Assembly (NCBI RefSeq): GCF_000143415.4
Contig: NW_003314263.1
Span: 1,700,749-1,764,748, forward strand
Direction of reading: 5' to 3'
Source: Selaginella moellendorffii
Lineage: Eukaryota > Plantae > Lycopodiophyta
DNA: 64,000 nucleotides
A program made the translations under genes and the position numbers. Below the pieces are notes generated by a model, which did not search any database, was not told where the DNA came from, and saw nothing but the letters and a program-made list of their open reading frames with translations. Each line of letters begins with the position of its first letter. Positions within the stretch are counted from its first letter, which is position 1. Positions 1-64,000 of the stretch are shown piece by piece.

Positions 1-340
1 TTACATCAACCCACTTAGTCACATAGTCAATACAAACTACCATGTACTTGCAACGAGTATGCTTATTTGTTAGAAAAGGCTTGACAAAACCAATTCCCCA
101 TTTCTTGGATGGCAAACACTAGCAAAGGTGGTTGCAACTGCATCATATCTCTTCTTGATAGTTTCCCAATCCTTTGACATGGATCACAACCTTTCAAATA
201 CTTTGAAATATCTTAGTGCATAGTCAGCCACCAATATCCTATCCTCTTTACCAACTCAATCATAGCTTCCTCACTAAATTGTCCCCCAAAAGGTGAGTCA
301 TGACATGTAGAAATAACTTGAGGTACCTCATGAGCTAGCA
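1..340 (-). mobile_element. Degenerate Ty3/gypsy integrase fragment (Zn-binding domain to start of catalytic core)
   Basis: Minus-strand translation reads CHDSPFGGQF..GYWWLTMH*..CDPCQR..WGIGFVKPF..KYMVVCIDYVTKWVDV, matching gypsy integrase motifs, with a stop and a frameshift. Runs off the window edge. Confidence 0.8.
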
Positions 341-1660
341 CACGCAGCCAGTGTGATCTGCCGCTGCATGAATTTGGCGGCAGTGGGAGAGGCTCGAGAG
401 GCCTAAGCACGCATCAAGAGCTGCGAGGAATGTCGCATGGTCGGGTGTTGTGTCAATCTGCCAGAAAAGCGAGAGTGATTCTTCACAGTGACCAAGCTGG
501 GCATAGGCCACGATGATCGAGCTCCACACTGCTCCATCTGATTGAAGACACGCCTCCCACTGGCGAGGTGGCCTTGCTGGAGAAAACCGGCGATGAGCAC
601 GTTGCATGCCGTGACCATGATCTCCGGCGAGATCTCGAGCAAGAACAATGCTTGATCGAAGTGTCTTTGCCGGGCTTGAGCTCTAGCGACGATGCCCACA
701 AGGAAAGATCTCTCCTGGGCATTGTCTTGAAGAGAAGTATCACTTCGTCGAGGCATCCATTGTGAGCATACGTTTCCAGAGCTCTCTCCGCTGCTTCTTC
801 TGCTCGAAGATGAGCTCGGCCCTCTCCACCGCACCGGATCTCCCAAACATCTTGATCAAGGAGCTCGTGATCGCTACGCAAGGATCCGCAGGCTTGGCTC
901 AAGTGGAAGATCCTCTCACGGCACCAAGGCTGCCACAGGCGTCAATGGCAATGATGTACGTAAGCTTGTTCTTGGGAACTTCCATTGAATCGAAAAGGTC
1001 CAGAGCTTCTTGCAGATGCCCAAGCTGGGCAAGTGCTGTGATCATCGCATTCCAGAGCGGCGTCTTTGTGGCTTTTTTGATGAAAGATCTCAAGCAACCA
1101 TGAGCAGTGATGTTTATCGTGAGCTGTCAGACTTTCATACAAATTAATCGATTTCACAAAATGACCCTTTTTGGCAATGTTGAGAGTTGCACGTTCCTGG
1201 AATCAAAGAGATCCTTTGCCTCCTGGAGCTGTTCTTGGCGAGATGTGGCATCAGTTATCGTCGTCCAAGAGATCACATCAGCGCAAGGCATTCGGTCGAA
1301 GAGCTCTTGTGCTTTGCAAGGATCCCCTGATCGGGCATACGCGGACAGCATCGCATTCCAGCAAATTGCATTCCTGCCAATGATCCGTTTAAAGCACTGC
1401 TCCGCGCTCTCGGCCTTGCCAATCTCCATAAACCACAACAATCACTGTCCCCAAGCGATTTGGGTGTGAATTCCAAGCCAGATCTCTATCCAGTTCCTTG
1501 GCAATAGCATCAAGCTGATGGAATCCGGCGCCACGCCCTCAAGATCCAAGCCCCGGAAAAATCCCAGCGCCTCTCTGCAATGCCCATTCTGGGCATTCGC
1601 CGCGATGATCGTGTTCCAGGACACAAGATCTCTCTCTGGCATGGAATTGAGGATTGTCCA
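335..1660 (-). pseudogene. PLS-class PPR pseudogene
   Basis: PPR motifs are spread over several frames (MPERDLVSWNTIIAANAQNGH, CWNAMLSAYARSGD, LWNAMITALAQLGH, VWSSIIVAYAQLGH), with multiple frameshifts. Confidence 0.85.
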
Positions 1661-2944
1661 GGACTAAGTGATGTAGTTGAAAGCTGCAAGAGAGAAGTCA
1701 ATATGCTGAGTTCTTATGTTAGTATTTTTTTTTACATCAAATGGAAAACATGCCATAATCCACACTTGTTAATCCACACTTGTCCTGTTTGTTCTTAACA
1801 TTTTATTTCCAGCTTTTTATCTAATAATTATGGGAACTGGTTCTGGATAGACCATTTCTCAATATGCATCCTTAGAAAAAAACATAACTACTTCCAGATC
1901 TAAGGAAGTTTTCAATTGCCATTAAAAAGTGATTCAATAGAAGAAACTTAAGGACTGTATAAAAGGGATAAAGAACATATAAATTAGGCTAAGTTTTTTT
2001 TTTCTTTTCTTTACATTGGGAGGAATAGAAAGAACAATCTCTTACAAAACCACAATCTCTTTCATTATAGAATGTAAGGAGCTGATTCATAGCAGTGCGC
2101 GTCATGGTGTCGCATATCAATAATCTGTCCAGCAGCTCGATCATCAGCTCCTTTCGCATCACTTTGCTGGGTCTTTTTTGATATTTAAGGTGAAAATTAT
2201 GAAATCATAAACAATTTTCTTTTCCTAATATAATTGTTTTCTGCAAATTTTCAGTTGAAGACATGGTGCATTATCTATAGTAAGAGGTTTTAAAAAAAGT
2301 GTGGAGAATTATCAATTGAGTGAAATATGGTAATGAATATATGATGAATCATTATATATTTAAACATGTGCAAATTTTTTTTTTTTTTGAGTTGCATATA
2401 AAAATATTATGCATACAAACACTTTACAAGCAATTGAAACATAATCACTTTTTGATTACTATATAAGCAATTAAAACATGATTGTGTGTATAATATTTTT
2501 GTCATATGATATGCTATATATGCATAGGGTATGTCATATATGCATGGGGTATAACATCTTAAACTACCAATTATTTTTTTTGTTTTATTTTTGTGTTATT
2601 AAGTGCAGATTTATGATCCCTTGATTGTGATCATCTCTCTCTTTCTTTGTGTGCATTTCATTGTTTTTCATTCTACGTGACTATACTTCATTTCTCATAA
2701 CTTGAAGGCACATTTTGATCACAATGCACACTAATGTAAATATAGTGTTTTGATCCGTTTTGCAAGTGCTTCTCATTTAGCACAGTTTATTTATAATATG
2801 ATACTTTTATCTAAAGATTCACTTGCTAGTTAAAAAAGCACTCCATTTAACACTTTAAAAATAAAAAATAAAGCTTTACATTCACTTTTGTGCTTCAATT
2901 AATTGTGCTCACCTCTACACCAATCATTTGCTACCATTTGCTAC

Positions 2945-3223
2945 CAACTTAATAGTGACACTTTATTTTTTGATCCAATGGAATGGATGATGTTGCCACA
3001 AACAGCAGAAGAGGATGTGACAAACTCTGCAAAATACTGATATCCTCATTGTAGTGCTTTTTGAACTCCGACTTCCAAGAGTAGAGGGAACCTACGCACC
3101 AAAAATACTACTCTGATTTGGAGCTCAATGATCACAATACTTGTCCAGCTTGGGCATTTGCAGGAAACTCTCGGAAGTCATCCATTCCATTGGATCAAAA
3201 AATAAAGTGTCACTATTAAGTTG
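2945..3223. repeat. Perfect 46-bp inverted repeat (arms 2945-2990 and 3178-3223, 187-nt loop) overlapping a decayed plus-strand PPR fragment
   Basis: CAACTTAATAGTGACACTTTATTTTTTGATCCAATGGAATGGATGA and its exact reverse complement. 3118-3175 resembles the reverse complement of the PPR motif at ~1000-1055. Confidence 0.9.
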
Positions 3224-3834
3224 TCGTGTAGACAATGGCAAGGTTCTTGTGCTCTGCCATTTTAAGCTCTTCAGTAAGCTCTACTAGCTTGGAGAAAAGA
3301 ACAGTCACTTATTTGGACTCTTTGAAATAAGAGGTGAGATTGTAGTTCTAATAAGCTGAGCACCAGGAAGCATTTCTGCATAATTTCCCTTTATAAGGTC
3401 TGCAAACATCTACAACAATATTATCTACTGAGGGAAACTAGCAATGCTAGTAACTTACAACCTCAGTAAACATGGTTCATGGCAGGTGGTACCACTTTGC
3501 TTCTGTGCATTGGAATCTTAAATATTGTGAAGTTTAATTTAGACTTACCATTTGGGTTAAACTTCTCTAGTTCCTATTGATTTTCTTTTATATTTATTTA
3601 TCATTCATCAAGTGTAAAGTTTCTTTCATTATAGCAAGTAATTTGTGATGGTAGTTTTGGGGGAGGGGGGGTACACCTCCCAAAAGGAAAGGTGTACCAA
3701 AGATGGGCGGCATAGCAAAAAAATGTGCAAAGTGTGTATATGTATATATAAAATATATAAATATATGCTTAAATTGATAATATTTTAAATACAATTTTTT
3801 TGGTTTGCTTAAGCAAACCTATAGGGGGACTGGG

Positions 3835-4096
3835 ATGGTAGTGAATATACGTAGAATATGCTTGGATATTCTAGGATATTCTACCATCTAACGGTTGGTA
3901 TTCATTTAGATTAATCTGGTATTTATAATTTATAAACATGTTTATAATTTATAAACTTTCCTAAACCCTTTCTAGTATATTCTTTTTTATTCTATCATCT
4001 AATGGTTGATATGCAATAAGATTAATCTTGTGTTTATAAATTACAAACATGCTTATAATTATAAACTTTATTTGATCAATTAGATTAATAAGTAAT
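3835..4096. repeat. AT-rich dispersed repeat with internal ~115-bp duplication, copy 1
   Basis: Closely matches 19560-19813; an inverted partial copy lies at ~31410-31503. Confidence 0.8.
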
Positions 4097-4196
4097 NNNN
4101 NNNNNNNNNNNNNNNNNNNNNNNNNNNNNNNNNNNNNNNNNNNNNNNNNNNNNNNNNNNNNNNNNNNNNNNNNNNNNNNNNNNNNNNNNNNNNNNN
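4097..4196. other. Assembly gap (100 N)
   Basis: Run of N bases. Confidence 1.
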
Positions 4197-4727
4197 AGCT
4201 TGGCTGTGGATTCCTGTGATCTTACGAGATGAGCTTCGAGCAGGGTGGTAATCACGATAATGATCGAGACGCAACTACGATGCATTATGCGCTAGACAAT
4301 TGAGAAACAAGGCGGCAATGAATATAAGCATGGAATTGGAAGACATGAGAAGAAAGCGCAAGGTGTGTTGGGACGATCTTATGAATCGAGCTAAAGCTCA
4401 AGTTTAAACAATTATTCATAAAATAAGATATTCTTAGAACCTTTCACGTGTGGAGCACATGGGACTATAACAGCTTCCAAGTTTTTTTTTCTTACGATTT
4501 ACTTAAATGAGGCGCTGAGACCTTGTTCAAAGGGGACTGTAACGTCTCCAGTTCTACTACTGTCTCCCAATGGACGATCCAGCGGGAGTGGCATGGCAAG
4601 CTATGCTAAAAGGGAACTTACAAACTCAGTTGAAAAACGTAAATGTCTAGCGAAAAAATTGTAAAGAGTATCAGCAATTATAAGCTTTTGATTCCAGATG
4701 TTGCATACACTTTTCATCAAACGCAGA

Positions 4728-5331
4728 TCACTTCATCAGGTCCACGGTTTTGGGGCACATTCCAGTGCAGCTCCCAAAGCCGTTCTTTTTGCAGCAGTAG
4801 TGTTCCTTGGACGAGTCGCAGAGCTGCTGGCAGCTGCCAAATCCATTCTTGAGGCAGCAGAAATAATTAACGTTTTCCTCGCAGAACTGTTGGCATCCGA
4901 ATCCATTCTTCAGGCAGCAGTAGTATTTGATGTTGGAGTCGCACTCCTGAACACATCCAAAGCCGTTCCTCAGGCAGCAGTATGTATCTTGGAGGCCTGC
5001 AAGCATCAAAAGCGGAAAAGCAGTGGCATAATCAATGTCACAAGGACAGCTCATGATCACAACAAGGAAGATCATAACGTGATTTAAGTTACCGTGTTTC
5101 GGGGTGTTCTGGATGATAACATTGAGATCAGCAGCCTGGTTACCTTCACGAGGCCCATCGATGACGTAAGTCACATCGCTCTCCCTGCCAGTCACTAGAG
5201 CCATTCTACAGGTTAGAGAAACAATTTGCAAGAATGCGGAAGTGTTTGCACGTACGCTGAGTGTTGCGAGATGCATCCACTACGAAGAGCAGCAGGCCAA
5301 AGAGGAGGGCGGAAAGAAGAACTTTGGCCAT
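4728..5331 (-). CDS. Secreted cysteine-rich tandem-repeat peptide precursor, copy 1 (predicted exons 5331-5256, 5194-5093, 4996-4728; ~148 aa)
   Basis: Hydrophobic signal peptide MAKVLLSALLFGLLLFVVDA, two phase-1 GT-AG introns giving an open frame, and four repeats of (Y/F)CCx(K/R)NGFG(S)CxxxC. TATA-like box at 5388-5395. Paralog at 8778-9362. Confidence 0.85.
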
Positions 5332-5387
5332 TCTCCTTGAACTGAAATCAGAAATATTATGCTTGACAATACAAGGTTTTGCATCTG

Positions 5388-5449
5388 TTTATAAAGGAGG
5401 AATGCCTGCATGCATCGCGTGGGCGTCCCCATCCCCACGCGATGCATGC
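5388..5449 (-). promoter_or_regulatory. TATA box plus 16-bp palindrome carrying RY (CATGCA) motifs upstream of peptide gene 1
   Basis: TTTATAAA at 5388-5395; GCATGCATCGCGTGGG (5408-5423) and CCCACGCGATGCATGC (5434-5449). The paralog keeps CTGCATGCATC at ~9431. Confidence 0.55.
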
Positions 5450-5614
5450 TTAAGATAAATAACTAGCATATCACCCAAGAAGGGAAGACTTTATGAATGT
5501 GATTTGCTTGTATCCAATGTCGACTGACTCATTTTAAAAGCGCTCGAATATCCACCAGAATATTTCTTGTAAACCTAAAGTGGGGTTTTAGGGTTCCTCG
5601 AAGGTCTTGCAGGG

Positions 5615-8600
5615 ATGGGGAAGGCGAAGAAGGGGAAGCACCGCTTGGATCGCTTCTACTACCTCGCCAAGGAGCAGGGCTACCGCTCCCGTGCCGCATT
5701 CAAGCTCGTGCAGCTCGATCGCAAGTATGGCTTCCTCAGCTCGGCGCACTCGGTGCTGGATTTGTGCGCGGCGCCCGGGGGATGGATGCAGGTGGCCGTG
5801 GAGAAGATGCCCGTGAGGTCTGTGGTAATCGGCGTGGATCTGGTGCCGATTCGTCCCGTGAGAGGGGCGCTGTCGCTCCAGGGCGATATCACCACTCCAA
5901 AATGCGCGTCGGATATTGGGAAGATTCTCGACCAGAACGGGTTGAGGATGGTCGATGTTGTGCTCCACGATGGCTCCCCCAATGTGGGAGGTGCCTGGGC
6001 CAAAGAAGCCATGACGCAGTCGTCTCTTGTCCTGGATTCTTTGAAGTTGGCTACCAAGTTTCTGGCTCCCAAAGGAACGTTTGTCACCAAGGTACGAAGA
6101 ATTCTTCTTCTTCCTCCATTTTTGAATTTTTCCTTCTTCTCTGATTCCCAAAATTGGTTTTTCTTGCAGGTTTTTCGATCCCAAGATTATAACGCGCTGA
6201 AGTATGCATTTGAACAGGTATGTTTGTCATGGTTTTTTGAGTGATATTTCATTGCCTCTTGTATCGTTTGGTAGCTGTTTGCCAAGGTGGAAGTCACGAA
6301 ACCCATAGCAAGTCGTTCGACATCAGCTGAAATATACGTGGTTGGTCTCAAGTATCTGGCACCCGTGAAAATCGATCCGCGTAACTTGGACCCTCGCTTT
6401 TTATTTGAAGAGATTCCTCAGCCCCCAAAGGTGGGTTTTGTTATTGTAAACAAGGTGCTTGCGCTAAAGCCGAGTAAATTGTGTAGGTGATCGACGTTCT
6501 TCGTAGTAGTAAACAGAAACGTCACCGCGAGGGGTGGGTTCTCACGTCAAATAGACTCTTGGTTTTATGTTTTTTATTTTCTGCAGATACGATGACGCAA
6601 ACACTACTTTTCGTAAAGACTGCACGGCAGCAGACTTCGTCTGGTCCGAAAAACCTCTAGAGCTTCTTGGTAGCATCACGTCTATTTCGTTTGAGGATCC
6701 GAAAAGTTCGCCAATCAAAGACCACGCTGAAACAACTGACGAGGTACGTTCATATCTAATCCTCGTTTGCTTGTTTTGATTTGGAGGACTTTTTTTCTTG
6801 TAGATAAAAGCATTATGCGAAGACCTTAGAGTTCTGGGGAAGAAAGAATTCAAGCAACTTTTGAAGTAGGTTCTACTTCTCGTGGCTGTTGTCTTTCATG
6901 CTCATTTGGTTCTCTCAGGTGGTGCCTGCATGTACGAAAAGCTCTTTCGAAAACGTCAGCTTCGGAGGAAACAGAGGGTGATAAGGCTGCTGAAAAGGAT
7001 GACGACGAAAAAGAAGATGAAGACGAGGATATGCTAAAGAAAATGGAGGAGCTCAAGTCTCTAATGGATTCGAAAAGCAAGCAGGCGAAGAAGAAGGCTG
7101 CCAAGCGTAAACAGAAGGTACATATTGTTTGTCTATCTTTTGTTGTTGTGTATGTTGATGGGCCACAACACTGCAGCTAAACGCACGAAATAGAACAGGG
7201 ATGCAAGTCGATGTCTTGGGAGACACTTATGGCGAGCGGGATCTGTTCTCTTTGGGCTCAATCAAGGTTTGTTTGTCCGCTTTCTCGTCTGTGCCTAGGA
7301 GCTCATGTTGGACACTTTTCCAGGCGAAGAAAAGCTTGGATCGGGTGGAAGATGCGGATGACGACATGTTGGACAGCGATGACAATGTGAAGGATGAAAC
7401 GAGTAAGCAGGACATGGAGCGGAAGGATGACGAAGACAATGATGTGGATTCTGACGTCGAGCGCGAAAGGTAAGAACTACGCCTTGAAGTGTTAACGTAA
7501 TCTCTCGCAGATACAACGACGAGCTGGAATCTTTCCTCGATCGTGCATACGAACGCTACCGGAGCAAGACTGAAAGCAACACTGCACGGCGGAAACGCGC
7601 AAGAATGGCTAACGCAGGAGACGAAAAGCTGTGGGAGGTAAGCCAAATGAAAGTGCTAGAACTTGCAAGCAGCTGACAATATCCTTAGGAGGACGTGGAA
7701 GAGAATGCTTCTGAGGAAGAAGAAAACGAAGTAGAAGAAGAGGAGGAGGAGGAGGCCAATCCTCTGGTCGTGTCGCTTCCCAAGGCCAAGCTCTCGAAGG
7801 AACAGATTGCACAGCAATGGTTCAGTCAAGACATCTTCGCCGGTTTAGATCAAACCCCGGAGACGGATACCAACAAGGACAAGACTGCCAAGGACGCTCC
7901 TCCGAGCGATGTCACGGTTGCGCCAGGAAAGCTCAAGAGAGCACGGGAAGACTTTGAGGTTGTAGCAGCCGAGCCGAGTGGTTCGTCCGACTCTTCCTCG
8001 GACGAAGAGGAGGACTACGACAGCGACGCCAAGGCAGAGATCCTCACTTACGCCAAGAAGATGCTGCGGAAGAAGGACAGAGACAGGATCATCGACGACG
8101 CCTACAACAAGTACATGTTCGACGACGAGGGGCTCCCGGAATGGTTCGCGGACGACGAGAAGCGGCACTGCAAGATTCAGAAGCCATTCACCAAGGAAGA
8201 GGTCCAGGCGATGAGGGCGCAGTTTAGAGCGATAGACGCCAGGCCCGTGAAGAAGGTTGCTGAGGCCAAGGCTCGCAAGAAGCGGAGGGTGATGAAGAAA
8301 ATGGAGCAAGCACGAAGCAGAGCGGCGGCGATTGCCGATCAGCCGGACATCTCGAACAAGTCCAAGAACAGGATGATGGACAAGGTTTACAAGAAAGCGG
8401 CGGCGACGACCAATAAGCGTCCCAAGCGGGAGCTCGTTGTGGCGAAGAAGGGCGTGAGGGTCAAGGGTGGCAAAGGGAAGCTTGTGGTGGATCGTCGCAT
8501 GAAGAAGGACTCACGATCCCGAGGAAGTGGCAAGCCTGGCAAAGGCGGTGGAAAAGGTGGTAAGACGGGTGGCAAAGGTGCGAGCAAAGGCAAACGTGGC

Positions 8601-8672
8601 AAGCCTGCGAACAGAGGCAAAGGTGGCAAGCCTGCGAGCAAAGGCAATGGTGGCGCCAAGCCCAGAAGATGA
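5615..8672 (+). CDS. SPB1: SPB1/FTSJ3-like pre-rRNA 2'-O-methyltransferase (multi-exon)
   Basis: [52 protein letters not shown], and Spb1 C-terminal motifs ([37 protein letters not shown]). Short GT-AG introns; telo-box-like TAGGGTT just upstream. Confidence 0.95.
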
Positions 8673-8777
8673 TTATATTGTTTTACACTGATGGCAAATG
8701 GTGTTTTGTTAAAGTGAAAGGTTGTCACAGAAGCAATTTATTCTTTGAATGCATTCACACATGTTCATCAAGCAAAA

Positions 8778-9362
8778 TCACATCAGATTCACCGTTTTGG
8801 GGCACAGTCCAACGCAGGAACCAGAAACGTTCGTCTTGCAGCAGTAGTGTTTCTTGGACAAGTCGCACAGCTGCAAACAGCTGCGAAATGCATTCTTGAG
8901 GCAGCAGAAGTAATTGACTTTGGGGTCGCAGAGTTGCAGGCAGCTGCCGACTCCATTCTTGAGGCAGCAGTAGTCCGACTCGCACTCCTGAAGACATGAT
9001 CCGAAACCATCCTTCAGGCAGCAGTATGTATCTTGGAGGCCTACAGCATTAACGAACGGAGAAACCGTGGCGCATAATCAAAAGCTCCTGATCATACCGT
9101 GCTTCCAGGGAGCTGCTGGGTGACAACGTTGTTGAGACCAGGGCCAGCCTCGCTGCCTTCACGACGTCCCTCGACAATGACATTGTAATTCTCACTGGTG
9201 CTCTCCTTGTCAACCGCTACACATGGATTCCACAGATTAGGGAGCAAGAATCTTGAAATTGCAATGCAGAAGTTCGCACGTACGCTGAGTGTTGCGAGAT
9301 GCATCGGCTGCCAAGAGCAGCAGGCCGAAGAGGAGGGAGGAAAGAACAAGCAATTTCGCCAT
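8778..9362 (-). pseudogene. Cysteine-rich tandem-repeat peptide precursor, copy 2 (exons 9362-9284, 9216-9098, 9040-8778); apparent frameshift at end of exon 2
   Basis: Same signal peptide and intron layout as copy 1. Exon 3 encodes LQDTYCCLKDGFGSCLQECESDYCCLKNGVGSCLQLCDPKVNYFCCLKNAFRSCLQLCDLSKKHYCCKTNVSGSCVGLCPKTVNLM. Exon 2 ends in phase 0 but exon 3 needs phase 1. Confidence 0.7.
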
Positions 9363-9760
9363 TGAACTGAAACTTTAGAGCTACAATTTCAAGCTTGCAT
9401 CTGTTTATATGCGCTGCTGCTGGGCAACGCCTGCATGCATCTCGTAATTAGCTACTATTTAGAAATGAAGGGAATGTCACTACTAGGATGATGGAAATCT
9501 ACGCTGAATGAAACTTGTTAGTATGGCCTTATCCATCCATTGCAGTGACAATTTGCAGGACCAGAGTTAAAGTATCCTGGAGAGCAACAACCTGATATTG
9601 AATGGAAAAGCCTGCACAGAGAAGTACGGGAAAACTGGCATCCCTATTGGCCCGCTAACAGAGAGAGATATTTTGATTACTTAGAGGTTTAAATTAATTA
9701 CACAGTAAAGTAGTCCCTTGAATATTCTAGCTCCACTTTTTGACGACCTTAGGGATAAAA

Positions 9761-11783
9761 ATGGCGAGGAGCTGCGCGCACTTGCTCCTGGCAGCGATTG
9801 CCGTCCTGATTCAGGTAAACGCAAAGGAATGGCGAACAGGAACTCATCACCATCATCGCATGCAATCGCCGAGAAGAGGAGCCGCGCTGCCGCTTGCCTT
9901 GAAAGAAGGCTTCGCCTACACGGAGCACTACTTCCAGCAGACGCTGGATCACTTCAATGTGGGGAATATAACGCTCTTTCCCCAGCGCTATCTCCTGCAC
10001 AATGCCTCGTGGAGTGGAGGTGCCAGTGGAGCTCCCATCTTCGTCTACTGTGGTAACGAGGGCGACATTGTGTGGTTTGCCGAGAACACTGGGTTTATGT
10101 TTGATATTGCTCCTCTCTTTGGAGCACTGCTCGTCTTCCCCGAGGTTGGTTTTTATTCTTTCTCGTTCTTCTTTCCTTCGATCAATCTCTCTCTCTCTCT
10201 CTCTCTCTTTTTCTGTGATTGTAGCACCGATTCTATGGAAAATCCCAGCCTTTTGGAGGCCAAAACGGTCCCAAGGAACTCGCATTTTGCTCTGCCGAGC
10301 AAGCTCTGGCCGATTTCGCGACGCTCATACTTGATCTCAAGAGGAATCTCTCGGCGCAAGCATCGCCAGTGGTGGTCTTTGGCGGTTCTTATGGTGGAAG
10401 TAAGGTGGTTTCAATGAGATTTTCTTTGGAGGTTCTCATAAGCTTTTTTCAGTGTTGGCTGCGTGGTTTCGGCTGAAGTATCCACACATTGCGATCGGAG
10501 CTCTCGCGTCGTCAGCACCAATACTACAGTTCGAGAACATTGTTCCATACACTACGTTCTATGACATCGTCTCGAACGCTTTCAAGGTTGGCATTGAAAG
10601 TTTTTCCGGGTTTTTGTAAGTGTTTTATCTCAGAGGGAGGGGGAGAAGTGCTTCGAGATCATACGCAATTCATGGACAGCAATCACGGAAGCTGCTGAAC
10701 AGCAGAACGGGCTTCGCAATCTCAGCCAAGATTTTCATATGTGCAGGTAAGTAAATTTACCATTGTTTTCCATCTAGGAAAAACCAAAAAATCTTTTTGT
10801 TCTTGTAGCGATTTCAAAAACGCGGATGAGTTGATAAACTGGCTAGAGTCTGCGTACTCGTACCTCGCCATGGCCAACTATCCATATGCAGCTAATTTTA
10901 CAATGCCACTTCCTGCGCATCCCGTTCGAAAGGTTTGCAAAACGAAAAAAAGAGTAAAAGAAGCCCTCTAAACTCATGTCTATTTCAGGTCTGCCAGGCA
11001 ATGGTGAACTCTCCCGTGGCGTCAAGCATTCTTCAAAGAATATACGCGGGAGTGAATGTTTACTACAACTTTACAGGGGCCGCAAAATGCTTTGATCTTG
11101 ACGATGATCCGCATGGTTTAAGCGGGTGGAACTGGCAGGTTTTTTCTTCTTTTTGTTTCCTTGTCAGATATAACTAGTCGTCTCTTCAGTCTTGCACCGA
11201 GATGGTTATGCCAATGAGCTCCAATTCCAATACAAGTATGTATCCTCCATTCGAGTGGGATGGCGAGGCCTGGAGCAGGTTTTGCTGGGAAAATTATGGT
11301 GCAATACCTCGGCCGAGCTGGGTGACAACGGAGTTTGGAGGCCATGTAAGTAAGACTTTTGTTTTTCGGTTAGCTGAATTGCATGCACCACTACAGGATA
11401 TCAAGTCTGTGTTGAGAAACTTTGGAAGCAACATTGTCTTCTCGAATGGCTTGCTGGATCCTTGGAGCGGTGGAAGGCAAGCCATGAATGATTCTTTTCG
11501 TTTGTGTAGCTCACTCATCGATTTTGGTGGTGTGCAGTGTTCTGGAGAGCATATCGAGCACAATACTGGCGTTTGTCACGAAAGAAGGTAGAAACAAAAG
11601 CTTTTCTCACGCTTCCGGCTGCTCAGATGAAATGGAAAACGTGTTTCTTCAGGAGCCCATCACCTTGATTTTCGGTGGAGTAGAAAAGACGACCCGCAAT
11701 GGCTCATTGAGCAGCGGGAGTCGGAAGTGAGGGAAATCAAACGCTGGCTGAGTGAGTACCATCAAAACGTCTTTGTCATTTGA
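9761..11783 (+). CDS. PRCP: Lysosomal Pro-X carboxypeptidase-like serine peptidase (family S28), multi-exon
   Basis: Signal peptide; [27 protein letters not shown], catalytic GGSYGG (10381), [26 protein letters not shown]. Confidence 0.93.
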
Positions 11784-12134
11784 TAAACTGATACATAAAC
11801 TGGAACTCGGATGATTAACTAAAACTATTTAATTATTAACTATTTGAAAGTGTGTATATATAAAATTTCTTTTACTTGGCATGGTGTAAAAATAGAATAC
11901 AAAAATGTGCATATTTAACTATAGTTTATACACACAACAAAAATTTTCTTGAGCGATACACATCCTTTAGATTCCAAAATAAATAATTCGTAATTAGTAA
12001 TCTAAATATGCATGTAAAAGGTCGGATTCGTAAGTTGCGAATCTACTAATCCCATTACATTCAATAATTTGTTGACGTAATGAGATCATCGACAAAAGCT
12101 TTAGCTTATTAATTACCTAGGCACACTCAATTCT

Positions 12135-13691
12135 TCACATTTTTCCTCGGTTGGCACTATCGGCCTCTTCGGAGGTCTTCTCGACCGCTTTCCCGCCGCC
12201 ACCCACAACGGCGCCCTTGAGCGAGAAGGCCGCGTGACTCACAGCCTCGCCCACCGACTCGAGCAGTCCCTTGCCGTGCTCTCCGGCCTCTCCCGCTTTG
12301 GCCTTCATCGCCTCTTTGTGCTCCTCGGCTTTGCTCCTCGCCTCCTCCGCGCTGATTCCAGTGCGCTCCTTGAATGCCTCGGCGCTCTCTCCGGCGCGCT
12401 GGCTCAAGCTCTCGGACCTCTCCCCAGATCCAGCTTCCCCCGTCATGCCCGTTCTTTTCTTGAATTCCTCGACGCTCTCGCCGGCTCGCTGCTTGAGCTC
12501 CTCGGTCCGAGACCCCGTCTTCTCCTTTGCTTCTTCAACAGTCATGCCCGTCCGCCTCTTGAAATCCTCGGTGCTCTCCCCAGTTCGCTGCTTGAGCTCC
12601 TCCCCCTTCTGTTTCGCGGCTTCCACAGTCGACTCAGCCGACTCCTTAGCAGACTCGGCGGTCTCCTTGGTTTTCTCGGACGCAAGCCCCAACTTCTCGG
12701 AGAAAGCCTGGGTGATGTTTCCAATCGCTCCAAACAAGCCTTCCTTGGCTCCTCCAGCAGTCTCACTAGCTCGATCGGTACTGAGGGAAAAAGACAGCGT
12801 CAGGAAAAGAGAGGAGAAAACTAGGACAAACTTTAGAAAACAAACCTTTGTTGAGTAGTGCCTTTCGCACTATCTGCGCTCTGGCCAACCGTATCCTGAG
12901 AAATACAAAAGAAAGCAAGCTCGCTCAATACGAAACAATAGAAAGAATACAAAACAACATACCTTCGTCGCGTCTTGAGCACGGGCAGCCTTCTCGGCAG
13001 TGACATCCTTTGCTCGAGCAGCCGAATCATAGGTGGAATCTTTCGCCTGGCCAGCCTTCTCGGCAGTGACATCCTTTGCTCGGGCAGCCGAATCATATGT
13101 GGTATCTTTCGCCTGGCCAGCCTTCTCGGCAGTGACATCCTTTGCTCGGGCAGCCGAATCATATGTGGTATCTTTCGCCTGGCCAGCCTTCTCGGCAGCA
13201 ACATCCTTGGCTCGAGCAGCCGTATCATAGGTGGAATCTTTCGCCTGGGCAGCCTTCTCAGCAGCGACATCCTTGGCTCGAACGCTGCTATCATAAACCG
13301 AATCCTTCGTCTGCCCAGCCTTCTCGAGAGTAGTATCTTTCGCTCGAGCAGCCGTATCATAAGTGGTATCCTTCGCCTGGCCAGCCTTCTCAGCCGCGGT
13401 ATCCTTCGCTCGGACAGCCGAATCATAGGCAGAATCCTTTACCTGGCCAGCCTTCTCAGCCGTGACATCCTTGGCTCGCTCCACCGTGTCCTGCGCCGAT
13501 TTGAAGGCCGAGTAGGCGGATTCCTGTACGGCCTCGCGGTAATGCGATAGCGCCTCGCTGATCGACTGCCCCGCCGTCTGCGTCGCCGTCGCCCCGTGCT
13601 CCCTCTTCTCCATGGCGCGCTCGGCGCTCGCGCGCGCCTCCTCGGCGGGGCTCGCGCGCTGCTCCTGCTGCTGATTCTTGCCCGACTCCAT
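12135..13691 (-). CDS. Group 3 LEA (late embryogenesis abundant) protein, 3 exons
   Basis: Hydrophilic A/K/E/D/T-rich protein with tandem 11-mer/22-mer repeats (AKDVTAEKAGQ AKDTTYDSAAR). GT-AG introns at ~12962-12897 and ~12846-12781 join the ORFs. Confidence 0.9.
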
Positions 13692-13883
13692 CGCACTAGA
13701 TCAAAATCTGGGAAATGTGGGAGATTCTACGCACCGCCGCTATGGATCGATCAAGAAATCCTAGAAATCTCACCGCAAACAAAACAGCTGACCCTAAATG
13801 CAGTCGTGGTGCTCGCTCAAACGAACTGGAAATATATGGAAGCATAAGCGCCGCCAAGGCGAGGGACAAATGGAGTGATCGCA

Positions 13884-13926
13884 GGGCGACGCGTGGCGCC
13901 ATGCAGTGACTGGGCGACGCGTGGCG
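13884..13926 (-). promoter_or_regulatory. Duplicated ABRE/CE3-like element flanking an RY motif in the LEA promoter
   Basis: GGGCGACGCGTGGCG at 13884-13898 and 13912-13926 with CATGCA between them, ~200 bp upstream of the LEA ATG. Confidence 0.6.
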
Positions 13927-14296
13927 AGAATACTCTCGAAGGGCGCCAGCATAGCATGCCATGAAGAAAAAGAATCTAGGGCTTCCGTGGCTATGCCGCA
14001 GGGCAAGGATAAAGGGCAAAAAAGTTGAGATGGACACGATGACCTTTTCTAGGACAGTGTCAAAATTTCTTTTTTCACTCCAGCGCAATGTTCTCTATCA
14101 GAGCAATGCTACTGCAACCTCGATCACCGACTTGATCCTCAATCACCGCTTTGATCGGTGGCTTCATTAGGGACTCGTACTGGGCAGATTTTCGTGAATC
14201 TCCGTAAGAAGGATTCTTGTTACCTACAGAATCCTCTCGTTCAAGTAACTGTTGAGGAAGATCCCAAGGAATATCAAACCTGTTTCACATTTACGG

Positions 14297-16240
14297 CTAA
14301 CAAGGATATTCCACATTTAAAAGGGCAGGCTCCATTGGATTGATTCCCACGATGCTCCTCGCGGCATTTGCCCCGCGATCGCGATTGGACTGGCTCCTAC
14401 ACGCCGCGAGCAGGGATTTCCACTCTAGGGTACCGGCGGCGAAGGGCATGGTTGCGATGAGCTCCTCGGCGGCGCCCAGATGCCCCGCGCGGCCCAGGGC
14501 ATCGATGATGCAGCAGAAATGCTGCTTGGTCGCCTCCAATCCGAAATCCATGGCCATGGAGACGAAGCAGCTCCTGGCGCTGTAGGCCCTGCCTAAATGG
14601 CTGCAGCCCAGGAGGATCGATGCAAAGCTCGATCGCTCGGGCTGGAAGAGAGCTTTCATCTCGCTGAAGATCTCCATTGCCGTGGAGTGATTCCCAGCCT
14701 GCGCGTGCCCGGCGAGCAGCGCGCTCCACGAGATCGCCCCTCGCTCTGGCATTTTATCGAACAAGTCCTTTGCTTCGTCCAGATGCCCTGACTCGGCATA
14801 AGCAGCCATGATCGTGGTCCAAGAAATTAGATCCCTTTCTCTCATAGTCCAGAACATCTCTTTGGCCTCGCTAATATTCATAGCGCGACAATAACCACTT
14901 AATATTACATTTAGAGACACTTGGTCTCTTTCTGGCATTCCTTGGTAAAGCTTTAGAGCATCCAGAAAATGCCCATTCAGGGCATAGCAAGAAACCATGG
15001 AATTCCAGCAAGCCAAAGTTTTATAACGCATATTGTCAAACACACACTTGGCATTCTCTGTGTAGCCATTTGTGGAGTAAGCCGTTAGGATCGAGCTGCA
15101 CGCCACGCTATCAATCTCTGGCATTTGGCTGTAGAGATTCTCAGCCATTGTGATATCCCCCACTTGGGCATATCCAGTCAGCATGATCGTAAGTGCCACG
15201 TGGCTGTGTTGTGGCATCGCATTGAACAAATCAATGGCCCGATCGAGCTGCTCGGCAACAACGTATGCCGTGAGCATTGCCGTCCAGCATAGCATATTCC
15301 TCTCAGGCATAACTGCAAAGTGAAACTCTGCCTCCCGCACTTGCCCTATATGGGAATATGCATGGAGCAGTAAACTCCACGTCACCATGTTGTGCTGAGG
15401 CATCGTTTCAAATGCCAGGATCGCTTCGTGGAATTTCCCACTGTGGATAAACGCGGAGATTAAACCATTCCAAGATACTATGTCACGGTGCGGCATCTGA
15501 TTAAACAGATTCTCGGCATCAGCAAGATGCCCGTTAAATGCATATGCCGACAGCATCGAATTCCAGGAAACTAAGTCCCTTTCGGGCATTTCATCAAATG
15601 TCCTTTTAGCATCTTCCGCGCATCCACTTTGTGAAAACGCGGACAACATCGAATTCCAAGTAGTCAGATCTTGCAAGGGCATTTCTTGGAAAACTTCCTG
15701 GGATCTATCTAGATACCCAGTTTGGGCATATGCAAAAAGCATACAGTTCCACGACACAATGTCCGGCGCGGGCATTTCAGAAAAAATAGATTCGATCTCT
15801 TCCAAGATCATAGCTCCTGCGTAAAGTCGCATCATGTTAGTGCATGAAACGAGATCCCTCTCCGGCATTGCATCGAAGAGTTGTTTCGCTTCCTCAAGAT
15901 GCCCAGACTGGGCATATGCTCCGAACATCGAGCTCCACGCAATAAGGTTTTTCTCCGGCATCGCATCAAACACCGCTCTTGATGCTTGGAGGGATCCGTT
16001 CTTGGCAAAGGAAGAAAGCAAGAGAACCCACGAAAAACAATCCCATTCCACCATGCTATGGAAAATCTCTTCTGATTTATCTGGACTCCCACACCTCCCA
16101 TACATTTCGATCAGCTTGTTCCACACAAAGAGATCCTTCGACTTGATACTACTGCTGGATTGGATCCAGCGAAGGACTCTAGCTGCGTCAGAGAGCGATC
16201 GACATTCCTGGATGGAAGTGAGAAGCTCAGTTCGATTCAT
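14297..16240 (-). CDS. PLS-class PPR protein with partial E domain, no DYW (647 aa, intronless)
   Basis: Long array of ~31-aa motifs (MPERDLVSWNSMLSAYA...), ending HFCCIIDALGRAGHL..EELIATMPF..WKSLLAACR. Confidence 0.9.
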   Translation of the reverse strand: MNRTELLTSIQECRSLSDAARVLRWIQSSSSIKSKDLFVWNKLIEMYGRCGSPDKSEEIFHSMVEWDCFSWVLLLSSFAKNGSLQASRAVFDAMPEKNLIAWSSMFGAYAQSGHLEEAKQLFDAMPERDLVSCTNMMRLYAGAMILEEIESIFSEMPAPDIVSWNCMLFAYAQTGYLDRSQEVFQEMPLQDLTTWNSMLSAFSQSGCAEDAKRTFDEMPERDLVSWNSMLSAYAFNGHLADAENLFNQMPHRDIVSWNGLISAFIHSGKFHEAILAFETMPQHNMVTWSLLLHAYSHIGQVREAEFHFAVMPERNMLCWTAMLTAYVVAEQLDRAIDLFNAMPQHSHVALTIMLTGYAQVGDITMAENLYSQMPEIDSVACSSILTAYSTNGYTENAKCVFDNMRYKTLACWNSMVSCYALNGHFLDALKLYQGMPERDQVSLNVILSGYCRAMNISEAKEMFWTMRERDLISWTTIMAAYAESGHLDEAKDLFDKMPERGAISWSALLAGHAQAGNHSTAMEIFSEMKALFQPERSSFASILLGCSHLGRAYSARSCFVSMAMDFGLEATKQHFCCIIDALGRAGHLGAAEELIATMPFAAGTLEWKSLLAACRSQSNRDRGANAARSIVGINPMEPALLNVEYPC

Positions 16241-16327
16241 TCAAGAAAGAGTATCACATAATTTCTCAGGAAGGAAGAACTAGAGGAAATGCTATACAGT
16301 AGTAGCAGTGACTGGATCTTGGAAGAA

Positions 16328-17053
<726 letters not shown>

Positions 17054-17397
17054 TTATTCTTCTGATGATTTGCCTGAGTCAAAGAAGACGTGGAGAAACT
17101 ATGGAGATTAAAATCACACGCTCCCAAGTGTCACCAACTTGGGATTTGATAAAGAATGGTTTTTTTTGTGGGCCTATGAACTGAGCTGTAAGCCAGGAAA
17201 ATGTAGCGAAGCAAAGAAAGTAAACATCATCGTCCAAGCATAGGCATTTGGAGTGCACGTCTTTGATCGTGGTGGTCGGTGCTTTGATCGATCTTAGGGT
17301 ACAAAAGTTTGCAGTGTGAAGTACAAGATCTCCAAATGTTTCCTCGCGAGGACCAATGCTTTAGAGAGAGGATATCTTGATCGGATTCGAGGGAGCC

Positions 17398-18870
17398 ATG
17401 ATTCCACTCATTATAGGACTGCTGGTATGGATGTTCTTGGGCGGTCAAATTGCCCAGTCTAGGGAATTGCTGCCAGGGGATTCGACTGGAATCAGGCTTA
17501 GAATCGTCCACCGATCGTCGGAAGAGTCTCCACACTGGAAGCCGGAGTACCGCGATCGGATCCAGCTGCTAGACGAGCTCATGGCGATGGATCGAGGGAG
17601 AATTGCGGCGTTTGGGAGAGTTCTCCAAGAAGCCGCGCAGAAGAATTCGACCAATTCGACGCTCCCACGAGAATCCACTGCCATGATCCAGGATTTTCAA
17701 GGAGAAGATCCCGCGCTCTTCTCGCGTCTCGTCTCTGGGAGCTCGATTGGATCCGGGCAGTACTTCGTGGAGCTCCGGGTCGGCACTCCAGCGAAGAAAT
17801 TCCCTCTGATCATCGATACCGGCAGCGATCTCACATGGATCCAGTGCAATCCCCCCAACACCACCGCGAATTCATCGTCTCCACCTGCTCCATGGTATGA
17901 CAAATCGTCCTCTTCTTCCTACAGAGAAATCCCTTGCACGGACGACGAATGCCTGTTCCTCCCAGCTCCAATTGGATCCAGCTGCTCGATCAAGAGCCCC
18001 AGTCCTTGCGACTACACCTATGGCTACAGCGATCAGTCCCGGACGACGGGAATCCTGGCCTACGAGACGATCTCCATGAAATCGCGCAAGAGATCCGGCA
18101 AAAGAGCTGGCAATCACAAGACCAGGACGATCCGGATAAAGAATGTGGCGCTTGGATGCAGCCGCGAGAGCGTGGGCGCGAGCTTCTTGGGCGCTTCCGG
18201 TGTTCTTGGATTAGGGCAGGGGCCCATCTCCCTGGCCACGCAAACGCGCCACACCGCACTCGGTGGAATATTCTCCTATTGTCTGGTGGACTACCTCCGT
18301 GGCTCAAACGCCAGCAGCTTTCTCGTCATGGGCCGTACGCGCTGGCGCAAACTGGCCCATACGCCAATCGTACGGAACCCGGCCGCCCAAAGCTTCTACT
18401 ACGTCAACGTGACGGGCGTGGCCGTGGATGGGAAGCCAGTGGACGGCATCGCGAGCAGCGACTGGGGAATCGACGGTGATGGGAACAAGGGGACTATCTT
18501 TGATTCTGGGACAACTTTGAGCTACTTGAGAGAGCCGGCCTACTCCAAAGTTTTGGGAGCTCTAAATGCATCGATCTATCTCCCCAGGGCCCAGGAAATC
18601 CCGGAAGGATTCGAGCTGTGCTACAATGTGACGAGGATGGAGAAGGGGATGCCAAAGTTGGGAGTGGAGTTCCAGGGTGGTGCTGTGATGGAGCTGCCTT
18701 GGAATAACTACATGGTGCTTGTGGCAGAGAATGTCCAATGCGTGGCCCTCCAAAAGGTGACGACTACAAATGGATCAAACATTCTCGGGAATTTGCTCCA
18801 GCAGGATCATCATATTGAGTATGATCTTGCAAAAGCTAGGATTGGGTTCAAGTGGTCGCCTTGTCATTAA
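17398..18870 (+). CDS. Secreted pepsin-like aspartic protease (nepenthesin/CDR1-like, A1B)
   Basis: Signal peptide, GSGQYFVELRVGTP, catalytic DTGS and DSGT motifs, ILGNLLQQ; intronless. Confidence 0.95.
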   Translation: MIPLIIGLLVWMFLGGQIAQSRELLPGDSTGIRLRIVHRSSEESPHWKPEYRDRIQLLDELMAMDRGRIAAFGRVLQEAAQKNSTNSTLPRESTAMIQDFQGEDPALFSRLVSGSSIGSGQYFVELRVGTPAKKFPLIIDTGSDLTWIQCNPPNTTANSSSPPAPWYDKSSSSSYREIPCTDDECLFLPAPIGSSCSIKSPSPCDYTYGYSDQSRTTGILAYETISMKSRKRSGKRAGNHKTRTIRIKNVALGCSRESVGASFLGASGVLGLGQGPISLATQTRHTALGGIFSYCLVDYLRGSNASSFLVMGRTRWRKLAHTPIVRNPAAQSFYYVNVTGVAVDGKPVDGIASSDWGIDGDGNKGTIFDSGTTLSYLREPAYSKVLGALNASIYLPRAQEIPEGFELCYNVTRMEKGMPKLGVEFQGGAVMELPWNNYMVLVAENVQCVALQKVTTTNGSNILGNLLQQDHHIEYDLAKARIGFKWSPCH

Positions 18871-19559
18871 TATACTTTGATTGCATGTATCAGTAAAGTA
18901 CATTAGAGCTTTTGATGATATGAAAACAAGTTAAAGCTTTTGTAAAAAGAATAAAAATTAACATGACTAAAAAATACTTTATGCAAGTTAATCACAATCA
19001 GAATTATCATAGAGTATAATTTAATATTCTAAGATATAAATATTAGTATTAAACTCTCTCTCTCTCATGTCCCCACCAGGTTGCAAGTCTACGCCATTTT
19101 CCCACAACAACAGCATCATGGCATGTTGTAGCTCTAAATGGTTTCCCATCAGGCTGCAAGATTACACCATCTTCCCACAGCAAGAGTGTCATGGCGTGTT
19201 GTAGCTCCAAAAGGAGAAATGTTGCATTAATTAATCTAAACAATTTTTCTTCAAATAACTTAATAAGGGATATAGTCCAATCCATTAATTAAAGTATTAA
19301 TTATAATTATGTTAACTTTAAACTTTACTACTTGGAATGATGTGAAATGGGAGTCTGCATTGCACTTTAAAGGCATAGTTAATTGATGGGCTTAAGTTTT
19401 ATTTGATGTAGTGCCATTAATTATTGTTCCTTTTTGTCTATCTAGTTTCACAAATTTATTTATATGATATTGGATAGTCCAGATTATTTATATTAAACAT
19501 AAGGATTATAAATACGAACCTTAACAATATATTTATGTTTTTGTTTGCTTATGTAGTAG

Positions 19560-19813
19560 TGGGTGGTAATGAATATACCTAGAATATGCTTGAATATTCT
19601 ACCATCTAACGGTTGTTATTCATTTAGATTAATCTTGTATTTATAATTTATAAACATGTTTATAATTTATAAACTTTATTAAACCTTTTCTAGTATATTA
19701 TTTTTTAGTCTATCATCTAATGGTTGATATGCAATAAAATTAATCTTGTGTTTATAAATTACAACATGTTTATAATTATAAACTTTATTTGATCAATTAG
19801 GCTAATAAGTAAT
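19560..19813. repeat. AT-rich dispersed repeat, copy 2
   Basis: Matches 3835-4096. Confidence 0.8.
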
Positions 19814-21679
19814 AATAACACTACTATTAAGAAAACCAAGCATTGCTACATGTAACACATAGCAATTTATTTAAATTAGGTTTAATAAAAAAATCTGTAG
19901 ATCTGAGATTGATAGCTTATTTTATTTAGTATTTCAATCTTAAGAGAATTATTACTTTATGAATTAAGTAGATTTAATAATTTTTTCCTATTTTAAATCT
20001 GACCATGCTTTCACCTATTTTTCTTTTTCATTTATATAGTCCAACAAAGTGCAAGGAGGTTAACAAGGGATTATTAAGTAGAAAAATTTCTCCCATAATT
20101 TATTTGGTCTTAATACCTCTTAATACAACCTAATCTACATTCATTTATTGATTAAAACAGTATTTAAAATTGAAAATTAAAGGTATAAAAGTGATAAGAA
20201 AATCATTGTATTGTGGTTTAATGTTTCCAACTAAATAAATTGTAGCATATTTAAATTTGGAGTTGAACTGCACTATGAAATAACAGTTTAGTATGCATTT
20301 AAATCCTCTATAAGCATTAACTCTCTATATTTAATTTCTATATTCAAAATGGTGTCAAAAGGAGTTTGATATAATTGCAATATACTGGTGGCTTAACACA
20401 AGGAGGTGGGTATCCCACTGACTAAAGTAACATAAAAATTAGGTTTAAACCGAATAACACAGCCTAATGGGAGTTAAAAAAATATCTCATATGCTTCCAA
20501 CCAATATTCTTACTATACATTTGAAGCCTTTTATATCCCCTTTTCATATATAAAAACTTGTTTTAAACTTTCATTCTAGTCCCAAGAGTTAGTCTTAAAG
20601 ATAAGCCTAAAAACTTACTAATTTAGAATAATGCTCAAGATATCTTTTATATTTCATAGATATGTCTTTCTAGACACTTTCCATAAATAGTACATAAGAC
20701 TAAAGTGGCACATAAAACATGATAGCTAATAGATATAGTGGTTAAGTATAATCAACAAAAAACACATAAGAGTTCTTATTTTATTTTTATCTAGCTAAAT
20801 ACAGATGTTAAATCTAATTTACTACACTTGAAAAAATGAAACTAGTAATATCAATCTCTTGCTATCATAGTAGTAAGGAGATTGTCTGAAACGACTAGCC
20901 AACAAATATATTTTGATATTTAAAGTCACATTCACAACACAAATGACCCAAAACGTATAATAAAAATATAAAGAAAAGCCTAAAACCAAACTCTTAGTTT
21001 TTCTGAACTATCTCTAAGTAGCCCAATAAAATCCTAAAATATTTCTGAATTATCCAATTCTTGACCTCTAATCATTGCCAAATCTAACCCAAAAGATAAA
21101 AGCAAGAGTTGCACCTCTCTATGATCAATACACTTCTACTATAAAAGCCTAAATCTGCAAGAGAGATTAAGAGATCACCTACTGTGGTTGTGGATCATTG
21201 TCAAGCTCAAAGACTGAGATATTGTTCTAGGTTGAGTGTTAGAGTGAGGAGACAGCCCAAATAGATCAGAACAGAAGGCTTCCTATATTAATATAAAAAA
21301 ACTGCCATGCCGACAAGATCACCACACTAATGCCTATATTCGTTTCCAATGTCCAAAACATCCACAAAATCCATTGTGGCTGGTATTACTATAATACTTA
21401 ATGGCTAATTTATAGCCATAAATTCATAGAATTATATTGTCATATTACCAATCTTTAACTAGTCTGTATATATACAATATAGAATTAGGCTAATCTGGAT
21501 TGCCATATCAACACAATATACATAGACCATCAATTAATTGTCTAAAGCTTCTCTTCTCTTTTGCCATTCTCTCATCAATGGGACTTGGCATGATATTGTT
21601 TGTTGATTTATTATCATTGATTTCCTTGTATGTTTAGGCACAAGCTAGCCAAGGGTTTTCTCAAGATCAAACAATGCCC

Positions 21680-23120
21680 GAAACACATTTGTGGAGTTTA
21701 ATATTTATTGTTTTGATATTACATCATTAAATTAAGGTGGACCCTAAAAGGGTTTCAGTTAGTGGAGAAATCCAAGTGGGGAAATGGAAGAAATCCAGGA
21801 TGTCTTGGCGTCGCTCACTGGCGTGCTCAGGCAAGACCAGCTCCTCTTCTCCGGCGATCACTGGGATTCTACAACTCAAGGATTAGCACAATCTGCGAGG
21901 AGGACACTAACGTCTTGACTCCAATCTTCTTCCAGGACAGTCGGGCAAAAGGTTTATTAGACTTTGTGAACAGTCATCGCTCACTTGCTCGCATAGCGCA
22001 CCCGGATAAACTCCTTGAGCTTCTCGACTTGCGGCAGCGCCACTTTGGCCGAGGGATGCTCGGCCGCGGCCGCCAAGAGCTTGTGGAAACGCGGGCATTT
22101 CGCGGGCTTCAAGCCCATCACTTGCTCAACTCCTGGGATCCACACCGCATAGGGTGCCAGCAGCACATCCAAGAACGACATGCTCGCGCCACCAAAGAAG
22201 GGGCCCTCTTCCTCACTGCCCAGCTCCGCCAGAGCTCCCTCGAGAAGCAAACAGTTTTGGTTGAACTCCTCGTTCACGGCCGCGTCACCGTTACTACGCA
22301 AGAATCGCATCAAGGAGTCGAAAAGCTGTGTGATCGATAAGCAGGAAGAGTATAAAACCCGTAGCAGCAGATTTCTAGTAAGAGAATCCTACCTTTTTGT
22401 CGATGAAATCGCTCCAGAAGCGGTGCTGTGCGCGGAGGAATGCGTCCTGAGGCAAGAGTGGGCTAGTTTCGGGCCAGACCTCGTCGATGTAGTGGACAAT
22501 GATGGCCGATTCCAGGATGGGCTTGCCCTTGTGGATGAGAACGGGGACCTTCTTGTGAACTGGATTGGATTCGAGCAGGATCTTGCTCTTGTTGCCAAGG
22601 TCTTGGGGGAGATCTTCGTGCTCGATGCCTTTGAGCACTAGTGCAAGCTTGACTCGCATGGTAAAGACGCTGGGCCAAGCGCTGAGCAGTGTCACCTCTT
22701 GATCGCGAGAAGCCATGGCTGGAAAATTGACAGGGAAAGTTGGAAATGCGAATGGAATGAGGTTTGATTGAATGAAGGGTCGCGTTTTATAATATAAAGA
22801 GCGTCCTACGTGAATTTCCGAGAAGGCAGAGGAGAAGGCTGAAGGTAACAGGCTTAAACTTTAAACAATCGATTGATTTTGACTTTGGTCCTTCCATGAG
22901 CCTGAAGCTTAGCCCATTCTTCACGGTGATCGTATCCAACAGCAAAGCTCAAGCCCTGCTAATTGTCTCATCCAGAAATTCTTGAAACACTTTATTGGCC
23001 TTTTATTTTTGCTTGTTTTTTGCAGTAACTTGTGATCTCGAATACGAGGGCCTCCTGTTAAAAGAGTATCAGCCCAAAGTCATCAAATTAAACCCAGCAT
23101 GATCCTGTTCTTGAGGAAAA
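21680..23120. repeat. Direct segmental duplication unit containing a GST (second copy ~29733-31353)
   Basis: Similarity extends from GAAACACATTTGTGG through the gene and promoter to TTCTTGAGGAAA in both copies. Confidence 0.85.
21981..22716 (-). CDS. GSTU: Tau-class glutathione S-transferase, copy 1 (intron 22392-22326)
   Basis: WPSVFTMRVKLAL, SNPVHKKVPVLIH, ESAIIVHYIDEVW, RFWSDFIDKK; single intron at the tau-typical position. Confidence 0.93.
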
Positions 23121-23745
23121 AATACCCCAGTAATTATCTCACTATCTGTGAAAGTATTTCTTGCTATTCTCTTTTTTACCTCACAGTATGGAAGCACTCT
23201 GGATATTTGCCTATGCTCTTATTGAAATTCCTGACCTGTGGTGAGTTTTAATGCTTGCTCAAACTTAGAATAACTGTGAGTGAGTTATTGTAAAGGTTAA
23301 TAAGACTGGTAATTTTGTATGAAATAAAAATAATTAGAAGTATATGTTTTTAAAACCATCTCTAAAATTCTTTTATTTTTAATCTCAAGTCTTAAAAATC
23401 TGAAAATTTTAGATTCCTCATTAAACTTAGAGGGCTTATCCTCTTTGAAAGGAACTGTGGTTATAAATATAATAATACAGTTATAGAATTTTAGAATATG
23501 CTTTTTTATTTTAAAAATATCATACTAAATGTATTTTACTTGAAAAATAAGAACGTATAGAAATATCGATAAAATATAATAATTATTAAAATCTTTAAGA
23601 ACATTGCTAGTGGTTATATTTTTTCAATGTGAAATTGTGTTCTCTACTTATGTATATTAAAAAAATATACTTTCGACTCTAAAAAAGTGTAACCATTTCA
23701 CCTAAGCTGGAAGCACTATAGTTAGTTTTTTTTCGAGAGCGACAG

Positions 23746-23845
23746 TTGCTCTTGAGCACTTTCTTAAAGAGCCTTTTTAACACTCCTCAAACCCATGCTC
23801 ACTCCCACCCAAAGCTACTCACCTCTAATCCCAACCCCAACTTGA
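23746..23845 (-). mobile_element. Old LTR fragment related to the chromovirus LTRs in this window
   Basis: GCTCTTGAGCACTT...CCATGCTCACTCCCACCCAAAGC matches 51520-51590. Confidence 0.6.
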
Positions 23846-24419
23846 TCTCACACTTGATTTCATTCAATGAATTCTTTATTGTTCTAGTTGTGGTTTCATT
23901 AGAGAGTTGGTTCCTTACAGTCTGCTACACAACCACCTTCTTTCATCCTCTGTCCAATTTAGAAACTTGAAATCTAAATCTTCCTATGTGTTCTTTACAT
24001 TCAAGTATTCCAGGAGACAAGTGCGATTGGCTCAAGTTCTTGGTTAATAAACCAAACTCATTTGTGCTTCTACAATGTGGTGGTGGTCAAGACACAATGG
24101 AAAACATAAAAGGCTTTTTGAGTGCTCACCACTTTCATGCTTCACTTCTACTTCTTGCCTTAAGTTTAAATTTGCATTAGATAGGTTATTTCATTTCATT
24201 TCATTTATTAAACATGACTTCCTCTTTAGCAAGTATGCCTCGGCTTTGCAAAGTATTAAGATGCATATGTCACCAATTGCCTCCATCTAGCATACATATT
24301 CATACTCACATCAACCTTGAATGTGCTAATGAAGAAACTAATCTCAGATGCTGACGGGATAATCAGCTTTATGGCACAGTTGAACGCAGAGCAGTGACGG
24401 AGAGTCACACGATTCAGAT

Positions 24420-24740
24420 AGAAGTTTTTGGAAGTACTCGGTGAGAGACAATGGCAAGGCCGAGGTGGCCTTGCAGCTCTTTCGATCGATGCAACAGTGC
24501 TGTGGAGCAAACGCATGAACTTTTGCCACTGCGCTCCATGCTCCACTCTCTCAGCTGCTGAAGAATTGAGGTGAAAGTTTGTTTCGCTGCAACAAGGCAG
24601 CGAAGTTCATCGTCAAGCCCGAGACTGGGATGAGAACAGATCCTATCCTTTGCAATGTCTACGTGGGGAATGCTCTCATCGACATGTATGTGAAGTGCCA
24701 GGTGCTCAAGAGGTGTGATACCATTCGGTTTTATGCCAGA
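24420..24740 (+). pseudogene. Decayed PPR fragment
   Basis: GKAEVALQLFRSMQ and NVYVGNALIDMYVKC motifs in broken frames. Confidence 0.6.
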
Positions 24741-25844
24741 TCAAGAAGATTTTTCTTGGCAACCTTTGCTCTCACAGTGAAAGATATCCGAGTGGAGCCA
24801 GCACTTTTGTGGCTGCTCAAGAATGCTAGCCCGGAAAGACAAGAGATAACTAAGCTCGTGAGACAACAGGACACTGATACGTTGAGCCAGCTCATGGCCC
24901 TGCTTGTCGGGGAGTTATCTTCAAAGAAGCACGTACTGGCTGCTTGCTCGCTCTAGTTGCGGAACAAGACATGGGCAAGGAAGGAGCTGCTGGATACGAG
25001 GCCTTCGACATGCTCAAAAAGCAAGGAGAAGCTGCCTCGGTGATAGCCAGGGTCTTTGCTCTTTGCAAGGACACGCCTCTTGCTCGTCAAGAACATCAAC
25101 GAGGAGGAGCCAGGGAGGATCAACCTTGCTACTCAGGCAGCATTAGCTCTGGCTTTAATTAGTTTGTCTTCTGATTTCATTTGAATTTTTGAATTCGTTT
25201 CAACTCTTTTAAAATCGTTTCAATTTGTTTGTCTTTGTTTGTAACTCGCTTTTAGCTTACTTACGAATTGCACGCCATAGAGAGTACATTTGCTTTAGCA
25301 TATAATAAGATATAAAAAGATGTTTATTACAAAAGAACAAAATGTTTAGAATTTGCTAGGTGCAGCTTAAAGATCTAATTAAATTATATTTATGTAAAAT
25401 TTTTGTATGTTAAATCATCTTTAATTGAGATTTTTTCTATATGGATTTGCATGTAAATCTCCTCACTTGTGCTGGCCTTGAAATATGTTCTTTCGAGATC
25501 ATTACAGTTAGAAGCTCACTAGGCTCACTAGCACAATGGGAAATTTTCAAAATGTATTGCACCACAAAAAACATATATGGATGATATATTTCCAATATTA
25601 AACATATGTGTTGTAATTGTGATTATATGCATTTGTATTAGTTTCATTAGCATTTTCAAGGTTTATATTTGTATAAACTTCATCAGCATGTGCTATGTTT
25701 ATATTAGCATTGTCAAGATATGAAATAATTTTTGCATTAGCATCTTCAAAGTCTGCCCCATTCATGGCCCATTTCCAACCCCCCAAAGATGCGAGTGCAT
25801 ATTCTAGAACCCTGCTCAAAGTATTTCCAAGCCACGTGTTTTTG

Positions 25845-25930
25845 TTTGTCTTCAGTTGTCTTCGTTTTAATTTGTTTTAATTCATTTGTCTTCGTTTTAA
25901 TTTGTTTTAATTCATTTGTCTTCGTTTTTA
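25845..25930. repeat. ~30-bp tandem repeat (TTTGTCTTCGTTTTAATTTGTTTTAATTCA), 2-3 copies
   Basis: Directly visible in the sequence. Confidence 0.8.
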
Positions 25931-26044
25931 GCTTGCTTTACAAATTGCACACTATAAATTTCATTTCCTCATAATCTTATAAAGTTCTTTATCCTAATGA
26001 AGCATCTTTGAATTTTTTTTTTATATTTAGTCCAGTTGCTAATA

Positions 26045-26205
<161 letters not shown>

Positions 26206-26749
26206 CAAATACATATGACTAGTTAAAAAGGTTTTTAGTTTTATGACTATTTATCCTTTTTTGTTAGAAGTCACAATGACAATTTTTAACTTGATTATGA
26301 CATTTAGGTTTTAATTAAATCTGGGAATGAAAAGTGGGATATTTTTAGGATCTGGATGCCCAAATTTGAAAATCACTTTCTTGATCCTGCCTAACTATTG
26401 TTTTGCATTCTGACCTTCAAAATAACACCCACTTTTTGCCCAACACTCCTATCCAAGAAAAATGTTTACATCCACTCACTTTCCTGAGGATAAAAAATGC
26501 TCAAATCTAGAGCTACTTTGCTGCTGGGTGGAGAAAGGAGAGGAGCTACATCTCCATCCCCTCAGTCAAAAGGCAAGGATCAAGCACATTGTCCAGTAAG
26601 TGCGCGCTCATCTTCACAAAAACCATTCAAATTAAAGCTAGAAAAGTCCTTTTAGTTAAACAGATCTGGTTGCAAATTCAATGAATCGATGGCAGCTGCA
26701 ATTCCGACTGGTGAATGCCTAGAAGCCCTAGAATTGAGAAACCCCAGAA

Positions 26750-26915
26750 ATGGGGCACTGCCCGAAATTCGTTCTCATTGCAGCTCTAGCTCAAGGGGGA
26801 AAAAAGAACTTCTGAGGTATGCATGCGATGATGGACGTGTCTGTTCCAGCTCCCAAGTGCAGAGGAAAGAAGAACACAACCCAGAAGAACTTCTAGAGGT
26901 ATGCATTTTTCTCGG
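26750..26915 (-). pseudogene. Scrambled P450 intron/exon-2 fragment
   Basis: GTGTCTGTTCCAGCTCCCAAG and AAGAACACAAC..GAAGAACTTC..GGTATG match 28276-28360 of the adjacent P450. Confidence 0.6.
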
Positions 26916-27696
26916 AGTAAATTCATGATCAAAATACAAACACAACATCCTTCACCTTGGTGATTATTATAGATTGTCCTCCATATCAGGAGCAAGCACC
27001 CCTACATCCAGTGCAATTTGCTGGTAAGCTGCAGTCGCTATAGCAGACTCTATCCCTGGTCACGCCATTACACACAACAGAAGTGTATGTGCACACTTGT
27101 GGACAGACTGCAAAAACAACAACCAATAGCAGTGATTGAGAGGATGAATCCAGAGAGAGATTTACCTTGCTTGAGTGTTCTAAACGCTACCGCCTGCTCA
27201 GGCAACATACCTGAAACCATTCACAGAAAGCTGTCAATGAAACGGCAAAAGAAAAGATTCATCAACAATATCTACCCTGAGAAACAGTGAGGAGCAGCAA
27301 GATGATCAGGCCTGTTGCTTCCATTGCTTACACCACATGCCCCTTGTAGCCCCGGTGAGACTTTATACATGCTCAGTCAAATAGAACTCAAGCTGATGAT
27401 ATCAAATAGAACTCAAACTCTTGTATAAGAATTTCAACAAAATCCTTCTAACAACCAAACCAAGCTTGTCAAAGTTACAAAAGTTTGACTGCTCATTTGT
27501 ACATTAGTCGCCTGACTATTTCTTTCCTTCACAATTCAAGCATTTAGGAGATTTAAAAAAGAATTCAGAAACTATACAAAGCTTTGCTGATCCAAGCTGG
27601 TTTCTTCCTCTATAAGAAAAAGAAAGCTCAAAAAAAAAAAAAAAAAAAAACACTAAAGAAACACAGGAATTTCACCAGGAATACATTTGAAAATAT

Positions 27697-29259
27697 TTAG
27701 AACGTATCAATTCTTATTAGGGCTTGCTCGAACGCGGAGTGGGATTTCCATCACTCGGCCATGGGATGCGCGTCCACACCCGGCGCCAAGCTCCACTGGA
27801 ATCGATGCAGCAGATTCGCGAGGGCGAGCTGGATAGTGATCAATCCCAGCGCCATCCCAGGGCAGCCGCGCCGCCCCGATCCAAACGGAAGGAGCTCGAA
27901 ATGCTTGCCGTGGACGTCAATGCTGGACCCCAGGAACCTCTCCGGGAGGAAATCGTCGGCGGATTTCCACAGGGCAGGGTCTCGGCCGATGGCATAGACA
28001 TTGACGAAGAGCCGCGTGCCCTTGGCGATGGCGAGCCCTGCGACGGTGGTGTCTTGGGTGGATTGGTGGGGGATGAGGAGCGGCGCTTGGCGGATGGAGG
28101 CGGAAGGTCTCCTTGATCACTGCGTGGAGGTATGGTAGATCTTGTTAGCTCGTGTTCTTGGATGATTTCCTGGCGGGCATTGCCGAATTTCGCGCGTAAT
28201 TCTTCCTGTGCTTTCTCCAGGGCTCTGGGATTGTTTAGCAGCTCCGCCATTGCCCATTGGATCGTGGTAATGGAGGTGTCTGTTCCAGCTCCCAAGAGAT
28301 TCTAGACGAGAAGAAAGAGTAAGAACACAACATGGAAGAACTTCCAAGGTATGGATTTTTTCTTTCTTTCTTCTTTTAGAGTACCTGGATGAGTGCCTTG
28401 ATGTTTCTAGCTTGATTGTTTGGATCTGGAGAGTCTAGAGACAAGAGTGTGTCGACGAAATCTCCATCTCCATCGTGAGCTTGAGTTTGCTCTCTGCTTT
28501 GCCTCGCAAGGACGTGCTGATCGACCACTTTTTGCAGGAACTCGTCCTGGATCTTGTGCAGGGCTTTCATCTTGGCGACGCTCGAGTCGAACCACCTGAG
28601 AAACGGGATGTAGTCGCCGATGTGGAACTCCCCGAGAAGAATGGTTCCTTGCTCTTGCATATGGATGAAGTCTCTGGTGGCCGCGAGCTCCTCCGTCGTC
28701 TCTCCGGATCCAAAGTAAGCCTTGTTCATCACCATCCGGGTGATGACGTTGAACGTAAACTCCGTCAGCAGATCTAGCAGCACGAAAGGTTCGCTCGTCT
28801 CCGCAACTTTTGCGATCTTCGCTAACAATCTCTGTAGCTCTTCCATCCTTGCCTGCTGCGATGAGGCGAGGCGACGGTCCGTCAGGAGTTCCACGACGCA
28901 CAGCTTCCTCATGCTCCTCCAGTGCTCGCCGTATGGAGCAAAAACCATGTCCTTGGAGTCGTAGAGGATGTACTTCGTGGTGAGCAACGTCGGCCTCGAC
29001 GCAAAGGTGAGATCCTGGTTTCTTAGAAACTCTCTCACCATCTCGTGGCTTGACGCGATCACCACGGGAACCGAGCCAAGCCGGAGCTTGACGAGGGGAC
29101 CATACTTTCGAGCGATCGTGAGGAGAGAGTGGTGAGGGAGCGGTAAAGATGGCCGATGATCGGCAGTGGGGTGGCGAGTGATGGCGCTACTCTCAGGTAG
29201 AACACGCTCGAGAAGACAACCAAGATCAAGAGAATTGCAAAACCAACTAAGAACTCCAT
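27697..29259 (-). pseudogene. Cytochrome P450 (CYP71 clan) pseudogene, 2 exons
   Basis: N-terminal anchor, [43 protein letters not shown], heme motif [11 protein letters not shown]. Frameshifts near 29145, 28145 and 28090, plus a premature TGA at 27751-27753. Confidence 0.9.
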
Positions 29260-30132
29260 GGTCTCCAACGAGGTGAGCGTTCTTCTCTATTAAAGTTCCA
29301 TTGTGGTACTCACTCTTTGTGCCATAGAGTTTGTTCCTCCTCGTATAGGGGCCTTGCGAATCTCATGGTATGCTTACTTGCGAATCTCATTCTATTCGTT
29401 ATTTTTCAAGGAAATGCTCTTGATCATGGCTAAGCATCTATAATAATGATATAATAATGAGGTCTGATCTACCCAATGGCAGCCGTCAGATGGGAAGTAA
29501 CTGTTAAAGGCTTATTTTCTTAATTACGTCTTAGTGAATAATTACATTAATGTTTGCTCTTAGCCAATGGGAGGTGGTCAACTGCCTAAACTAGAGAAGA
29601 AGGTGGTGTGACGTGGGTCACATGTAAACTGTTGACCAGCATTAACATTTAACCTTTTGCAATGGAGACTTATCATTTGGATCTGATAATTTCCTCTAAT
29701 TCCCTTTAACAAATTTCATAATTTGCTTTGAGGAAACACATTTGTGGAATTTAATATTTATTGTTTTGATATTATTCTAATTTAATTTTCAATTTAACAA
29801 AATTATAACAATCAAAACAGTGTTTACTAACTAAGTAGACCATAACCAGTCATTAGATTAAAGGTGGACCCTAAAAGGGTTTCAGTTAAGTAAGCATTTA
29901 GGATCCCCCTCTTCTCTCCTCGCTAGAGGATTGCCAGGCGGGGAAGTAGAAGAAATCCAGGATCGCTCACTGGCGTGCTCAGGCAAGACCAGCTCCTCTT
30001 CTCCGGCGATCACTGGGATTCTGTAACTCAAGGATTAGCACAATCTGTGAGGAGGACACTAACGTCTTGACTCCAATCTTCTTCCAGGACAGTCGGGCAA
30101 AAGATTTATTAGATTTTGTAAACAATCATCGC

Positions 30133-30869
30133 TCACTTGCTCTCAAAGTGAACCCGAATAAACTTCTTGAGCTTCTCGACTTGCGGCAGCGCCACTTTGG
30201 CCGAGGGGTGCTCGGACGCGGCCGCCAAGAGCTTGTGGAAACGCGGGCATTTCGCGGGCTTCAAGCCCATCACTTGCTCAGCTCCTGGGATCCACACCGC
30301 ATAGGGTGCCAGCAGCACATCCAAGAACGACATGCTCGCGCCACCAAAGAAGGGGCCCTCTTCCTCACTGCCCAGCTCCGCCAGAGCTCCCTCGATAAGC
30401 AAACAGTTTTGGTTGAACTCCTCGTTCACGGCCGCGTCACCGTTACTACGCAAGAATCGTATCCAGGAGTCGAAAAGCTGTGTGATCGATAAGCAGGAAG
30501 AGTATAAAACCCGTAGCAGCAGATTTCTAGTAAGAGAATCCATACCTTTTTGTCCATGAAATCGCTCCAGAAGCGGTGCTGTGCGCGGAGGAATGCGTCC
30601 TGAGGCAAGAGTGGGCTTGTTTCGGGCCAGACCTCGTCGATGTAGTGGACAATGATGGCCGATTCCAGGATGGGCTTGCCCTTGTGGATGAGAACGGGGA
30701 CCTTCTTGTGAACTGGATTGGATTCGAGCAGGATCTTGCTCTTGTTGCCAAGGTCTTGGGGGAGATCTTCGTGCTCGATGCCTTTGAGCGCTAGTGCAAG
30801 CTTGACTCGCATGGAAAAGGGGCTGGGCCAAGCGCTGAGCAGTGTCACCTCTTGATCGCGAGAAGCCAT
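30133..30869 (-). CDS. GSTU: Tau-class glutathione S-transferase, copy 2
   Basis: WPSPFSMRVKLAL; near-identical to copy 1 with the same intron position. Confidence 0.93.
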
Positions 30870-31519
30870 GGCTGGAAAATTGACAAGGAAAGTTGGAAAT
30901 GCGAATGGAATGAGGTTTGATTGAATGAAGGGTCGTGTTTTATAATATAAAGAGCGTGTTTAAGGTGGCTCCTACGTGAATTTCCGAGAAGGCAGAGGAG
31001 AAGGCTGAAGGTAACAGGCTTAAACTTTAAAAAATTGATTTGATTTTAACTCTGGTTCTTCCATGAGCCTGAAGCTTAGCCCATTCTTCAGGGTGATCGT
31101 ATCCAACAACAAAGCTCAAGCTTAGGCATTGACAATTGTCTCATGGCACATCCAGAAATTCTTGGAACACTTTATTGGCTTTTTATTATTACTTGTTTTT
31201 TGCAGTAACTTACGATCTCTCCTGGAATTTGGTGGAGCCTCCTGTTAAGAGTATCAAGAGGTCAGGCATTATAACTTGCAAAATCATGAGTATGGTCCAC
31301 CCAATGTTGCCCAAAGTCATCATTAAACTGAACATGATCTATTCTTGAGGAAATCATTTACTTCAAATGCTTGGTTTGCTTAAGAGTAGTGTTATTTTTA
31401 TTTATTAATTTAATGAATCAAAATTGTAATTTATAATTATAATCATGCTCATAATTTATAAACACAAAATTAATTTTATTGAATATCAACCATTAGATGG
31501 TAAAGCAAAGCATTTCAGC

Positions 31520-32490
31520 CGTTGCATATACACAATTTTTGGAGGATCAACCTACTGAATGTCATGCCGAAACTCATAAACTTATGGTCTAACTTGCTAC
31601 AACACCTAATATGATCCTTTCCATTGAGCAAAGAGCCCTTTATATAAATTACATATTGTAAGATAGAGAAAACAAATTAAATCAAGTCCTCAATTTTGTA
31701 CTTCACATATGGCAATGATGAGAGTTGTAGCATCATTGTTATCCCACTTATACGCGGCTCAGGTGTTCGGTAGACTTTACTTAGACAAGTGGAAGAATGC
31801 TTGTCAAATATTGATCCAACAACATAGCATCGGTAGCCTGTGGCAATCGTGAAGGTAAACCCAACTTCGTTGATAGTATTGGATTATGACCATATAGGAG
31901 TTTATATCGTGAAACAATAACAGAACTCTGCACTCTTGTGACATATGCATATCGAAGAGATTGTAAATAACCATCCCAATCCGAATGCTAAAAGTTCACG
32001 TACTTTGCAATTATCTTTTTGAAGGTTCGAACAAGTTGTTCCACTAAACTGTCTAATTGTGAATGATAAGCACTTGTGAAAGTGTGGTATATCCCCAACT
32101 AAGATGTCAAAACTTGAAATGCCTTAGCCATAAATGCGGTACTATTATTCGAAAGAACCTGCTTTGGACAGAATTACTGGAACACCACTTCATTGAGGAG
32201 GAAGTATCTAACAGTGTTAACAAGAGCACTAACTTCCATCCAATAAATCAAATAGTCAGAAGCAATAATGACATATTTATTGTCAGCAGTTAGTTGTGGA
32301 AAAGGTCCCATCAAATTAAATGCCATCAATTTAAATGGACAAGAAACCACAATTGACTCTAACTGTCCTTCTGCAGCACCAAGGGGAGTATTACGAGCTT
32401 AACACTAAACACAGCTATGCATATATCAAATAACATCACGTCACATCTTTAGCCAATAGAAAGACTTACATGTAAGCAACCAAATTTTCC
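31520..32490 (-). mobile_element. Highly degenerate gypsy integrase remnant
   Basis: Stop-riddled translation FYWLKM*RDV..C..C...PFKLMAFNLMGPFP..NKYVIIASDYLIYWMEV. Confidence 0.65.
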
Positions 32491-32509
32491 ATTCTACTTT
32501 AGCCATTTA

Positions 32510-34030
32510 ACCACTTGTGAGACATAAATCCTTGAGCCCCAAAGTGGAGACAAAAGGGTGCCACATGATAGTGGCCGAAGTGAAAGCCAAACGAGCATAA
32601 CACATTTGGATTAAAAGTTTTGACTTGAAAAGTCGAGAGTGGGATTGGAACTCTCAATGGAGTGCTCAAGGAACGAGCACGAAGCAAGCAAAAAGTGAGT
32701 CTTTAGAAAAGGGACACAAAAAGACCAACACATGACTCGAGATATACCTAAGTTGGAGTCCAAGATGGACCTGAGATGGAGTCTGAAATGGAGTTCAAGA
32801 TGGACCTGAGATGGAGTCCGAGATGGACCTGAGATGGAGTCCGAGATGGACCCAAGATGGAGTCCGAGATGGACCCGAGATGGAGTCCGAGATGGACTTG
32901 AGATGGAGTCTGAGGTCGAGTCCAAGATGGACTTGAGATGGAATTCGAGATCAAGACTGAGACTGAGACCGAGACCGAGATTGAGATTGAGACCGAGTTT
33001 GAGACCAAGTCCGAGACCCAATCGAAGTGCTTAGGCATGGTAGAAAGTGCAAAGCTACCCTCTTAGTCGGGAGGAGAATAACTAAAAGGAATGTATAAGG
33101 CCAAAAATAAATAATAAAGGGATAGAACTGTAGAAATTGAAGAGCATAGTCAAGGATGGTTATGCAAGTTGGGAGTGGAAAATCAAGTGGGTGCTCGAAT
33201 GTATTGCTATTGGCAACCATGATGCCATGAAGAGTCTAAAATATGGAATTAATCATGTTAGACCATATGACAATGAGAAGGCTTGCCAAAGGAGAGGCCT
33301 TAGTAAGCTAAGGGACAAAGCCCCTTCAATGTTCCCAAAGACAACTCTAAATAAGTTAGCACCTAGAAAGACAAGTGTAAATGGTTCATCGGAATGCACA
33401 AAATCAAAGTGGCACAACAGAAGCGTAGTTTTGAAGCTTACTATAAAGCAAGGCTATCAAAGTTGGGGAATTAGTTCCCGAGTGTTCAAAAATATAACTT
33501 TGAACAAAATTCGATAGTTGAGGACTTACACACTTATACATAAAACCTTGTTACATTTGTTGGGTGATTTGCTAAGTGAGATTGACAAGTTAGGGGAATA
33601 AAGACCTTAATTGGGGTGGCCTATAATGCCGAGTATGGAAGAGTCCAATCATGATCACAGATCTGTCAAATGAAAGGATTTGGCAATTCGGAGGAATTAA
33701 GTTCTTAAGCTGTGATTCATAGTGTGCTTTGGGTATAAGTTGGTGCATCGGCGTAGGGAGTCATGATAGGATCCTAGGTGATGCCATCTATAGATGCATA
33801 TATAAAGGTTGGTTCGAGTCCTAACGATTTAGTGCTTGGGTTCGAATCCCAACTCACTAGGGCATAGTGATGGTTTAGAATATGAGAACAATCATTTTTC
33901 GATGGTCATGGATTCTAAGTGAGGAGGTTGGCTTCAGTGCACTGCCAAGCAGGGGATTCCCCAGAGTTGTGATACACAATTAGATTGCTGTAAGTGACTA
34001 AAGTTTCCATTCTACTTTAGTCACTTAACC
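32510..34030. mobile_element. Remnant of a second LTR-type repeat family with 20-bp (GAGATGGAGTCCGAGATGGA) and 6-bp tandem arrays
   Basis: 32510-33020 is homologous to 54750-55350 and, inverted, to 57550-58440. 33560-33890 is homologous, inverted, to 56500-56810. Confidence 0.65.
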
Positions 34031-34469
34031 ACACCTCTAGCCACTTGGAAGAGTTTCACTCATAGCCTCCATAAGTCTTATTCCAAACTTGGGGCTTGCT
34101 CCCCAAGAATGGCATCCTTACCACTCAACCTTTGCACTTGGTCCAAGTGCAAAATGTGTCCAATCCCATGACTGACACTCAAAGGTACCACCGACATATT
34201 AGTCTGTTATGCTAAAGCCATGCCTATTCACATTTGTCACACTAGTGATCCAACACCACTTATATCATAGTCCCGTCTCTCAAAGACTGGGCCATCCATT
34301 TATGAGTGATAATCACAGATCCACTCCTTAGCATCTTTAGAATGCCCACTGACATGGGGAACTGCCTTCCCCAATACCCCTTTTTCAGTCCCCACTAAGT
34401 CCCTTTCATTCCATGGCCCTTATAAGGCAAGACATCCAATGGGGGTCATTCGGGAGAATGAAGGCAACT

Positions 34470-37400
34470 TAACCGGTTGTGTGAAGGAGAATTGCTGATA
34501 AAAGGAATGCATCCTTTAAGTGATCTTTAGTCAGGATGTTCCAGCTTGGGACATCACCATTAGCATTTGGAAGACCATTTGGCATGTCAAAGAGCATGAA
34601 GTTTGTGCTCTTGAGCGGTTGCCTATGGATCTTCTGACAAAAGTGCTTCCACTTTTGCTGGATAGCCATATTCTTAGCATCCTCCTTGAAAGATGCCATC
34701 AATGAACTGTAGGAGCCAATAAAGATCCCAACTTCACTATGGAATGCCATTCGAGAAACAGGGCAAATCTAGGGGAAGAAGACAAAGGTAAGATGTGAAT
34801 TTAAGAAAAAATTATATACCATTATATGGTGTGTGGTAGATGTAAGTTCCTCTAGGTCCTCTTTTCGGACATCAAGACAAGCTGGAATGAAGTTACTTCT
34901 AACAGTTTTTGCTGCAACCATTTCGAAGGACTAAGAATAGGAGAGAATTAAGAGAAATATACCTCGAGAAGTTCTTCGGTTACAGGTATGTCTTGGACGA
35001 TCATCATCATTGTTGACTAATTCCTCCAAATGTGGATTTACATGCTTTTGTTGAGGTAGAACTTCTTATATGTTCTGGTTCTCTTGCTCCACTTCGTCTC
35101 GAGGAATTTCTTGCAAGTCATTCTCACCGCCATCTTCACTCCTCGCCATTGGCACCAATAGTGTTGACATTCTCATGGCCATCATCTTCGCCATCTGGCA
35201 TGTCTTCATTGTTGCCTCTTGCAGCCTCTCGACGGGTTGGTGCATAATCTGGCATCTCCAATTCCCAAGGACAAGCTTGCTTTATTGCTGCTGGAAACTT
35301 CATTGTTGTCGGGTATATGCCTCCATCTCTCACATCATGCTTTATGAGTCGTTTTCATACTAGTGTTTCAAGAGGAATGCCTCTATATTGGAGATACCTA
35401 TAATAGAATATAAACAAATTGAGTATAGTTGAGAAATTGTATGTTACTTGAAAGCCACTCACCGCATGAAATAAGGTTGGCCAAGTTATTTATCAAATAG
35501 AGTCGTGCTTGTGGCCTTCTTCGGCAGCTAGTCCTCTTTGAGTTTTGTAAGTTTAGTGGTGAAAAAGTCCTTGAATGGAAGTTGCTCAAGATCATCCCCT
35601 ATGAAAAGCACTTGAAACATCTCCCCTTCATATATAGTTTATGAAATGTAGATGGTCCTCCTTAGCACAGTCTTCATCATATTGTCCAGCCCTTTTCCTC
35701 CTTCCCTGAGTTTGCTATTGAGGTCATTGAAAATGTGTATTTGTTCCTTATATGTAAGCTTTGAGTTTGAGATGTTGTAAATAATCTCATCTGGAGTCTT
35801 GCCCACTAAGAAATAACTTTTGTGAGTAATCTTCATGTAAACGCAAACAATACTTACTTTCATGACAAACAATCTCTATTATGATATCAAACCACTCCTT
35901 TGGGCGTTGAGGGTTAGCCACACTAAGTAATTTCTTTACCTTTGTCTTCTTTGTGATGTTGATTTTTTTGTCAATTGCAGCTAAATGCTCTAAGAGTTCT
36001 TGATTGTTTTCAGCTTGATGCAACTGTGCATATACATCTTGCCTAACCTTCACCAATGGTTGAAGATAACACAAACATTCTATGACAAAAAGTATAATTA
36101 GAAGAATATACTTTACTCCACACGGCTATCATAAAGGCTATTGAATTCTTGTACCATCTATTGGCATCTTGATGACCTTGTTAATGCCGAATAAGTGATG
36201 CTAAATCATCACTATAGTGGCTCCGGACTGCATCCTTGTTGAGATTGGCAAGAAATTGGATCTACTTGATATCATGTACTAGGCTTTGTTTTTGCACTAT
36301 AAACTATCCCAGCCTGCAAAACACAAATTGTTAAAAGTGATTGAAGAGAGAGAGGTACTTACGCATTAATTTTGTGGTAAGCTATCACAAGCCTTGCCAT
36401 ATCTAGAGATCCTCTTGCGTGTACATGTCCAACCAAAACATTAATATGATAGACAGGATTGTCTCGGAAGCATTCATTGATACACTTCATCCACGCACAT
36501 CAGTGATGATTCCCGTCGATAATGTAAAACATTTTCCCCACAAATTGTTGAGTCCCAGGATGGCTCATAAGCATGTTGTCAAATTCGTGGGACTTCATTT
36601 TCCAAATGTCATCCCAAACCCTCTTGATTTCCGGTGACACCGAGAGGGTATTTTTTGTTCCTGGCTTGAAGACTGAAATAGGGAACATACCTATGTTTGT
36701 CCCAAGTCCATTTTGTTTGTACAAATTATAGATGTCCATGTTGACGAAGTGAGGTGAAGCAAACTGAACGATGCTTGTCTGAGTGAATTGACATAGTGGG
36801 ACTTCTCGGATCATGTCTCTCGAGCCTTCCCACTTGAGAGACTCTAGAGTCATGTGAATGGCCTTCTATTTGGTTTTCAAAACTGTCTTTTGGAAGCACT
36901 TGTCTACAATGTGTTCAAATAGCTCCACTTCTCTTTTAGCTTCAATTACACCTCCAGTAGCACCATTATCAAATCTAGCCCCCAAATCGGGCCCAACACC
37001 CCCATTAGGTGCATCTGGGCACTGCTCCATAATATAGTTAGTTTTTGCCATATTTTGTGAATATGTTAAGAGTAGTGGCATTTGTGGTTGTGGTAGCAAT
37101 GGTAGTGATGACAATGGTTGCAATGGTGCTACTAGTGGTGATGATGGTGGCAATGGTAGTGGTAATGGTGACGATAGTGGTGGTGGTAATGGTGGTGATG
37201 ATGGTGGTGGTAATGGTGGTGATGAAGGTAGAGGTGGCAATGGTGGTGAAGGTGGTGGCAGTGGTAATGATGGTGGTGGCATCGATGGTGGTGGTTGCAA
37301 AAATGGGGGTGCATGTGGACTAAAGCTATCTAGTTGTGAAGACAGTAGAGTTGTCGCTGTGGAAATCTCTATCTAAAGGCCAAATTGATTGTCATCCTGG

Positions 37401-37470
37401 ATCTCATCTTCCTCATGTCTTGTTCTCTTTGATCCAACATCCTTCTCCTTTTGTAGTTGTTTTCGATTCT
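34470..37470 (-). pseudogene. Decayed multi-exon gene with Pro-rich tract and ParB/Srx-like 'FYIIDGNH' motif
   Basis: Collinear ORFs 37300-36866 and 36853-36500 share a frame and are separated by a single stop. KMFYIIDGNHH*CAW resembles the DGxHR..A motif. GT-AG introns lie downstream; boundaries are approximate. Confidence 0.5.
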
Positions 37471-37532
37471 GAAAATAAAAAAAAACTCATTATAAAATAA
37501 AAATGCATAAGACATAAAAATGCATAAGAAGC

Positions 37533-38054
37533 ATGGAGTGTGCAGCCGAATGCCTAGCCCGGGCACTTGGCATGGGCGAGGCTGAGCAGGCTGGTTCGCC
37601 GACGTACCGGCCCGCGTGGAGTGCCCGGCCAAGTGCCCAGCCTGGGCACTTGGCCCGAGCGCTAGTTTGCCAGTGTACTAGCTCGCCCCCAAGCACCATA
37701 GCTAGCCATGTGGAGTGCCTGGCCAAATGCCCGGCCTAGGCACTTGGCGCGGGCGCCGATTCACCAACGTACTGGCCCGCCCCCAAGTGCCATGGCCAGC
37801 CTGCGTAGAGTGCCCAGTCGAGTGCCTGGCCTAGGCACTTGGCGCGGGCACTCCGCACAGGCGCCAGTTCACCAGCGTACCGGCCCGCCCCCAAGTGCCA
37901 TGGCCAGCCAATGTGGAGTGCCCGGCCAAGTGCCCGACCCAAGCACTTGGCACGGGCACTCTATGCGGGCGCCGGTTTGCCAGCATACCGGCCCACCCCC
38001 AAGCGCCATGGCCAGCCCGCGTGGAGTGCCCGGCCGAGTACCTGGCTTGGGCAC
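37533..38054. repeat. GC-rich tandem repeat, ~108-bp unit (continues at 39212-39520; that part is duplicated at 43843-44151)
   Basis: Units start at 37753, 37861 and 37969 (GCGCC..TTC.CCA.CGTAC.GGCCC.CCCCCAAG.GCCATGGCCAGCC). Confidence 0.85.
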
Positions 38055-39211
38055 TGTAAGGAACCGACTCCCCGAGATGTCGTAGGCTAAAGGATCCCTG
38101 AAAGCTTGACCGAAATGACAAAGAGTTCATTGGATGGGACCGAGTTGAAGATCGAGTCCAAGACCGACTCTGAGACCGAGTTCGAGATAGAGTCCGGGAT
38201 CGAGCCGAGGCCGAATCGGAGACCGAGATCGAGACCGAGTTCGAGACCAAGTTCGAGACAGAGTCCGAGATCCAAATCGGGTCCGAGACTGAGTCCGAGG
38301 TCGAGTCCGAAGTCAAGTCCGAGATCGGGTCCGAGATCGAGTCCGAGATCGAGTCCGAGACGGAATCCAAAGTCGGGTCCGAGATCGAGTCCGAGATTGA
38401 TTCTGAGACTAAGTCCACATACTAATACAGCTCAAGGGGTGAAAGCCCAAAGCTTGTGTCTCCCAGGGGGGGAGGGGGGGGGGGGCTGCAAGGGGTATAG
38501 TAGGGATAGTGAGGTCCAGGAACCAGTCTTGAAGGAACTCTCTAGTGGTGCTTCCAAACTGACTTGAGGTTGAGATTGGGGCTGAGGGGCCTTGGGTGGG
38601 AGTGAGCATGGGCTTGAGTGGTGCCGGAGGGGCCACCCAAGGAAGTGCTCAAGAGCAGCTCCCACTCCCAAAAGGGAAACCAACTGCGGTGCTCCCGGCT
38701 CATGTGGAGTGGTGCCCCACTTGAGTACCTTGTGGCTCATTGGTCCTCGCCCTTCTTAGGGGCTTGGGCCTTCCCTTCGAGATGGAAGTGGGGGGGGTAG
38801 AGGTACCCATACCGGGCCGTTAGGCCACGGTGTTTCGCCCCGACGTCCCGAAGCAAGTGTTGCACCCAAGGCTTGGGATTTAGAGGGTCCCATGATCAAG
38901 TCTTGTGGTACCAAGGGGTGTTAGGAACCTGGAGGCTTGGTGTGCTTGGCTGCTTGTGCCTGCGGGGAGTGTAGCCGAACCTTAAGTCCAGTCTAACCTG
39001 GGAGGGGGATTGGGAGAGATTCAGGAATCCGTAGATGGATGGCTAACACTCCGTTGCTCGTGCAGTGAGTAGCTGAAACTAAGTAGGACCAAGTAGGAGC
39101 TGGTACCATAGGCGAGAACCTTGGTGAGGGAACTTAGCACAAGCCAAGGCAGAGTTGTTCGGATAGACGAGGTAAGCTGGCAAATTGGAAAGGAAAAATT
39201 TGTGGCTTATA
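38055..39211 (+). mobile_element. Chromovirus solo LTR with 5-bp TSD GGCAC
   Basis: Starts TGTAAGG, ends GGCTTATA (CA to TA). GGCAC at 38050-38054 and 39212-39216. Homologous to 50963-52081; contains a 12-bp GAGTCCGAGATC array. Confidence 0.9.
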
Positions 39212-39520
39212 GGCACTTGGCACGGGGAAGGTTGTGCGGGCTAGTTCGCTAGCGTACCAGCCCACCCCCAAGCGCCATGGTTGGCCCACGTGGAGTGCCT
39301 GGCTCAGGCACTTGGTGCAGGCACCGGTTCGCCGGCATACCGGCCTGCCCCCAAGCGCCATGGCCGGCTAGCCCGGCCCAGACACTTGGTAGTGGTAGTG
39401 CTGGGCACGGTAGCGGTGGCACTAGGCACGACAGTGCTAGAGATTGGGTGCTAGGTGTGGTGTGGGTGCGGTGGTGCTGAGCGCGGCATGGGCATAGCAG
39501 CACTAGGCACAGGCGGTGAT

Positions 39521-42500
39521 CTAGTCCCTAACTCAAAGTTACTCATTACACGAGCAACTTTGGTAGAGAGTCGTTCGCGACATCTACTAGCCCTCCGGGG
39601 GAAGTTCGGAGGTAGCTTTGTTAAGATCCTTATTGACACGGGTGCTTCGGATAATTTTGTGGCTGCAGACATAGTCCGGTAAGCCGAACTAACGGTGCAG
39701 TGGCTAGGTGAACCAAGGACTATAGAGTTTGTTCAAGGTAGCCAAAGCACTAATGAGGTACTTCAACAAGCGAGAGTCAAAGTGGGGACTTGGAAGGTGG
39801 ACATGGATTTCACCGTGTTTGACATGGCGGGATTTGATGTGATCTTCGGAATGGATTGGTTCAATCGGTTCGTGGTAGCCTTGCATGGACAAGGTAGGAA
39901 CCTTGTGGTACTAGCGAATGCCCAAGGAAGAAGATCTAGGGTGGAGGCCCAAGATCTAAAGGTAGGGCAAAGCAAGGCCAAAGATTCCTGCTTAAACCTG
40001 GTGTCCACGAGAGGACAACTCACTAAAGGAACTAAGGTAGCCTTTTTGTGCTTACTCTCGGTGAAGAGTGACAAAAAGACATGAACGGAAGAAGTACCTT
40101 TAGTGATTCAGCGGGTGTTGGACCAATTCCAAGATACCATGCCAGAGGAGCTACCGGCGGGGCTGCCCCCAGCACGACCGATAGAACATAAGATTGAGTT
40201 GGTTGAGGGTGCTGAGGCAATGGTTCATCCCCCTTATCGTTTGAACGAAAAAGAACTCAAGGAGCTCAAGTGCCAACTAGAGGAGTTGGTGGACAAAGGG
40301 TATATTAGGTTGAGCAAGTCACCGTATGGGGCGCCGGTGTTATTTGTGAAAAAGAAAGATGGGTCTATGCGCATGTGCATAGACTACCGGTTGCTCAACA
40401 AGTATACAAAGAAGAACAAGTACCTTTTGCCAAGGATTGAGGACCTGTTCGATAGGTTGGGAAAGGCAAAATACTTCTCGAGGATTGACCTAAGGTCAGG
40501 ATACTACCAGATCAGGGTAGCCGAGGAAGATGTCGAGAAGACAACCTGTCGAACGAGGTATGGGAGCTTTGAGTTTCTGGTGATGCCCTTCGGGCTATGT
40601 AATGCGCCGGCAACGTTTTCGGTGCTGATGAACCACATCTTTGTACCCTATCTGGATCACTTCGTGGTCGTCTATATCGATGACATCCTGATCTATAGCG
40701 AGACGCTAGAGGAGCATGCCGAACACTTGGCGAAGGTGTTTGAGAAACTAAGGGAACACAAACTGTATGCTAAAGAGAGCAAATGTGACTTTGCTCAACA
40801 AGAGGTAAAGTTTCTCGGGCATGTGGTGGGCCAGGACGGGCTCAAGGTGGACCCGGAGAAGGTCCAAGCGATCCAGGAATGGGAGCGACCATCGAACGTA
40901 CACGAGTTGAGGGCATTCCTGGGGCTATGCAACTACTATCGAAAGTTTATCAGACACTATTCGAGAGTAACCCTACCCTTAACGGACCAAATAGGAAAAG
41001 GGAAGATGGTATGGACAGCGGAATGCGAGGCGGCATTCGTCCACCTCAAAGGGAAGTTGAGGAAGGCTCCCGTATTGGCATTACCAGACTTTGGTAAGGA
41101 CTTTGAGGTAGAAACGGATGCTTCAGACTTTGCGTTGGGCGCAGTTTTGAAGCAAGACAACCATCTGGTAGCGTTCTTCTCAAAGAAGTTGGACAAGGCT
41201 CAATAGAAGTGGCCTGCCCAGGAGAAGGAATTGTTTGCGGTGGTCAAGGCGCTCAAGGAGTGGTGACACTACCTTGGGAGACACTTCAAGGTTTACACGG
41301 ACAATGTGGCAACAAAACACTTTTTGTCACAGCCCGACCTGAGAGGGAAACAAGGTCGGTGGGCCAATGCCTTGGCCGAGTTTGTTTGTGAGATTCTGTA
41401 CAAGCTTGGGAAGAGCAACATCGTGGCAGATGCGCTAAGTCAAAAAGCGAGCTTGAGGTTGGCAATATCCAGCGCAACAGCAACCTTCTGGGACGATGTG
41501 CGGACAGCATATGAGAACGATAGTCTAGCACAAGAAGTGTTGCTGAGGAATCTAGAGGCACGGGAAGCTCACCAGAGAGGTGAGCTGCCAACGGAAGAGA
41601 AAACAGGCTATGCGGAACGCAACGGACTCATTTATTACAAGCAAACGAGGGTGTATGTTCCAGAAGGGGAACTAAGGAAGGTAGCCTTAGAAGAGTGTCA
41701 TGACGGACCTCTTGCAGGACATGGCAGAGTGCCCAAGACGATGGGCTTACTCAAGAGGAAGTACCATTGGCCAGATATGGCTAAAGACGTCCAAGACTAT
41801 GTAAATGTCCAACATGTCAGCAGGTCAAAGCCATGACTAAGGCTAGTGGGGGCTTGTTACAAAGCATCCCAATTCCAAATCATCCATGAAAATGTCTTAC
41901 GATGGACTTCATCACGGGATTCCCCCCAAATGAGGGCTTTGATGCGATATTCATGGTGGTGGACCGATTTTTGAAACTGGCACATTTCATACCCACCACA
42001 ACGGAAGTGGATGCGGAAGGTGTGGCAAAGCTGTTCTTCGAACAAGTGGTTTGAGTGCGGGGAAGGCCAGAAGAGATCATCTCAGATCGAGATAAGATCT
42101 TCACCAGTAGGTTCTAGAGAACTCTCCTGGAATAGTATCGCACCAAGTTGAAATTCAGCACAACCTATCACCCACAGATATGTATGGGGTATTAAGTCAA
42201 GTTTGATGGCATTAACACTTCTTGACAGACAGACAAATGGAAAGGGTGAATAAGCAATTAGAGGATTATTTGTGATGCTATGTCTTAGGAGACCAGACCG
42301 ATTGGGTAAGTCATTTGAGACTTGCGGAAATGTGTTATAACAACTCACCACATTCGAGTATCGGGGTGAGTCCATGGGAAGTCATCAATGGGCAAGCTAT
42401 TGAAGGTCTTGTGGAGCTCGGCGTGGCCGAGTACTATGGAGAGTTACCCACAGTGGAGGCATTCACAGCGGAAAGACTCAACATTTGGAATCTAGTGAGG

Positions 42501-43013
42501 GATTCCTTGGAACGGGCTCAACAAAGGCAAATCAAATATGTGAACTAGAAGCATTAGGATGTAGAGTTCCAAGCTGGGGAGAAGGTGTGGCTGAACACCA
42601 AGAACCTCAAGCTGCCAAGTGGGATCAGCTGGAAGTTGACCCAAAGGTAAAAATGCATGTATTCCTGGAATTGAATTGATCTTGAGTTCCTTAAGCAGGT
42701 TCGCGGGGCCTTACGAGATTGAGGCATGAATCGGTAAAGTGGCTTACCGACTCCGACTTCCTCGAGAGATGGGGAAGATGCACCCAGTGTTCCATGTGAA
42801 CTTACTCAAGTCGTACTTTGAGGATCCGCTTCGCAAGGACCAAGTAAGACTTTTACCTGAGGTTATCCAAGGGGAAGAGGAATACGAAGTCGAGGCCATC
42901 CTCAATGCGCGCAAGAGCAAGCGACAAGGACATGAGGTGAGAGAGTTCCATGTGAAGTGGAAAGGATTTCCACACTGCGAAGCAACATGGGAACTGGAGG
43001 AGAACCTAGCAAA
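39521..43013 (+). mobile_element. Chromovirus pol fragment (PR-RT-RH-INT-chromodomain), lacking gag and PBS
   Basis: [38 protein letters not shown], chromodomain EYEVEAIL..FHVKWKGF; several stops and frameshifts. Confidence 0.95.
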
Positions 43014-43842
43014 TGGAATCCGAAGTCGGGTCCGAGATCGAGTCCGAGATCGATTCTGAGACTAAGTCCACATACTAATACAGCTCAAGGGGTGAAAGCC
43101 CAAAGCGTGTGTCTCCCAGGGGGGGGGGGGCTGCAAGGGGTTCCAAAAGTATAGTAGGGATAGTGAGGTCCAGGAACCAGTCTTGAAGGAACTCTCCAGT
43201 GGTGCTTCCAAACTGACTTGAGGTTGAGACTGGGGCCGAGGGGCTTTGGGTGGGAGTGAGCATGGGCTTGAGTGGTGCCGGAGGGGCCACCCAAGGAAGA
43301 GCTCAAGAGTAACTCCCACTCCCGAATGGGAAACCGGCTGCGGTGCTTCCAGCTCATGTGGAGTGGTGCCCCACTTGAGTACCTTGTGGCTCATTGGTCC
43401 TCGCCCTTCTTAGGGGCTTGGGCCTTCCCTTCGGGATGGAAGTGGGGGGGTAGAGGTACCCATACCGGGCCGTTAGGCCACGGTGTTTCGCCCCGACGTC
43501 CCGAAGCAAGTGTTGCACCCAAGGCTTGGGATTTAGAGGGTCCCATGATCAAGTCTTTTGGTACCAAGGGGTGTTAGGAACCTGGAGGCTTGGTATGCTT
43601 GGCTGCTTGTTCCTGCGGGGAGTGTAGCCGAACCTTAAGTCCAGTCTAACCCGGGGAGGGGGATTGGGAGAGATTCGGGAATCTGTAGATGGATGGCTAA
43701 CACTCCGTTGCTCGTGTAGTGAGGTAGGAGCTGGTACCATAGGCGAGAACCTTGGCGAGGGAACTTAGCACAAGCCAAGGCAGAGTTGGTCGGATAGACG
43801 AGGTAAGCTGGCAAATTGGAAAGGAAAAATTTGTGGCTTATA
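43014..43842 (+). mobile_element. 5'-truncated, apparently recombinant LTR followed by a duplicate of the solo-LTR flank
   Basis: Matches 38360-39211; the following 43843-44151 repeats 39212-39520. Confidence 0.9.
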
Positions 43843-44332
43843 GGCACTTGGCACGGGGAAGGTTGTGTGGGCTAGTTCGCTAGCGTACCAGCCCACCCCC
43901 AAGCGCCATGGTTGGCCCACGCGGAGTGCCCGGCTCTGGCACTTGGTGTGGGCACCGGTTCGCCGGCTTACCGGCCTGCCCCCAAGCGCCATGGCCGGCT
44001 AGCCCGGCCCGAGCACTTGGCAGTGGTAGTGCTGGGCATGGTAGCGGTGGCACTAGGCACGACAGTGCTAGAGATTGGGTGCTAGGTGTGGCGTGGGTGC
44101 GGTGGTGCTGAGCGCCGCATGGGCATAGCAGCACTAGGCACAGGCGGTGATACTAAGTGTTGTGGTGCTTGGTGTTGAGGTGGAGTGATGAGGGAGTGGA
44201 GGAGAAAAAAAAACTTACTCTTGGTGTTATTTTGTTCAACGCCAATAGATCCCACAGTCACTCCCAATCTCCCACTCTATTTTCTATAAAAACCTAATGA
44301 CGGCGGCTGTGACGGGGCTAGGGCTAATTGGA

Positions 44333-47300
44333 TGTAAGCCATAAATTTTTTCTTTCCAATTTGCCAGCTTACCTCTTCTATCTGACCAACACTGCCTTAG
44401 CTTTTGCTAAGTTCCCTCGCCAAGGTTCCCACCTATTGTACCAGCTCCTACTTGGTCCTACTTGGTTTCAGCTATTCACTGCATGAGCAACGGAGCGTTA
44501 GCCATCCATCCACAGATTCCCAAATCTCTCCCAATCCCCCTTCTTGGGTTAAACTGCACTTAAGGTTCAGCTACACTCCCTGCAGGCACAAGCAGCCAAG
44601 CACACCAAGCCTCTAGGTTCCTAACATCCCTTGGTACAACAAGACTTGATCATGGGACCCTTTAAATCCCAAGCCTTGGGTGCAACACTTGCTTCGGGAC
44701 CTCGGGGCGAAACACCGTGGCCTAACGGCCTGGTATGGGTACCTCTACCCCCCCACTTCCATCCCGAAGGGAAGGCCCAAGCCCCTAAGAAGGGCGAGGA
44801 CCAATGAGCCACAGGTACTCAAGTGGGGCACCACTCCACATGAGCTGGAAGCACTGCAGCCGGTTTCCCATTCGGGAGTGGGAGTTACTCTTGAGCTCTT
44901 CCTTGGGTGGCCCCTCCGGCACCACTCAAGCCCATGCTCACTCCCACCCAAAGCCCCTCGGCCCCAGTCTCAACCTCAAGTCAGTTTGGAAGCACCACTG
45001 GAGAGTTCCTTCAAAAGACTGATTCCTAGACCTCATTATCCCTACTATACTTTTGGAACCCCCTGCACCCCCCCCGGGAGACACATGCTTTGGGCTTTCA
45101 CCCCTTGACTTGTATTAGTACACGGACTTGGACTCGATCTCAGACCTGAATTTGGACTTGATTTGAGACCCGAATTTGGACTCGATCTCGGACTCAATCT
45201 TAGACCCAACTTTAGACTCAGTCTTGGACTCGATCTCGGACCCGATCTCACACTTGACTTTGGACTCGACCTCGGACTCAGTCTCAGACCCGATCTCAGA
45301 TCTTGGACTCTGTCTCGAACTCGGTCTTGAACTCGGTCTTCGAGTCAGCCTCGGACTCGATCTCGGACTCTATCTCAAACTCGGTCTTAGAGTCGGTCTT
45401 GGACTCGATCTCAGACTCGGTCCTATCTGATGAACTCTTTATCATTTCGGTCTACGACTTGTTGACCATATCTCTGGGGGCATTCCCCCACTTAATGGTG
45501 TGCCTAAGTTAGCCTCCCCGGCCAAGAGCCCATGACAACGGAATATAGGTGTCCCTATACCCCTCACCTCACCACGCCCTAGTATGGGGTCAGGACTTGA
45601 ACCTAGCCTTGCTTTACTAGGGGGTTGGGACTCGAGCCCAACCTCCGTAGAATACGTCTATGGATTCGACATCCCTGCGGGAAGTCAGACGTAGTGCCCT
45701 ACGCCTGGTTGACCTAGCTAACCCATGCTAATTAGCTTACCTTTGGCGCGCCTTCGGGTCCCAACATATGCCATTGCTCAACTTCACAAATTGATACTTT
45801 AATTGAACTTTGCATAAATACATAGAGTTCTACTTTGCAGAAATTCTTCCACTAGATCTCGCGCATTCGCTAAGTTCTCCTCCGGTTCCCATGTTTCTTC
45901 ACAATGTGGAAATCCTTTCCACTTCACATGAAACTCTCTCACCTCGCGTCCTTGTTGCTTGCTCTTGCATGCATTAAGGATGGCCTCGACTTCGTATTCC
46001 TCCTCCTCTTGGATAACCTTAGGTAAAGGTCTTATTTGGTCCTTGTGAAGCAGATCCTCAAAGTACGGCTTAAATAAGTTCACATGGAACACTGGGTGCA
46101 TTTTCCCCATCTCTCGAGGAAGTCGAAGACAGTAAGCCACTTTACCGATTCGTGCCTCAATCTCATAAGGCCCCACGAACCTGCTTAAGGAACTCAAGAT
46201 CAATTCAATTCCAGGAATACATGCATTTTTACCTTTGGGTCAACTTCCAGCTGATCCCACTTGGCAGCCTGAGGTTCTTGGTGTTCAGCCACACCTTCTC
46301 CCCAGCTTGGAACTCTACATCCCAATGCTTCTAGTTCACATATTTGATTTGCCTTTGCTGAGCCCATTCCAAGGAATCCCTCACTAGATTCCAAATGTTG
46401 AGTCTTTCCGCTGTGAATGCCTCCACTGCGGGTAACTCTCCATAGTACTCGGCCACACCGAGCTCCACAAGACCTTCAATAGCTCGCCCATTGATGACTT
46501 CCCATGGACTCACCCCGATACTCGAATGTGGTGAGTTGTTATAACACATTTCCGCAAGTCTCAAATGACTTACCCAATCGGTCTGGTCTCCTAAGACATA
46601 GCATCACAAATAATCCTCTAGTTGCTTATTCACCCTTTCCGTTTGTCTGTCTGTCAAGAAGTGTTAGTGCCATCAAACTTGACTTAATACCCCATACCTA
46701 TCTGTGGGTGATAGGCTGTGCTGAATTTCAACTTGGTGCGATACTGTTCCAGGAGAGTTCTCCAGAACCTACTGGTGAAGATCTTATCTCGATCTGAGAT
46801 GATCTCTTCTGGCCTTCCCCGCACTCAAACCACTTGTTCGAAGAACAGCTTTGCCACACCTTCCGCATCCACTTCCATTGTGGTGGGTATGAAATGTGCC
46901 AGTTTCAAAAATCGGTCCACCACCATGAATATCGCATCAAAGCCCTCGTTTGGGGGGAATCCCGTGATGAAGTCCATCGTAAGACATTTCCATGGATGAT
47001 TTGGAATTGGGATGCTTTGTAATACCCCATACCTGTTTGTGGGTGATAGGCTGTGCTGAATTTCAACATGGTGCGATACTGTTCCAGGAGAGTCCTCCAG
47101 AACCTACTGGTGAAGATCTTATCTCAATCTGAGATGATCTCTTCTGGTCTTCCCCGCACTTGAACCACTTGTTCGAAGAATAGCTTCGCCACACCTTCCG
47201 CATCCACCTCCATTGTGGTGGGTATGAAATGTGCCATTTTTGAAAATCGGTCCACCACCACGAATATCGCATCAAACCCCTCGCTTGGGGGGAGTCCCGT

Positions 47301-50300
47301 GATGAAGTCCATCGTAAGACATTTCCACGGACGATCTGGAATTGGGATGCTTTGCAACAAGCCCCCACTAGCCTTAGTCACGGCTTTGACCTACTGACAT
47401 GTTGGACATGTCTTTACATAGTCTTGGACATCTTTAGCCATTTCTGGCCAATGGTACTTCCTCTTGAGTAAGCCCATCGTCTTGGGCACTCCACCATGTC
47501 CTGCAAGAGGTCCATCATGACACTCTTCTAAGGCTACCTTCCTTAGTTCCCCTTCTGGAACATACACCCTCGTTTGCTTGTAATAGATGAGTTCATTGTG
47601 TTCTGCATAGCCTGTTTTCTCTTTCGTTGGCAGCTCACCTCTCTGGTGAGCTTCCCATGCCTCTAGATTCCTCAGCAACACTTCTTGTGCTAGACTATCG
47701 TTCTCATATGTTGTCCGCACATCGTCCCAAAAGGTTGCTATCGCACTGGATATCACCAACTTCAAGCTCACTTTTCGACTTAGCGCATCTGCCACGATGT
47801 TGCTCTTCCCAGGCTTGTACAGAATCTCGCAATCAAACTCGGCCAAAGCATTGGCCCACTAACCCTGTTTCCCTCTTAGGTCGGGCTGTGACAAGAAGTG
47901 TTTCGTTGCCACATTGTTTGTATAAATCTTGAAGTGTCTCCCAAGGTAGTGTCACTACTCCTTGAGCGCCTTCACCACCGCAAACAATTCCTTCTCGTGG
48001 GCAGGCCACTTCCGTTGAGCGTTGTCCAACTTCTTCGAGAAGAATCTATTGGATGGTTGTCTTGCTTCAAAATTGTGCCCAACGCAAAGTCTGAAGCATC
48101 CATTTCTACCTCAAAGTCCTTGCCAAAGTCTGGTAACACCAACATAGGAGCCTTCCTCAACTTCTCTTTGAGCTGGACAAATGCCGCCTTGCATTCCGCT
48201 GTCCATACCATCTTCCCTTTTCCCATTTGGTCCGTTAAGGGCAAGGTTACTTTCGAATAGTGTTTGATAAATTTTCGGTAGTAGTTGCATAGCCCCGAGA
48301 ATGCCTTTAACTCGTGTACATTCAATAGTCGCTCCCAATCCTGGATCGCTTGGACCTTCTCAAGGTCCACCTTGACCCCATCCTTGCCCACCACATGCTC
48401 GAGAAACTTTACCTCTTGTTGAGCAAAGTCACATTTGCTCTCTTTAGCATACAGTTGGTGTTCCCTTAGTTTCTCAAACACCTTCGTCAAATGTTTGGTA
48501 TGCTCATCTAGCGTTTTGCTATAGATCAGGATGTTGTCAATATAGACGACCACAAAGTGATCCAAATAGGGTACAAAGATATAGTTCATTAACACCGAAA
48601 ATGTTGCCGACACATTGCATAGCCCGAAGGGCATCTCCAGAAACTCAAAGCTCCCATACCTTGTTCGATAGGTTGTCTTCTCGACATCTTCCTATGCTAC
48701 CTTGATTTGGTAGTATCCTGATCTTAGGTCAATCCTTGAGAAATATTTTGCCTTTCCCAACCTATCGAACAGGTCCTCAATCCTTGGCAAAGGGTACTTG
48801 TTCTTCTTTGTATATTTATTGAGCAACTGGTAGTCTATGCACATGCGCATAGATCCATCTTTCTTTTTCACAAATAACATCAACGCCTTATACGGTGACT
48901 TGCTCAACCTAATATACCCTTTGTGCACCAACTCCTTTAGTTGGCGCTTGAGCTCCTCGAGTTCTTTTTCGTTCAAATGATAGAGGGGACGAACCACCGC
49001 CTCAGCACCCTCGACCAACTCAATTTTATGTTCTATCGGTCGTGCTGGGGGCAACCCCGCCAATAACTCCTCCGGCATGGTATCCTGGAATTGGTCCAAC
49101 ACCCATTGGATCACTAAAGGTATTTCTTCCATTCCCGTCTTTTTGTCACTCTTCATTGAGAGTAAGCACAAAAATGCTACCTTGGTTCCTTTAGTGAGTT
49201 GTCCTCTCGTGGACACCAGGTTTAAGCAGGAATCTTTGGCCTTGCATTGCCTTACCTTTAGATCCTAGGCCTCCACCTTGGATCTTCTTCCGTGCGCATT
49301 TGCTAGTACCACAAGGTTCCTACCTTGTCTATGCAGGGCTACCACGAACCGATTGAACCAATCCATCCCGAAGATCACATCAAATCCTGCCATGTCTAAC
49401 ACGGTGAAATCCATGTCTACTTTCCATGTCCCTACTTCAACTCTCGCTTGTCGAAGTACCTCATCTGTGCTTTGGCTACCTTAAACAAACTCTATAGTCC
49501 TTGGTTCACCTAGATGCTGCACCGTTAGTCTGGCTTGCCAGACTATGTTTGCAGCCACAAAATTATCCGAAGCACCCGTGTCAATAAAGATCTTAACAAA
49601 GCTACCTCTAAGCTTCCCTCGGAGGGTTAATAGATGTCACGAATGACTCTCTACCAAAGTTGCTTGTGTAATGAGTAACTTTGAGCTAGGGACTGGATCA
49701 CATACCTCAATTTGGATTTCATCCGACTTAATGGCTATATTGGCTCTAGCCTTCTTCGGGTAGGGACATTTCCTCGAAAAGTGTCCCGCTTCACCGCAGT
49801 TGTAGCATACGTTGTTTCCCATGTTGCTAACCAACTTGACCTTCTTATCTGTGGGTTTGTCTCTTTTTGCTTGACTCCCCCACGTACTTGCTCACTGGCC
49901 ACCAAATTTGCTTTTCCAGAACCCCGAGGACTCATTCTTAGAGAAACTCTTCTTGAATTTCCCTCTGCTATACGTTCCCCTTGGTTTAGCCTTTACTAAA
50001 AGTGGATCTCAACCCCGTCGTATTTCCCTTTTGCAGGTTATCATTGAAATGCATTTTGATGGCCGCATCTAATGCTTCCTTGTAGTTGGTCGAGTTCCAA
50101 TGCATCACCTCACCACAAGCCCAGGTTTGCAAATCTAATATAAAGGCATGGAACGCATCTATATCCCCCATGTCTGTGACAAGTATCCTCTTTGCCATAA
50201 ACCCATTCATATACTCTTGAATGGTTCTGGTCTGCTTCAGCCTACTCAGCTCGTCTCTTAGATGCAAAGTAGCATTCAGAGGAACGTAAGTCACACGGAT

Positions 50301-52081
50301 CCTTGCCTTCATCATTTCCCAAGTGGCCACCAGTCCTTCATTGGTCTCTGTCGTTCTCCACCAAGACTTGACATTATCTACCAAGTATGGTTTTGCACAT
50401 GGGACCTTCTCCGAGCTTGGTAACCACAACGTTTGGAAGTAGTCCTCCATATCGTAAAACTAATCCTCCACCACCTTATAGTAGTTCACTCCCTTAAAGA
50501 CCAGTGGGGGCTTTGGTTTGTACTTGGGAATTGCTTGAGGGACTGATACCACTTCGGTCTGTTTGACCTTGTTTGGTTTTGCCTTAGTCCTTGTCGAAGG
50601 GTCCACACCTTTTGCACTGCCAGCATCTGCAGTTTTTTGCCTTTTCTTCCACTTTTTGTCACGCTTTAACTTGCATACGAGAGTCTCCAACAGGGCATTG
50701 GTCTGTGCCAATTGTCCTTCTAGCACGTCCAATCGAGCCTTGGACGACCGAACCTCACCACTAGACTTCTGTTTAGAAGTTTCCTCATTGTAGTCCTCCT
50801 CATACAAAGATTCTTCATCCATAGCCTCTTGTTTGACCGAAGGCTCTAGCTCTAAAGGAGGTTCTGTCTCCACCTTGGTTCGTTTCTGCCTAGCCTTTGC
50901 CATCTCCCAGAAATCCGCCTCTATCCTTTGCTAGAACTGAGGAAAAGGCTCCGATACCAAATTGTAAGCCACAAATTTTTCCTTTCCAATTTGCCAGCTT
51001 ACCTTGTCTATCCGACCAACATTACCTTAGCTTTTGCTAAGTTCCCTTGCCAAGGTTTCTGCCTATTGTACTAGCTCCTACTTGGTCCTACTTGGTTTCA
51101 GCTACTCACTGCACAAGCAATGGAGCATTAGCCATCCATCCATGGATTCCCAAATCTCTCCCAATCCCCCTTCCCAGGTTAAACTAGACTTAAGATTCGG
51201 CTACACTTTCCGCAGGCACAAGTAGCCAAGCACACTAAGCCTCTAGGTTCCTAACATCCCTTGGTACAACAAGACTTGATTATGGGACCCTTTAAATCCC
51301 AAGCCTTGGGTGCAACACTTGCTTCGGGACCTCAGAATGAAACATCGTGGCCTAATGGCCCGGTATAGGTACCTCTGCCCCCCCCCCACTTCCATCCCGA
51401 AGGGAAGGCCCAAGCCCCTAGGAAGGGCGAGGACCAATGAGCCACAAGGTACTCAAGTGGGGCACCACTCCACATAAGCTGGGAGCACTGCAGTCGGTTT
51501 CCCTTTAGGGAGTGGGAGCTGCTCTTGAGCACTTCCTTGGGTGGCCCCTCTGGCACCACCCGAGTCCATGCTCACTCCCACCCAAAGCCCCTCGGCCCCA
51601 ATCTTAACCTCAAGTCAGTTTGGAAGCACCACTAGAGAGTTCCTTCAAGACTGATTCCTGGACCTCACTATCCCTACTATACTTTTGGAACCCCCTGTAG
51701 CCCCCCCTCTCCCCGGGAGACGCACGCTTTGGGCTTTCACCCCTTGACCTGTATTAGTACTCGGACTCAGACTTGATCTCGGACTCGACTTCGGACTCGG
51801 TCTCGGACTCGATCTCAGACCCGATCTCAATCTCGGACTCGACTTCGGACTCGACCTTGGACTCGGTCTCGGACCCGATCTCGGATCTTGGACTCTGTCT
51901 CGAACTCGGTCTCGAACTCGGTCTCCGAGTCGGCCTCGGACTCAATCCCGGACTCTATCTCGAACTCGGTCTCAGAGTCGGTCTTGGACTCGATCTCAGA
52001 CTCGGTCCCATCCGATGAACTCTTTATCATTTTGGTCATGCTTTTGGGGATCCTTTAGCCTACGACACCTAGTTCCTTACA
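44333..52081 (-). mobile_element. Full-length, decayed Ty3/gypsy chromovirus, 7749 bp, TSD TTGGA
   Basis: TG...CA termini; TTGGA at 44328-44332 and 52082-52086. 5' LTR 52081-50963, 3' LTR ~45458-44333. gag from 50903 with CYNCGEAGHFSRKC knuckle, then PR, RT, RH, INT and a chromodomain ending at 45799. Candidate PPT AAGTGGGGGAA at ~45493-45483. Confidence 0.97.
50947..50959 (-). other. Primer binding site (initiator tRNA-Met type)
   Basis: TGGTATCGGAGCC just after the 5' LTR; the plant consensus is TGGTATCAGAGC. Confidence 0.9.
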
Positions 52082-52599
52082 TTGGAATGGTGTCTGGGCA
52101 GTCTTTGGGAATGGTCAACCCCTAGAAGGTCAGTTGTTCCATTGGGCTCAGAGCCTAAACCAACATTGCCACCTTATCAAGCCAGATTTCCAATTAACAT
52201 TTAAGGAGTTGTGCAAACAATGGCAGATTGCACTTTCTGAAGAAGAGCATGAGGCAAAAGCAAATGAGATCTGAATGTGGTGGCATGAAGATGGCCTTAT
52301 TGACGTATGTTGTTTACCACAACTTGAGTCGTGGTTGGGGTGGTGGGAAGTTAGGATGTTCTAATGGGGACATCACTCTTTTTAGATTGTTTTTTTTTTT
52401 TTCTCTCTTTTTATTACTTTTTAATATCAACTTTTTATTGGGATCAACCACTTTAGGATCTTGCATACACCCTAACTATGAATCTCTCAGAGTGTAAGCA
52501 TTGGAGCTAGCGTTCATCTAAGGCAGGGAAAGGGAAGATGAGTTTATATGAAGCATGTCTATCAGATTTAATACATGTTGTAGAGTAGTCTTCAAAAGC

Positions 52600-53730
52600 C
52601 TTGGCATTTGAGGAAGGAAGATACATGAGAACAGGACCTTTAGTTGAGATGTTACACGATCAGATGAAGAGGAAAGTGACTCCACCAACACGAATAGTGG
52701 CAACTGTAGTGGAGGAAGTGGCTCGCAGCACATCTATGGAGTACACTCCTCGAGCTTCTATTGGTGATATGAAAACCGTCCGCTCAAAACATCGCTTTTC
52801 CTTTGCTGGTGAAGATGTTACCATGGATCTTGGAGCAAAAAGCTCTCACAAGCTTAATATTGAGTATCATTCTGCTCTAAAACATCGCCCCCGAACTGAG
52901 CCACCTCAAGTGGTTGATGAAGTGCATCATAGCAAGTTGAAATTGCTTATCGTAATATGGAGCCAAAGCAATGGGCAATCTGTCGAGTGCTAACAAAATC
53001 AAATGTAAGGTATGTAGGGATGCTTCTGAGGGGCAAGTGTTAGGCTTGGATCCGTGGTGACAAGTCTACTTCTATTCCAGCCCCATGTTTCCATAGGAAA
53101 CAAAAGCAAGTAGGATTTTCAAGATGGTGTTGGCTATATTGTTGCAACACTACTGTCAACCATACAAAGTGGCTTGAAGACACTATAGTGATTAAACTTG
53201 ATGTAGTACCTAAAGAATAGCTGGTTGCTAATGGAGTTGCGCTCATCTTGGATGAAATTGAAAACCTTGAGAAATCTAGTTTCAATCTTGAAAGGAGAGT
53301 TAGAGACATGATTGAGAAAACCAAGACTGTTCCTACAAAGATGCATAAGAGGCCAGTAAGAAAAGGCAAGGCAGTTAAATTTATTAGTACTATCTCCAAG
53401 CAGAAGCAAGATAAAATAAACTTGGCTCAAACACTTGAGTGTGAGATTCTTTCCACAAAGTACATCACTACACTTGCAAAGGAGTATATAGTCAAAACAG
53501 AAGGTGGAGAGTATATAATTGCCATTCAAGACTTTCCTTCTTGCAAATGTCCAAACTTTACGAAGCGCGAGGAACATGGGAAGGCATATGCTCCTTGCAA
53601 GCATATGTACTACATCTTCATCAACATCTTGCACTAGGATCCTAAAGTGGATATTCATTTACACCAAGCAAGCTTTACTATTGCCGAGTTGCAAAAAACT
53701 TTTAGAGCTAATTAGATTTTCCAACACTAT
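52600..53730 (+). pseudogene. SWIM zinc-finger gene remnant, possibly from a DNA transposon
   Basis: YIIAIQDFPSCKCPNF...PCKHMYYIF fits the SWIM CxC-xn-CxH pattern; in-frame stops present. Confidence 0.65.
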
Positions 53731-54192
53731 CGATGTTTATTCTCTATCAATAATATAAACTTATTATACCTTATATAATTAATAAAAATATTTTATTATT
53801 TCATTTTTCATTTCATATACCTGCGAGTGTTCTTTTCGCAATACTGCCCATAGTATTCACGAGTCTCCATTTTTGTCTTTACCATCTCAAAAAATATTTC
53901 ATAGTAGTTTTTTGGGTGCGTGATGTTGCAATTTGTTGCAAGAGCATATGTACCATTATAGTTGTTTTTTTTTTCTTTTGTGCCCTAAAGTTTCTAGCCC
54001 CAATCGTGGATCCATCCCTCACACACATGTGTTTGCAAACTTGCAGCCCCAAACTCAAGTGCAAGAGAAAATGGGGAGGGGTTATATGGCCTTATATAGA
54101 ATTTTAATTCAAATTTAATAATTTTTAACTTCTGAAAAACCTGATATTTACTAGCCAGAAAGCATAGAGTACAAATTTAAAGAAGTGACAAA

Positions 54193-57100
54193 AATACTCT
54201 TTTTGCAAACATTCTATTTTATATTCTAACAAATATCCCTATCATTGCATGTAGTAAATATTTAAATTATTAGAACAAGAATTGTCCTTTAGAACATTTT
54301 TATCTATATAATATATAGAGAGTTATGAAATTATTAGGTTCATCATAACCTTAAAATTTTAAAGTTTATAATGTTGTACTAAATTACAATTTAAAATTGA
54401 GCTCATGAGCTCAACTTTTCAACTCGTGAGCTCAAGTATGGTTTGCGATCAAACATAGTAATCCATGATAGAGTTACTTTATAAAATAGTTTATTGTTTG
54501 ATCGGATCCCTCTCCAGGCGCCTACGCTGCTCAAAAAACCTCTTCTGCCTACGCAGCAGCCGTGTTCCATCGATCGAAATATCAAAAATTACAACCAATA
54601 CCTAGCCTCGACAGAGTTCCTGGTCTTCTCACGCAGCAAGAAATGCAATCAAGCGAAAGAATCGCAAAAAACATCAACCCTACCTGCTTGATCTTCTTCT
54701 GGGATCCTCCCATCTATTGCAGCATCGTCGAACAGGCACACCACTCTATTGGTGGTGGAGTTGTGAGACATAAATCCCCAAGCCTTAAAGTGGAGCTGAA
54801 AGAGTGCTATATGGTAGTGGCTAAAGCGGAAGCAAAATGAGCATAACACATTTAGACTAAAATTTCCAACTTGAAAAGTCAAGAGCGGGATTGGAACTCC
54901 CAATGGAGTGCTCTATAAGCAACCACAGGGAACAACTTGAAAGACGATCCATAAGGGTTCAAATATAGAAGGAAAGGGACCATAAATAAAACTTTTCCAA
55001 TCGGTTAAAAGTCTTGGGATATTTAATTAAGTGTCATTGGGTTTGATTAGTATTAAATTGGGTGACCTCTCAAAAAGTCCAAATTTAAGAGCTTATATGC
55101 TTAAGGAATATGCATGAAGAAAACAATAAATGAGTCTTTAGAAAAGGGATACAAGAGGAACAACATATGACTTGAGATGGACCTAAGGAGTCGTCCAAGA
55201 TAAACCTGAGATGGAGTCCAAGATGAAGTCTGAGATGAACCTAAGATGGACCTGAGATGCAGTTTGAGGCCGAGGCCGAGTCCGAGACCGAGGTCGAGTC
55301 CGAGACCGAGTTCGAGTCCAAGTCCAAGTTCAAGTCTGAGTTCAAGTCCAAGGTGAAAGCCCAAAGTGATCATCTCCCAGACCCTAGGTGAGCTCCAAAA
55401 GTATACTAATGTAGCGCACCTTATCTCTCTCTTATCTCTCTTCTCTTCTCTTCTATTTATCCCCCAAGGTTCCAAGGATCCACGGTGATAGTATATCCAA
55501 ATTTCATCCCATGATCACATGCGCTACACTCACCCCCCTTTCAGAGATGTCAATGTCCTCATTGACTATTGACTAACAACCCTTATTGAGCCAAGAACTA
55601 ACACCTCCATTTCCGCACTGAATTTACCAATCCTTCCATTGTGTAGACCAACTATTCCATGTGAGGCAACTAATCATCCACCCGTACCGCAGTCTTACAG
55701 TGGATACCTTCGTCTCGTACTCCATAACTCCTGATACTAATGGAGGCTTGGGGTGAAAGTCCAAAGCATGTGTTCCTCAAAGGAAAGGGGGGGGGGAGAG
55801 AGGGGTTCTGAGGGGTTCCAAATGTATGCTCGAGAGTTGCTCCATAGTTCAATTCCATCACTCCTTAGCTCTATGCTTGAGGGTTTGGCACCGTTCCTTC
55901 ATTCCATGGCCCAAGGCCTTGAACCTTAGGTTCCACACCACTGTCCTATGGACACATGGCATATGACATGTGGCACATGGAGGGTTTAGGTTTTGCTTTG
56001 TTGTGTTATCCTATAGTAAATCACCATAGGATAAAGGGGAAAAACCACATGCGCTACAGCCAAGTCACACCATTATCAATAGTTCAAATTAACAATTTGG
56101 ATTAGGAACCTTATTCCTTAATCTAGCAAAAACCTTGCCCTTGTTTAGTTATAGGATCACCTAGTGATCTCACCTTGACACCTTAACATATTTGCCAATA
56201 GATATTAGGTCTTTCAAACCTTTAAGTTGTTGACCATGACCTCGGAGTCATCTCCCACACTTGACAGTGTGCCCAAACTAGCCCTTTTGGCCAAAGATCC
56301 ATAGTAACTAAGATTGAGTGCCCTCATTTCATTCACCACATCCTCGATGCCACTTGCACTAAAGTGTTTAAGTTTGATATGCCAAGCTTTCACACTAAAC
56401 AATTTACTCATGCATCATGACTCCGAAGCATCCCCATTTGGTGATATGCCCAAGCTAGCCTCTTTACTGAGAGTGCATGACCACCAAAAAATGAAAATCT
56501 TCATATTCCAAACCATCACCATGCCCTAGTGAGTTAGGATTTGAACCCAAGCACCCAAGTTTGAGTCCTAAAGGGTTAGGACTCAAACCTAACCTCCGTA
56601 TATATATTTATGGATGGCATCACCTAAGATGCCCAGTGTGACTCCTTGCACTAGTGCATTAACTTATATCTAAAGTGTGTTATAGATCACAATTTACAAA
56701 TTTAGTTCCTCCAAACTTTTAAGTCCTCTCACTTGACTCAACTCCTTCAACTAAGGTCTCTCTTCCTCCAACTTGCCAATCTCACTTAGCAAGTCATCTG
56801 ACCAACGTAACATAGTTCTATGCATAAGTGTGAAAATCCTCAAACATTGATTTTCCAAGACCATTTGTATCATAATCTTGTTTCTCAAAGACTAGGCCAT
56901 TCGTCCATGAGTGGTCATCCTTTGACCACACCTTAGCACCCTTAAGATGCCTAGAGACATGGAGAACACCCTTCCACAATGTCCCTTCTTCTGTCCCCAC
57001 CAAATCCTTCTTCATCCACAACCATACTCTTTAACACTACCACTAGGTTTAGGCCCAAAGGCCTAACCACTAAGTTCCACTATCTTGGTCACTACACCAA

Positions 57101-58779
57101 AGGACTATTCCTCTTCCTTTCCATAGTCTAGGACTTTGAAATAACATTTCAAAACACAGTGGCCCTAAGCGAGCCTCGTGGTTACTCTTCTCACCTTCCA
57201 CCTTTAGGTGCCCTAGTTATGTGGCTAGAGCGAGGTTCCAATGAACCATACTAAGTATCCAAGTAGGTAGTGCCACCCACACTTGGATTGAGACCATCGA
57301 CTATTTGATCTCCCAGAGGAGCTAAAGCCAAGTCTTGAACACTTCACCAAGCTACCCCACTTATCTGTCTGTATTAATTCTAACATTGGACTCTTTAATG
57401 GTTATATCATCACCCAACACGTGGGTATAGTTTTCGTTGGTCACACTAGCCTTTTCTAGCCAAACTAGCTCCATTGGAGTCCTCCCCCCTAGTATACTTT
57501 TGGAGCTCACCAAACCCCCTAGGGTCTGGGAGATGATCACTTTTGGGTTTCACCCTGGGACTCGAACTCAGACTTGAACTTGGACTTGGACTCGGACTCG
57601 GTCTCAAACTTGGCCTCGGCCTCAAACTCCATCTCAGGTCCATCTTGGGTTCATCTCGGACTTCATCTTGGACTCCATCTCAGGTTTATCTCAAACGACT
57701 CCTTAAGTCTATCTCAAGTCATGTGTTGTTCCTCTTGTATCCCTTTTCTAGAGACTCACTTATTCCTTGCTTCGTGCATGTTCCTTGAGCATATAAGCTC
57801 TTAAATTTGGACTTCTTGGGAGGTCACCCAATTTAATACTAATCAAACCCAATGATGTATAATCCCAAATATCCCAAGAATTTTAACCAATTGAAAAAGG
57901 GGGTGCACTCTTATTTATAGGCCCTTTCCTTCTATATTTGGAACTCCCAATGGAGTGCTTTATAAGCAACTATAAGGAACGACTTGAGAGATGATCCATA
58001 TAGGTTCAAGCAAACTTTCGTCGATTTTACTCGTCTTAAAGTAACTCTCACCGCTGCAAACGGAACGACGTCAACGGTGAAAACGGAGCCAACGAGTGAA
58101 AATATTGGAACATGGAGCAACTTTTGAGTGAAGAGCCTAAGGAGTAGAGGGACAAGGTACATTTCCATTGTTTGGTTTACCCTCTGTGTTTGGCTGTCTG
58201 TCTGAGAATGGTATACAAAGTTGAAGCTCGCTCCACTACTTGAACACCAATTTTTTCTCGCAAACTCTTCTGATTCCCGAGCAAGCTTATCCAGTCTACT
58301 TCCCGCTCTTGACTTTTCAAGTTAAAAATTTTAGTCCAAATGTGTTATGCTCATTTTGCTTCCACTTTGGCCACTACCATATGGCACTCTTTCGGCTCCA
58401 CTTTGAGACTTGGGGATTTGTGTCTCAAAACTCCACCACCAATAAACAAAGTTCAATGTCCTCATCAAACAATAAAATATTTTACAAAGTAACCCTATCA
58501 TGGATTATTATGTTTGAGCGTAAACCATACTTGAGCTCACGAGTTGAAGAGTTGAGCTCACGAGTTAAACTCAATTTTAAATTGTAATTTAGTACAAACA
58601 TTATAAACTTTAAAATTTTAAGGTTATGACAAACCTAATAATTTCATAACTCTCTATATATTATATAGATAAAAATGTTCTAAAGGACACTTCTTGTTCT
58701 AATAATTTAAATATTTACTACATGCAATGATAGGGATATTTGTTAGAACATAAAATAAAATGTTTGCAAAAAGAGTATT
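54193..58779. repeat. Large imperfect inverted repeat: arms ~54193-55410 and ~57490-58779 around a ~2-kb spacer
   Basis: 54193-54502 is the reverse complement of 58465-58779. 54748-55410 matches 57490-58443 inverted, with indels. Confidence 0.9.
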
Positions 58780-59245
58780 CTTAAGCTCTATTTCGTTAAA
58801 GTGGGAATTGTCATTATCCCACTTGTAAAATAAGGTTTCCAAACCTTTATATAGTATATAAATATAACAAAATTCAACTGCATTGAGGCACATGCCATTT
58901 TATTTTAAACAAGGAAATGTCTACTCAATCACTTCTCCTCCCCCTGCCACTGCTTCACCTCTCTCTTCTCCTTGTCATCGTCGTCCAATTTCTTTCCATC
59001 CTTTTAATATTGGCTCAGTTGCTCCGAGTCTAGGTGGAGCCCAAGTCCCCATTCAATCTTTACTTTCCCCTTATTAATAAAACAACTTCGTAGACTTCCA
59101 ATAACATGCTGTAACACTTCTAGTATAATGCAAATCCTCTCAAAGAATTGTCTTTTAATATTAATACAATGGCATAGAACCCCATGCCATAATAAGTTAC
59201 ATTTTTAAATAAATACATGCCATCTCAGACTGTTATTTTTTGCCT

Positions 59246-62200
59246 CTAACGCCTATACAATAATCTTGGAATTTCATCACTCTCCACACTATCAGGATTT
59301 AAACCCAATAGTAATGCCATCTCTTCTCTAATACGTCCACGCTCATGTTCAGTGGTCGAAGAACCCATCCGGTTGAGCAGATTATGGAGATGTAGATAGT
59401 ACTTGGCTAGACAATATACATGCCATAAATGATGACTGGTGTCTGTCCGATCAAATGGCTTCTGATATACCGTTCCATCTGCCATTTGGTTGATTTCTAC
59501 AGCCACCTCCTGGACTGGCCGGTTCTCTATCACCATCGCTCCAAGCCGTTTTGCAAGGTCCCCCAGAACATACGGTTTCTTCTCCCTAGTTTCCATACTG
59601 CAAGAGATAGGGTGCACTGCATATGTGTGCATGTTCGCTGCAGTTTTAATTGGCGAGCCATCGATGATGAGGATTTCACTTGACCTAGCAGTCCGGTTCA
59701 TCACTACAGCCTCTGGCTTGACGAAGATGGGCTTGCTACCCCTCACATGAACCATAGTCAAGCAATCCTCCTGCGTTAGGAGAAAGTCAAATGGTAATAT
59801 TACTCGCGTCTGATCGTGCATCATCTGTAGCAACGTTAATGCATTGTGGCGCATCATGGATGTCCAAACTCCCAATTGCAAATTGAACCCGGCCCTCTGT
59901 TTTAAGTGTTGCATGGTTATTATTAGATCCCGCAGTTTCTCCCGTGTGATTAATGTGAATCTGTCTCTTTTGACCAACTTGCGATCGCAGGCTTTGGAGG
60001 GTGTAGTGACATTCGAGGACGAGCCACGCTCATGGGAGAAAAGGACACCATTCAGATCATAAACGATACAGTACCTTCGCCGTGACTCTGAAATGAAATG
60101 CGTCAGCATAAAAAATGGTACAAGTCAATTTTACCATCTACAATATTAGCGAATGGTGCTCCCGATGGTCGTTGAGAGGGTTTTGGTCGAGGAAACGTGA
60201 AGGGCGGAAATACTCTCCTCTGCAATGTGGGGTCAATTGCATCCGATGGCGTGTGGGCACATGCCATTTCAGCTGTAGACTCTGGTACAACTGGCTCAAC
60301 AGTGGCATGGGGTGGTTCCGATGGCGTGTGATCACACGCCATTTCAGCTGGTGCCTCCGTTGGCAAAGTGGACATGACCGAATAGGCAGCAGGGGCGGTG
60401 TAGGGAGGTTCCAACGGCGCGTAGTTAGACAATTGGGCACACGTTGAGTCCGTTGGAAATGAGGATACGACCGGCTCGACGGCTGGGGCGGCCTCATGCG
60501 GGTCCAATGGCGTCTGGTCACCATCAGTTGGATACGTGGACAAGATTGACTTAGTGGTATGGGCAGCATCAAGTGGAGCGTGGTCAGCTTGCTTGGCGTT
60601 GATATGGATAGTAGCCTCCACTAGCTCTGATGACTCTTGCAGGCAAGTAGAGTCCACTGGCAGATCCATATGCATGTCCAAATATCTCCCTTTGATTGAG
60701 ATGGTATCCTCCCTACTGGCTACTAAAAACAAACTCATTAGCACGTTAAATCGACTATACTGTATTTACCATCAACTGCTATTGAGGAACTAGGACCGAT
60801 ATCACTTGGGCGCACTACTAATTCTGAAGGATTGGACATACATTTCGACCCTTGCTTGGCACTATCCTTCCTCGACACTAAAGGCTAGAGTTTGTATCTT
60901 AATTCAACTGAATAATCTCTACTTACCATTTGCTCTGCGACCTACATGGACAATGTTAGAAATGGTAAAAGGTTAGGAATGGATGTACTATTATTTACCT
61001 GATGGTTTGTCTTGTATGACCTTCCTCTGCTGCTCTTTGGCCACCTCAGGCTGGCCATCGTCGTCATCATCGTCGTCGTCGTTATTGTGATCGTCACCAT
61101 TGTGAGGACCATCCAAGTCCTCTTCGTCCTCCTCTTCTTCGTCCTCTTCTTCTTTGTCCTCCTCTTCGTCATTTTGCTCTTCCTGCTCATTATCTTTCTT
61201 TGGCTCCTCATCCCCCTCCTGCATTTCTTCCATAGGCTGCTCAGGCTGGATGGCTTGTTCTTCCAGGACCATCTTGGGAAAATCATCTGGCCGAGTCTCC
61301 ATCTCAAAATACAAGACATCCATAGCTTGTTTTAGTGCGTGACCTAGGACCGTATCCTCACCCGACTGTCTTAACATGGTTTCTGCACGTTCTTGCACCC
61401 TTCAAAGACGACGAGATGAGAAAAACGTGGCCCTGACTTGAAAAGCATCCCTCATCCATTGTACCTCTCCATTGAGATTGGGGAAGGGGAGTCCGCCATA
61501 GGAATCTGAGTCAGGAGGTGGTGACTGCCTGCTTTCACTCAGCCCTTGATCTACAATGAATGGTATGAGCACACATGCCATAACCGCGAGGCATTACCTA
61601 TCATCTTTTCATTGCCCTTCTTCCTTTTTGAATCAAATGCCTCTGATCCCGATGACTGTCCAACATGCTTTCGCTTTTTATGACCATTGTCAGTTTGAGC
61701 TTGGCTGGTGCTTGCCTGTTTTGCCTTTGAAGAAGTGTCTCCTGCAAGGAATGGCATGAGACCACACGCCATTGCAAATATAATTTGTACCTCCTTTTTT
61801 CCTATTGCTTGTCTGTTTGTCCTTCTTCGACGCGCCACCAGTGTGCTTTTCAGTCCTCGTGTCTGAATATTCACAACGATCTATAATCAAAATGGTGTGA
61901 GGCCTCACGTGACCTTACCTTGTGTAGGTTGTGAGCTCGGCCCAACATGGGTATCTTCAACAGTAGCTGTTAACGCCGTTTCAGCATCTGGGGGTGGCCA
62001 CGCTCCTGCATACAGAGCTTGTGAGATAACATTTAAACTTAAAGTGTGTACTCACTAGGTTCACAGAGAAGATACTGTTTTTCTTTGGCAACTGTAATTA
62101 TATGCTCCATTGAAGTCACCTCTTCAATGGAGTTTGTCACCGCAACACACGGGACACCCTTGAGTAGTGCGGCTCAAAAGAATAGTCCGCCGCAGTTGTA

Positions 62201-64000
62201 CTCGACAACGCATTTGCCCTTGGAGTCGGAAGTAGGTGACCCACCCGCTATTGCGTTGAAGACCCAGTTGAGCATTTCCCATGCTGCACCTGGAGCTTTC
62301 TCTGGATTTGAAAGCTCCATAGCCGTCTTCAGTTCCTCAGGCACAGGTAAATTGACCTCCCTCAGATCAATTCGATCAGCCTTGTCGAACGAAGCTGGGA
62401 AGTCACTCCAGTCCCACTCTGCTGCAGGACCAATAACAAGGGCGAGTGTGAAGATGCGGAAATTCGTCGGTATCTTCTTCTTAGCCATTATCCCATGGAT
62501 CTCCCGCATCTCCTTGCCTTTCAACCGAGCCTTCACCTCGTTCAAGGCCTTCCAGAACTTGTGATAGGATTCGGAGTCGTAAATCATATAGTGGACTGAA
62601 GATTCCACCTCCGTAAGTCCCACCATTAAGTCAATGATGGAGCTAACTTCGTCTGCATGAGTGATCTCCTCGTTTGTGAAGTCCATCACACAAAAAATGT
62701 TCTTGACCTGCTTATCTCCGCGGGAAACGATGCTCCTCCACCTTTGATCCTCATCCGAATTCACGTATACCCGGTAAGGTTCTCGATAGGCCTCTGTTGC
62801 GGGGTCGAGCTGTTTCTGAAGCCGGCGGTCGACATCCCTCTTAATGAAATTTGGATACTGATCCAACTTCTCAGCTTTACTTTTCGTGGCATCCCGCAGC
62901 AGATCGATGAACTTGGGGGCCCCTTTCACGTACTTGTCGATGTCTTCATTTGACAACTCCAGCTCTTCCATCATCTCTTACGTGGTGTCGATGCTCACCC
63001 TCTCCACGGCCACTTGCTCGAAGATCCAATCCTTCAATAGCGCACGAGCTCTCAGAGTCGTGCACAAGTCCTCGTATGTCACAATATGGCCGGGAGTCAT
63101 TTTGGTCTTGTTGAAGACTACCTCACCACGTAGAAGAGCATTAGCCACTGTCAGAAGGTCGTCGTCGTCTAGAGACCGCGAGAAACACAAGGCGTTGAGC
63201 TTCAAATCATTAGGCTTCCAGCCGTCCTCCACACCCATTGAGTTTAGCAACTCCCCGTCATGGTACCTCCTCAACACATCTACCCATTTGTCAAAAACAA
63301 CTTTTGTCGCGATTAGAATGTTATGGATGCTGAGTGTGTCATTGACCCCTAGTGTTTTCGAGAGAAGACTTGAGAATTCCTGCAATGGAAATGGCGTGAG
63401 GCCACATGCTATGCCACATGCAACGAGGCTTACCTGCCAGGCGCTAGTTGCTAGTGCACGTCCTTGTCCTGGTTTTTGTGGCTTCTTTAGTTGAACCCAG
63501 AGCTTCCGTGTTCGTGCCAATATCTCATGCAGACCCGATTTGTAGCACGTTTCTTGCTTGACATTCTGCACGTGGGAGATGTATATGATAGATCGGAGGG
63601 GCGAGTTGCCTTTTATCAGGCGGACAACTCTTGTCTTGAAGACTTTCTTCACCTCCTCGCCCACCATAATATCCACAACTATCTCTTGCATCGCCAAGCT
63701 AGAATGCTGCCCGGAGACGGCATAGAACCGGATGTTCTGATCGTCCAACACCTTCCTATTGATCAAGTCTGGAAACCTCGTCTCGCCCTTCATTGTTCGG
63801 TAGTAGGGGATCACGTCTGCGATGTCGGGTGTTACTGGATTTGCCAGCATCTTCTGCTTCAGTTTCTCCACCCACTCATCAGATACTAGTCTGTGGTTGT
63901 ATTTGCTTTGGATGTCGATACGGCTCACGTCGATTGTATATACTTTGTTGGAATAGTAACAAGTACTATTATCTGCAACGATTTTTGCTGCCTCTTCTTG
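59246..64000 (-). pseudogene. Large spliced gene (5' end outside window): ParB/Srx-like, degenerate DNA amino-MTase-like, low-complexity linker, FCP1/SCP-type HAD phosphatase; three in-frame stops
   Basis: Eight 47-57 nt GT-AG introns, all phase 1, join the ORFs into one frame. The last exon has YDLNGVL, VWTS, TQEDC and LIIDGSPIK (FCP1/NIF motifs). Stops at 62978, 62174 and 61402. Confidence 0.7.

What the first reader, a model, noticed from the sequence alone, without database searches (positions are those of the whole stretch)
4728..5331. Multi-core disulfide peptide precursor: Ib-AMP-like or AEP-cyclised RiPP candidate
Seen: signal peptide, pro-region, then four tandem units YCCLRNGFG-CVQEC, YCCLKNGFG-CQQFC, FCCLKNGFGSCQQLC and YCCKKNGFGSCTGMC (CC-x6/7-C-x3-C) with short D/E/N-rich linkers. 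Established: Impatiens Ib-AMPs (CC-x8-C-x3-C) are cut from such a multipeptide precursor; alpha-conotoxins share the CC-C-C framework; asparaginyl endopeptidase ligases recognise Asx-small-hydrophobic sites (N/D-GL) in cyclotide and PawS1 precursors. Inference, two registers: (a) four linear 2-disulfide peptides, favoured because no Cys is left over; (b) cleavage at the invariant N|GF giving three G...N units such as GFGCVQECDSNIKYYCCLKN, suited to head-to-tail cyclisation. The paralog varies this site as DGF, NGV, NAF, NVS, always keeping Asx. I do not recognise this as a described family.
Basis: partly seen in the sequence, partly recalled or inferred. Interest (0 to 1): 0.78.

Follow-up and report, generated by a model that had tools for sequence, protein, structure and literature searches.

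The report
Spikemoss secreted four-module cysteine-rich protein
This is a real, spliced and apparently strongly expressed gene of the spikemoss Selaginella moellendorffii for a small secreted protein with four back-to-back 20-residue, four-cysteine modules. It belongs to an uncharacterised family found only in this species, and nothing yet shows that it is cut into mini-peptides.

Summary
A three-exon gene on the minus strand (ATG 5331, stop 4728) encodes a signal peptide, a roughly 40-residue region predicted disordered, and four tandem CC-x6/7-C-x3-C units. Both introns are confirmed by spliced transcript contigs from several studies. A public mis-fused S. moellendorffii model starts with exactly this protein.

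The family has at least 16 protein clusters, all from S. moellendorffii, with 3 or 4 units each. It matches nothing in Pfam, in PDB sequences or in fold libraries, and no paper names it. This scan has already met the same family on other DNA of this genome.

The family is undescribed, and the Cys framework resembles Ib-AMPs. But the spacers are 4-7 residues, against 16-35 in Ib-AMP. The units are near-neutral rather than basic, and no conserved protease site separates them. AlphaFold gives a continuous chain of four beta-hairpins.

The near-invariant Asn sits in an N-x-x-G hairpin turn. In paralogs that turn also reads NPF, NKF and TGF, which fits a structural turn better than an AEP site.

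My estimates:
- intact secreted multi-module protein, about 0.5;
- linear multi-peptide precursor, about 0.28;
- AEP-cyclised peptides, about 0.04.

The window paralog (9362-8778) carries a frame-disrupting one-base loss.

The parts
5256..5331 (-). Exon 1: start codon 5331-5329, signal peptide (n-region MAK, hydrophobic core, V-D-A|S cleavage motif), ends in codon phase 1
   Evidence: joint 5194->5256 in contigs of X1, X5, X7; identical N-terminus in P0007; AF2 helix 3-15 in the close copy P0001
5195..5255 (-). Intron 1, 61 nt, GTACGT...CTCTAG
5093..5194 (-). Exon 2: mildly acidic pro-region, predicted disordered
   Evidence: pLDDT 25-35 for the equivalent residues of P0001; shortened in P0002 and missing in P0008
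4997..5092 (-). Intron 2, 96 nt, GTAACT...TTGCAG
   Evidence: joint 4995->5092 (cut +1) in X1, X5, X7, X18
4728..4996 (-). Exon 3: four-module cysteine-rich domain, short C-terminal tail, stop TGA 4730-4728
4941..4979 (-). Unit 1, CC-x6-C-x3-C
4881..4919 (-). Unit 2, CC-x6-C-x3-C
4818..4859 (-). Unit 3, CC-x7-C-x3-C
4755..4796 (-). Unit 4, CC-x7-C-x3-C
4644..4727 (-). 3' UTR, as far as the longest transcript contig reaches
   Evidence: X5 record 9 spans 4644-4995
5332..5350 (-). 5' UTR; the 550-nt X5 contig implies a transcript start near 5350
   Evidence: the first 95 letters of record 9 lie before the 5194 joint
5388..5416 (-). Core promoter: TATAAA at 5393-5388 and the conserved block GATGCATGCAGGC at 5416-5404
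   Evidence: the block is kept in five paralog promoters, in two of them with C for T
8778..9362 (-). Paralog 2 (public model SELMODRAFT_404301): exon 1 9362-9284, exon 2 9216-9098, exon 3 9040-8778. Four units, about 70% identical in exon 3. Exon 2 is one base short, so the canonical splice is out of frame

Best explanation
The gene encodes a secreted small protein of a Selaginella moellendorffii-specific family. Shown: it is transcribed and spliced as modelled. It has a signal peptide, a region predicted disordered, and four 20-21-residue units that each carry CC and C-x3-C. The family has 3- and 4-unit members in tandemly duplicated clusters and no detectable relatives elsewhere. Inferred: after signal-peptide removal, each unit folds as a beta-hairpin whose turn is the conserved N-x-x-G. 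Each unit closes its own two disulfides, because the first and last units have the same Cys pattern as the inner ones. The four units most likely stay joined as one disulfide-braced chain of hairpins, possibly after loss of the disordered pro-region. It would work outside the cell as an abundant defence or stress protein, perhaps through its exposed aromatic residues. The function itself is untested.
For: Gene model and expression: spliced contigs cover both introns. The contigs for this gene have k-mer depths about 8 to 300 times those of the adjacent Spb1 gene in X7, X5 and X1. This is a rough measure. Identity: the first 100 residues of P0007 (SELMODRAFT_438189) equal this protein across both splice junctions. 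Family limits: 16 clusters, all S. moellendorffii. An exhaustive HMM search of 1.84 billion representatives gave 4 true clusters, all from this species. No known family or fold. Structure: AF2 gives eight strands forming four hairpins. pLDDT is 77 for exon 3 alone and 78-93 for the repeat domain of P0001, with the pro-region at 25-35. Spacers between the last Cys of one unit and the next CC are only 4-7 residues. Parts of them (D/E after the Cys, Y two residues before CC) are conserved and fall inside predicted strands. Units have net charge 0 to +2 and the domain has pI 7.5. Older paralog pairs show dN/dS of 0.2-0.27, so the protein is under constraint. There is a precedent for unprocessed tandem Cys-rich modules: lepidopteran X-tox (PMC2728511).
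Against: No protein-level data exist, so intact versus processed is not decided. In each AF2 run only 1 or 2 of the 5 models were confident, and the alignments were shallow (8 and 16 sequences from one species). A regular hairpin does not place CC directly opposite C-x3-C, so the real unit fold may differ from the model. A disordered pro-region, variable module number and very high transcript level are also typical of multi-peptide precursors. Recent duplicates show excess non-synonymous change (1.5 syn / 9.5 nonsyn; 1 / 18), as in diversifying peptide families, though the numbers are small.
Confidence: 0.5

Rival explanations
1. Linear multi-core precursor. The chain is cut in the short spacers and releases four two-disulfide peptides of about 14-20 residues, as Ib-AMPs are released from their precursor.
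For: It has the same CC...C-x3-C framework as Ib-AMPs, whose disulfides are C1-C3 and C2-C4 (PMC4695807, PMC10136942). Each unit has its own even set of 4 Cys with no end effects. Copy number varies between 3 and 4. The pro-region is predicted disordered. Transcript depth is very high. Recent copies carry an excess of non-synonymous changes, mostly in the C-x3-C loop and the spacers.
Against: Spacers are 4-7 residues against 16-35 in Ib-AMP. They contain no shared dibasic or Asx-flanked cleavage motif (DSNIKY, EENVNY, DSSKEH). Units are near-neutral rather than +4/+5. AF2 runs strands through the spacer ends. There is no homology to any processed family.
Confidence: 0.28
2. AEP-cyclised RiPP. 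Cleavage and ligation at N|GF give head-to-tail cyclic 20-mers made of the second half of one unit and the first half of the next.
For: In this gene all four sites read N-G-F (Asx, small, hydrophobic). Asn or Asp occupies this position in 63 of 64 family units (after removing three chance CC matches in the non-family tail of the mis-fused P0015 and the start of P0019). The three inner fragments would each be 20-21 residues with 4 Cys.
Against: Paralogs have NPF, NPL, NKF, NKI, NFQ, NVS and TGF at the site. From my own knowledge, Pro at P1' is not accepted by AEP ligases. N-x-x-G with Pro tolerated at the second place is a standard type-I beta-turn signature, and AF2 puts the hairpin turn exactly there. 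Register (b) leaves two end fragments with 2 Cys each in every protein. If the disulfides are intra-unit, the cut pieces would stay linked. There is no Pfam hit to cyclotide or any other family.
Confidence: 0.04
3. Granulin-like hairpin stack. The modules are derived from, or fold like, a granulin domain, with disulfides laddering between neighbouring hairpins, so the whole domain is one inseparable fold.
For: UniRef automatically names sister members (P0008, P0009, P0013, P0017, P0021, P0022) 'Granulins domain-containing protein'. The predicted architecture is stacked or serial beta-hairpins with CC pairs.
Against: The Pfam scans returned no granulin hit at a reporting limit of E <= 10, for this protein or for the labelled ones, although HMMER's filters drop most matches above about 0.1. 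No granulin chain appears in PDB sequence or fold searches. From my own knowledge, granulins end in single Cys at both ends of the ladder. Here the end units are the same as the inner ones.
Confidence: 0.1

Closest known systems
Ib-AMP precursor of Impatiens balsamina (Tailor et al. 1997, as summarised in PMC10136942 and PMC4695807)
   Same: Signal peptide followed by several tandem four-Cys units with a CC and a C-x3-C motif. An aromatic/Gly-rich loop lies between them. It is a plant secreted product.
   Different: Ib-AMP is CC-x8-C-x3-C, with 5-6 Arg per 20-mer (+4/+5). It has six cores separated by acidic propeptides of 16-35 residues, and its release as peptides is proven. Here the spacing is x6/x7, net charge is 0 to +2, spacers are 4-7 residues, release is unproven and no sequence homology is detectable.
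X-tox 'defensin rosary' of Lepidoptera (PMC2728511)
   Same: A lineage-specific secreted protein made of tandem cysteine-rich modules that look like a reservoir of peptides.
   Different: X-tox modules are defensin-like (6 Cys) and it is an animal protein. It was shown experimentally not to be processed into defensins. No such experiment exists here.
Granulin domain (Pfam PF00396), including the C-terminal granulin of plant RD21-type proteases
   Same: Small disulfide-rich beta-hairpin repeats with CC pairs. Sister proteins carry an automatic 'Granulins domain' label.
   Different: There is no Pfam, PDB-sequence or fold match. The Cys spacing differs and is strictly periodic with no end effects.
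Multi-core AEP-processed precursors (cyclotides such as Oak2/Oak4, PawS1; PMC11253845)
   Same: Tandem cores in one secreted precursor, with Asn followed by a small then a hydrophobic residue in this gene.
   Different: The Asn lies inside the unit at a hairpin turn, not at a core boundary. The site is not kept as an AEP-compatible motif in paralogs. There is no cystine knot, no conserved N-terminal repeat or tail, and no homology.
Elongated disulfide-ladder modules such as TNF-receptor cysteine-rich domains
   Same: The only (non-significant) Foldseek rows for the better model are TNFR-type and HER2 Cys-rich repeats. These are rod-like chains of small disulfide-braced hairpin modules.
   Different: E-values are above 5 and TM scores below 0.25. 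This is an analogy of shape only.

Membership tests
Ib-AMP family | Cys framework CC-x8-C-x3-C | tested here: not met
   Units are CC-x6-C-x3-C or CC-x7-C-x3-C. The framework definition is from PMC10136942.
Ib-AMP family | Highly basic 20-residue peptides (5-6 Arg, net +4/+5) | tested here: not met
   Units have net charge 0, +1, +1 and +2. The domain has pI 7.5.
Ib-AMP family | Cores separated by acidic propeptides of 16-35 residues | tested here: not met
   There are 4-7 residues between the last Cys of one unit and the next CC.
Ib-AMP family | Proteolytic release of the individual peptides | not testable with these tools
   This needs peptidomics or a western blot.
Ib-AMP family | Disulfides C1-C3 and C2-C4 within one unit | not testable with these tools
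Intra-unit pairing is inferred only from the absence of end effects.
AEP-cyclised plant peptides (cyclotide / PawS type) | Asx at the core's C-terminus followed by a small then a hydrophobic residue, conserved across family members | tested here: inconclusive
   The site is N-G-F in all four units here. Asn or Asp occupies it in 63 of 64 family units, but the next residues include P, K, F and V, and one unit has Thr in place of Asx.
AEP-cyclised plant peptides (cyclotide / PawS type) | Each excised core carries a complete, even set of Cys with nothing left over | tested here: not met
   Cutting at N|G leaves a 10-residue and a 17-residue end piece with 2 Cys each.
AEP-cyclised plant peptides (cyclotide / PawS type) | Sequence membership (any Pfam family, cyclotide included) | tested here: not met
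   No Pfam family was reported at a limit of E <= 10 apart from one chance row, ORF45 at E 6.7.
Granulin (PF00396) | Match to the granulin profile or the 12-Cys motif | tested here: not met
   No Pfam hit for exon 3, P0001, P0003 or the UniRef-labelled P0008, P0009, P0013. No granulin appeared in the PDB sequence searches.
Granulin (PF00396) | Granulin fold (stack of hairpins with an inter-hairpin disulfide ladder) | tested here: inconclusive
   Hairpins are predicted, but no granulin structure is among the fold matches. Disulfide pairing was not readable.
Selaginella CC-x6/7-C-x3-C hairpin-repeat family (uncharacterised; named here and by earlier notes of this scan) | Signal peptide, optional pro-region, 3-4 units Y-CC-x-K-N-G-[FY]-G-(x)-C-x3-C, C-terminal C-P-K tail | tested here: met
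   Alignments A1, A3 and A4 show CC, G, C, C, Y-CC, N and C-x3-C-P-K as invariant. E-values run from 1e-20 to 1e-69.

The most novel reading that the evidence does not exclude
The protein is a true multi-core precursor. After secretion or vacuolar sorting, it is cut into three or four separate two-disulfide mini-peptides of about 15-20 residues. These would be linear and convergent on Ib-AMPs or, much less likely, AEP-cyclised. That would make it the first multi-core cysteine-rich peptide precursor family described in a lycophyte.
Probability: 0.3. Interest if true: 0.72.

Novelty: new variant of a known kind. Interest (0 to 1): 0.45.

Why it matters
Plant cysteine-rich peptide families are known almost entirely from seed plants. 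This is an abundant-looking, tandemly expanding, species-restricted family in a lycophyte, with a minimal four-Cys module and no relatives. It is a clean case of lineage-specific invention of secreted defence-type proteins. If the modules are released, or can be made alone, they would be a new 14-20-residue two-disulfide scaffold. If they stay joined, the family is a plant counterpart of unprocessed 'rosary' proteins. It would then be a warning against reading every tandem Cys module as a RiPP core. One mass-spectrometry experiment on available plant material can test either outcome.

Tried and rejected
- Pfam at a reporting limit of E <= 10 on exons 2 and 3, on the paralog and on seven family proteins gave nothing but a chance row. 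NCBIfam gave one chance row.
- PDB sequence searches with a profile and with single proteins gave nothing. The only row was a non-significant local match of Y-Y-C-x3-N-G-F-G to the Ig-domain F-G hairpins of FcRL5.
- Fold searches of both models found no usable match. The ESM Atlas search by features gave no usable hit.
- Two profile hits outside the plant were rejected. P0010 is a Cys-free repeat protein of Heterosigma akashiwo virus 01. P0011 is a bacterial repeat protein that shares only K-N-S-Y-G-C.
- I first modelled intron 1 with donor AC|GTGCAA and acceptor TGTAG|A. The contig joints reject this and support C|GTACGT with CTCTAG|TG.
- The joint 5194->9284 in X1 would splice paralog 2's exon 1 to gene 1's exon 2. 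I rejected it as evidence, because the 22 letters on the short side are identical in both first exons.
- An RY/B3-type reading of the promoter block was dropped, because two of five paralogs have C for T in the core.
- Papers: none names the locus tags, and none describes a Selaginella family of this kind. The Selaginella 'thionins' of PMC8279376 are ordinary class-1 thionins and possibly contaminants, so they are unrelated. PMC5385957 (Selaginella BBIs) is not held.
- The three exons were never joined. Searches were run exon by exon by reference, and full-length questions were answered with the database proteins P0007 and P0001.

Full report
**What is there.**
- Exon 1 (5331-5256) reads as a typical signal peptide with a V-D-A|S cleavage motif.
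- Exon 2 (5194-5093) gives a mildly acidic stretch of about 34 residues.
- Exon 3 (4996-4728) gives 88 residues holding four units, CC-x6-C-x3-C twice and CC-x7-C-x3-C twice. There are 16 Cys, all inside the units, then a short C-P-K-T-V-D-L-M-K tail.

My first hand-made model of intron 1 was wrong. The transcript contigs corrected it. Logan contigs from four runs, carrying two organism labels, were laid on window:4600-9500.
- They skip 5195-5255 (61 nt) in X1, X5 and X7.
- They skip 4997-5092 (96 nt) in all four runs. Both introns have GT..AG ends on the gene's strand.
- One 550-nt contig (X5) runs from about 5350 to 4644. This fits a TATAAA box at 5393-5388.
- The same contigs splice the ten short introns (41-78 nt) of the neighbouring Spb1/FtsJ3 gene, so these runs are RNA although they are not labelled as such.
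- Contig k-mer depth for this gene is about 8 (X7), 60 (X5) and 300 (X1) times that of Spb1 in the same run. This is a rough measure, but it points to a very abundant mRNA.

The repeat is not a chance pattern. TRF finds the 60-nt period. A six-frame regex scan of the whole window finds the Cys pattern only in this gene and in one paralog.

They were searched one by one by reference. Where a full-length chain was needed I used database proteins.

**Whose gene it is.** The exon-3 peptide hits six proteins of Selaginella moellendorffii, all on scaffold GL377567.1, at 70-91% identity. The exhaustive profile search returned P0007 (SELMODRAFT_438189). This is a 610-residue mis-fused public model whose first 100 residues equal this gene's product across both splice junctions. 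So the organism is S. moellendorffii, and the junctions have independent support.

**The family.** A profile search of the 5.8-billion-protein collection gives 16 clusters, all from S. moellendorffii and on at least six scaffolds. An HMM search that reads every one of 1.84 billion representatives, with no length limit, gives four true clusters, again from this species only. It also gave two false hits, which I rejected: a Cys-free algal-virus repeat protein and a bacterial repeat protein.

Members have three or four units. Some lack half of the pro-region (P0002) or all of it (P0008). Invariant features are Y-CC, the Asn and Gly of the N-x-x-G loop, the two Cys of C-x3-C, and the terminal C-P-K.

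No Pfam, NCBIfam, PDB-sequence, Foldseek, VIA-align or ESM Atlas match was found. No paper names the locus tags or describes such a family.

UniRef automatically labels several sister proteins 'Granulins domain-containing'. Pfam's granulin model does not match them at a reporting limit of E <= 10, so I treat the label as a lead only.

Earlier notes of this scan describe the same family at other places in this genome. They reached similar conclusions. I re-derived everything used here.

**Genomic setting.** A second copy lies at 9362-8778 on the same strand, with the Spb1 gene between the two copies on the other strand. A fetched locus from the same scaffold (L001) repeats the [cysteine-rich gene - Spb1] module at 94-95% identity to window 4277-14229. 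The module has therefore been segmentally duplicated.

Window paralog 2 is damaged. Its exon 2 is 119 nt where two sister copies have 120 nt: it has GG at 9106-9105 in place of GGG. The canonical acceptor at 9040 is therefore out of frame. The public model (P0018) uses an internal acceptor and ends up with 13 Cys. Against its nearest copy, paralog 2 shows 1 synonymous and 18 non-synonymous differences.

**Structure.** AlphaFold2 on exon 3 with 8 aligned sequences gives eight strands forming four hairpins. Mean pLDDT is 77, but only one of five models was good. On full-length P0001 (91% identical in exon 3) with 16 sequences:
- the repeat domain reaches pLDDT 78-93;
- the signal peptide is helical;
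- residues 21-63 are at 25-35, i.e. disordered.

In both models the first turn of each unit falls on N-G-F-G. The second turn falls on the 4-5 middle residues of the 'linker', whose flanking D/E and Y lie inside strands.

I could not read coordinates, so disulfide pairing is not established. In an ideal hairpin with this register, CC is not opposite C-x3-C, so the model's detail should not be trusted.

One sequence argument does bear on pairing. The first and last units have the same four-Cys pattern as the inner ones, in both 3-unit and 4-unit proteins. A ladder of inter-unit bonds, as in granulins, would need different ends. This favours two disulfides inside each unit.

**Precursor or protein?** Ib-AMPs share the CC...C-x3-C idea, with C1-C3 and C2-C4 bonds. 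They are defined by CC-x8-C-x3-C, by 5-6 Arg per 20-mer, and by acidic propeptides of 16-35 residues between cores (PMC10136942, PMC4695807). Here the corresponding values are:
- spacing of x6 or x7;
- unit net charge of 0 to +2, with domain pI 7.5;
- spacers of 4-7 residues with no common cleavage motif.

These tested features are not met. Membership is therefore rejected, and 'works like Ib-AMP' is weakened but not excluded.

For the AEP register, I looked at the three residues after CC-x-x in the family proteins (64 units once three chance CC matches in the non-family tail of the mis-fused P0015 and the start of P0019 are set aside). Asn is there in 60 units, Asp in 3 and Thr in 1. The following residues include G, A, P, K, F, V and L (NPF, NPL, NKF, NKI, NFQ, NVS, TGF). 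Asn at position i, Pro tolerated at i+1 and Gly at i+3 is the classical type-I beta-turn preference; this rests on established knowledge and was not tested here. The predicted turn is exactly there. Cutting at N|G would also leave two end pieces with two Cys each. If the bonds are intra-unit, the pieces would stay linked as well. I therefore rate cyclisation at about 0.04.

Points that keep the linear-precursor reading alive at about 0.28:
- the self-contained units;
- the variable copy number;
- the disordered pro-region;
- the very high expression;
- the excess of non-synonymous change between recent duplicates (W1 against its nearest copy: 1.5 synonymous, 9.5 non-synonymous). This sits mostly in the C-x3-C loop and the spacers, while older pairs show dN/dS of 0.2-0.27.

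A documented case where such a 'rosary' is not processed is lepidopteran X-tox (PMC2728511).

**Verdict.** It is a member of an uncharacterised, apparently species-restricted family of secreted cysteine-rich hairpin-repeat proteins.

The most likely working form is the intact four-module chain outside the cell (0.5). A multi-peptide precursor is possible (0.28). A granulin-like single fold (0.1) and AEP-cyclised peptides (0.04) are less likely. Function is inferred only, with defence or stress the most plausible.

The family is new as a described entity but belongs to the broad, known kind of plant secreted cysteine-rich proteins. This scan has met it repeatedly, so I score interest at 0.45.

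**Limits.** All relatives come from one species. Other lycophyte transcriptomes may simply be absent from the protein collections. The organ and condition of the RNA runs are coded and unknown.

Noticed in passing
window 8778-9362 (minus), especially 9098-9110: Paralog 2 (SELMODRAFT_404301) has a 119-nt exon 2 where two sister copies have 120 nt (GG at 9106-9105 for GGG). The canonical intron-2 acceptor is then out of frame. The public model escapes through an internal acceptor and has 13 Cys. Against its closest copy it has 1 synonymous and 18 non-synonymous changes. It is probably a decaying copy, although X1 contigs cover 8864-9191.
   Followed up: partly
window 4277-14229 and L001 (GL377567.1:714416-738950): The module [cysteine-rich gene - Spb1/FtsJ3 rRNA methyltransferase gene] is segmentally duplicated at 94-95% identity. 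L001 carries three cysteine-rich genes, two Spb1-type gene models between them and a third, fused FtsJ model at its end, plus an untranslatable remnant at L001 5919-6095.
   Followed up: partly
window 5388-5448 and 9395-9441 (minus): Conserved promoter blocks ATGCA[TC]GCAGGC and TATAAACAGATGCAA are shared by five paralogs whose other upstream sequence has diverged. Gene 1 and its closest copy also have a 16-nt perfect inverted repeat (GCATGCATCGCGTGGG / CCCACGCGATGCATGC) about 5407-5448. The RY-like core CATGCA is present in three of the five.
   Followed up: partly
L001 10001-14535; window joint 5194->9284: NCBI 'isoform X1' (P0001) joins exon 1 of one cysteine-rich gene to exons 2-3 of the next copy, across a whole Spb1 gene on the other strand. 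X1 contigs show the equivalent joint in the window, but the 22 letters on the short side are identical in both first exons. The joint may be a mapping ambiguity rather than long-range splicing.
   Followed up: partly
window 4836-4897: One contig of run X18 (organism B) skips exactly 60 nt (one unit) with non-splice ends. It is most likely a three-unit paralog or allele laid on this gene. X18 also differs from the window by several bases and two indels at 8746-8827.
   Followed up: no
window 5615-8760 (plus): This is the Spb1/FtsJ3-type rRNA methyltransferase gene. It has ten very short introns (41-78 nt), all confirmed by contigs. It has a 27-nt tandem repeat at 8568-8654 in its C-terminal coding part. 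Its 3' end runs into the 3' end of paralog 2 (convergent overlap around 8750-8860).
   Followed up: partly
P0007 (SELMODRAFT_438189) and P0015 (SELMODRAFT_404114): These public gene models fuse cysteine-rich genes to unrelated downstream sequence; P0007 runs on into a kinase-like region. UniRef names P0007 a 'Protein kinase domain-containing protein'. Both are mis-annotations.
   Followed up: no
P0010 (Heterosigma akashiwo virus 01, 854 aa): A Cys-free viral repeat protein scores E 2e-15 in ten stretches against the family profile (repeat ...V-K-H-A-F-G-A-M-I-V-S-Q-T-L...). It looks compositional, but the periodic resemblance to CC-L-K-N-A-F-G-S-C-L-Q-L is odd.
   Followed up: no
window 4097-4196: An assembly gap of 100 N lies about 0.5 kb downstream of the gene's 3' end.
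   Followed up: no
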